DNA from: Brevundimonas sp.
GTDB taxonomy: Bacteria > Pseudomonadota > Alphaproteobacteria > Caulobacterales > Caulobacteraceae
Length of the DNA stretch: 36,209 bases
Reading direction: 5' to 3'
Assembly (NCBI GenBank): GCA_036387575.1
Contig: DASVTM010000448.1
Location: 1-36,209 of the forward strand
Under the pieces are notes generated by a model that was not told the DNA's origin, searched no databases, and was given only the letters and a program-made list of their open reading frames with translations. Shown piece by piece: positions 1 through 36,209 of this stretch. The translations under genes and the position numbers were made by a program. The stretch's first letter is position 1. Each line of letters starts with the position of its first letter.

Positions 1-335
1 CGAACCGCGATTGCCAGCCAGATGTTGGGCACGAAGGCCAGGGCCAGGTAGCCGATCGCGTTCGCGGCCAGGGTGATCAGCAGGACGGGCTTGCGTCCGA
101 TCCGGTCCGACAGCCGGCCCCAGAACGGCTCGGCGAAGAACTGGCCCAGCGAATAGGCCGAGAACATCAGGGTGATCTGCCACGCCTCGGCCTTCAGGCT
201 CTGGGCGAAGAAGGGCAGCAGCGGCACCACCAGCCCGAACCCGACCAGATTGATGAACACCACCAGAAACAGCACCGCCAGCGCGGGTGTTTTGGGCTGG
301 GTGGCTAAGGTTGGATCAGGTCTGGCCATCGTCAT
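1..335 (-). CDS. MFS transporter, DHA1/TetA-like (N-terminal part; truncated at window edge)
   Basis: Manual translation from ATG 335 (or 329): MTMARPDPTL...LFLVVFINLVGFGLVVPLLPFFA...FWGRLSDRIGRKPVLL; contains MFS motif A (GRLSDRIGRK). Not in the ORF track because it runs off the edge. Confidence 0.85.
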   Translation of the reverse strand, partial: MTMARPDPTLATQPKTPALAVLFLVVFINLVGFGLVVPLLPFFAQSLKAEAWQITLMFSAYSLGQFFAEPFWGRLSDRIGRKPVLLITLAANAIGYLALAFVPNIWLAIAV

Positions 336-390
336 CGCTTAGCCGCGTCCACGCCGTTCGCCAATCGTACAGAGGTTTGTCGTCGAGAAC

Positions 391-2370
391 CTAGTGTGGC
401 GGGTTGTTCGTTTCGAGGAACCGGACGGTCTCGGTCAGCATCCGTATTCGGGTTTCGCCCCGCGATAGCCAGTGGTCCTCGCCGCTTAGTTCGATAAGCT
501 CGACCGGCTTTCCTGCACGACGCAGGGCTCCCGCCATCGACCGACTTTGGTCGATCGGAACCACGGTGTCGTCGCGGCCGTGGATCAGCAGTATGGGCGC
601 ATCAGCCTTGTCTGCCTGACGCGCCGGCGATCGGGCGTCCAGTGACCGGTCCCCGGGACCATCGCCGCCCATGAACCGGTTCCAGTATCGAACGGCCCCG
701 TTGTCACGTCTCTCGCCTCGGCTCGCCGCATAGTTGACCATGCCTCGCAGGTCGGAAACTCCCGCGACGGATACGGCACAACGATAGACTCCGTGATCCA
801 GGGTTGGTCCGGCGAGGGCTGCGTAGCCGCCGTAGCTTGCCCCGACGATGCAGACGCGCCCCGGATCCGCGACGCCCTGTTCGACGAGATGTCGGACACC
901 GTCAGACAGATCGGTCTGCATCTTGCGTCCCCACTCGCCGTAACCGGCTTCGAGAAAGTCCTCGCCGCGGCCCGTGGACCCGCGGAAATTCGCCTGAAGG
1001 ACGGCATACCCTCGCGAAGCGAGCGCCTGGGCCCACCAATCGAACTCGCGCACATCGCGCGACGCCGGTCCGCCGTGAGCGAGGACGATCAGAGGCAGGT
1101 TCTTGGCCTCCCGCCCGACCGGAACAGTGAGATAGCCGCGAATTTCCAACCCGTCGGCGGCTTTATAGGCAACCAGCGTGACCGGCGCCACCTGATCGGC
1201 GGGAACCGCCGAATAGGCTGCGCCAACCCTCAAAGTCGAGCTATCGGTCAGGTCGATGAGGTGGTAGGTGCCGGAATCGTTGGCGCCGTTCGTGAACACG
1301 ATCGCAGTCTTGAGGTCATTGCTCCAACTGACCAGCGACGGCGCGCCGTCGGGAAAGGTCTGCGCGACGCTGGCCCACAGGTTGCCTGCGTCCTCATCAG
1401 CAAACGAATAGCGCCGTCCTTCGTCGTCCAGCCGGGTGGCGCCCATCAGCCTGCGAGTCACGGGGTGGAACAGCAGATCCGTGGGATCGAACTCGAACCG
1501 GACCGCGCGCCAGGCTCCCGTCGCCAGATTGACGTCGTAGTAGTCGGCTTCTTCGCGATCGTTGCGCTTCAGATCCGGGCGATCGGCGGCGACGATGACG
1601 CTTTCACCCCTCATGCCCAGACCGATAATAGCAGGCGCATCCAGCGGCGCGGTGACCCGCCAGTTCTCTTGAAAATCGCTACCGTCACGCAGCAGCAGTT
1701 TCCAGATCTTCGTACGGTCGTCAAAGTCGCTGCGGGCAAGCGATCGTCCGTTCGGATCCAGCACATAGTCGTCGACATCCCGATCCATCGATTCGGCTTC
1801 GCGCATACGGCCGGTCTCGGCATCGATTCTATAGAGATTGATCTTCCCCGGCTCAGTGAACGAAAAAGCGCGCACCAGAACATCCGGCCGGGGGCCGGGC
1901 GGGGCGACATCGACGCCGCTCATCAACGCCGGGAAAAGTCCGGAATCGCCCCGGATCAAGCCGGTGACCCGCCTCCGTGCCGGATCGTAGACCTGGCCAA
2001 TGAAGAGTTCGCGGCGGATAATGCCCAACTCAGGCAGACTCTCCGTGCTCGACGTTGTGACGAGGACCCTGTCATTCGAGATCCATTGCAAGTCACGGAC
2101 CTTGGACGCCCCAACACCGACGCCACCCATCGAATGATTGGTCGCGAGGTCGACCAAGGCGAGGGCCCTGGTCTCGCCGATGACTGTGATAAGCGCCAGA
2201 CGTTGGCCCGACGGCGACAATTGAACGAGTTCCAGCGAGGGCAGGGCGCCGTAAGCGGCTAGCGGCGGTGGGTCACCGACGCCCGGCAATGGCTCGTGTG
2301 CGTGGGCCAGAGACCCGGCCACGCACACGAACAGCGCCAGAGCGGTCGCTGCAACATTCTGGAAATACAA
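391..2370 (-). CDS. S9 family prolyl oligopeptidase / dipeptidyl aminopeptidase-like secreted peptidase
   Basis: HGGP, GASYGG nucleophile motif, HGRDDTVV (Asp) and GEDH (His); N-terminal signal-peptide-like stretch ending AHA. Start uncertain: TTG 2370 chosen, ORF is open to 2436. Confidence 0.88.
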   Translation of the reverse strand: MYFQNVAATALALFVCVAGSLAHAHEPLPGVGDPPPLAAYGALPSLELVQLSPSGQRLALITVIGETRALALVDLATNHSMGGVGVGASKVRDLQWISNDRVLVTTSSTESLPELGIIRRELFIGQVYDPARRRVTGLIRGDSGLFPALMSGVDVAPPGPRPDVLVRAFSFTEPGKINLYRIDAETGRMREAESMDRDVDDYVLDPNGRSLARSDFDDRTKIWKLLLRDGSDFQENWRVTAPLDAPAIIGLGMRGESVIVAADRPDLKRNDREEADYYDVNLATGAWRAVRFEFDPTDLLFHPVTRRLMGATRLDDEGRRYSFADEDAGNLWASVAQTFPDGAPSLVSWSNDLKTAIVFTNGANDSGTYHLIDLTDSSTLRVGAAYSAVPADQVAPVTLVAYKAADGLEIRGYLTVPVGREAKNLPLIVLAHGGPASRDVREFDWWAQALASRGYAVLQANFRGSTGRGEDFLEAGYGEWGRKMQTDLSDGVRHLVEQGVADPGRVCIVGASYGGYAALAGPTLDHGVYRCAVSVAGVSDLRGMVNYAASRGERRDNGAVRYWNRFMGGDGPGDRSLDARSPARQADKADAPILLIHGRDDTVVPIDQSRSMAGALRRAGKPVELIELSGEDHWLSRGETRIRMLTETVRFLETNNPPH

Positions 2371-2503
2371 GATTGGCCCCCGCCGATCGCTAACCTGATC
2401 ACTCTCGACCCTGATCGCCGCAATCTCAAGTCGCAATCTTTATGTGGTTTCGTCTCGGGCGCGGAGTTCTGCCGTCTCCCAATCTTCGCCAACCCCAGAC
2501 AGC

Positions 2504-2532
2504 AAAAAGCCCCGGTCGATCTGACCGGGGCT
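2504..2532 (-). terminator. Rho-independent terminator of infC
   Basis: AGCCCCGGTC-5 nt loop-GACCGGGGCT stem followed by a T-run on the minus strand, just downstream of the infC stop. Confidence 0.8.
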
Positions 2533-2559
2533 GTCTGGTGTCGTTGATTGGCGAGCCGC

Positions 2560-3093
2560 CTACTTTGGCGCGAGGATCATGATCATCTGGCGGCCTTCCA
2601 TACGCGGTGCGTATTCGACCTTGGCTATCTCGTCGAAATCGGCCTGGACCTTGTTGAGCAGTTTCATGCCCAGTTCGGGGTGCGCCATTTCGCGACCACG
2701 GAAGCGCAGGGTCACCTTGACCTTGTCACCCTCGTCGAAGAAGCGGTGCATGGCCTTGGCCTTCACCTCATAGTCGTGGATGTCGATGTTGGGGCGGAGC
2801 TTGATCTCTTTCAGCTCGACGACCTTCTGGCGCTTGCGGGCCTCGGCCTTCTTCTTCTGCTCCTGGAAGCGGAATTTGCCGTAGTCGAGGATCTTGGCCA
2901 CCGGCGGTTCCGACGTGGACACGATCTGCACCAGGTCCATGCCCGCTTCTTCGGCGGCTTCCAGCGCGGCGGACGTCGGCATGACGCCCTGCTTCTCGCC
3001 GTTCTGATCGATGAGCAGAACGCGCGGCGCGCGGATATCGTGGTTCATGGGCGGCCCATCCTTGACGGGCGGCGTTTGCATCGGACGGCGAAT
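2560..3093 (-). CDS. infC: Translation initiation factor IF-3
   Basis: IF3 motifs ([51 protein letters not shown]). In-frame ATT at 3093, 4 codons above the ATG, preceded by an AAGGA SD-like sequence. Confidence 0.97.
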
Positions 3094-3179
3094 GAGCGTC
3101 GTTTCCTTGTGTGAGCGAAGGGTCTTGTCGTTTTGCAGGGGTCAGCGCGCGGCTCGGCGCCGCGTTCCCCAAGAGGCGC

Positions 3180-3208
3180 TATATGCGCCCGAAAGCCCGT
3201 TTTATCAA
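3180..3208 (-). promoter_or_regulatory. Putative sigma70-type promoter of infC
   Basis: Minus strand (C)TTGATA-N17-CATATA, matching the alphaproteobacterial CTTGAC-N17-CTATAT consensus. Confidence 0.55.
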
Positions 3209-3219
3209 GGTTAGGCTGA

Positions 3220-4206
3220 TCAGGGCTTAACGCTGCCGTCGCCAGCCGAATTGGCCACGAAATCCGTGTGCAGCGCGACAACGGCGTCGAACACGTGATC
3301 GACCGTCAGGTCCTCGATCGGCGAGAACTCGCCGCGTGTCTCATTAGACGCAGCGATCCGGGTGCGAGGGCCCCACGGCCCGTAGAGCCACCACTCGGTC
3401 GGTCCGAACAGACCCAGCGTCGGACGTCCAAGCGCCGCCGAGACGTGCATCAAGCCGGAGTCATTGCCCACGAACAGGGTCGCCCGCTCGATTGCGGCCG
3501 CCGAGGCGAGGATGTCGCCCTTGCCGACGAAGTCGATGCCGCGTTCGCCTGCGGCCTCCAGCGCGGGTGTCGCGGGCGGACGGTCACCGGGGCCACCGAC
3601 GGCCATGAAACGCCAGCCCTCGAAACGTGGGTCGGCCTTGAGCTTTTCGACCAGCGCGCCCCAGCGATCGGCCGGCCAGCTCTTGCCCGGCTGATGCGCG
3701 ATTGGCGCCAGAGCAATGATGGGACCGGGGCCGGCGGCGCCCGCGAGTTGCGGATCGATAACGCCTGCGGCTTCGGATCGCGCCCGGTCGTCGAGGAAAA
3801 TCTCCGGGGCTAACGGCGTCTCCGATCCCATCAGCCGCGAGACCATCTCGACCTTGCGCAGGCCCGTCTCCCACGAGCGGTTGTAGATGACGCGCCGCTT
3901 GGCCGGGATCAGATAGCTGAGCGCCGAGCCGCGAATGTCGATGACCATGTCCCAGCGCGTCGTGGCGACCTGCTTCCACAGATCGATCCAGTGTCCGGCC
4001 AGCTTCTTTTTGTCGAGGACGATGGCCCGCTCGACGCCGGGGGCGGAACGGAAGAAGGGCGCAGGCGGCCGGCCACAGGCGACGGTGATCGCCGCGCCCG
4101 GTAGTTGACGTTCGATCTCGCGGATCACGCCCGACGAGATGACGCAGTCGCCGATGCGGTTGGAGCTGACGAACAGGACTTTCGGTACGGATGTGACGGG
4201 GGGCAC
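3220..4206 (-). CDS. Glycosyltransferase family 9 (LPS heptosyltransferase-like)
   Basis: N-terminal RIGD motif, KSWP, and FVGNDSGLMHVSAALGRPTLGLFGPT GT9 signature. Confidence 0.9.
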   Translation of the reverse strand: MPPVTSVPKVLFVSSNRIGDCVISSGVIREIERQLPGAAITVACGRPPAPFFRSAPGVERAIVLDKKKLAGHWIDLWKQVATTRWDMVIDIRGSALSYLIPAKRRVIYNRSWETGLRKVEMVSRLMGSETPLAPEIFLDDRARSEAAGVIDPQLAGAAGPGPIIALAPIAHQPGKSWPADRWGALVEKLKADPRFEGWRFMAVGGPGDRPPATPALEAAGERGIDFVGKGDILASAAAIERATLFVGNDSGLMHVSAALGRPTLGLFGPTEWWLYGPWGPRTRIAASNETRGEFSPIEDLTVDHVFDAVVALHTDFVANSAGDGSVKP

Positions 4207-4275
4207 GGATCAACCTTCGCTTCGTTCCTCGCCGTTCGCTATCAGGCGGAGACCGTTTGCGCGAGAGTAGGCCGC

Positions 4276-5049
4276 ATGACCCCCACCGACCAGCCTGAGA
4301 CCAACGACAACGACATCCAGCATCTGGCCCGCCCGGATGGAGAGAGGCTGGCCTACAAACAGGTCCCCGGCGAGGGGCCGACCATCGTCTGGATCGGCGG
4401 CTTCCGTTCCGACATGGAGGGAACGAAGGCGCTGGCGCTGGACGCCGCCGCCCGTGAACGTGGTTGGGCCTTCCTGCGCTACGATCATTTCGCCCACGGT
4501 CAGTCTTCCGGCGATTGGCGGCGGGCCACCATCGGGCGCTGGCGCGAGGACGCGGTCGCCGTGCTAGACAGCTTGAACGGCCCTGCCATTCTGGTTGGAT
4601 CGTCCATGGGCGGTTGGGTCGCCTTGCTGGCGGCTCTGGCCCGACCCGAGGCGGTTGCGGGGCTGGTGCTGATCAATCCGGCGCAGGATTTCACCGAGAC
4701 CCTGATGTGGCCGGGCCTCGCCGATCACGAGCGTCAGGCCATCCTGCGCGACGGCGAGACCGTGGTCGTCGAAGAAGGATTGGGTTCCTACGTCGTGACC
4801 CGCGCCATGTTCGAGGAGGCCAGGAACTGGCTTCTGCTCGGCGGCCCGATCCCGATTAAGGCCATGACCCACATCCTGCAGGGTCGCGCCGACGACACCG
4901 TGCCGTGGCGGTATTCGATCACACTGGTCGAGCAATTGACCGGCGGCGATGTCATGCTGGATCTGATCGAGGGCGGCGATCACCGCTTGTCGCAACCGGC
5001 TGACCTGACCCGGATGATCAACGCCATTGATGCCATGCGCAAAGCCTGA
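4276..5049 (+). CDS. Alpha/beta fold hydrolase
   Basis: GGFRSDMEGTKA, GSSMGG nucleophile elbow, QGRADDTVPW, GGDHRLS. ATG 4276 preferred over the ORF-track start at 4105. Confidence 0.88.
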   Translation: MTPTDQPETNDNDIQHLARPDGERLAYKQVPGEGPTIVWIGGFRSDMEGTKALALDAAARERGWAFLRYDHFAHGQSSGDWRRATIGRWREDAVAVLDSLNGPAILVGSSMGGWVALLAALARPEAVAGLVLINPAQDFTETLMWPGLADHERQAILRDGETVVVEEGLGSYVVTRAMFEEARNWLLLGGPIPIKAMTHILQGRADDTVPWRYSITLVEQLTGGDVMLDLIEGGDHRLSQPADLTRMINAIDAMRKA

Positions 5050-5074
5050 GCTTCTCACCGGATCTCAGGCGGGT

Positions 5075-5827
5075 ATGGTGACGCTCATGGACACTCTATC
5101 CGAGCGCTGGGCGAAGCTTGAACCGACCACCAACGTCGTGGGTCCGGATGACGATCTGAAGCGACCGGCGGTGCTGCTGTTCCATGGCTGCGGCGGCATG
5201 CGCCCGCATCTTCCGCTTTATGCAGCGGCGGCGAAGGCGGCGGGATGGCGAGCCTTCATCGTCGATTCATACGCCCCGCGCGGCTGGGGTCGGGTCTTCG
5301 CCCTCTCCATGGTCTGCACAGGCGCCATCCTGAGAGGAAACGAACGTGGCGGCGACGTGCTGGCGGCCATCGACGGCGTTTCGCGACGCTCGGACGTCGA
5401 TTCCGGCAAGATCGCCGTGGCTGGCTGGAGCCATGGCGGCTGGAGCATCATGGAAATGCTGGCGGCCCCGCGCACCCACAGCGGCGAACTGGGCATCGCC
5501 GATCCCTCCATCGTCTGCCTCTCGGGGCTGAAAGGCGCATGGATGGGCTATCCCTACGTCGGCTTCCTCGCGGTGGGACGTAACCGCCCCTGGAGGCATC
5601 ATCCAAAGACCGAGGTGATGATCGCCAAACACGACCACCTGACCACCGTGCGCAATGCCGAGCAGGTGTTCGAGGGCCATCGTGGTCGAGGCACGGTCAT
5701 CGAGACCTGGGTTGCCGACGGCACCCATTCGTTCGACGAACCCACTAGCGCTCCGCCGTCGCGACATGATCCGGCGCTGACCGAGGTCGCCGTGAAGCGA
5801 TTCGGCCAGTTCCTGATCGGGCTCTAG
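5075..5827 (+). CDS. Dienelactone hydrolase family protein
   Basis: LFHGCGG, GWSHGG and GTHSFD motifs; start at 5075 or 5087. Confidence 0.8.
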   Translation: MVTLMDTLSERWAKLEPTTNVVGPDDDLKRPAVLLFHGCGGMRPHLPLYAAAAKAAGWRAFIVDSYAPRGWGRVFALSMVCTGAILRGNERGGDVLAAIDGVSRRSDVDSGKIAVAGWSHGGWSIMEMLAAPRTHSGELGIADPSIVCLSGLKGAWMGYPYVGFLAVGRNRPWRHHPKTEVMIAKHDHLTTVRNAEQVFEGHRGRGTVIETWVADGTHSFDEPTSAPPSRHDPALTEVAVKRFGQFLIGL

Positions 5828-6288
5828 CCGATTGAGGCTTCGACTAGGATTTCGGCGCGGACCGAGTGGGCCATTTCGCAGTGCTCATGCGCGGAGTGAT
5901 GCAGGGCATCCAGTTCGCCCTGCGTCGGGGCCACGCCGAAGAAGGTCGTGACAGGCCGCAGGGTCACCTTGTCCATATAACGCCGACCCTTATCGTCACG
6001 CCCAAGGGTCCCGGAGGCCTCGTCGAGATAGCGGTCGACGACCAGTCCGTCGCCGGCGGCGAAGGCGAGGAACCATAGCATGTGGCAGCTCGACAGCGAG
6101 GCGACCATGGCCTCCTCGGGGTCCACAGCCGTCACGTCGGACATCGGAACCGGCACGCTCTCGGGCGCCGAAGATCCCTGCACCACCGCCCCGCCGTCGA
6201 AAGTCCAGACGTGGGCGCGAGAGTAGGCCTTGTCGATGAAGGCCTGACCGTCGCGCTTCCATTCGACGGTGGTGCGGTGCGCGCTCAT
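5824..6288 (-). CDS. OsmC/Ohr family protein
   Basis: DPEEAMVASLSSCHMLWFL and HHSAHEHC, carrying the two conserved Cys. Confidence 0.88.
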   Translation of the reverse strand: MSAHRTTVEWKRDGQAFIDKAYSRAHVWTFDGGAVVQGSSAPESVPVPMSDVTAVDPEEAMVASLSSCHMLWFLAFAAGDGLVVDRYLDEASGTLGRDDKGRRYMDKVTLRPVTTFFGVAPTQGELDALHHSAHEHCEMAHSVRAEILVEASIG

Positions 6289-6292
6289 GCTT

Positions 6293-7336
6293 CTAAGCCC
6301 GCCAGAAGCCGACGATCTTCTTGACCTCGTCGACGACCGGGTCGGCTATGGCGGCGGCGCGTTCGGCGCCGTCCTTGAGGACTCGGTCGATCTCGGCGGT
6401 GTCAGCCATCAGGCGGCGCATCTCGGCGGTGATCGGGGCCATGGCCTCGACGGCGAGGTCGGCGAGGCGCGGCTTGAAGGCGCCGAAGCCCTGACCGGCG
6501 AACTCGGCCGTGACGGCGTCCTTCGTCTGGTCGGACAGGGCTGCGTAGATGGCGATCAGGTTCTTGACCTCGGGCCGGTCGTCCAGAACGTCGCCGACCT
6601 CAGGCATGACGCCCATGTCCGTCTTGGATTTGCGGATCTTGCCGGCGATGGTATCGGCGTCATCGGTGAGGTTGATGCGCGACTGGTCCGACGGATCCGA
6701 TTTCGACATCTTCGCTGCACCGTCCCGCAGGGACATGACGCGGGGCGCCGGCCCCTGCGTCAGGGGTTCGGGCAGGGGAAAGAAGCCGGGCACGCCGAAG
6801 TCGTTGTTGAACTTCTGGGCGATGTCGCGGGTCAGTTCCAGATGCTGTTTCTGGTCCTCGCCGGTCGGCACCTCGGTCGCCTTGTAGAGCAGGATGTCAG
6901 CCGCCTGCAGCACCGGGTAGGTATAGAGGCCGACGCTCGACCGTTCCTTATGCTTGCCCGACTTCTCCTTGAACTGGGTCATCCGGTCGAGCCAGCCGAG
7001 CCGGGCGACGCAGTTGAAGATCCACGCCAGTTCGGCATGCGCACGGACCGCCGATTGCGGGAAGATCACCGACTTCGCCGGGTCGAGACCCGAGGCCAGA
7101 TAGGCGGCGGCGATCTCGCGCGTCTGGGCGGTCAGCAGAGCCGGATCCTGCCAGACGGTGATGGCGTGCAGGTCGGCCACGAACAGGAAGCAGGGCGCGC
7201 CCCCATCCTGCAACTCGGTGAAGCGTTTGAGGGCTCCGAGATAGTTGCCCAAATGCAGGGCGCCCGAGGCCTGGATGCCGGAAAGCACCCGGCGCGGGCC
7301 GGTGTAGGCGGGGAGGGTCGGCGTAGCATCGGACAT
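6293..7336 (-). CDS. trpS: Tryptophan--tRNA ligase
   Basis: [14 protein letters not shown] (HIGH motif), [27 protein letters not shown]. Confidence 0.98.
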
Positions 7337-7375
7337 CAGCGGCAGATGCCCCAGCCACGCTGCGAGAGCAAGTTC

Positions 7376-8974
7376 CTACTCCAGCCCGCCACCCGATGCC
7401 GCGGCGCCCGGTTCGCGGCGCAAGACGGCCTTGAGTTCGGACGGTGTGACCGCGCCGAACAGGAACAGGCAGAAGCAATAGATGACCGCGCCGACGCCGC
7501 AGACCACGATGACGGCGATCTCCTTGGCGAGGAACAGCTTGCTGAGCTCGGGATAGAAGATGCCTGCCGCCAGCAGCAGCGCCGCCATCACTCCGCTGGC
7601 CGCCAGCACCCGCATGATGCGCGAGACGAAGTTGGCTGACGGCCTCCACGTGTTTTCTCGTATGAGGGTTCCGATGAGCAGGGCGACGTTGATCCAGGCC
7701 GAGGTGCTGGTGGCGATGGCCAGACCCAGCACGCCGTCGATGCCGATGTGCGAGAACCAGTAGAACAGGCTCGCGCCCAGCACGACGGTCACCAGCACCG
7801 AGGCCACGGCGAAGATCATCGGGCGACGCGTGTCCTCCCGAGCGAAGAACGGCGGCGTCAGGACCTTGGCGAGGACGAAGGCGGGCACGCCCCAGGCGAA
7901 CTGGCGCAAAACGTCGGCGGTGCGCGCGGCGTCCAGCGAGGTGAAGGCGCCGCGAGTGACGGTGGCGTCGATGATGAAGAAGGGGATGACGAACAGGGCC
8001 ACGGCGGCGGGCAGGGTGAAGGCCATCGACAGCGTCAGGCCGTCGTCCAGTGTCCGGCGTCCGCCCTCGTGATCGCCCGAGACGAAAGCCTTGGTCAGCC
8101 GGGGCACGAGGGCGAGACCGATGGCGACACCGACGAGGCCTAGCGGCAGTTGATACAGGCGGTCGGCATTATAGAGTACCGAACGCGCGCCCGGATTGGA
8201 CCCGGTCAGGAACTGGCTGACGACGGAGTTGATCTGCAGGGCGCCGCCGGCGAGCACGCCGGGAATGGCGAGGGCGAGCGTCTTCTTCACCCCGGCGGTA
8301 AGGCGCGGCCATGACAGCTTCAGCATGACGCCGAGACGACGTACGCCCCACCACAACAGGCCCGCCTGAAGCACACCCGAGATCGTGACGGCGATGCTGA
8401 CGGCATCGAGGATGTGCGGCTGGCTGATCGTCATGAACTCGGGCGCCAGCAGCGGGACGAGAGTGCAAAGGTTCAGGAAGACCGGGACGCCCGCCGACAG
8501 GGCGAACCTGCCGCTGGTGTTCAGCACGCCCGACAGCAGGGACGCGATGGTCATGCAGGCGAGGTAGGGCATCGTCAGCTGGGCTGCGGTGACGGCGGCG
8601 AACATCACGCCTGAATCGTTGCGATAGGCGGACAACAGCACCGGCATGATCCACGGCATGGCCAGTTGCAGGACGATGCAGAAACCCGCGACCACGGCGA
8701 ACATGAAGCTCAGGGCCTCGGACGCGGTGACGGCTGCGGCTTCCTCGCCGTCTCGGGCGCGGACGCCGCCGTAGATCGGCACGAACGCTTGGGCGAAGGC
8801 GCCCTCGGCGAACAGGCGGCGGAACATGTTCGGCAGCATGAGCGCGGTGGTGAAGGCGTCCATCATCGGCCCCTGGCCGAACCGCGCCGACAGCAGCAGG
8901 TCGCGCCCGAAACCCAGAAGGCGGCTGCCCAGCGTCAGGCCGGACTGAACGATCGTATTGCGAGCCAGGCTCAT
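7376..8974 (-). CDS. murJ: Lipid II flippase MurJ (MviN)
   Basis: SRLLGFGRD, PNMFRRLFAEGAFAQAFVP, ADRLYQLPLG; many TM segments. Start at ATG 8974 (MSLARNT). Confidence 0.96.
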   Translation of the reverse strand: MSLARNTIVQSGLTLGSRLLGFGRDLLLSARFGQGPMMDAFTTALMLPNMFRRLFAEGAFAQAFVPIYGGVRARDGEEAAAVTASEALSFMFAVVAGFCIVLQLAMPWIMPVLLSAYRNDSGVMFAAVTAAQLTMPYLACMTIASLLSGVLNTSGRFALSAGVPVFLNLCTLVPLLAPEFMTISQPHILDAVSIAVTISGVLQAGLLWWGVRRLGVMLKLSWPRLTAGVKKTLALAIPGVLAGGALQINSVVSQFLTGSNPGARSVLYNADRLYQLPLGLVGVAIGLALVPRLTKAFVSGDHEGGRRTLDDGLTLSMAFTLPAAVALFVIPFFIIDATVTRGAFTSLDAARTADVLRQFAWGVPAFVLAKVLTPPFFAREDTRRPMIFAVASVLVTVVLGASLFYWFSHIGIDGVLGLAIATSTSAWINVALLIGTLIRENTWRPSANFVSRIMRVLAASGVMAALLLAAGIFYPELSKLFLAKEIAVIVVCGVGAVIYCFCLFLFGAVTPSELKAVLRREPGAAASGGGLE

Positions 8975-9017
8975 GCAGGGAGGTCCGGGCCGCTGGAACC
9001 TGCGGCGAAATGTGCGC

Positions 9018-11726
9018 TTAGCGCGCTTCCGGCTCAGGCGAAACGGCCTTTGCCTTGCGGAGCGGGCGATTGAGATCGGAGACGTCGCGAGCACTGGCCC
9101 GGGCGGCGACGATGGCGCGTCCTTTCGGAGCGGCCGGGGTGCGTTCCAACACCGCCTCGAGACCGTGCTGGATCTCGTTCAGCAGCAGTTCCGAGAACAC
9201 CTTCCGGCCCTTGCGATCCACCACGTAAAAACTGTCAACGGCCCGTTCGCCGAAGCCCGCGACGTGGGCCGAGCGGATCGACAGGTCGAGATCGCTCAGG
9301 GTCCGGGACAGCTCGGCCAGAAGGCCGGGCCGGTCGGCGCCGGAGACCTCGATCACCGTGGCGCTCTCACTGGCGCCGGCGTCGATCATGACCACGGGGC
9401 GAACGTCGAAAACGGCCCGCCGGGGCGTGGCGATAGGCATGGCCGGCGCATCGATGGGCGCCTCGCCCCGTGCAGCAGCCTCCAGCGCGGCGACGAGAGT
9501 CTTCAGGCGTCGCGGTTCGGCTTGGCCATAGGGGGCGTCCGCGCCGTCCTGAACCTGAAACACGTCCAGCACCGTGCCGTCGGCGGCAGTGGCGACCCGC
9601 GCCCCGGTGACGTCGGCGCCGGCGGCGGCGAGGACGGCGGTCAGGTCGGCGAACAGGCCGGGCCGGTCGCGCGCCGCCAAGGCGATCTCGGTGGTCGCCT
9701 CGATCCGCCCTGGCCCCTGCCGACACTCGGCGGCCGCGCCGGTTTCGCAGGCGCGGGCGATCAGATGGGCGTGTTCCGCCAAAGGATCGATCAGATCGAC
9801 ATCTTCACCCCGGAACAGGGCTTCGACGCGGGTATAGAGGGCGGTGATCAACTGACCCTTCCAGTTGTTCCAGACGCCCGGCCCGACGGCGCGGATGTCG
9901 GCGACGGTCAGCACCAACAGCAGCCGCAGCCGCTCGGGATCACCGACGATCTCGGCGAAGTCGCGGATCGTCTGGGGGTCGGAGGTGTCGCGCTTCTGGG
10001 CATAGTCGGACAGCGCGAGGTGGTTGCGAACCAGCCAGACGACCAGCTCGATCCGGCGCGGCTCGACGCCCAGCCGTTCGCAAGCCCGACGCGCGGCGAT
10101 GGCCCCGTCCTCGAGCTGGCCTCGTTCGCCACCCTTGCCGACGTCATGCAGCAGCATGGCCAACATCAGCACCTCCAGATCGGCGATCAGGTGGATGGTC
10201 GAGGACGACAGCGGATGGTCTTCCTTCAACTTGCCCCGGAAGATGTCGTTGATGATGCCGATGGCCTGCAGGCTGTGCTCGTCGACGGTATAGGCGTGGT
10301 ACATGTTGAACTGGGTCTGGCCGACGATCCGGCCCCATTCGGGCAGGAACCGGCCCAGCAGGCCCGTCTCGTTCATGATGGTGAGGACGCGATAGGGCCT
10401 CTGCCCGTGCGCCAGAATGTGCAGCAGGGCGGCGGTGGCGCGAGGGTCCCGTCTCAGCTTCGGCGTCACCAGACCCAACGACCGCGTCACTGCCGAGAAG
10501 GCGTGCGGGTGGACGTCGAGGTCGTGCTGATCGGCGATGACGAACAGGGACAGCAGCTTGACCGGATCATCGGCGAACACCTGCGCGCTCTCCACCGACA
10601 GCCGCCCGCCGTCCTCGATGAAGCCGGCGACGCCGAGGTTGCGCTTCCGCCCCGGGATGAGCCGCGAAAGGCTCATCGTCTTCTTCTGCTGGCGCGCCTC
10701 CAGCGTCGCGCTCATCGCGCGGGTCAGGGCGCCGACGTCACGAGCGACGAGGAAGTATCGACGCATGAACCGCTCGACTGCGGGCTCGTCGCCCCGACCG
10801 CGCCAGCCCATTCGACGGGCGACTTCGGGCTGGAGATCGAAGGTCAGCTTTTCCTCGGCGCGCCCTGCGGTCAGGTGCAGATGTGTCCGCACCCGCCACA
10901 GGAAGTCGAACGCCTCCTCGAACGTCCGGCGCTCGCGGGAAGTCAGCAGGTCGTCGAGCACGGCCGCGCCGAGCGGGCTCTCGGGCGCCAGAGCTCTGGC
11001 AATCCAGAACAGGGTGTTGAGGTCTCGCAGACCGCCCTTGCCGTCCTTGATGTTGGGCTCGACGCGGTAACGGACGGCGCCCGCCTTGGTGTGCCGGGCT
11101 TCGCGTTCTTCCAGCTTGGCGGCGATGAACGGGCGCGGATCGGCGTTCGTCACGGTCCCCCGGAAGCGCCAGAGGAAATCCTCGGCCAGAGGCTGGTCTC
11201 CCGCCAGCCAGCGGCCTTCCAGCAAGGCGGTGCGGACGGTCATGTCGCTGCGGGAGAGGGCCAGACATTCATCTACCGACCGGGCCGACGACCCGACCTT
11301 GAGCCCCAGGTCCCACAGGACATAGAGAACGAACTCCGCCACCGTCTCGGTGCGGGCCGTGGTCTTCCACGGGCGCAGGAACAGCAGGTCGAGATCCGAG
11401 AACGGCGCCAGCACGCCACGTCCGTACCCGCCGACCGCGATCAGGGTCAGCTTCTCGGCCTCGGTCGGATTGTGCGATGGATAGAGGGTCTCAGTGGTGA
11501 ACCGCCACAGGGCGATCAGGATGTCGTCGGCTGCGGCGGAATACTGACGCGCCACCTCGACCCCGCCGAGACCGGCGGCCAGACGTAAGGCGATCTTGTC
11601 CCGCGCCGCGGCGTAATGGCTCCGCAGCAGTGCGGCGACGCCGGCGCGAACGTCCGAACCGCCGACGAGAGCATCCAGGCGGTCATCCAGACCTGTTCGG
11701 GAAGATGTCAGGGAAACGGGGGTCAT
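9018..11726 (-). CDS. glnD: [Protein-PII] uridylyltransferase / uridylyl-removing enzyme
   Basis: AVGGYGRG..PFSDLDL nucleotidyltransferase motif, EPNIKDGKGGLRDL, YHAYTVDEH, LLHDVGKG (HD domain), two ACT domains (DRPGL). Start ATG 11726 has a CTATAT -10-like element just upstream. Confidence 0.96.
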   Translation of the reverse strand: MTPVSLTSSRTGLDDRLDALVGGSDVRAGVAALLRSHYAAARDKIALRLAAGLGGVEVARQYSAAADDILIALWRFTTETLYPSHNPTEAEKLTLIAVGGYGRGVLAPFSDLDLLFLRPWKTTARTETVAEFVLYVLWDLGLKVGSSARSVDECLALSRSDMTVRTALLEGRWLAGDQPLAEDFLWRFRGTVTNADPRPFIAAKLEEREARHTKAGAVRYRVEPNIKDGKGGLRDLNTLFWIARALAPESPLGAAVLDDLLTSRERRTFEEAFDFLWRVRTHLHLTAGRAEEKLTFDLQPEVARRMGWRGRGDEPAVERFMRRYFLVARDVGALTRAMSATLEARQQKKTMSLSRLIPGRKRNLGVAGFIEDGGRLSVESAQVFADDPVKLLSLFVIADQHDLDVHPHAFSAVTRSLGLVTPKLRRDPRATAALLHILAHGQRPYRVLTIMNETGLLGRFLPEWGRIVGQTQFNMYHAYTVDEHSLQAIGIINDIFRGKLKEDHPLSSSTIHLIADLEVLMLAMLLHDVGKGGERGQLEDGAIAARRACERLGVEPRRIELVVWLVRNHLALSDYAQKRDTSDPQTIRDFAEIVGDPERLRLLLVLTVADIRAVGPGVWNNWKGQLITALYTRVEALFRGEDVDLIDPLAEHAHLIARACETGAAAECRQGPGRIEATTEIALAARDRPGLFADLTAVLAAAGADVTGARVATAADGTVLDVFQVQDGADAPYGQAEPRRLKTLVAALEAAARGEAPIDAPAMPIATPRRAVFDVRPVVMIDAGASESATVIEVSGADRPGLLAELSRTLSDLDLSIRSAHVAGFGERAVDSFYVVDRKGRKVFSELLLNEIQHGLEAVLERTPAAPKGRAIVAARASARDVSDLNRPLRKAKAVSPEPEAR

Positions 11727-11886
11727 CGGCTTGCGCAATATAGTCACGACGAAGCCCTGCGTCTCGTTCAGGGTTTGGTACGCGCACTGTGTCTCCGGCG
11801 CCGCGTCCGCTCGCCAACGCGGGGAGTGCGCTGGAGTCTCTGCCAAGGTTGAGGCAGGGTTCCGGAACACTGTTCCCGGAGCCTTC

Positions 11887-12663
11887 TTGATACCGCGTCT
11901 GGTCCTCGTCGCAGCTCTGGCAGTCATGGCGCTTAGCCTTGGCCTGTTTTCGCATGCGTGGGCCGGGGAGGGTCCGGAGGACGGTTTGGGCGCGAGTGAT
12001 GGATCCCGTAGTGGCTCTGCCCTTGGCGCCGATCGCAGCGAATTGCGTCGCGAGCACTGGTCCGACGGCCTGACCATGGCGGCAGCCGGATACGGCCCGG
12101 TCGGAGGTGATGCCCAGCTGTCGCGCGAGGTCCTGGGCGAGATGAACCGGATGCGTTCGGATCCGCAGGCCTATGTCGCCGTGCTGCAGGACTACCGCCG
12201 TCAGTTTCAGGGCGCCATCGTTGTCCGTCCGGGCCGCATCAACATCCAGACCCGCGAGGGCGTAGCCGCAGTCGACGAGGCCATCGCCTTCCTGCGGCGT
12301 CAGAAGCCGGTGTCGCGGCTTTCGCCCGATTTGATCCTGGCCCTGACGGCTGGAGATCATGTGGCCGACCAGGGCCCGACCGGCTTTATCGGCCACTACG
12401 GTTCTGACGGGTGGGATTTCGTGACCCGGGTGTCGCGGCGTGGGGGCGATCCCTACGGCGGCGAGAACATTTCCTACGGCTACGATACCGCGCGCGAGGT
12501 CATGGTCCAGCTGCTGGTCGACGACAATATCGCGGACAGGGGTCACCGGACCAACCTGTTCCGCGACGGCTATGTCCGCGCTGGCGTGAGCTGCGGCCCT
12601 CACGCGCTGTTCAACCACATGTGCGTCATCGACTACGGCTATGAGCCTGTCAAAGGCAGGTAG
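11887..12663 (+). CDS. CAP (SCP/PR-1-like) domain secreted protein
   Basis: Signal-like N-terminus (AWA); EMNRMR..P, GENISYG, LLVDD..DRGHRTNLF, GVSCGPH. Start uncertain (TTG 11887 or ATG 11926). Confidence 0.8.
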   Translation: MIPRLVLVAALAVMALSLGLFSHAWAGEGPEDGLGASDGSRSGSALGADRSELRREHWSDGLTMAAAGYGPVGGDAQLSREVLGEMNRMRSDPQAYVAVLQDYRRQFQGAIVVRPGRINIQTREGVAAVDEAIAFLRRQKPVSRLSPDLILALTAGDHVADQGPTGFIGHYGSDGWDFVTRVSRRGGDPYGGENISYGYDTAREVMVQLLVDDNIADRGHRTNLFRDGYVRAGVSCGPHALFNHMCVIDYGYEPVKGR

Positions 12664-12725
12664 GTAGTCAGGTCGTAGGCCTTGGGAGCGTCGGATCCCC
12701 TGCGGGTATGCTTCCTGTCTGCTGC

Positions 12726-15431
12726 CTACTTCCTCTTCAAAGCCTTCAGGCGATACAGCGCCTCAAGCGCCTCGCGGGGGCTCATCGCATCCGGATCAAG
12801 GGCGGCGACGGCTTCGTCCATGGCGGACTTCATCGGCGGGGGCGGCGGTTCTGCCAAGGCGAACAGGGGCAGGTCGTCGAGCCGGTGATTGGCGGCCTTT
12901 TCGCTTTCCAGACGATCGAGTACCGAGCGGGCTCGCGCAACGACGGACGGCGGCACTCCCGCCAGTTTGGCTACCTGAACGCCATAGGATCGGTCGGCAG
13001 CGCCGGGCGCGGCCTCGTGCAGGAAGACTAGCTCGCCATTCCACTCCTTGGCTTTCATCGACAGGTTGGAGACGTGGTCGAGCCGCTCTTCGAGCCGCGC
13101 CAGCTCGTGATAATGAGTGGCGAACAGCGTCCGGGCGCGGTTGGTGTCATGCAGGGCTTCGGCGCAGGCCCAGGCGATGGCGAGACCGTCATAGGTCGAC
13201 GTGCCGCGCCCGATCTCATCCAGCACCACGAAACTGGCGGGGGTCGCCTGGGTCAGGATGGCGGCGGTCTCGACCATCTCCATCATGAAGGTGGAGCGGC
13301 CGCGCGCGAGGTCGTCGCCAGCGCCGACGCGGCTGAACAGTCGATCGACCACGCCCAGCCGCATCGACCGCGCGGGCACGAAGGATCCGGCCTGGGCCAG
13401 GATCACCAGCAGCGCATTCTGGCGCAGGAACGTCGATTTGCCCGCCATGTTGGGCCCGGTGACGATCGAAAGACGCGGACAGCCCCCGCCCTTGATCGGC
13501 GCGCCGTCCAGTCGGCAGTCGTTCGGCGTAAAGGGATCGCCGGCCTTCTTGACCGCCGCCTCGACCACCGGATGCCGTCCGGCCTGCACCTCGAACGTCA
13601 GGCTGGAGTCGACGGTCGGGCGCACCGCCCCGACCTCCTCGGCCCATTCCGCGAGGGCCGAGGTGGCGTCCAGTTCGGCCAGCGCGTCGGCGACCGCCTG
13701 CAGAGGGCGAGCCAGCCGCTGGACGGTCTGGCGCCAGCCTTCGAAGGTCTCGCCCTCCATGGCGAGCGCGCGATAACCCGCCTGGCTGATTTTCGCGTCG
13801 AGTTCCGACAGTTCGACGGTGGTGAACCGGACCTGCGCCGCCAGAGTCTGGCGGTGGATGTAGGGACTCTCTGGACCGACACGGAACAGCGGCTCGGCGT
13901 GTTTGGCGGTGGTCTCGAGGAAATAGCCGAGCACCGCGTTGTGCTTGATCTTGAAAGGCACCCCACTGTCGGCGACGGCGCGGGCCTCAAGATCGGCGAC
14001 AACCCGGCGGCTGTCGTCCCTCAGGGTGCGGGCGGCGTCCAGCTCGGGTCGGAAACCGGGACGGACAAAGCCGCCGTCGCGCGCCAGATGCGGCGGCTCT
14101 TCCATCAGCCCTTCGGCCAGATCGACCATCAGCTGGGCGGTGTCCGGCGACAGGGTCAGCCGGTCGAGACAGCCGATGATCCGCGCAGGCGGAGCGCTCA
14201 ATGGGTTGCCTGAGACGACGAACAAGCCGGCGATGCCCTCGGCGATGGTCAGGCCTGAGCGGATGGCGGCGAGGTCGCGCGGACCGCCACGCCCCAACGC
14301 CAACCGTGACACAGCGCGCGCCACGTCGGCGGAGGCTTTCAGCCCGTCGCGCAGGTCGCGGCGCAGGTCGCGGCGCTCCAGCAACCATTCGACGGCGTCA
14401 AGTCCATCATTGATCGCGACGGGATCACGGAGCGGCCGGGATATCCGCTCCGCCAGCGCCCGCGCTCCGCCCGAGGTCACAGTGCGATCGAGACAGGCGA
14501 GCAGCGACCCCTCGCGTTCGCCACGCTGGGTGCGATCGATCTCAAGGCTCTGGCGGGTGGCGGGATCGATGGCGAGGAAGCCGCTCTCGCCGGACCGGCG
14601 CGGCGGTGTCAGGGCCGGGACCTTGCCCGCCTGAGTGGTCTCCAGATAGGCCGCGATCAGGCCCAGCGCGGAGACCTCGGCCTCCTCGAAGGCGCCGAAC
14701 CCGTCCAGCGAGGCCACGCCGTACAAGCGTTCGACACGATCGCGCGCCGCAGCGGGCTCGGCGACGGCCGAGGCCATGGCCTGAACTACGCCGCCCGACC
14801 CGTCGAGCGCCGGTCGCACTGCATCGTCTGAGAACAGCTTGTCCGGAACCAGCACTTCGGACGGCCGGAACGCGGCCAGGGTCGCAGCGAGATCGCCCAG
14901 ATCGCAGGCGATGGAATCCACCGCTCCGGCAGACAGCTCGACCACGGCGACCGCGGCGCGGCCCTTGCGGATGGCGACGGCGGCGAGCCGGTTCGCTCCA
15001 CGCGCTTCCAGCAGCGAGTCCTCGGTCAGAGTGCCGGGCGTGACGACCCGAACAATGTCGCGCGCGACGATGGATTTGGAGCCGCGCTTTCGGGCCTCGG
15101 CGGGCGTCTCGATCTGGTCGCAGATCGCGACCCGTTGCCCTGCCCGGATCAGCCGCGCCAGATATCCGTCCAGCGCGTGGACCGGCACCCCGGCCATCGG
15201 GATGTCCTCGCCCTGATGCTTGCCGCGCTTGGTCAGGGTGATGCCGAGCAGACCCGAGGCGATCTCGGCGTCCTTGAAGAACAGCTCGTAGAAATCGCCC
15301 ATGCGGAAGAAGACGATGGCGTCGGGCTGCGCCGCCTTGGCCGCCAGAAACTGGGCCATGACGGGCGTCACGCCGTCAGTCGAAACTGGCGTCGAGGGGG
15401 ACTGCGGAGGATGTGCGAGGGGAGCGTTCAT
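12726..15431 (-). CDS. mutS: DNA mismatch repair protein MutS
   Basis: TPVMAQF, FRMGDFYELF, Walker A TGPNMAGKST, STFMMEM, DEIGRGTST, FATHYHEL, SYGVQVAKLAG. Confidence 0.98.
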   Translation of the reverse strand: MNAPLAHPPQSPSTPVSTDGVTPVMAQFLAAKAAQPDAIVFFRMGDFYELFFKDAEIASGLLGITLTKRGKHQGEDIPMAGVPVHALDGYLARLIRAGQRVAICDQIETPAEARKRGSKSIVARDIVRVVTPGTLTEDSLLEARGANRLAAVAIRKGRAAVAVVELSAGAVDSIACDLGDLAATLAAFRPSEVLVPDKLFSDDAVRPALDGSGGVVQAMASAVAEPAAARDRVERLYGVASLDGFGAFEEAEVSALGLIAAYLETTQAGKVPALTPPRRSGESGFLAIDPATRQSLEIDRTQRGEREGSLLACLDRTVTSGGARALAERISRPLRDPVAINDGLDAVEWLLERRDLRRDLRDGLKASADVARAVSRLALGRGGPRDLAAIRSGLTIAEGIAGLFVVSGNPLSAPPARIIGCLDRLTLSPDTAQLMVDLAEGLMEEPPHLARDGGFVRPGFRPELDAARTLRDDSRRVVADLEARAVADSGVPFKIKHNAVLGYFLETTAKHAEPLFRVGPESPYIHRQTLAAQVRFTTVELSELDAKISQAGYRALAMEGETFEGWRQTVQRLARPLQAVADALAELDATSALAEWAEEVGAVRPTVDSSLTFEVQAGRHPVVEAAVKKAGDPFTPNDCRLDGAPIKGGGCPRLSIVTGPNMAGKSTFLRQNALLVILAQAGSFVPARSMRLGVVDRLFSRVGAGDDLARGRSTFMMEMVETAAILTQATPASFVVLDEIGRGTSTYDGLAIAWACAEALHDTNRARTLFATHYHELARLEERLDHVSNLSMKAKEWNGELVFLHEAAPGAADRSYGVQVAKLAGVPPSVVARARSVLDRLESEKAANHRLDDLPLFALAEPPPPPMKSAMDEAVAALDPDAMSPREALEALYRLKALKRK

Positions 15432-15505
15432 GCGAAGCGCACAGGGTGACGGATCGCGGGCCCCGTCTCAAGCCATTCCCGGATAACGGGCCGAAAGTAC
15501 GGGGC

Positions 15506-16414
15506 TCAGGCCGCGTGGCTGATCGGGATGCGCGGTCCGGCCGTCAGGGCGGCAGGTTCGGTCAGGGCCAGCGCGTCCCAGTCGAGATCGGGCTTGGGGG
15601 CGCAGGACGCCGCGAGGATGGCGCGAAGTTCCGCCGCAGAGGCGACGCTGGCGACCACGCAGGTCGCGGGCGGGAGGCTGAGCGCGAAGGCAAGCGCGGC
15701 CTGCATCGGGTCGACCCGAGCCTCGGCCAGACGGCGGCGAACGCGCGACAGCGCCACGCCATGCTCGGCCAGATGGGGGGGCAGGCTGTCGCGGCTGGCG
15801 AATAGCAGGCCACGTGCGAACACGGACGACAGGTGAACGTCGATGTTCATTGCCGCCAGATCCGACAGAACGCCTTCGCTGACCGCGCGCTGATCCAGAA
15901 GATTGCAGGGCATCTGCACCACGTCGGGCTGGTACCGGCGCGCCAGCAGGGCGGGACCATCCTCCATGGTCGCGCAGAAGCCGATCCGGCGATACAGGCC
16001 GCGATCCTTGAGTGATTTCATCCGATCCCAAAGGGCGCGACCCTCGGCCCCCGCCAGATCGGCAGCGTTGGAAACCAGCAGAACATCTCCGCGCGGGAGG
16101 CCCAGACGCTCCAGCGAACGGCGGGCGCGAGCCTCGACCCGATCAAGGCCATCAGCCAGAGGCACAGTGCGCACGGTGACGCGGAAGGGGGAGGGGAACG
16201 GCCAGGCCTGACCCAGCAAACGTTCTCCGTCGCGGTCGGGACGTGTGGCCACGACCTTGATGCCGGCGTCTGCCGCCGTCTGGAGCAGGAAGCGCATGGC
16301 GTCTTCCCGTGCGCCGACGGGAGCCGTCGTCACGGCGCCGACGGCCCGTTCGGGCTCGGTCACCACCGCCATGGCGAGTTTGCCGGCGGGAGTCTGTGCG
16401 GGAAGCGGCTTCAC
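15506..16414 (-). CDS. kidO: KidO-like aldo/keto reductase-fold regulator
   Basis: Resembles Caulobacter KidO as recalled (PFRVT, VEARARRSLERLG, LWDRMKSLKDRGL, NLLDQR, DPMQAALAFALS, PDLDWD). Lacks the AKR DTAxxYG motif and ends in AA. GTG start at 16414 with AAGG upstream. Confidence 0.72.
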   Translation of the reverse strand: MKPLPAQTPAGKLAMAVVTEPERAVGAVTTAPVGAREDAMRFLLQTAADAGIKVVATRPDRDGERLLGQAWPFPSPFRVTVRTVPLADGLDRVEARARRSLERLGLPRGDVLLVSNAADLAGAEGRALWDRMKSLKDRGLYRRIGFCATMEDGPALLARRYQPDVVQMPCNLLDQRAVSEGVLSDLAAMNIDVHLSSVFARGLLFASRDSLPPHLAEHGVALSRVRRRLAEARVDPMQAALAFALSLPPATCVVASVASAAELRAILAASCAPKPDLDWDALALTEPAALTAGPRIPISHAA

Positions 16415-16511
16415 CCGCCGACCTTGCACGACAATGTTTAAGGGAGGCTGACCCGGAAGCTTACAGAGTCTTACCTGCAGACCGCTGGTCGACTGAAGTT
16501 TCCGTGGAAAA

Positions 16512-17141
16512 TCAGTCCGCGTCTGGCTGGATATCAGGACGGGCGGCGACAAAGGCGGAATGAGTCTCGGCTGCCTGCTCTACTGCCAGCAGTTTTGGCC
16601 AAGGCGTGAGATCGAGGTTGAAGCGTCTTGCCGAATAGAGCTGCGGGATCAGATAACAGTCGGCCAGCGTGGGCGTGGCCCCGAAGCTCCAGCCCTTCCC
16701 GTACTGGGCCACCATCTGCTCAAGGGCGTCAAACCCGGCCTTGATCCAGCCGCCCGCCCAGGCGTCAACCCCGTTCTGATCGGCCCCCAGACCCCTCACC
16801 GCCCCCAGCACGCGCAGATTGTTCAGTGGATGAATATCGCTGCCGATGAGGGCGGCCATGGCCCTGACACGGGCGCGCTCCAGAGGTCCGGCGGGGAGGA
16901 GCGCCGGTTCAGGATAGGCGTCCTCCAGCCACTCGAGGATCGCTACGCTCTGCGTCAGGATCGCACCGTCTATTTCGAGCGCAGGCACCATCCCCTGTGG
17001 ATTCAGCGCCAGATATTCCGGCGTCTTGTGCGCGCGCTGACGCAGATCGACCGTTTGTTGTTCGTAGGCCAGCCCCTTCAGGTTCAGGGCGATCCGGGTC
17101 CGGTACGACGTTCCGGACCGCCAGTAGGAATGCAGGATCAC
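16512..17141 (-). CDS. maiA: Maleylacetoacetate/maleylpyruvate isomerase (GST zeta class)
   Basis: HSYWRSGTSYRTRIALNLKGL, NPQGMVP, DIHPLNNLRVL. Confidence 0.92.
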   Translation of the reverse strand: MILHSYWRSGTSYRTRIALNLKGLAYEQQTVDLRQRAHKTPEYLALNPQGMVPALEIDGAILTQSVAILEWLEDAYPEPALLPAGPLERARVRAMAALIGSDIHPLNNLRVLGAVRGLGADQNGVDAWAGGWIKAGFDALEQMVAQYGKGWSFGATPTLADCYLIPQLYSARRFNLDLTPWPKLLAVEQAAETHSAFVAARPDIQPDAD

Positions 17142-17830
17142 GACGCGGCGGTTTCCGCGACGGTGAAGACCAGCGTCGTCAGGCCGTCGATGCTCGCCTC
17201 GACGCGGTCGCCGGGAACCAGCGGTCCAACGCCCTCGGGCGTGCCGGTGAAGATCAGGTCGCCGGGCTGCAGCGTCCAGAGTTCTCCGGCCTTGGCGACG
17301 ATCTCGTGCGGGTTCCAGATCATGTCCGACAGGTCGCCCGCCTGTTTTGCCACCCCGTTCACCGCCAGGGTGATGGAGGCGCAGGGTTCGGGCAGGTCGC
17401 CTAGCGTGATCGGGCCGCAGGGCGCCGACTGGTCAAAGCCCTTCGAGGCGTCCCAAGGCCGGCCTTTTTCCTTTGCTGCAGCTTGAAGGTCGCGTCGTGT
17501 CAGATCGACGCCAACGGCCCAGCCAATGGCGCCGATGCTTCCTTCGCTGGTCGACCCGATCGCGACAACCAGCTCGACCTCGTGGTGCAGATTGGTCGTG
17601 GCGGAGGGATAGGCCGGATCCTTGCCGTCGGTGACGACGGCGTCAGCCGGCTTGGAGAAAAAGAAGGGCGCCGGTCTCGAGGGGTCGCCCCCCATCTCGC
17701 GCACATGGGCGGCGTAGTTCTGGCCCACGCAAAGGATGCGACGCACGGGAAATCGGCGTCCTGCCTGTGCCGGCTCGCCGACGATCGGCAGGGACGGGGT
17801 AGGTGCGGGGGGGAACAGCCAGTCGGTCAT
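17138..17830 (-). CDS. Fumarylacetoacetate hydrolase family protein (fumarylpyruvate hydrolase-like)
   Basis: CVGQNYAAHVREMG, FFSKP, HHEVEL, DLTRRDLQ, KGFD, GDLIFTGTPEGVG; GTGA overlap with maiA. Confidence 0.9.
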   Translation of the reverse strand: MTDWLFPPAPTPSLPIVGEPAQAGRRFPVRRILCVGQNYAAHVREMGGDPSRPAPFFFSKPADAVVTDGKDPAYPSATTNLHHEVELVVAIGSTSEGSIGAIGWAVGVDLTRRDLQAAAKEKGRPWDASKGFDQSAPCGPITLGDLPEPCASITLAVNGVAKQAGDLSDMIWNPHEIVAKAGELWTLQPGDLIFTGTPEGVGPLVPGDRVEASIDGLTTLVFTVAETAAS

Positions 17831-17899
17831 GAGCGGGTTCTAGGACGGCCAGAGGGCTGCGTCATCTGTCCTGCGTGCTGCGCTGCGGCGAAAGAAGCC

Positions 17900-17924
17900 G
17901 GAACTCTCATGACACTGTAGCGTT
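17900..17924 (+). promoter_or_regulatory. SigT/EcfG general-stress promoter
   Basis: GGAAC-N16-CGTT, 51 nt upstream of the DUF883 gene. Confidence 0.8.
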
Positions 17925-17975
17925 CAGCGGCTGAGGCATCTATTTAAAGCAAAGCTTATCACCGGAGCGCGCGAC

Positions 17976-18353
17976 ATGGCCACGACCAAGGCTCGAGAAG
18001 ACATCAAGAACGACCTGAAGACCCTCAAGGAAGACCTGAAGACCGGCGCCCGCGAGGAAGCGGACCGTCTGAAGGAAAAGGCCGCCGAGGCTCAGGAACG
18101 TCTGAAAGCAAAGTCGGCCGCCACGGAGGCCCGGGTGCGCGAGCAGGCTGACGTCCTGCGCGATCAAGCCCGTGGCTACTACGATCAGGCTCGCGTGCGC
18201 GGTCGGGAATACTATGACGACGCCTCCGAGCGTTTCGATGAAGCCCAACGCTACATCACGGAACGGGTGCAGGAGCGTCCGGTCCAGTCCACCGCTATCG
18301 CGCTCGGCGTGGGTGTGGTGCTTGGTCTTCTTCTGGCCGGTCGTCGCCGCTGA
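17976..18353 (+). CDS. DUF883 / ElaB-YqjD family tail-anchored protein
   Basis: Charged helical N-terminus; C-terminal ERPVQSTAIALGVGVVLGLLLAGRRR; GGAG RBS. Confidence 0.88.
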   Translation: MATTKAREDIKNDLKTLKEDLKTGAREEADRLKEKAAEAQERLKAKSAATEARVREQADVLRDQARGYYDQARVRGREYYDDASERFDEAQRYITERVQERPVQSTAIALGVGVVLGLLLAGRRR

Positions 18354-18766
18354 TGATCGGCAAGGGGCTGCTTAAAAAAGTGGTCGCAAGCTTTGCCGCT
18401 GCGGCCAGTGCTTTCGTTGCGGTGATCGCGTTCGGCGCGACTATTTTCTGCGCTCTTTGCCTGATCGTGCCCACGTTGGCTGCGGCGGCGATTACGTTCG
18501 GCGTGTTCGGAATCCTGACGGCCTTGATAGCCGTCATTTTCCTGAAACCAGGCAGTGGTCATCATGATGACGGCGAGGAAGACGAGCCGGAAAGCTTCGC
18601 TCAGAAGGCGGTGCACCTCATCCGTGAGCGTCCGATACTCGGCGCTGCTGGCGGGCTCGGCATCCTGTTCTTCCTGCTGCGGAATCCGGCGCTGGCCGCG
18701 ATAGCCGCCAGCATGATCACCGAAAAACGGATGGAGAGCCGAGGCTACGGTCGTCGCCGCAGATAG
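18353..18766 (+). CDS. Membrane protein (YqjE/holin-X-like position), hypothetical
   Basis: Two N-terminal TM segments plus a C-terminal hydrophobic segment; TGATG coupling to the DUF883 gene. Confidence 0.7.
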   Translation: MIGKGLLKKVVASFAAAASAFVAVIAFGATIFCALCLIVPTLAAAAITFGVFGILTALIAVIFLKPGSGHHDDGEEDEPESFAQKAVHLIRERPILGAAGGLGILFFLLRNPALAAIAASMITEKRMESRGYGRRRR

Positions 18767-18789
18767 CTAAGCAGATGTATTGGCCCGAC

Positions 18790-18814
18790 GGAACGGTGCG
18801 AGGTGAGCGGCGTT
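18790..18814 (+). promoter_or_regulatory. SigT/EcfG general-stress promoter
   Basis: GGAAC-N16-CGTT upstream of the DUF1328 gene. Confidence 0.8.
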
Positions 18815-18891
18815 GATAATTTGTGCGGCGCCGGTCAGGCGGCGTCCGACTTGATCAACCGTTTCAACCCGTTCCTGAGCTGGAGGCTATC

Positions 18892-19068
18892 ATGCTGCGT
18901 TGGGCTATCATCTTCTTCATCGTGGCGCTCGTCGCCGGCGTTCTGGGCTTCGGCGGCATCGCCGGCATGTCGTTCGAGATCGCAAAATTCGTCGCTATCA
19001 TCGCGGTCGTCCTGTTCCTGATCTCCCTCGTTGCGGGCGGTCTTCGCGGACGCGGTACGAGGATATAA
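18892..19068 (+). CDS. DUF1328 / YtjA family small membrane protein
   Basis: [25 protein letters not shown] signature; GGAGG RBS. Confidence 0.92.
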
Positions 19069-19093
19069 TCAGGCGCTTCGGCGCTTGGCGAAG

Positions 19094-19124
19094 AAACCGC
19101 CGTCCGAAGGGGCGGCGGTTTTTT
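19094..19124 (+). terminator. Rho-independent terminator
   Basis: AAACCGCCGTCC-GAAG-GGGCGGCGGTTT stem followed by a T-run; preceded by a cUUCGg hairpin at ~19070-19087. Confidence 0.85.
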
Positions 19125-19169
19125 GTGCGTGCGATATGGTCCGTAACGGGAAGTCGGAATGCATGAAGC

Positions 19170-20027
19170 CTAGGTGACCGTCCTCTCCTTCTCACCTGCG
19201 ACAACGGGGTCGGGCGCGGTCGCTGCATCCCGCGTGTCCTGTCGACGAGGCAGGCGCCAGGTCTGGCTGGGCTCGAACTCTTTCCCGCACCAGGCCATCG
19301 CCGTGACAACGATCTCCTTGTTATCCCATTCCAGCTGATTGAAGCTAGGCGGCGTGCCGCGCTCGCGATGCGACAGCGTCCCGCAGCCCACCGCGTAAGA
19401 GCATCGGTCCGTCAGATCGATCGGCAGGGCGAATGGAATATGGGTGTGGCCGGTCATGATCAGATCGACTCCGGCCTCGGCGAATATCCCGGCGGCGGCG
19501 TCACCCCGTTTGACGTCGCCCGTCATGGGCGTGCCGATCATTTCTATCAGGGGATGATGACAGGCGAGTATTCTCAGCGCCCCGACGGGAGCCTGCCGCA
19601 GGGCCGCCGCGGCACGGCGCGTCTGCTCCAGATCGATCACGCCTTTCGACCAGTTGAGGCGGGCTTGCCAGCCGCGAGCGGTCGTCACGCCCCGCACCAT
19701 CAGGTTGTCACGCTTGAACTCGCCGTCGTGAGCCGGATGGCCGGTCGCAGCCTCGAAAGCTTTCCATGGCCAGAACAGCCGGTCCAACGCACTATAATAG
19801 GGAACGTCGTGGTTTCCGACGATGACGAACCGGGGCTCCGGCATCGCGCGTATCCAGGCGCCGGCCGCCGCAAACTCTTTGGGCAGGCCCTTTTGGGTCA
19901 CGTCGCCGGTAATCAGGATCAGGTCGTTAGGCGTCGTCCGGGCGTAGTCGATCGCCGCAGCGCAGGCGCGTTGGTGCTCCACCCCGAAATGGACGTCGGA
20001 AAATTGGATCAGGCGTCCGGTGCTCAA
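19170..20027 (-). CDS. Calcineurin-like metallophosphoesterase (CpdA-like)
   Basis: SDVH, TGDVT, GNHD, CHHP and GHTH motifs; TTG start at 20027 inferred. Confidence 0.9.
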   Translation of the reverse strand: MSTGRLIQFSDVHFGVEHQRACAAAIDYARTTPNDLILITGDVTQKGLPKEFAAAGAWIRAMPEPRFVIVGNHDVPYYSALDRLFWPWKAFEAATGHPAHDGEFKRDNLMVRGVTTARGWQARLNWSKGVIDLEQTRRAAAALRQAPVGALRILACHHPLIEMIGTPMTGDVKRGDAAAGIFAEAGVDLIMTGHTHIPFALPIDLTDRCSYAVGCGTLSHRERGTPPSFNQLEWDNKEIVVTAMAWCGKEFEPSQTWRLPRRQDTRDAATAPDPVVAGEKERTVT

Positions 20028-20040
20028 GGCGGCGTTCTCT

Positions 20041-21024
20041 TCATACGCTGTCTTCCGCCGCCGGCGGGTTTGGGGCAAGCGCCCGGAAGGCGTTGGGGAT
20101 GAAGATCACCTTGGTCTCGTGCGGAAGCAAGGTCGGCTCGCCGTCTATAACTGCCGGGATTTTCGAGCGCGCCCAGACGTCGATCCGTCGGGCGGGTCTG
20201 GTGGTCACGGATGCATCCTGACGCCAGTCGCTGAACAAGGCGGTAGCCGCCAGCCTGAAGGCTTGCCCGGTATCGGACGGGTCCATGGCTGCCGCCTCCA
20301 GCCCTACGGGCTCGTCCAGTGCGCGGGAGATCATTGGGCTGATCAGGACGAGCGCCTCGGTCTTGCCCTTGTCGCCTCCGTCCAGCGAAAATCTCAGCCG
20401 CCCTGTGAAGGCGCGGCGCAATGCCCGACGGCCATAAGCCCAGGCCAATGATAATTTGCCCGATCGCATCGCCTCCCGCGCCGGAGCCCAGAGCGCGGGC
20501 GAGCCCAGGATCGCGGCGCAATAGAACGCCTGGCCCTCGACCTTGCCGCCCGATACGGATTGCGGGGCGCCCTCTTCCAGTGCTGCCCTGAGCGCCAGTT
20601 TCCAGTCGGCGGTGCCGTAGAGTGCCTTCGGCAGCATGTTCATGGTGCCGCCGGGCAGGGGCGCCACGAGGGGTCCCTTCGGACCTGCCCGTGACGCGAC
20701 GGCCCGCGCCGTGCCGTCGCCTGCGAGAACGAAAAGGACGTCGGGCTTCGAAGCGATGGCCGCCTCGATCTCGGCGTCGATATCCCCTCCGAGCGACACC
20801 ACCTCCGCTTCGCAAGGATATTCGGCCAGAATGGCCTGGACCTCTTCGGACGCGCGGGGGCCGACGGACCCCGACGCGGGATTCACCAGCACCATGATCC
20901 GCTTGATCTCGATATGAGGCGTCAACTGGCGGACGACCGCTTGCGCAGCCTCGGCCATCGCCCCGTTAGAGACGGGCGCACTGTCGGGCTCAGAGGTCCC
21001 GCGGCTGATCGTGTCGGTCATCAC
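20041..21024 (-). CDS. Diacylglycerol/lipid kinase family protein (YegS/BmrU-like)
   Basis: VNPASGS, AGDGT, PGGTMN and IDGE motifs. Confidence 0.88.
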   Translation of the reverse strand: MMTDTISRGTSEPDSAPVSNGAMAEAAQAVVRQLTPHIEIKRIMVLVNPASGSVGPRASEEVQAILAEYPCEAEVVSLGGDIDAEIEAAIASKPDVLFVLAGDGTARAVASRAGPKGPLVAPLPGGTMNMLPKALYGTADWKLALRAALEEGAPQSVSGGKVEGQAFYCAAILGSPALWAPAREAMRSGKLSLAWAYGRRALRRAFTGRLRFSLDGGDKGKTEALVLISPMISRALDEPVGLEAAAMDPSDTGQAFRLAATALFSDWRQDASVTTRPARRIDVWARSKIPAVIDGEPTLLPHETKVIFIPNAFRALAPNPPAAEDSV

Positions 21025-21029
21025 GCCCG

Positions 21030-21054
21030 AACGTCCCGCTGCAACTGACGTTCC
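21030..21054 (-). promoter_or_regulatory. SigT/EcfG promoter, probably giving a leaderless mRNA
   Basis: Minus strand GGAAC-gtcagttgcagcggga-CGTT, ending 5 nt before GTG ATG. Confidence 0.78.
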
Positions 21055-21097
21055 GATACCAAGCGTATCTATTCTAAAAGGACGTGATGCAGCGCGC

Positions 21098-21466
21098 TTA
21101 TCGGGAGGTGGGCGACTTCATCTGATCCGAGGTCTCTGCAGCGCCGGCCTTGAGAGCGTCGCCGGTTTTCTCCACGGCGTTTCCAGCCTTGTCGGCGGCC
21201 ACAGCCCCCGCGGCAGGCGCCCTGCCTATGGCTTGCCGCACCGCATCGGCGCCCGCCGAAATCCAGGCGTCGATGACGGCGCCTCCGGCAGCGATCGAGC
21301 GTTCCTTGATGGCCATTACGGCGGTCAGGGCTCCGAACAAGGCAAGAAGGGTAACCACAAGTCCGACCAGCGAGCCCCCGCTCCGGCCACGACGGCGTTT
21401 GTTGCGCGCCCAGACAGGGCTGTGGCTCGTATCGTCCGAGTTCCGGACTAGTTCAGGAAAACGCAT
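21098..21466 (-). CDS. Hypothetical single-pass membrane protein with Ala/Lys/Asp-rich (LEA-like) tail
   Basis: ATG 21466 with a G-rich RBS; basic stretch then a TM helix; coding-like codon usage. Confidence 0.65.
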   Translation of the reverse strand: MRFPELVRNSDDTSHSPVWARNKRRRGRSGGSLVGLVVTLLALFGALTAVMAIKERSIAAGGAVIDAWISAGADAVRQAIGRAPAAGAVAADKAGNAVEKTGDALKAGAAETSDQMKSPTSR

Positions 21467-21557
21467 GTCAGACCCCCCTAACAATTTTATTGTAACGCCG
21501 TACGACGCGAAGCCGTGCCGGCAGTTCTGGTAGAATGTTTACGAACCGAATATCGGG

Positions 21558-21582
21558 GGAACCTGTGCCATAATCCAGCGTT
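21558..21582 (+). promoter_or_regulatory. SigT/EcfG general-stress promoter
   Basis: GGAAC-N16-CGTT upstream of the glycine-zipper lipoprotein. Confidence 0.8.
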
Positions 21583-21653
21583 CTCCCCCTGGGGGCGAAC
21601 AATCGGCCCGCTTTCGGCTCATTGCGGGCCATCCGGGATGAAGGAATACACCC

Positions 21654-22013
21654 ATGAAAAAAGCACTTATCGCCATCGGAGCCGCCGGTCTCATGGCTTC
21701 GGCCTGCGCGAGCGACCCTTACGGCAGCTCGTATGGCAGCACCGGCTCTAACCAGACCGTCCGCCAAGGCGCCATCGGCGCAGGCCTCGGCGCCGTCGCC
21801 GGCGCCATTATCGGCAACAACGTGGGCGGCGGCAACGCAGCCACCGGCGCCCTGATCGGCGGCCTCGCCGGCGGCGCTGTCGGCGCAATCCGCGGTTCGA
21901 ACCAGGACCGTTCGAACCAGCAGCGCTACCGCGACAACGGCGGCGCGTACTACTATTGCTACGATAACCGTCAATCGGAATGCTATTGGGAAAACGGCCA
22001 ACGCCGCCAGTAG
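21654..22013 (+). CDS. Glycine-zipper lipoprotein
   Basis: Signal peptide with lipobox ASAC; GAIGAGLGAVAGAIIG...GALIGGLAGGAVG; AAGGA RBS. Confidence 0.85.
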   Translation: MKKALIAIGAAGLMASACASDPYGSSYGSTGSNQTVRQGAIGAGLGAVAGAIIGNNVGGGNAATGALIGGLAGGAVGAIRGSNQDRSNQQRYRDNGGAYYYCYDNRQSECYWENGQRRQ

Positions 22014-22051
22014 GACTCTCCGGCCGTCCGTGGGACGGTAGGACTGATTCG

Positions 22052-22084
22052 GGGGCGGTTCGCTGTTTGCGGACCGCCCCTTTT
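22052..22084 (+). terminator. Rho-independent terminator
   Basis: GGGGCGGTTCGC-5 nt loop-GCGGACCGCCCC stem followed by TTTT. Confidence 0.8.
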
Positions 22085-22136
22085 CGTGTCGGGGCGAGAT
22101 TTTTGGAACGTCGGTTTTGCGACGCAGGGGTAGACG

Positions 22137-22598
22137 ATGACGAACGGCAGGATCTTGGTCGGGGTGGCTCTGCTGGCAGGGCTGGGGCTGGCGGGGTGCG
22201 AGACATCCGGGCGAGCGTTCAAGGACCGGTCACAGATCGTCGAGACGCCGACGGTCTGTACGCCAAAGCGATTCGAAATCTATTTTGCCGATAGCGAGGC
22301 GCGGCTGACGGGGCCGGCGCGGCAGGCGATCGGGCTGACGGCGACGCAGTTGCAAGGCTGCAATATCAAGAGCGTCAAGGTGCTGGGGCTGTCGGATGCG
22401 CGCGGTGGCGCTGACGCCAATCTGGACTTGTCCGAGCGACGCGCCAAGACGGTTGCCGAGGCGCTTGCGGCGGCTGGGTGGCCCTCGCCGGCGTTTGAAG
22501 TGGGTGCGGCCGGCGATGAGGGTGCGGCGAACGCATCGGGCGTGCGTGAGCCGTTGCGGCGGCGCACCGAGGTGCTCGTCGACGCAGCCCCGAATTAG
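22137..22598 (+). CDS. OmpA family peptidoglycan-associated lipoprotein
   Basis: Lipobox LAGC; IYF, GLSDARG, NLDLSERRAKTV, RRRTEV OmpA C-terminal motifs. Confidence 0.87.
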   Translation: MTNGRILVGVALLAGLGLAGCETSGRAFKDRSQIVETPTVCTPKRFEIYFADSEARLTGPARQAIGLTATQLQGCNIKSVKVLGLSDARGGADANLDLSERRAKTVAEALAAAGWPSPAFEVGAAGDEGAANASGVREPLRRRTEVLVDAAPN

Positions 22599-22659
22599 AA
22601 CTCCGACCAGGAGGCGTCAGAGGCTATAGGTCGGGCCCCAACGGTCCGGACCTTCGCCT

Positions 22660-24786
22660 TTGCGCCTTTTCGCCTGCATCCTCTGGCTGAGCCTGGCTTT
22701 TGCTTCGGGCCCTGCGTTCGCGCAGGCGGGTCCGCAGAAGACCGAGCGGATCGAGGCGGAACTGGTCCCGATGTCGGCCTGGGCCGCGCCGGGATCGACG
22801 GCGGTCGTGGCGATCCGGCAGAAGATTCAGCCGGGCTGGCATACCTACTGGCGCAATCCCGGCGACTCCGGCGGACCGACGACGTTGCGCTGGAGTCTGC
22901 CGACGGGTGTCACGGCGGGCGATATCGTCTGGCCTTTGCCCCAGCGCCAGCGGCTGCAAGGCCTGACCAATTTTGGGTATGAGGGCGAGGTCTTCCTGCC
23001 GGTGCCGATCGAGGTTCCGGCCTCGGCGAGGACCGGGACGACCATTCCCTTGAGCGTCAACGTCGTGTTCCTCGTCTGCAGTGCCGAAATGTGCGTGCCG
23101 GACCAGATGACCCTGACGCTGAACCTGCCGATCAAGGACGGCGCTGCGCCTCTGGCGGGAGCCGTGGGTAGTCGCATCCAGAGCGTGGTCGAGACGGCTC
23201 CGCGTCCGGCGGGGATCACCGCCCACGCGACCCTGAACGGCCAGACACTGACGCTCAGCGCCACCGGCGGCCCGTTGGCGGGTCTCACGCCGAAACAGGC
23301 GTCCTTCTTCCCTTACGAGGGTGATGTCATCGACCACGCGGCGGCGCAGTTCGGCCAGCGTGGAGCCTCTGGCGTGACGCTGGAACTGGCGGCGGGCGTG
23401 GACCTGAAGAAGACAGGCTTGAACGGCCCGATCTCCGGCGTCCTTTCGACCGACGTCGGCAGTTGGGAGATCACGGCGACGCCCGGCCCCGCGCTTGCGG
23501 GCGCAGGCGGGTCGGGGGCTTTGGAACCCACGCCGGACGCGTTTGGCCAAGCGCAGGGTCCAATATCGACGGGCTGGCTGGCGGTGCTTCAGGCTGCGGG
23601 GTTTGCTTTTCTCGGAGGCGTGATCCTGAACCTGATGCCGTGTGTCTTCCCGATATTGGCGATGAAGGCGGCGTCCCTTACCCGTTCGGCACACGATCCG
23701 GCAGAGGCCCGTCGCGACGGGATAGCCTTCACGCTCGGCGTGCTCGTTGCGTTCGCCGGACTGGCTGCGGTGCTGCTGATCCTGCGGGCCGGAGGTCAGG
23801 CCGTGGGGTGGGGCTTCCAGCTCCAGTCTCCTGCGGTAGTGGCTGCTCTGGCCCTGCTGATGCTCGCCGTGGCGTTGAACCTGTCGGGCGTGTTCGAGGT
23901 CGGTGGTCGGCTGCAGGCGGTAGGCGGCTCGCGCCTGACCCGGCTGCACGGCGGCACGGGCGCCTTCTTCACTGGCGTGCTGGCTGTCGTGGTGGCTGCG
24001 CCTTGCACCGCGCCGTTCATGGCCTTCGCGCTGGGAGCTGCGCTGGTGATGCCCGCGCCGCTGGCGATGATCGTCTTCCTGATGCTGGGCCTCGGACTGG
24101 CGCTGCCCTATCTGCTCGTCAGCCTTTCGCCGAGCCTGCTGGGACGACTGCCCAAGCCGGGTCACTGGATGGTGACCCTGCAGCGCTGGTTGGCCATACC
24201 GATGTACGCCGCCGCCCTGTGGTTGGTCTGGGTCTTCTGGAGGCAGACCGCACTGTCCCCCGCCCTCTTGCTGGTCGGCGCGTGTGTGGTGGCGGCGATC
24301 GGACTGGCCGCCGCCGGCGTCTTCGCCAAACGCGCCCGATGGGCGCGCGGCGCGGGCTGTGGCGCCATCGCGGTCGCCGTCGTTCTGACCGGCGTGTCGG
24401 CGCACCTCGCAGCGGCAGCGGCAGCGACCGCCCCGACCGAGATCCCCGCCGACGCCTGGTCCTCGCAGAAGGTGCAGACGGCTCTGGCCGAGGGCCGTCC
24501 GGTGCTGGTCAATTTCACCGCCGACTGGTGCGTCAGCTGCAAGATCAACGAGCGCACGGCGCTGGCCTCACCGGTTACGGCCAAGGCGCTCAAGGACGCC
24601 AACGCCGTCTATCTGGAAGGCGACTGGACCCGGCGCGATGACGCGATCACGCGTGAACTCCAGCGCCACGGACGGTCAGGGGTGCCGCTGTACCTGCTCT
24701 ACACACCGGGCCAGACCGAGCCGCGATTGTTGCCTCAGCTGCTGACTGAGGGCGTCGTGGTGGATGCGCTGAAGACCGGCAAGTAA
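22660..24786 (+). CDS. dsbD: Thiol:disulfide interchange protein DsbD/ScsB-like
   Basis: N-domain GWHTYWRNPGDSG and CxxxxC; TM domain NLMPCVFP and APCTAP; C-terminal thioredoxin TADWCVSC. Confidence 0.88.
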   Translation: MRLFACILWLSLAFASGPAFAQAGPQKTERIEAELVPMSAWAAPGSTAVVAIRQKIQPGWHTYWRNPGDSGGPTTLRWSLPTGVTAGDIVWPLPQRQRLQGLTNFGYEGEVFLPVPIEVPASARTGTTIPLSVNVVFLVCSAEMCVPDQMTLTLNLPIKDGAAPLAGAVGSRIQSVVETAPRPAGITAHATLNGQTLTLSATGGPLAGLTPKQASFFPYEGDVIDHAAAQFGQRGASGVTLELAAGVDLKKTGLNGPISGVLSTDVGSWEITATPGPALAGAGGSGALEPTPDAFGQAQGPISTGWLAVLQAAGFAFLGGVILNLMPCVFPILAMKAASLTRSAHDPAEARRDGIAFTLGVLVAFAGLAAVLLILRAGGQAVGWGFQLQSPAVVAALALLMLAVALNLSGVFEVGGRLQAVGGSRLTRLHGGTGAFFTGVLAVVVAAPCTAPFMAFALGAALVMPAPLAMIVFLMLGLGLALPYLLVSLSPSLLGRLPKPGHWMVTLQRWLAIPMYAAALWLVWVFWRQTALSPALLLVGACVVAAIGLAAAGVFAKRARWARGAGCGAIAVAVVLTGVSAHLAAAAAATAPTEIPADAWSSQKVQTALAEGRPVLVNFTADWCVSCKINERTALASPVTAKALKDANAVYLEGDWTRRDDAITRELQRHGRSGVPLYLLYTPGQTEPRLLPQLLTEGVVVDALKTGK

Positions 24787-24791
24787 GCAGC

Positions 24792-25697
24792 TCAGGCGAC
24801 GCTGAGGTCTTCGCTGAAGAGCGCCAGAAGAGCGGCGACCTTGGGACTGAGCTCCCGGCCGGTCAGCCAGATGAGATGCAGCGGCAGCCCCTCTACCGCG
24901 TACTCGGGAAGCAATTCGACCAGCTCTCCGCTCTCGAGTTCGCGACTGACCAGCCATGTTGCGAGTTGGGCGACGCCGAAGCCGGCCTTGACCGCCTCGA
25001 CCTGCGCCTCTGCACTGCCGAGAACGATACGACCCTCGACCGCCCGGTGCTCGACGCCACCTGCGCTGCCGAAGCGCCAGGGTGAGGTCAGGCCGTCGCT
25101 GCGGCCATAGAGCACGCCGTCCAACTTGATCAGGTCGTCCGGAGTTTTCGGCATGGTCTGTCCGGCGAGCCAATCCGGCGCGGCGCAGAAGACCAGACGC
25201 TCGGCCCCCAGCCGGCGATGGCCGATGCCGTCGCGCCAGACCTCGGGACCCCCGATCCTCACCGTGATGTCGACGCCTTCCTCGATAACATCGACGAAGC
25301 GATCGGTGAACGAGACCTGCGGCCGAACCGCCGGATAGCGCTCGGCGAATTTGAGCAGCAGCGGCATAACGCGCATCCGTCCGAACGCCACCGGCAGGTC
25401 CAGTTTGACGCGCCCCACGGGCTCGACGCCATGGGCTGTAAGCACCGCTTCGGCCTCGGCGAGGTCGCCGAGCACGCGCACGCAGGTGGCGTAGAAGGCG
25501 GTCCCGGCGTCGGTCAGTTTCAGGCTGCGAGTGGTGCGGTTAAACAGTCGCGATGACAGGCGGGCCTCCAGCCGCCCCACGCTCTTGCTAATCGCGGAGT
25601 TGGTCAGGTTGAGACGCTTTCCAGCAGCGGTGAAGCTGCCGAGGTCGGCGGAGGCGACGAAGGCCTCTATTCCCTTGAGCCGTTCGGACGGGAGCAT
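24792..25697 (-). CDS. LysR family transcriptional regulator (CrgA/DmlR-like)
   Basis: GSFTAAG..L..SAISKSVGRLE..L...LFNRTTRSLKLTDAG HTH motif; EEGVDITVRIG. Confidence 0.93.
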   Translation of the reverse strand: MLPSERLKGIEAFVASADLGSFTAAGKRLNLTNSAISKSVGRLEARLSSRLFNRTTRSLKLTDAGTAFYATCVRVLGDLAEAEAVLTAHGVEPVGRVKLDLPVAFGRMRVMPLLLKFAERYPAVRPQVSFTDRFVDVIEEGVDITVRIGGPEVWRDGIGHRRLGAERLVFCAAPDWLAGQTMPKTPDDLIKLDGVLYGRSDGLTSPWRFGSAGGVEHRAVEGRIVLGSAEAQVEAVKAGFGVAQLATWLVSRELESGELVELLPEYAVEGLPLHLIWLTGRELSPKVAALLALFSEDLSVA

Positions 25698-25723
25698 CAG
25701 TGACTTCCAACTCTGGACAAAAA

Positions 25724-25740
25724 TTCCATAATAGCTGGAA
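25724..25740. promoter_or_regulatory. Putative LysR operator
   Basis: Interrupted palindrome TTCCA-N7-TGGAA in the divergent LysR/MFS intergenic region; related half-sites at ~25706-25718. Confidence 0.55.
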
Positions 25741-25803
25741 ATCTGACCGCGTGTACGGATCGATCGTCAATGATAGATGATCTGCCTCTCTTTGGAGGCC
25801 TCC

Positions 25804-27012
25804 GTGTCCGTCACCCCCATTTCCGCTACACCCGCCTCGCCAAGCGCTGCCGACAAGCCGCGCAACGGCGCGCTCTCGGTGCTCCTGCTGGCCATCTCGG
25901 CGTTCGTCATCGTGACCACCGAGTTCATCATCGTGGGCCTGCTGCCGGCCTTGGCGCGGGACCTGAACATCAGCATCACGGTCGCCGGGATGCTGGTCAC
26001 GCTGTTCGCCTTCAGCGTCATGCTGTTCGGACCGATCCTGACCGGGCTGGTCTCACATTTCGACCGCAAGCGGCTGTTCGTCGTGCTGCTGGTCATCTTC
26101 GCCGGCTCGAATGCGCTGGCGGCCGTCGCGCCGAACATCTGGGTGCTGGCGCTGGCCCGGTTCCTGCCCGCGCTGGCCCTGCCGATCTTCTGGGGCACGG
26201 CCAGTGAGACCGCCGGTGAGATCGCTGGACCGGAGCGCGCCAGCAAGGCCGTCGCCAACGTCTATCTGGGCATCGCCGGGGCCATGGTGTTCGGCATTCC
26301 GCTCGGCACGTTGGCGGGGGCCGCGTTCGGCTGGCGAGGCGCCTTCTGGGCTCTGGCGGTGCTGTCGCTGGTGATGGCCGTGCTTCTGGTGGCTGTCATG
26401 CCGACGCTGGCCAAGCCTCAGCGCCTGCGTCTGGGCGAGCAGATGAAAATCCTGAAGTCGCCGTTCTTCCTCGCCAATATCGGCCTGTCGGTGCTTGTCT
26501 TCACCGCAATGTTCACCGCCTACACCTACCTCGCCGACATGCTGGAGCAGATCGCGCGAGTGCCTGCGAAGGATGTCGGCTGGTGGTTGATGGGCTTTGG
26601 CGCCATCGGCCTGATCGGCAACTGGCTTGGCGGCATCATGATCGGGCGTGGGGCCCTGCGCGCCACGGCGCTGGTCTCGGCGGTGCTGGCGGTCGGGATG
26701 GCTGCGGCGGTTCCGTTCGCTGCAAACCCGGTAGCCCTCGGCCTGGCGCTGGCCGTTTGGGGTCTGGCCAACACCGCGCTCTACCCGATCTGCCAGATTC
26801 GCGTGATGAAGGCCGCGACCCATGCGCAGGCGCTGGCGGGCACGCTGAACGTGTCGATGGCCAATGCGGGCATTGGTCTGGGCGCGATCATCGGTGGTGC
26901 AGCGATCAAGTCGCTGGGCATCGGCAGCCTCGGCTACATCGCCGCCGGTATTGCGGTGCTGGCTGTGATCGCCGTTCCGTTCGTCGCGCGTCTGCAGCCG
27001 AAAGCGGCCTGA
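25804..27012 (+). CDS. MFS transporter, DHA1 (AraJ/NepI/YdhP-like)
   Basis: VTTEFIIVGLLP motif, GIPLGT, about 12 TM segments; GTG 25804 preceded by GGAGG. Confidence 0.9.
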   Translation: MSVTPISATPASPSAADKPRNGALSVLLLAISAFVIVTTEFIIVGLLPALARDLNISITVAGMLVTLFAFSVMLFGPILTGLVSHFDRKRLFVVLLVIFAGSNALAAVAPNIWVLALARFLPALALPIFWGTASETAGEIAGPERASKAVANVYLGIAGAMVFGIPLGTLAGAAFGWRGAFWALAVLSLVMAVLLVAVMPTLAKPQRLRLGEQMKILKSPFFLANIGLSVLVFTAMFTAYTYLADMLEQIARVPAKDVGWWLMGFGAIGLIGNWLGGIMIGRGALRATALVSAVLAVGMAAAVPFAANPVALGLALAVWGLANTALYPICQIRVMKAATHAQALAGTLNVSMANAGIGLGAIIGGAAIKSLGIGSLGYIAAGIAVLAVIAVPFVARLQPKAA

Positions 27013-27024
27013 GGCGAACGCCTG

Positions 27025-27330
27025 TCAGGCCGGAACGCTGAGGGCGTCGGCGATGGTGTTGAGGAACAGGTGGCGGCGTTCCACAGCCGTGGCGTCCGAG
27101 TGCAGGACTGCCGCGTGACGCTGTGACGGGCGACGGGCTTCGTCCCGCAGACGCGTAACCAGCGCGGCGAGGTGACCCACGCCCTTGGCCGCGTCCATTA
27201 CCGTGGCGTGCGAGCGGGCCTGTTCCATGCGCTTGGGCACGGCGGTCGGGTCGAGGGGCCGGGTCTCGGCGCTCTGGGCCATGCGGACGAAATCGGCAGC
27301 GTAGAGCCGGACGTAGCTTTCCTCGATCAT
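27025..27330 (-). CDS. Hypothetical protein (101 aa)
   Basis: ATG 27330 with AAGGAAAG RBS; MIEESYVRLYAADF...; GC3-biased codons. Confidence 0.65.
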   Translation of the reverse strand: MIEESYVRLYAADFVRMAQSAETRPLDPTAVPKRMEQARSHATVMDAAKGVGHLAALVTRLRDEARRPSQRHAAVLHSDATAVERRHLFLNTIADALSVPA

Positions 27331-27608
27331 GCGGACTTTCCTTGAAGACATGACGCGCTGTCGTGCAGCGCGGGGCGCTGTTGGGTCGGCCGGACAGACG
27401 GAGTCATGGAGCGATCGTTTCGCAGGGGGATCAAACCGGGGCGGATCGACCGCCACAGGGGCGGCTCGCTCTCGGCGACCATGCGTTGATATAGGCGTGA
27501 TCGGACAAAATTGCGAGCGGAAGCTCGCCGGGAGGCCGGCGGAGGGGTGACGTAGGGGAGTCCGTCACCCCTCCGGCCCGCCTTGCGAGGGGACGGAGGG
27601 GCTTGGGA

Positions 27609-30600
27609 TCAGACCGAGGTGGCGACGGCGCGGATGGCGCCGTTGGCGATGGTCAGTTTGGCGAAGGTCCAGCCCGATCCGGAGGCCTCGATTTCGTCGA
27701 CCGAGGCACGGACGCTTTCGACCACGGCCTGACGCGGGCCGATCCATTTTTCGACAGCGGCCTCGGCGGCTTCCTCGCTGACCCCCACGGAGGCGTCGGT
27801 GCTCCTGGCCACGGCGCGGGTCAGGGCGACCTGTTCGGCCATCAGTTCCTCGATCAGACGGCGGACGGCAAGACGATCGAAATGGTCGTTCGACGGAACG
27901 CCGCCCGCCGCCGCTCGCAGCCGGTCGAAATCGAAGGCGGCGCCGACCTGGTGATACAGGCGCGCCATCGCGGGTTCGGACCAACCGGCTTCCTTGGCCA
28001 GATCGCCGATATCGGCGGTGGCGACGAGGGGACGCAGCATCGCGATGGTTTTCGCCAGATCCTCGCCCACGCCCATCGCGGCGAACTTCTGCAGCCGCTT
28101 GTCGAGACGGTCCTGCTCGAAGCGGGACAGGACGTCGCCGCCCTCCTGACGCAGGGCGTCTGCGGCCGGGCGGTAGGCGGCGATCAGGCTGTCGACCGTG
28201 ACATTGTCGCGACCCGCCCGCTTGGCCAGCCAGAAGGTCTGGCGGCGCAGCACGGTCGAGATTTCGGTGTAGAGCGCGGTCTGGGTCTCGGCGGGAATCT
28301 TGAGGTCCAGCGCACTGACGGCGTCCCAGGCCTCGTCGAGGCGGAAGACCCGGCGGGCGGCCTCGAAGGCGATGACGAAGGCCGTGGTGTCGACCTCGGC
28401 CGAGGCCTTGAGACGGTCCGGGAAGGTCGGGCCTGCCATGTTGACGATCTCGTTGCAGAGCACCGTGGCGACGATCTCGCGACGCAGTCGGTGGCTCTTC
28501 ATCTCTTCCTCGAACCGGGCGAGCGGCTCGGGGAAGTAGCGGACCAGCGTCTCCTCGAAGAAGGGATCCTCGGGCGCCTTCGAGGCCACAATCTCCTCGG
28601 CCAGCTCCAGCTTGGAATAGGCCATCAGCACGGCCAGCTCGGGCCGGGTCAGGGCCGCACCGGACGACTTCATCTCGTTGATGCGCAGGTCGCTGGGCAG
28701 ACCCTCGACCTTGCGGTCCAGTCTGCCTCTGGCGGTCAGCATCTGCATGAACTGCTGCTGGGCGTCGAGCGCGCCGGCCCCTTCGGCCTGTTGCAGGGCC
28801 AGGGCGAGGGTCTGGTCGTAGTTGTGGGCCAGCACCTTGAGGCCGACTTCATCCGTCATCGAGGCCAGCAGCGCCGTGCGTTGATCGGCAGGCAGGACGC
28901 CGTTGGTCACCGCCGAGCCGATCAGGATCTTGATGTTGACCTCGTGGTCGGAGGTGTCGACCCCGGCCGAGTTGTCGATGGCGTCGGTGTTGATGCGGCC
29001 CCCGGAGCCGCCTGCGCCGATCCGCGCGAACTCGATCCGGCCCGCCTGGGTGAAGCCGAGATTGGCGCCTTCGCCCACGACCTTGACCCGAAGCTCGCCC
29101 GCGTCGATGCGCAGCGCGTCGGTGCCCTTGTCGCCGACCTGGGCGTCGGTCTCCGTCGCGGCCTTCACATAGGTGCCGATGCCGCCGAGATAGAGCAGTT
29201 CGGCGGGGGCCTTGAGGATGGCGCGCATCAGGCTGACGGGATCGATCGTGTCCTCGGCGATGTCGAGGGCTGCCTTGATCTGGGGCGTCAGTTGGATCGA
29301 CTTGGCGCCGCGCGAGAAGACGCCGCCGCCTTCCGAGATCTTCGCCTTGTCGTAGTCCTGCCAGGACGAGCGCGGCAGCTGGAACAGGCGGTTGCGCTCT
29401 TCCCATGAGGCGGCGGGATCAGGCGTCGGATCGATGAAGATGTCGCGGTGGTCGAAGGCGGCGATCAGCTTGGACGCCTTGGACAGCAGCAGGCCGTTGC
29501 CGAAAACGTCGCCCGACATGTCGCCCACGCCGACGACGGTGAAGGGCTCGGACTGGATGTCCTTGCCGATCTCGCGGAAGTGGCGCTTGACCGCCTCCCA
29601 CGCGCCGCGGGCGGTGATGCCCATGGCCTTGTGGTCGTAGCCGACGGATCCGCCCGAAGCGAAAGCATCGCCGAGCCAGAAACCGTAGTCGGCCGAGACG
29701 CCGTTGGCGATGTCGGAGAAGGTCGCTGTGCCCTTGTCGGCGGCGACGACCAGATAGGGATCGTCTCCCTCATAGGCGACGATGCCGTCGGGTCGCGTCA
29801 CGGCGCCGTTGCCGTTGATGTTGTCGGTGATGTCCAGCAGGCCGGACAGGAAGGTCTTGTAGGCGCGGATGGCCTCGGCCTGTTGCGCGTCGCGATCCCC
29901 GCCCGCGCGGACGATGCCGGACAGGTATTTGGGGAAGAAGCCGCCCTTGGAGCCGACCGGGACGATGACCGCGTTCTTGACCTGCTGCGCCTTCACCAGA
30001 CCGAGGACCTCGGTGCGGAAGTCGTCGCGACGGTCGGACCAACGCAGGCCGCCGCGTGCCACGGGGCCGAACCGCAGGTGGACGCCTTCGATGTGCGGAG
30101 CCCAGACGAAGATTTCGCGGAAGGGCTTGGGCAGGGGGATGTCTTCGAGCTCGCGCGAGGCGATCTTGATCGAGATGTGCGGCTTGGGCTGACCATCGGC
30201 GTCGCGCTGATAGTAGTTGGTGCGTTTGATGGCCCCGACCAGCAGGGCGAGGCGGCGCAGGGCCCGGTCGTGGTCGAGGCTCTTCACGTCCTGCAGGAGG
30301 GCCGTGATCTTGTCGGACAGTTCGGCGGTAGAGGCCGCGCGTTCCTCGGCGGGCCCGCCATGATCGGGATCGAATTTGCAGGCGAACATCGAGACGATGG
30401 CGCGGGCGACGTCGGGATAGTCGCGCAGGGCCTCCTCCTGCACCGCCTGCGACGGATCGAGACCGGTCTGCTGGCGATAGCGGGCCAAGGTGCGGACCAG
30501 AGCCGCCTGACGCCAGTCGACGCCCAGCTCCAGCACCAGCCGGTTGAAGCCGTCGCTCTCGGTCAGGCCGTTCCAGACGGCGGCGAAGGCGGTCTCGAAC

Positions 30601-32522
30601 GGCGTCTTGATGTCGTCGAAGTCGAGGCTGGCGCCGCGCGGGTCTTCCAGCAGGAACTCGTGGACGTGGATCTCGGTGTCGCCGGCGTCGTCAGAGGCGG
30701 GGCGGATGGCGTGGCCGAACTCTTCCAGCGTCTTGAGGCCCATGTCGGCAAGGATCGGCAGGACGTCGGAGAGCGGCACGGCGGCTCCACGATGGTAGAG
30801 CTTGAAGCGGAACTGCAGCTCATTGTCGCCTACGGCGCGGAAGGCGCGCACGGCGACGGGTTCACCCCCATCCTTCACGCCAGATGCGTTGAGGCGGTCA
30901 ATTTCCTGCAGATCGGCGACGGCCTCGGCGGCGTCGTAGCGGTCGCGATAGCCTGGCCCGAAGGCCTCGGCCCATTTGGCCGACAGGGCGCCGATCTCGG
31001 CGTCGTCGATATCCGCGTCGCGGGCGGCGCTTTCGAAACGGTCGATCCAGCTGCGGCCGGCCTCGGCCACGGCGGACTCCAGGGCGACTGGATCGGGCGT
31101 CGGGTGATTGCCCGGCGTGACCCCGAGAATGTAGTGGATGCGCACGAGGGGGGCGTCCGACAGCTGCGGATACCAGGCCGACAGACGGCCGCCCCATGCG
31201 GCGGCGAGGATGCGGGCGATCCGCTCGCGGACGCTGGAATCGAAACGCTCGCGCGGGATAAAGGCGAGGACCGAGATGAACCGGTCGAACGGGTCCTGAC
31301 GCGTGAAGGTTTTGATGCGCGGCCGGTCGTAGAGGTGGAGAATGCCAAGCGCGATGTTGAGCAGTTCGTCCTCGGATATCTGGAAGAGCTCGTCGCGCGG
31401 ATAGTTTTCGAGGATGTTTTTGAGGCGTTTTTCGTTGTGACTGCCCGGGGCCTTGCCTGCACGGGCGAGGGCGTTGGCGACCTTGCGGCGCACCAGCGGC
31501 ACCTCCGAGGCGGCGCGGTCATAGGCCTCGGCGGTGAACAGGCCGACGTAGCGGGTCTCGCCCGATGGACGACCGTCGTCGCCGTAGCGTTTGACCCCGA
31601 TGAAATCCATATAGGCGCGGCGGTGGACGCGGCTGCGAAGGTTGGCCTTGGCGACGGTGACCGGATCCGACATGTCGATCTGACGTTTCATCTGCGCCGT
31701 CAGAATTGCGGGTTCGGAGGTGCGGCGCAGGACGGTGCGTTCCGGGTCCCGCAGGACGCCGACACCGGCGCTGGCCTGACCAAGCGGCTCCTCAGGGGCA
31801 TAGCCGCCGTCCGGAGTACGCGGGTAATCGTAGTCGCGGGCGCCGAGGAAAACGAAATGGTCCGCGTTGAGCCAGCGCAGGAACTCGAGGTTTTCGGCGA
31901 CGATCGCCGGATCGACGGTGCCGGGACAGGCTTCCAGATGGGCGACCGAACGTTCCATGAGATCATGCATTGCCGCGTGATCGGAAACCGCGGCCTGGAC
32001 GTCGGCGAGGGTTTGGGCAAGGGCTGTCGTCAGCGCCTCGCGACGCTCGGCTGGAAGCGGATCGATGATCACGACGATCATGGACTCGCGTTGGTCACCG
32101 GTCTTGCGGGCCCCCGACACGTCACGTCCAAGCGTCACTACCGGGTGAAACAGGGCCCGGACCGAGACGCCGGCGTCGGCGAGTTCGCCCATGACGCTGT
32201 CGACGAGGAATGGACGGTCGTCCTGGATGATCGAAACGAGGTCGTAACCGGTGCCGGACCCATCAGCGGCGACAAGGGACTGGGCGACAATTCGGGCCGC
32301 CTCGCCGGTCTTTCGCACATCGGCGGAGGTCCAGACCCGCGCGAGGAGGGCGGCGAGATCCGGCCCGCCCAGTTCGGGCGTTTCATCTGCGGCGTAGTCT
32401 TCGTGAGCTTGCGTCAGATAGGCGCGGACCAAGGGCCCGCCGCCCCCTCCTGCCTTTTCGAACGCGGCTTCGAGCGCCTCCAGGGAAATTGCCTGAGGGA
32501 CGGAGCGAAGGTCGCCAGACAT
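27609..32522 (-). CDS. gdhZ: Large NAD-specific glutamate dehydrogenase (GdhZ-like)
   Basis: About 1640 aa; VARGGLRWSDRRDDFRTEVLGLVKAQQVKNAVIVPVGSKGGF, DPYLVVAADKGTATFSD, GVGDMSGDVFGNG, DAIDNSAGVDTSDHEVNIKI. Start at ATG 32522. Confidence 0.95.
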   Translation of the reverse strand: MSGDLRSVPQAISLEALEAAFEKAGGGGGPLVRAYLTQAHEDYAADETPELGGPDLAALLARVWTSADVRKTGEAARIVAQSLVAADGSGTGYDLVSIIQDDRPFLVDSVMGELADAGVSVRALFHPVVTLGRDVSGARKTGDQRESMIVVIIDPLPAERREALTTALAQTLADVQAAVSDHAAMHDLMERSVAHLEACPGTVDPAIVAENLEFLRWLNADHFVFLGARDYDYPRTPDGGYAPEEPLGQASAGVGVLRDPERTVLRRTSEPAILTAQMKRQIDMSDPVTVAKANLRSRVHRRAYMDFIGVKRYGDDGRPSGETRYVGLFTAEAYDRAASEVPLVRRKVANALARAGKAPGSHNEKRLKNILENYPRDELFQISEDELLNIALGILHLYDRPRIKTFTRQDPFDRFISVLAFIPRERFDSSVRERIARILAAAWGGRLSAWYPQLSDAPLVRIHYILGVTPGNHPTPDPVALESAVAEAGRSWIDRFESAARDADIDDAEIGALSAKWAEAFGPGYRDRYDAAEAVADLQEIDRLNASGVKDGGEPVAVRAFRAVGDNELQFRFKLYHRGAAVPLSDVLPILADMGLKTLEEFGHAIRPASDDAGDTEIHVHEFLLEDPRGASLDFDDIKTPFETAFAAVWNGLTESDGFNRLVLELGVDWRQAALVRTLARYRQQTGLDPSQAVQEEALRDYPDVARAIVSMFACKFDPDHGGPAEERAASTAELSDKITALLQDVKSLDHDRALRRLALLVGAIKRTNYYQRDADGQPKPHISIKIASRELEDIPLPKPFREIFVWAPHIEGVHLRFGPVARGGLRWSDRRDDFRTEVLGLVKAQQVKNAVIVPVGSKGGFFPKYLSGIVRAGGDRDAQQAEAIRAYKTFLSGLLDITDNINGNGAVTRPDGIVAYEGDDPYLVVAADKGTATFSDIANGVSADYGFWLGDAFASGGSVGYDHKAMGITARGAWEAVKRHFREIGKDIQSEPFTVVGVGDMSGDVFGNGLLLSKASKLIAAFDHRDIFIDPTPDPAASWEERNRLFQLPRSSWQDYDKAKISEGGGVFSRGAKSIQLTPQIKAALDIAEDTIDPVSLMRAILKAPAELLYLGGIGTYVKAATETDAQVGDKGTDALRIDAGELRVKVVGEGANLGFTQAGRIEFARIGAGGSGGRINTDAIDNSAGVDTSDHEVNIKILIGSAVTNGVLPADQRTALLASMTDEVGLKVLAHNYDQTLALALQQAEGAGALDAQQQFMQMLTARGRLDRKVEGLPSDLRINEMKSSGAALTRPELAVLMAYSKLELAEEIVASKAPEDPFFEETLVRYFPEPLARFEEEMKSHRLRREIVATVLCNEIVNMAGPTFPDRLKASAEVDTTAFVIAFEAARRVFRLDEAWDAVSALDLKIPAETQTALYTEISTVLRRQTFWLAKRAGRDNVTVDSLIAAYRPAADALRQEGGDVLSRFEQDRLDKRLQKFAAMGVGEDLAKTIAMLRPLVATADIGDLAKEAGWSEPAMARLYHQVGAAFDFDRLRAAAGGVPSNDHFDRLAVRRLIEELMAEQVALTRAVARSTDASVGVSEEAAEAAVEKWIGPRQAVVESVRASVDEIEASGSGWTFAKLTIANGAIRAVATSV

Positions 32523-32640
32523 GGGCAGGGTCTCGTGCAGCGCGGCCGGGAGCCGCAAGGGATCACCGACATTAGGCCGTCGGCGCTTAGGATCAATGAA
32601 TGGCTGATTAGGCCCGACCGGCGCCCTCTGGAAGCCGTAA

Positions 32641-32677
32641 ACGACAACGCCGGACCCGCTTTCGCGGACCCGGCGTC
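32641..32677 (-). terminator. Terminator-like hairpin after the OMP gene
   Basis: Minus strand ACGCCGGGTCCGC-GAAA-GCGGGTCCGGCGT followed by TGTCGTTT. Confidence 0.65.
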
Positions 32678-32713
32678 CGTTATCATTGATAAGTTTGTCC
32701 GAGGATCGGCGGA

Positions 32714-33583
32714 CTAGAAGCGGTAGCTCATGCCGACGTTGAAGGCATGCAGGCCAAACTTCGAGTTCGAGCGGATGATGTCCGTGCCGGTCGTGTTGGG
32801 AGCCAGAACGAAGGGGTTGGTCGCCGCGGCCGAGCCCTGACCAACGCGGATCACGTTATCGCCCGCGTCGAGCGAGGTGTAGAGGTACTCGCCTGTGACG
32901 CTGAGATTCGGGGCGAGGAAATATTCGACGCCGGCGCCCGCCTGATAGCCGTCCGCCTCGTCTTCATCGACGCGCGAGGTGAAGGTGTTGGCGCCGTTCG
33001 AGGTGAAGAAGGTGTTTTCCAGTTCACCGCGAGCCACGCCGCCCGTCGCATAGAGCAGAGCCGGACCGTAGGCGTAGCCGACGCGCGCGCGGACGGCTGC
33101 GAGGTTATTCAGGGTGCGGGTGAAGGTGTAGGATGCTGGGGTCGTCGAGAAGCCGGTGACGCTGTCTTCCTGATTGGCTGCGCTGTAGTCGCCGACCACG
33201 CCGACGACGAAGGACCCGACCTGGAAGTCGTAACCGGCGCGGACGCCGCCCTGGGTTCCCGGGCCGTCCTTGTCACAGCCGGCAGCGGCGGTGGTGGAGT
33301 TGGCGCCGGCATCGCAGAACCCCGGCGAGAAGGCGTCGGCGCCGGCCGGAGTGGCGAGCGTGACGGTGTCGCCGAAGTTTCCGTCGAGGTTGCGGTCGAA
33401 GCGCAGGCGCTCGTCGTCTTGGCCGTTCTGCTGGGTGAAGCCGCCGAAGACGCCGACGTAGGGGCCGGTCCAGCTTTCAGGGCCGGATTGACCAAACAGG
33501 GTCTGGGCGGAAGCCGGGGCGGCGACGGCCATCAGAAGAGCAGCGGTGGAGGCAGCGGCGGCGAGTGTAGCGGTTCGTTTCAT
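32714..33583 (-). CDS. Outer-membrane beta-barrel protein (Omp25/RopB-like)
   Basis: Signal peptide ASA|Q, WTGPYVG, GVRAGYDFQ, RARVGYA, LYATGG, C-terminal VGMSYRF beta-signal; start at ATG 33583. Confidence 0.9.
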   Translation of the reverse strand: MKRTATLAAAASTAALLMAVAAPASAQTLFGQSGPESWTGPYVGVFGGFTQQNGQDDERLRFDRNLDGNFGDTVTLATPAGADAFSPGFCDAGANSTTAAAGCDKDGPGTQGGVRAGYDFQVGSFVVGVVGDYSAANQEDSVTGFSTTPASYTFTRTLNNLAAVRARVGYAYGPALLYATGGVARGELENTFFTSNGANTFTSRVDEDEADGYQAGAGVEYFLAPNLSVTGEYLYTSLDAGDNVIRVGQGSAAATNPFVLAPNTTGTDIIRSNSKFGLHAFNVGMSYRF

Positions 33584-33753
33584 GGGGAGGGTCCTTTGCG
33601 AATGGGTGAGCGAATCCCGCCTCATCTCGAGCGGCGTTCGCGGTCCTAACCCCGCAGATACGAAACGGGATGCATTCGGGATGAGGCTTGTGCCAATCAG
33701 TGGCACTTTTACATCAGCGGTTTTGTCGTTCGGAAACAACGCTCTTCCGAAGC

Positions 33754-33882
33754 GGAAAAACAAGGCCGCCGGACGGGGGGTCCGACGGCCTGCTTTCTCG
33801 GGGTCGACGCTGGAGGGGAATAGAGCGCCGTCCCCGGATCGACATGGACCCTGGAGGGGGGAGGGGAGGTCCGCGTCGTCTG
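33754..33882 (-). ncRNA. Putative three-hairpin sRNA with C-rich anti-SD loops (cuckoo/alpha-r14/CcsR-like architecture)
   Basis: Three consecutive stems (33840-33878, 33799-33836, 33763-33791) with loops UCCCCUCCCCCCUCCAG, CUAUUCCCCUCC and CCCCC, then a U-tract. G-U pairs work on the minus strand; promoter-like element upstream. Confidence 0.62.
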
Positions 33883-33888
33883 AGTTCA

Positions 33889-33917
33889 AGATAAGAAGGC
33901 GTTGTGGCGGTTCAAGA
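33889..33917 (-). promoter_or_regulatory. Putative RpoH/RpoD-type promoter of the sRNA
   Basis: Minus strand TCTTGAA-ccgccacaacgcctt-CTTATCT; the -35 element overlaps the AI-2E TGA stop codon. Confidence 0.5.
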
Positions 33918-35111
33918 CCCGGTATCGGTGCCCGATGCCGGTTTGACCTGTGGCGGCTTGACGCGCTTGTGGCCGGGCTTCGACCCGGCCGTTCGCGAAC
34001 TCGGCTCGTCGCTTTCAGCCGTCTTCGCCACAGCGGCTTTCTTTTCCTCGTCGGCAAAGGGGGCTCCGTCGCCCGACAGCAGGATAGCCATCCACCTCGA
34101 GCCCTTGAACTCGGCCAGGATCGCCATGGCCATGACCGCGAGAGGCGTCGACAGGAACATGCCCACCACGCCCCACATCTTGCCGAAGAGGGCCAGCGAC
34201 AGCAGGACCGCAACCGGATCGATGTTCTGGTTCTCGCCCTGCATGCGCGGCTGAATCATGTTGCCGACGATGAAGAGCACCGTCTGCAGGCCGATCAGGA
34301 GGACAATCGCCTGCCAGTAGGTCTGGAACTGTACGAGCGCGAACAGCGGCGGAGCCAGGCCCCCGATCGCGCCGCCCAGAACCGGAATGAAGCCGACGAT
34401 GAAGATGACGAAGGTCCAGAACTCGGCGTTCTGAAGACCCACGGCCTTCATCAGGATCCACGCGAACACGCAGATGATCGCACCGGTGACGGACTGAACC
34501 CAGATGTAGCCCTCAACCCCGCTGCGGACACGCTGGAACACTTCCATGGCTTCGGAGCGCTGCAGTCGTTCGGGGAACATCGCGATCAGCTTGCGCCTGA
34601 AGCCGCCCTGCGACGCGAGGAGGAAGCCTAGATAGACCATGACGAAGAACGCGCCCGAGGCGACGTTCTGGGCCTGCAATGCGATGGCGGTGAGATAGCC
34701 CCGAACGTCGATGCCGTTGATGAGTGTCTGCAGGGTCGGTGGTTGTTGAACGCCCACGAGGTTCGAACCATCGCGCAGAATCTGGTCGATACGTGGCCCG
34801 ATGTTGGTCGCGACGCCCGAAGCCTCGCCGAAGAAGCCGGATGCCCCATAGATGATGATCGCGATGGAGCCGGCAAAGATCAAAACCACCACGACAAGCG
34901 AGGCTATGCCCGCCCAGCGTTGCGGCAGGAGCGTCTTTTCCTCGATGGTCCGCTTCACGCCGTCGATGACGATCATCAGGAAGATGGCCATCGCCAGCGG
35001 CGTCAGGATGTCCGCCAACCAGACCAGAGCGGCAGCGCACGTCACTACCGCGATCAGAACGAGGGCGTTGCGAGAGACGGTTGGCGTGGCGACGGAGATA
35101 GGTGGTGTCAT
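33912..35111 (-). CDS. AI-2E (PerM/TqsA) family transporter
   Basis: ILTPLAMAIFL, FIPVLGG, GNMIQPRMQG, WGVVGMFLSTPL. Confidence 0.92.
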   Translation of the reverse strand: MTPPISVATPTVSRNALVLIAVVTCAAALVWLADILTPLAMAIFLMIVIDGVKRTIEEKTLLPQRWAGIASLVVVVLIFAGSIAIIIYGASGFFGEASGVATNIGPRIDQILRDGSNLVGVQQPPTLQTLINGIDVRGYLTAIALQAQNVASGAFFVMVYLGFLLASQGGFRRKLIAMFPERLQRSEAMEVFQRVRSGVEGYIWVQSVTGAIICVFAWILMKAVGLQNAEFWTFVIFIVGFIPVLGGAIGGLAPPLFALVQFQTYWQAIVLLIGLQTVLFIVGNMIQPRMQGENQNIDPVAVLLSLALFGKMWGVVGMFLSTPLAVMAMAILAEFKGSRWMAILLSGDGAPFADEEKKAAVAKTAESDEPSSRTAGSKPGHKRVKPPQVKPASGTDTGS

Positions 35112-35238
35112 TCGGGGACTTTCAGGTGCGGCAGACGCCGCGTCAACGTAGATCGGGGGCGATCCGTGAAGCTTCTGTCGCCAACGCTTTAACGGCGCGA
35201 ACGGCTGCGCTACTCCGGTAAATCACTGGAGCCGCCCC

Positions 35239-36209
35239 ATGCCCGATGTCGTCACCTCTACCCAGACCGCTGGCCTGTTCATGGGCCAGTCCAATGACAG
35301 CGGCGCAGGCGTGCCTGAAATCCTGCTGTGGCAGCGCGCCAACCGGCATGGGGTCATCGCCGGGGCCACCGGTACAGGCAAGACCGTGACGCTCCAGATT
35401 TTGGCCCAGGGCTTCTCCGACGCCGGTGTGCCGGTCTTCTGCGCCGACGTTAAGGGCGACCTTTCAGGCATCAGTCAGCCGGGCTCGCCGAACGAAAAGC
35501 TTCTGGCCCGCGCCGCAGGCATGGGGCTAACGCTCAACCCGAAGGCCGCACCGACGGTGTTCTGGGACCTGTATGGCCAGAAAGGCCATCCGGTCCGGGC
35601 GACGGTCAGTGAAATCGGGCCGTTGCTGATGGCGCGGATGCTGGATCTGAACGACGTGCAGGAGGGTGTTCTGACGGTCGCCTTCCACGTCGCGGACAAG
35701 GAGGGCTTGCTGCTGCTGGATCTCGACGACCTGCGCTCGATGCTGATCTATGTGGCCGAGAACGCGGCGAAGATCGGCCGGGAAGTCGGCAATGTGGCTC
35801 CGGCCTCGATCGCCTCGATCCAGCGCGCCTTGCTTCAGCTTGAACAGGACGGCGGCGACGCCTTCTTCGGCGAGCCGGCGCTGCGGCTGACGGACATGAT
35901 GCGCACAGGTCTGGACGGGCGGGGTCAGGTCAATGTGCTGGACTCGACCCGGCTGATGAACAGCCCGCGTCTTTATGGGGCGTTCCTGCTGTGGCTGCTG
36001 TCGGAACTGTTCGAGCAACTGCCCGAGATCGGCGACCCCGAGAAGCCGAAGCTGGTCTTCTTCTTCGACGAGGCTCACCTGCTGTTCCGCGATGCGCCCA
36101 AGCCTTTGCTGGAGAAAGTCGAGCAGGTGGTGCGGCTGATCCGATCCAAGGGCGTGGGCATCTATTTCATCACCCAGAACCCGGCTGACATTCCCGACAG
36201 CGTGCTGGC
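35239..36209 (+). CDS. DUF853 / YjgR HerA-like P-loop ATPase (truncated at window edge)
   Basis: Manual translation: MPDVVT...[20 protein letters not shown]...DVKGDLSG...[15 protein letters not shown]...[17 protein letters not shown]; GGAG RBS. Confidence 0.92.

What the first reader, a model, noticed from the sequence alone, without database searches (positions are those of the whole stretch)
33754..33917. Unannotated three-hairpin sRNA candidate with repeated anti-Shine-Dalgarno loops and a heat-shock-like promoter
Seen in sequence (minus strand): hairpin 1 CGACGCGGACC-[UCCCCUCCCCCCUCCAG]-GGUCCAUGUCG; hairpin 2 CGGGGACGGCGCU-[CUAUUCCCCUCC]-AGCGUCGACCCCG; hairpin 3 AGGCCGUCGGAC-[CCCCC]-GUCCGGCGGCCU followed by UGUUUUU. 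Hairpins 1 and 2 share CCCCUCCAG. Each stem has a G-U pair that works only on the minus strand, which fixes orientation. Upstream is TCTTGAA-N15-CTTATCT, whose -35 contains the AI-2E stop codon; GTTCAAGA is repeated 26 bp apart. Established: tandem hairpins with CCUCCUCCC-type loops define the cuckoo/alpha-r14 sRNAs of Rhizobiales and Rhodobacterales, and R. sphaeroides CcsR RNAs are RpoH-dependent. Inference: a ~130-nt, possibly stress-induced, anti-SD sRNA, perhaps a divergent Caulobacterales member or a new family.
Basis: partly seen in the sequence, partly recalled or inferred. Interest (0 to 1): 0.75.

Follow-up and report, generated by a model that had tools for sequence, protein, structure and literature searches.

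The report
Heat-shock-controlled small RNA of Caulobacteraceae

Summary
The feature is real: three minus-strand hairpins (z -4.26) behind a sigma32-type promoter. A model of it finds one copy in 108 of 121 Brevundimonas genomes, with compensatory stem changes and the promoter in 68 of 68 distinct copies. The same slot before gdhZ holds a mostly four-hairpin version in 16 other genera. In Caulobacter crescentus that slot is the annotated, uncharacterised sRNA CCNA_R0002. Published tables show it rises 11-20-fold on sigma32 activation, falls without rpoH and carries a strong sigma32 ChIP peak, while the upstream gene stays flat. The duplicated CTTGAA is chance (1 of 68). Descent from alpha-r14 or alpha-r7 is unresolved. 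Translational repression through the C-rich loops is inferred; no target was found and no transcript was seen in Brevundimonas.

The parts
33911..33916 (-). -35 element CTTGAA of a sigma32/RpoH-type promoter, overlapping the AI-2E stop codon
   Evidence: CTTGAT 42, CTTGAA 22 of 68 distinct copies; same motif upstream of hslV, groES and one hsp20 gene of this genome
33889..33895 (-). -10 element CTTATCT (relatives: CC(C/T)AT(C/T)T), spacer 15 nt
   Evidence: spacer 15 in 61 of 68; -10 ends 4-6 nt before the model start in 68 of 68
33756..33881 (-). Predicted small RNA, about 126 nt; +1 at 33881 inferred from the 7-nt gap between -10 and the annotated 5' end of CCNA_R0002
   Evidence: CCNA_R0002 coordinates and sequence compared by eye with locus L167
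33840..33878 (-). Hairpin 1 with C-rich loop CCCCUCCCCCCUCCA (33866-33852), presumed pairing seed
   Evidence: 6 of 8 modelled pairs show changes on both sides
33799..33836 (-). Hairpin 2 with C-rich loop CUAUUCCCCUCC (33823-33812), presumed pairing seed
   Evidence: 4 of 4 modelled pairs show changes on both sides
33756..33791 (-). Hairpin 3 plus U-tract: intrinsic terminator, the most sequence-conserved part (GCCG(C/U)CGG...CCGGCGGC)
   Evidence: loop variable
33912..35111 (-). Upstream neighbour: AI-2E family transporter (counterpart of CCNA_00087); not part of the RNA
   Evidence: Pfam PF01594; separable from the element in six genomes
32714..33583 (-). Downstream neighbour: outer-membrane beta-barrel gene, present in 28 of 72 loci
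   Evidence: Pfam PF13505; tally
27609..32522 (-). NAD-glutamate dehydrogenase gdhZ (counterpart of CCNA_00086), the constant downstream landmark
   Evidence: Pfam PF05088; within 71 of 72 loci

Best explanation
The element is a conserved single-copy small RNA gene, likely transcribed on its own from a heat-shock (sigma32/RpoH) promoter as its Caulobacter counterpart CCNA_R0002 is, and its two C-rich loops are predicted to pair with G-rich ribosome-binding regions of mRNAs and so would lower their translation during protein-folding stress. Steps: (1) sigma32 binds CTTGAA-N15-CTTATCT and starts transcription near 33881 (shown for the Caulobacter counterpart in published tables; inferred here from the conserved motif). 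(2) Transcription ends at hairpin 3 and its U-tract (predicted). (3) Stems 1 and 2 keep the loops unpaired (structure supported by covariation). (4) The loops pair in trans with G-rich or Shine-Dalgarno stretches, probably with little help from Hfq (inferred by analogy with NfeR1, AbnZ, GsrN; untested). Steps 1-3 about 0.9; step 4 as repression about 0.6.
For: Fold z -4.26 on the minus strand only. One match per genome in 108 of 121 Brevundimonas genomes at E<=1e-5 (the 20 training sequences are among them). 9 of 23 pairs compensatory on an unfitted MAFFT alignment; 16 of 23 pairs, 97.2% of cells paired, 0 of 500 shuffles on the model-fitted alignment of 68. Promoter at a fixed distance in 68 of 68; its matrix scores 14.9-18.9 upstream of 3 of 5 scorable heat-shock genes of this genome against 0.7% of random windows at >=14. 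CCNA_R0002 lies between CCNA_00087 and gdhZ on the same strand; log2 +4.29 on DnaKJ depletion, +3.44 on rpoH(V56A) overexpression, -1.87 in the rpoH deletion, CCNA_00087 between -0.06 and -0.32; sigma32 ChIP peak maximum 223 against 24 for hslV, listed as directly controlled. In six genomes where AI-2E sits elsewhere the element keeps its promoter. UCCCC lies in a loop in 68 of 68 and 20 of 20 copies while stems vary. R0002 forms Hfq RIL-seq chimeras with mRNAs. C-rich loops are the pairing sites of NfeR1, AbnZ and GsrN (passages).
Against: No RNA evidence in Brevundimonas: the 4 of 24 listed runs that were laid cover only the AI-2E gene. No target: loop pairing to 2089 predicted start regions of this genome is no better than to coding interiors; AI-2E and gdhZ start regions pair worse than background; the rnc start region has no conserved G-rich site in 30 genomes. 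The C. crescentus copy lacks CCUCC in its loops and scores only 21.6 bits against the Brevundimonas model, so orthology rests on position, promoter, terminator and intermediate forms, and targets may differ between genera. R0002 is in the overexpression library in which only AbnZ and R0184 reduced plating. Hfq enrichment is weak (log2 0.93). clpB (8.2) and the second hsp20 (6.0) lack a good motif, dnaK is cut by a contig end, and rpoH was not found in this 79%-complete assembly. GsrN uses a C-rich loop to activate its target, so the sign of regulation is not fixed by loop content.
Confidence: 0.6

Rival explanations
1. It is the same sigma32-driven sRNA, but its loops activate or stabilise targets (as GsrN does for katG), or sponge G-rich RNAs or a protein, rather than block ribosome binding.
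For: GsrN precedent in the same family; R0002 chimeras include two ncRNAs, R0016 and R0040 (the latter not significant), and R0002 is in read 1, the usual target position, in 4 of its 5 significant chimeras; no enrichment of pairing at start regions; CCUCC is not universal (13 of 20).
Against: In Brevundimonas both loops carry CCUCC, the anti-Shine-Dalgarno core (68 of 68; its match to the 16S tail is recalled, not from a call); the most similar architectures, NfeR1 and AbnZ, repress. The chimeras mostly come from one library.
Confidence: 0.25
2. It descends from the same ancestral gene as rhizobial alpha-r7 (SmrC7/SmelC023) or alpha-r14/cuckoo and is a diverged member of one of them (a claim on descent, compatible with the best explanation).
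For: Window hits ar14 full-length at 41.9 bits (E 3.7e-6) and ar7 at 28.8. True ar7 loci (17 over the cut-off among 20 scanned) are four-hairpin RNAs behind CTTGAA-N15/16-CACAAAT with a GCCGCC...GGCGGC terminator and a GUCCCCC loop, a loop also found in 7 of 20 non-Brevundimonas copies; SmrC7 is listed as single-copy with an RpoD/RpoH promoter.
Against: The Brevundimonas model scores 11 ar7 loci at 28.9-38.3 bits and 7 ar14 loci at 33.0-39.9 bits: it sees shared architecture and cannot choose. Neighbours differ (ar7: polA and MarR; cuckoo: DUF1127). The cuckoo survey of 2,680 genomes lists no Caulobacterales and treats SmelC023 and similar RNAs as analogous, not homologous.
Confidence: 0.3
3. 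It is only the 3' UTR and terminator of the AI-2E mRNA, or an RNA processed from it.
For: It begins 30 nt after the AI-2E stop on the same strand and follows AI-2E in 71 of 72 loci, most of which were fetched with AI-2E as the query.
Against: It keeps promoter and structure where the upstream gene is divergent or different; R0002 rises about 20-fold while CCNA_00087 is flat and is listed as not part of an operon.
Confidence: 0.03
4. It is a 5' leader or attenuator for the downstream omp/gdhZ genes.
For: It stays upstream of gdhZ even when AI-2E moves (71 of 72 loci).
Against: gdhZ mRNA falls (-0.3 to -1.0) when R0002 rises; an omp gene is inserted between them in 28 of 72 loci; no alternative fold was predicted (MFE and centroid agree).
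Confidence: 0.04

Closest known systems
CCNA_R0002 of Caulobacter crescentus NA1000 (annotated, uncharacterised ncRNA; PMC11724286 Table S4, PMC5760092 S3 Table, PMC12559287 Supplementary Data 1)
   Same: Same slot between the AI-2E gene and gdhZ, same strand, similar length (129 vs ~126 nt), sigma32-type promoter, C-rich loops, same terminator stem.
   Different: Four hairpins instead of three; loops are UCCCC-type without CCUCC; body sequence strongly diverged (21.6 bits against the Brevundimonas model).
Cuckoo / alpha-r14 family (Rfam RF02344 ar14, RF02791 CcsR1; NfeR1, CcsR1-4)
   Same: Adjacent hairpins with variable stems and C/U-rich loops; hairpin number varies between lineages; RpoH control as for CcsR1-4.
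   Different: No CCUCCUCCC in any copy; below the Rfam cut-off; single copy; third hairpin is a terminator with a short loop; no DUF1127 gene beside it.
alpha-r7 (Rfam RF02342; SmrC7/SmelC023)
   Same: Single copy, RpoH-like promoter, short 5' hairpin plus two unlike C-rich loops plus GC-rich terminator in the four-hairpin relatives.
   Different: Below the Rfam cut-off (28.8 vs 60); flanked by polA and MarR rather than AI-2E and gdhZ; function also unknown.
GsrN (CCNA_R0081) and AbnZ (CCNA_R0123) of Caulobacter
   Same: Stress-linked sRNAs that pair through C-rich loops with G-rich mRNA sites.
   Different: Different loci and sequences; GsrN is sigmaT-driven and activates katG; AbnZ is cut from the 3' end of an efflux operon.

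Membership tests
Cuckoo/alpha-r14 | 2-4 adjacent hairpins of 24-50 nt, at least 6 pairs, linkers up to 10 nt | tested here: met
   Hairpins of 39, 38 and 29 nt, linkers 3 and 7 nt; criteria from PMC4615179
Cuckoo/alpha-r14 | CCUCCUCCC in every loop | tested here: not met
   0 of 68 Brevundimonas and 0 of 20 other copies; the paper's list of tolerated variants is a figure I could not read
Cuckoo/alpha-r14 | Loops of 9-27 nt in each hairpin | tested here: not met
   Loops 15, 12 and 5 nt; third loop usually a tetraloop. Hairpins 1-2 alone meet the size rule
Cuckoo/alpha-r14 | Rfam RF02344 score >= 58.8 bits | tested here: not met
   41.9 for the window; best 43.7, hits in 7 of 17 homologous loci
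Cuckoo/CcsR (CIN1) | DUF1127 gene adjacent | tested here: not met
   Flanks are AI-2E, OMP beta-barrel and NAD-GDH; DUF1127 elsewhere in the genome was not searched
Cuckoo/CcsR (CIN1) | RpoH-dependent promoter | tested here: met
   Motif in 68 of 68; published dependence for the Caulobacter counterpart
alpha-r7 (RF02342) | Rfam score >= 60 bits | tested here: not met
   28.8 for the window; no ar7 hit at E<=1 in 17 homologous loci
alpha-r7 (RF02342) | Position next to polA | tested here: not met
   ar7 loci flanked by polA and MarR (PMC3927594); this element by AI-2E and gdhZ
alpha-r7 (RF02342) | Conserved loop sequences GUCCCCCG and UAUCCCCUCUCC | tested here: inconclusive
   GUCCCCC in 7 of 20 non-Brevundimonas and 0 of 68 Brevundimonas copies; cross-scores do not separate ar7 from ar14
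CCNA_R0002 orthologue | Same position and strand between AI-2E gene and gdhZ | tested here: met
CCNA_R0002 orthologue | Same promoter type and terminator stem | tested here: met
CCNA_R0002 orthologue | Alignable body sequence | tested here: inconclusive
   L167 scores 21.6 bits (E 0.057); other syntenic copies 22-51 bits form a gradient
Trans-acting anti-SD sRNAs | Loop-dependent pairing with and repression of target mRNAs | not testable with these tools
   Target scans were uninformative

The most novel reading that the evidence does not exclude
This RNA is the repressor arm of the sigma32 heat-shock response across Caulobacterales: a single ancient RpoH-driven sRNA, possibly shared by descent with rhizobial alpha-r7, that shuts down translation of G-rich-leader mRNAs and explains part of the 447 proteins that fall on sigma32 activation with under 12% of their mRNAs falling.
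Probability: 0.2. Interest if true: 0.75.

Novelty: new variant of a known kind. Interest (0 to 1): 0.45.

Why it matters
In Caulobacter, sigma32 activation lowers 447 proteins, under 12% of them at the mRNA level (PMC5760092), which points to post-transcriptional control. A directly sigma32-driven, family-wide conserved sRNA is an obvious candidate, and an inducible plasmid for it already exists (PMC11724286), so the question can be tested at once. The gene sits in supplementary tables but has no Rfam family, and CCNA_R0002 occurs in no main text of the library searched (searches found no study of it). The kind of RNA, a stress-induced C-rich-loop sRNA of alphaproteobacteria, is well known, which limits the surprise.

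Tried and rejected
RNA evidence: 24 runs listed, all at share 0.03; 4 laid, none covers the element: uninformative. Own-genome Rfam ar14 search missed the window site (loose first look), so genome-wide ar14 misses are weak. Family-wide search with the Brevundimonas model found most non-Brevundimonas copies poorly (40 of 146 genomes at E<=0.01, many of them plain terminators); synteny was needed. Target prediction in the own genome on a crude gene call (2089 start regions): no excess over coding interiors. Cis targets AI-2E, omp, gdhZ: not supported, although CCNA_00087 protein falls 2.1-fold with flat mRNA. rnc, the one high-confidence mRNA partner in RIL-seq (47 reads, one library): no conserved G-rich site at its start in 30 genomes; rnc mRNA falls only 0.4-0.65 log2, along with the upstream lepB. 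The top chimera (157 reads) is with the opposite strand of its own locus and may be an artefact (inference). Homology to alpha-r7: raised, then found undecidable because ar14 controls score as well. Class-wide searches for ar7 and ar14 loci gave no true members in the genomes drawn. No TSS entry for R0002 was found in 20 supplements of PMC4287350. Landt et al. 2008 was not held and was not seen. First regex for family-wide copies was too strict (2 hits).

Full report
Observation. The sequence holds the three hairpins as described. The minus strand of 33745-33890 folds at -67.8 kcal/mol, z -4.26, with 0 of 200 shuffles as stable; the plus strand is unremarkable (z 0.07). Hairpin 3 with its U-tract scores as an intrinsic terminator. 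No sigma-70 site was found in 33560-34000; CTTGAA-N15-CTTATCT at 33916-33889 is the only such match in the window (0.01 expected). The neighbours are an AI-2E transporter upstream, and an outer-membrane beta-barrel gene and NAD-glutamate dehydrogenase (gdhZ) downstream, all on the minus strand. Record titles of the 80 closest loci name Brevundimonas or unassigned Caulobacteraceae.

Conservation in the genus. Of the 30 best AI-2E loci, 20 carried promoter plus three hairpins by pattern; one more was found later by the model (L005), one is cut by a contig end, and 8 have something else behind AI-2E. RNAalifold on the MAFFT alignment of those 20 gave the same three stems, with changes on both sides in 9 of 23 pairs. 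The model built from them matched 73 places in 96 sources and exactly one place in 108 of 121 Brevundimonas genomes at E<=1e-5, training sequences included. One of the 13 misses (G119) has a weak copy at the expected place (29 bits). On the 68 distinct matches 97.2% of cells pair and 16 of 23 pairs show changes on both sides, 0 of 500 shuffles as high; this alignment is fitted to the model and leans towards it. All 68 have the promoter ending 4-6 nt before the model start, spacer 15 in 61; all have CCCCUCC, none CCUCCUCCC; the third loop is usually a tetraloop; the doubled CTTGAA is in 1 of 68. In five genomes chosen because the element was not behind AI-2E it was found elsewhere in 5 of 5; there and in G243 it keeps its promoter and sits before gdhZ or omp-gdhZ with a different gene upstream. 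It is therefore not the AI-2E 3' UTR.

The promoter. A matrix from the 68 promoters scores the element 19.6, and regions upstream of hslV 18.9, one hsp20 15.4 and groES 14.9, against 0.7% of 1500 random 350-nt windows at 14 or more; clpB (8.2) and the other hsp20 (6.0) score poorly and dnaK has no upstream DNA in the assembly. rpoH was not found in this 79%-complete genome.

Beyond the genus. Of 30 genomes from 24 other genera, 27 have the AI-2E gene. I scanned 23 of those 27 loci, leaving out 4 with no visible element (L151, L158, L174, L176); the scripts recovered promoter -10 box, C-rich hairpins and the same terminator stem in 21 (20, L172), from 16 genera, mostly with four hairpins. L156 and L173 show a form by eye only. 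The -10 box and the terminator stem are what stays alignable. In other families of the order, 8 of 19 regions upstream of gdh held AI-2E; four of these show a shorter version with a GUCCCCC loop and a similar terminator but no clear promoter of this type, a possible distant relative.

What it is. Table S4 of PMC11724286 lists CCNA_R0002, 129 nt, minus strand, between CCNA_00087 and CCNA_00086, not part of an operon, Hfq co-IP log2 0.93, log2 +2.5 in the hfq mutant. Locus L167 carries what reads by eye as the same sequence directly after the AI-2E gene, and CCNA_00086 is gdhZ. So the window's element occupies the place of a transcript already annotated in C. crescentus. In the RNA-seq table of PMC5760092, R0002 is at log2 +4.29 after 6 and 9 h of DnaKJ depletion, +4.03 and +3.47 with rpoH(D252G), +3.44 on rpoH(V56A) overexpression and -1.87 in the rpoH deletion; CCNA_00087 stays between -0.06 and -0.32 and gdhZ between -0.33 and -1.02. 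Its sigma32 ChIP peak has a maximum of 223 against 24 for hslV and it is listed as probably directly controlled. In L167 the -10 box ends 7 nt before the annotated 5' end, which places +1 here at 33881 (inference). Caveat: the C. crescentus copy scores only 21.6 bits against the Brevundimonas model, other syntenic copies 22-51, so orthology rests on position, promoter, terminator and intermediates.

How it likely works. Variable stems with constant unpaired C-rich loops (UCCCC in a loop in 68 of 68 and 20 of 20 copies; CCUCC in 68 of 68 and 13 of 20) are the anatomy of pairing sRNAs such as NfeR1, AbnZ and GsrN. I commit to trans pairing with G-rich ribosome-binding regions and reduced translation, about 0.6, with activation or sponging as the main rival. 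Nothing here shows a target. Pairing to 2089 crudely predicted start regions is no stronger than to coding interiors. The neighbours' start regions are not targets by this test. Hfq RIL-seq in unstressed early stationary cells gives R0002 11 chimeras, 5 significant, 2 high-confidence: its own opposite strand and rnc; the rnc start region has no conserved G-rich site in 30 genomes. Overexpression screening singled out only AbnZ and R0184 among the library's sRNAs, so R0002 alone did not block growth. No public RNA run covered the element.

Comparison with known families. Rfam's best match is ar14, full length, 41.9 bits, below the 58.8 cut-off, then ar7 at 28.8 against 60; 17 homologous loci reach at most 43.7. 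The cuckoo definition needs CCUCCUCCC-type motifs in loops of 9-27 nt, and its survey of 2,680 genomes lists no Caulobacterales. It works like a cuckoo RNA in design but is not a member by the tests run. Alpha-r7 looked closer (single copy, RpoH-like promoter, four hairpins), but the Brevundimonas model scores 11 ar7 loci at 28.9-38.3 bits and 7 ar14 loci at 33.0-39.9, and the neighbours differ. Descent is open; convergence is plausible.

Literature seen. PMC4615179: parts 1-4 of 6 of the text. PMC11724286, PMC5760092, PMC12559287, PMC4287350: passages and searched supplement rows. PMC5869019, PMC11005374, PMC5988900, PMC3927594, PMC8034643, PMC7143759: passages only. Landt et al. 2008: not held; it may describe this RNA's first detection. 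A search for CCNA_R0002 found it in no main text, and searches on Caulobacter heat-shock sRNAs listed no study of it; most subscription papers, figures and other supplements were out of reach.

Verdict. A real, conserved, probably sigma32-driven sRNA; the Brevundimonas three-hairpin form of the uncharacterised Caulobacter sRNA CCNA_R0002; a family without an Rfam model, of a known kind. Its interest lies in being a ready candidate for the post-transcriptional part of the sigma32 response (447 proteins down, under 12% at mRNA level). Interest 0.45.

Noticed in passing
L317, L318, L322, L328 (about 477-610); 56 viral contigs: Phage contigs, many near 60 kb, carry ar14 RNAs above the Rfam cut-off (70.8-81.2 bits in 4 of the 12 loci scanned; L333 and L351 score over 100 and may be host flanks). 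Earlier scan notes mention cuckoo-like RNAs in other phages.
   Followed up: partly
L023:2780-2900 (G088): Behind AI-2E this genome has a different C-rich element containing a stretch that reads like Caulobacter CCNA_R0088/R0092; those two RNAs rise in the hfq mutant but are not rpoH-dependent.
   Followed up: no
L220, L221, L223, L224, L227 (other families of the order): A conserved two-part element (hairpin with GCGUCCCCCCACCC loop, then terminator with ACACGUCCCC loop) lies upstream of gdh, usually after AI-2E, without the sigma32-type boxes found by my scan.
   Followed up: partly
C. crescentus CCNA_00087 (counterpart of window 33912-35111): Its protein falls 2.1-fold on DnaKJ depletion while its mRNA is flat; its start region does not pair with the loops in Brevundimonas.
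   Followed up: partly
window 33740-33762 and 33690-33706: A second small hairpin directly after the terminator, and a plus-strand terminator-like hairpin in the omp leader.
   Followed up: no
window 32714-33583: The outer-membrane beta-barrel gene is inserted between the sRNA and gdhZ in 28 of 72 Brevundimonas loci and absent from the rest.
   Followed up: partly
L007, L010, L014, L017, L018, L021, L027: In one Brevundimonas group AI-2E has been separated from the sRNA-gdhZ block and abuts a convergent gene.
   Followed up: yes
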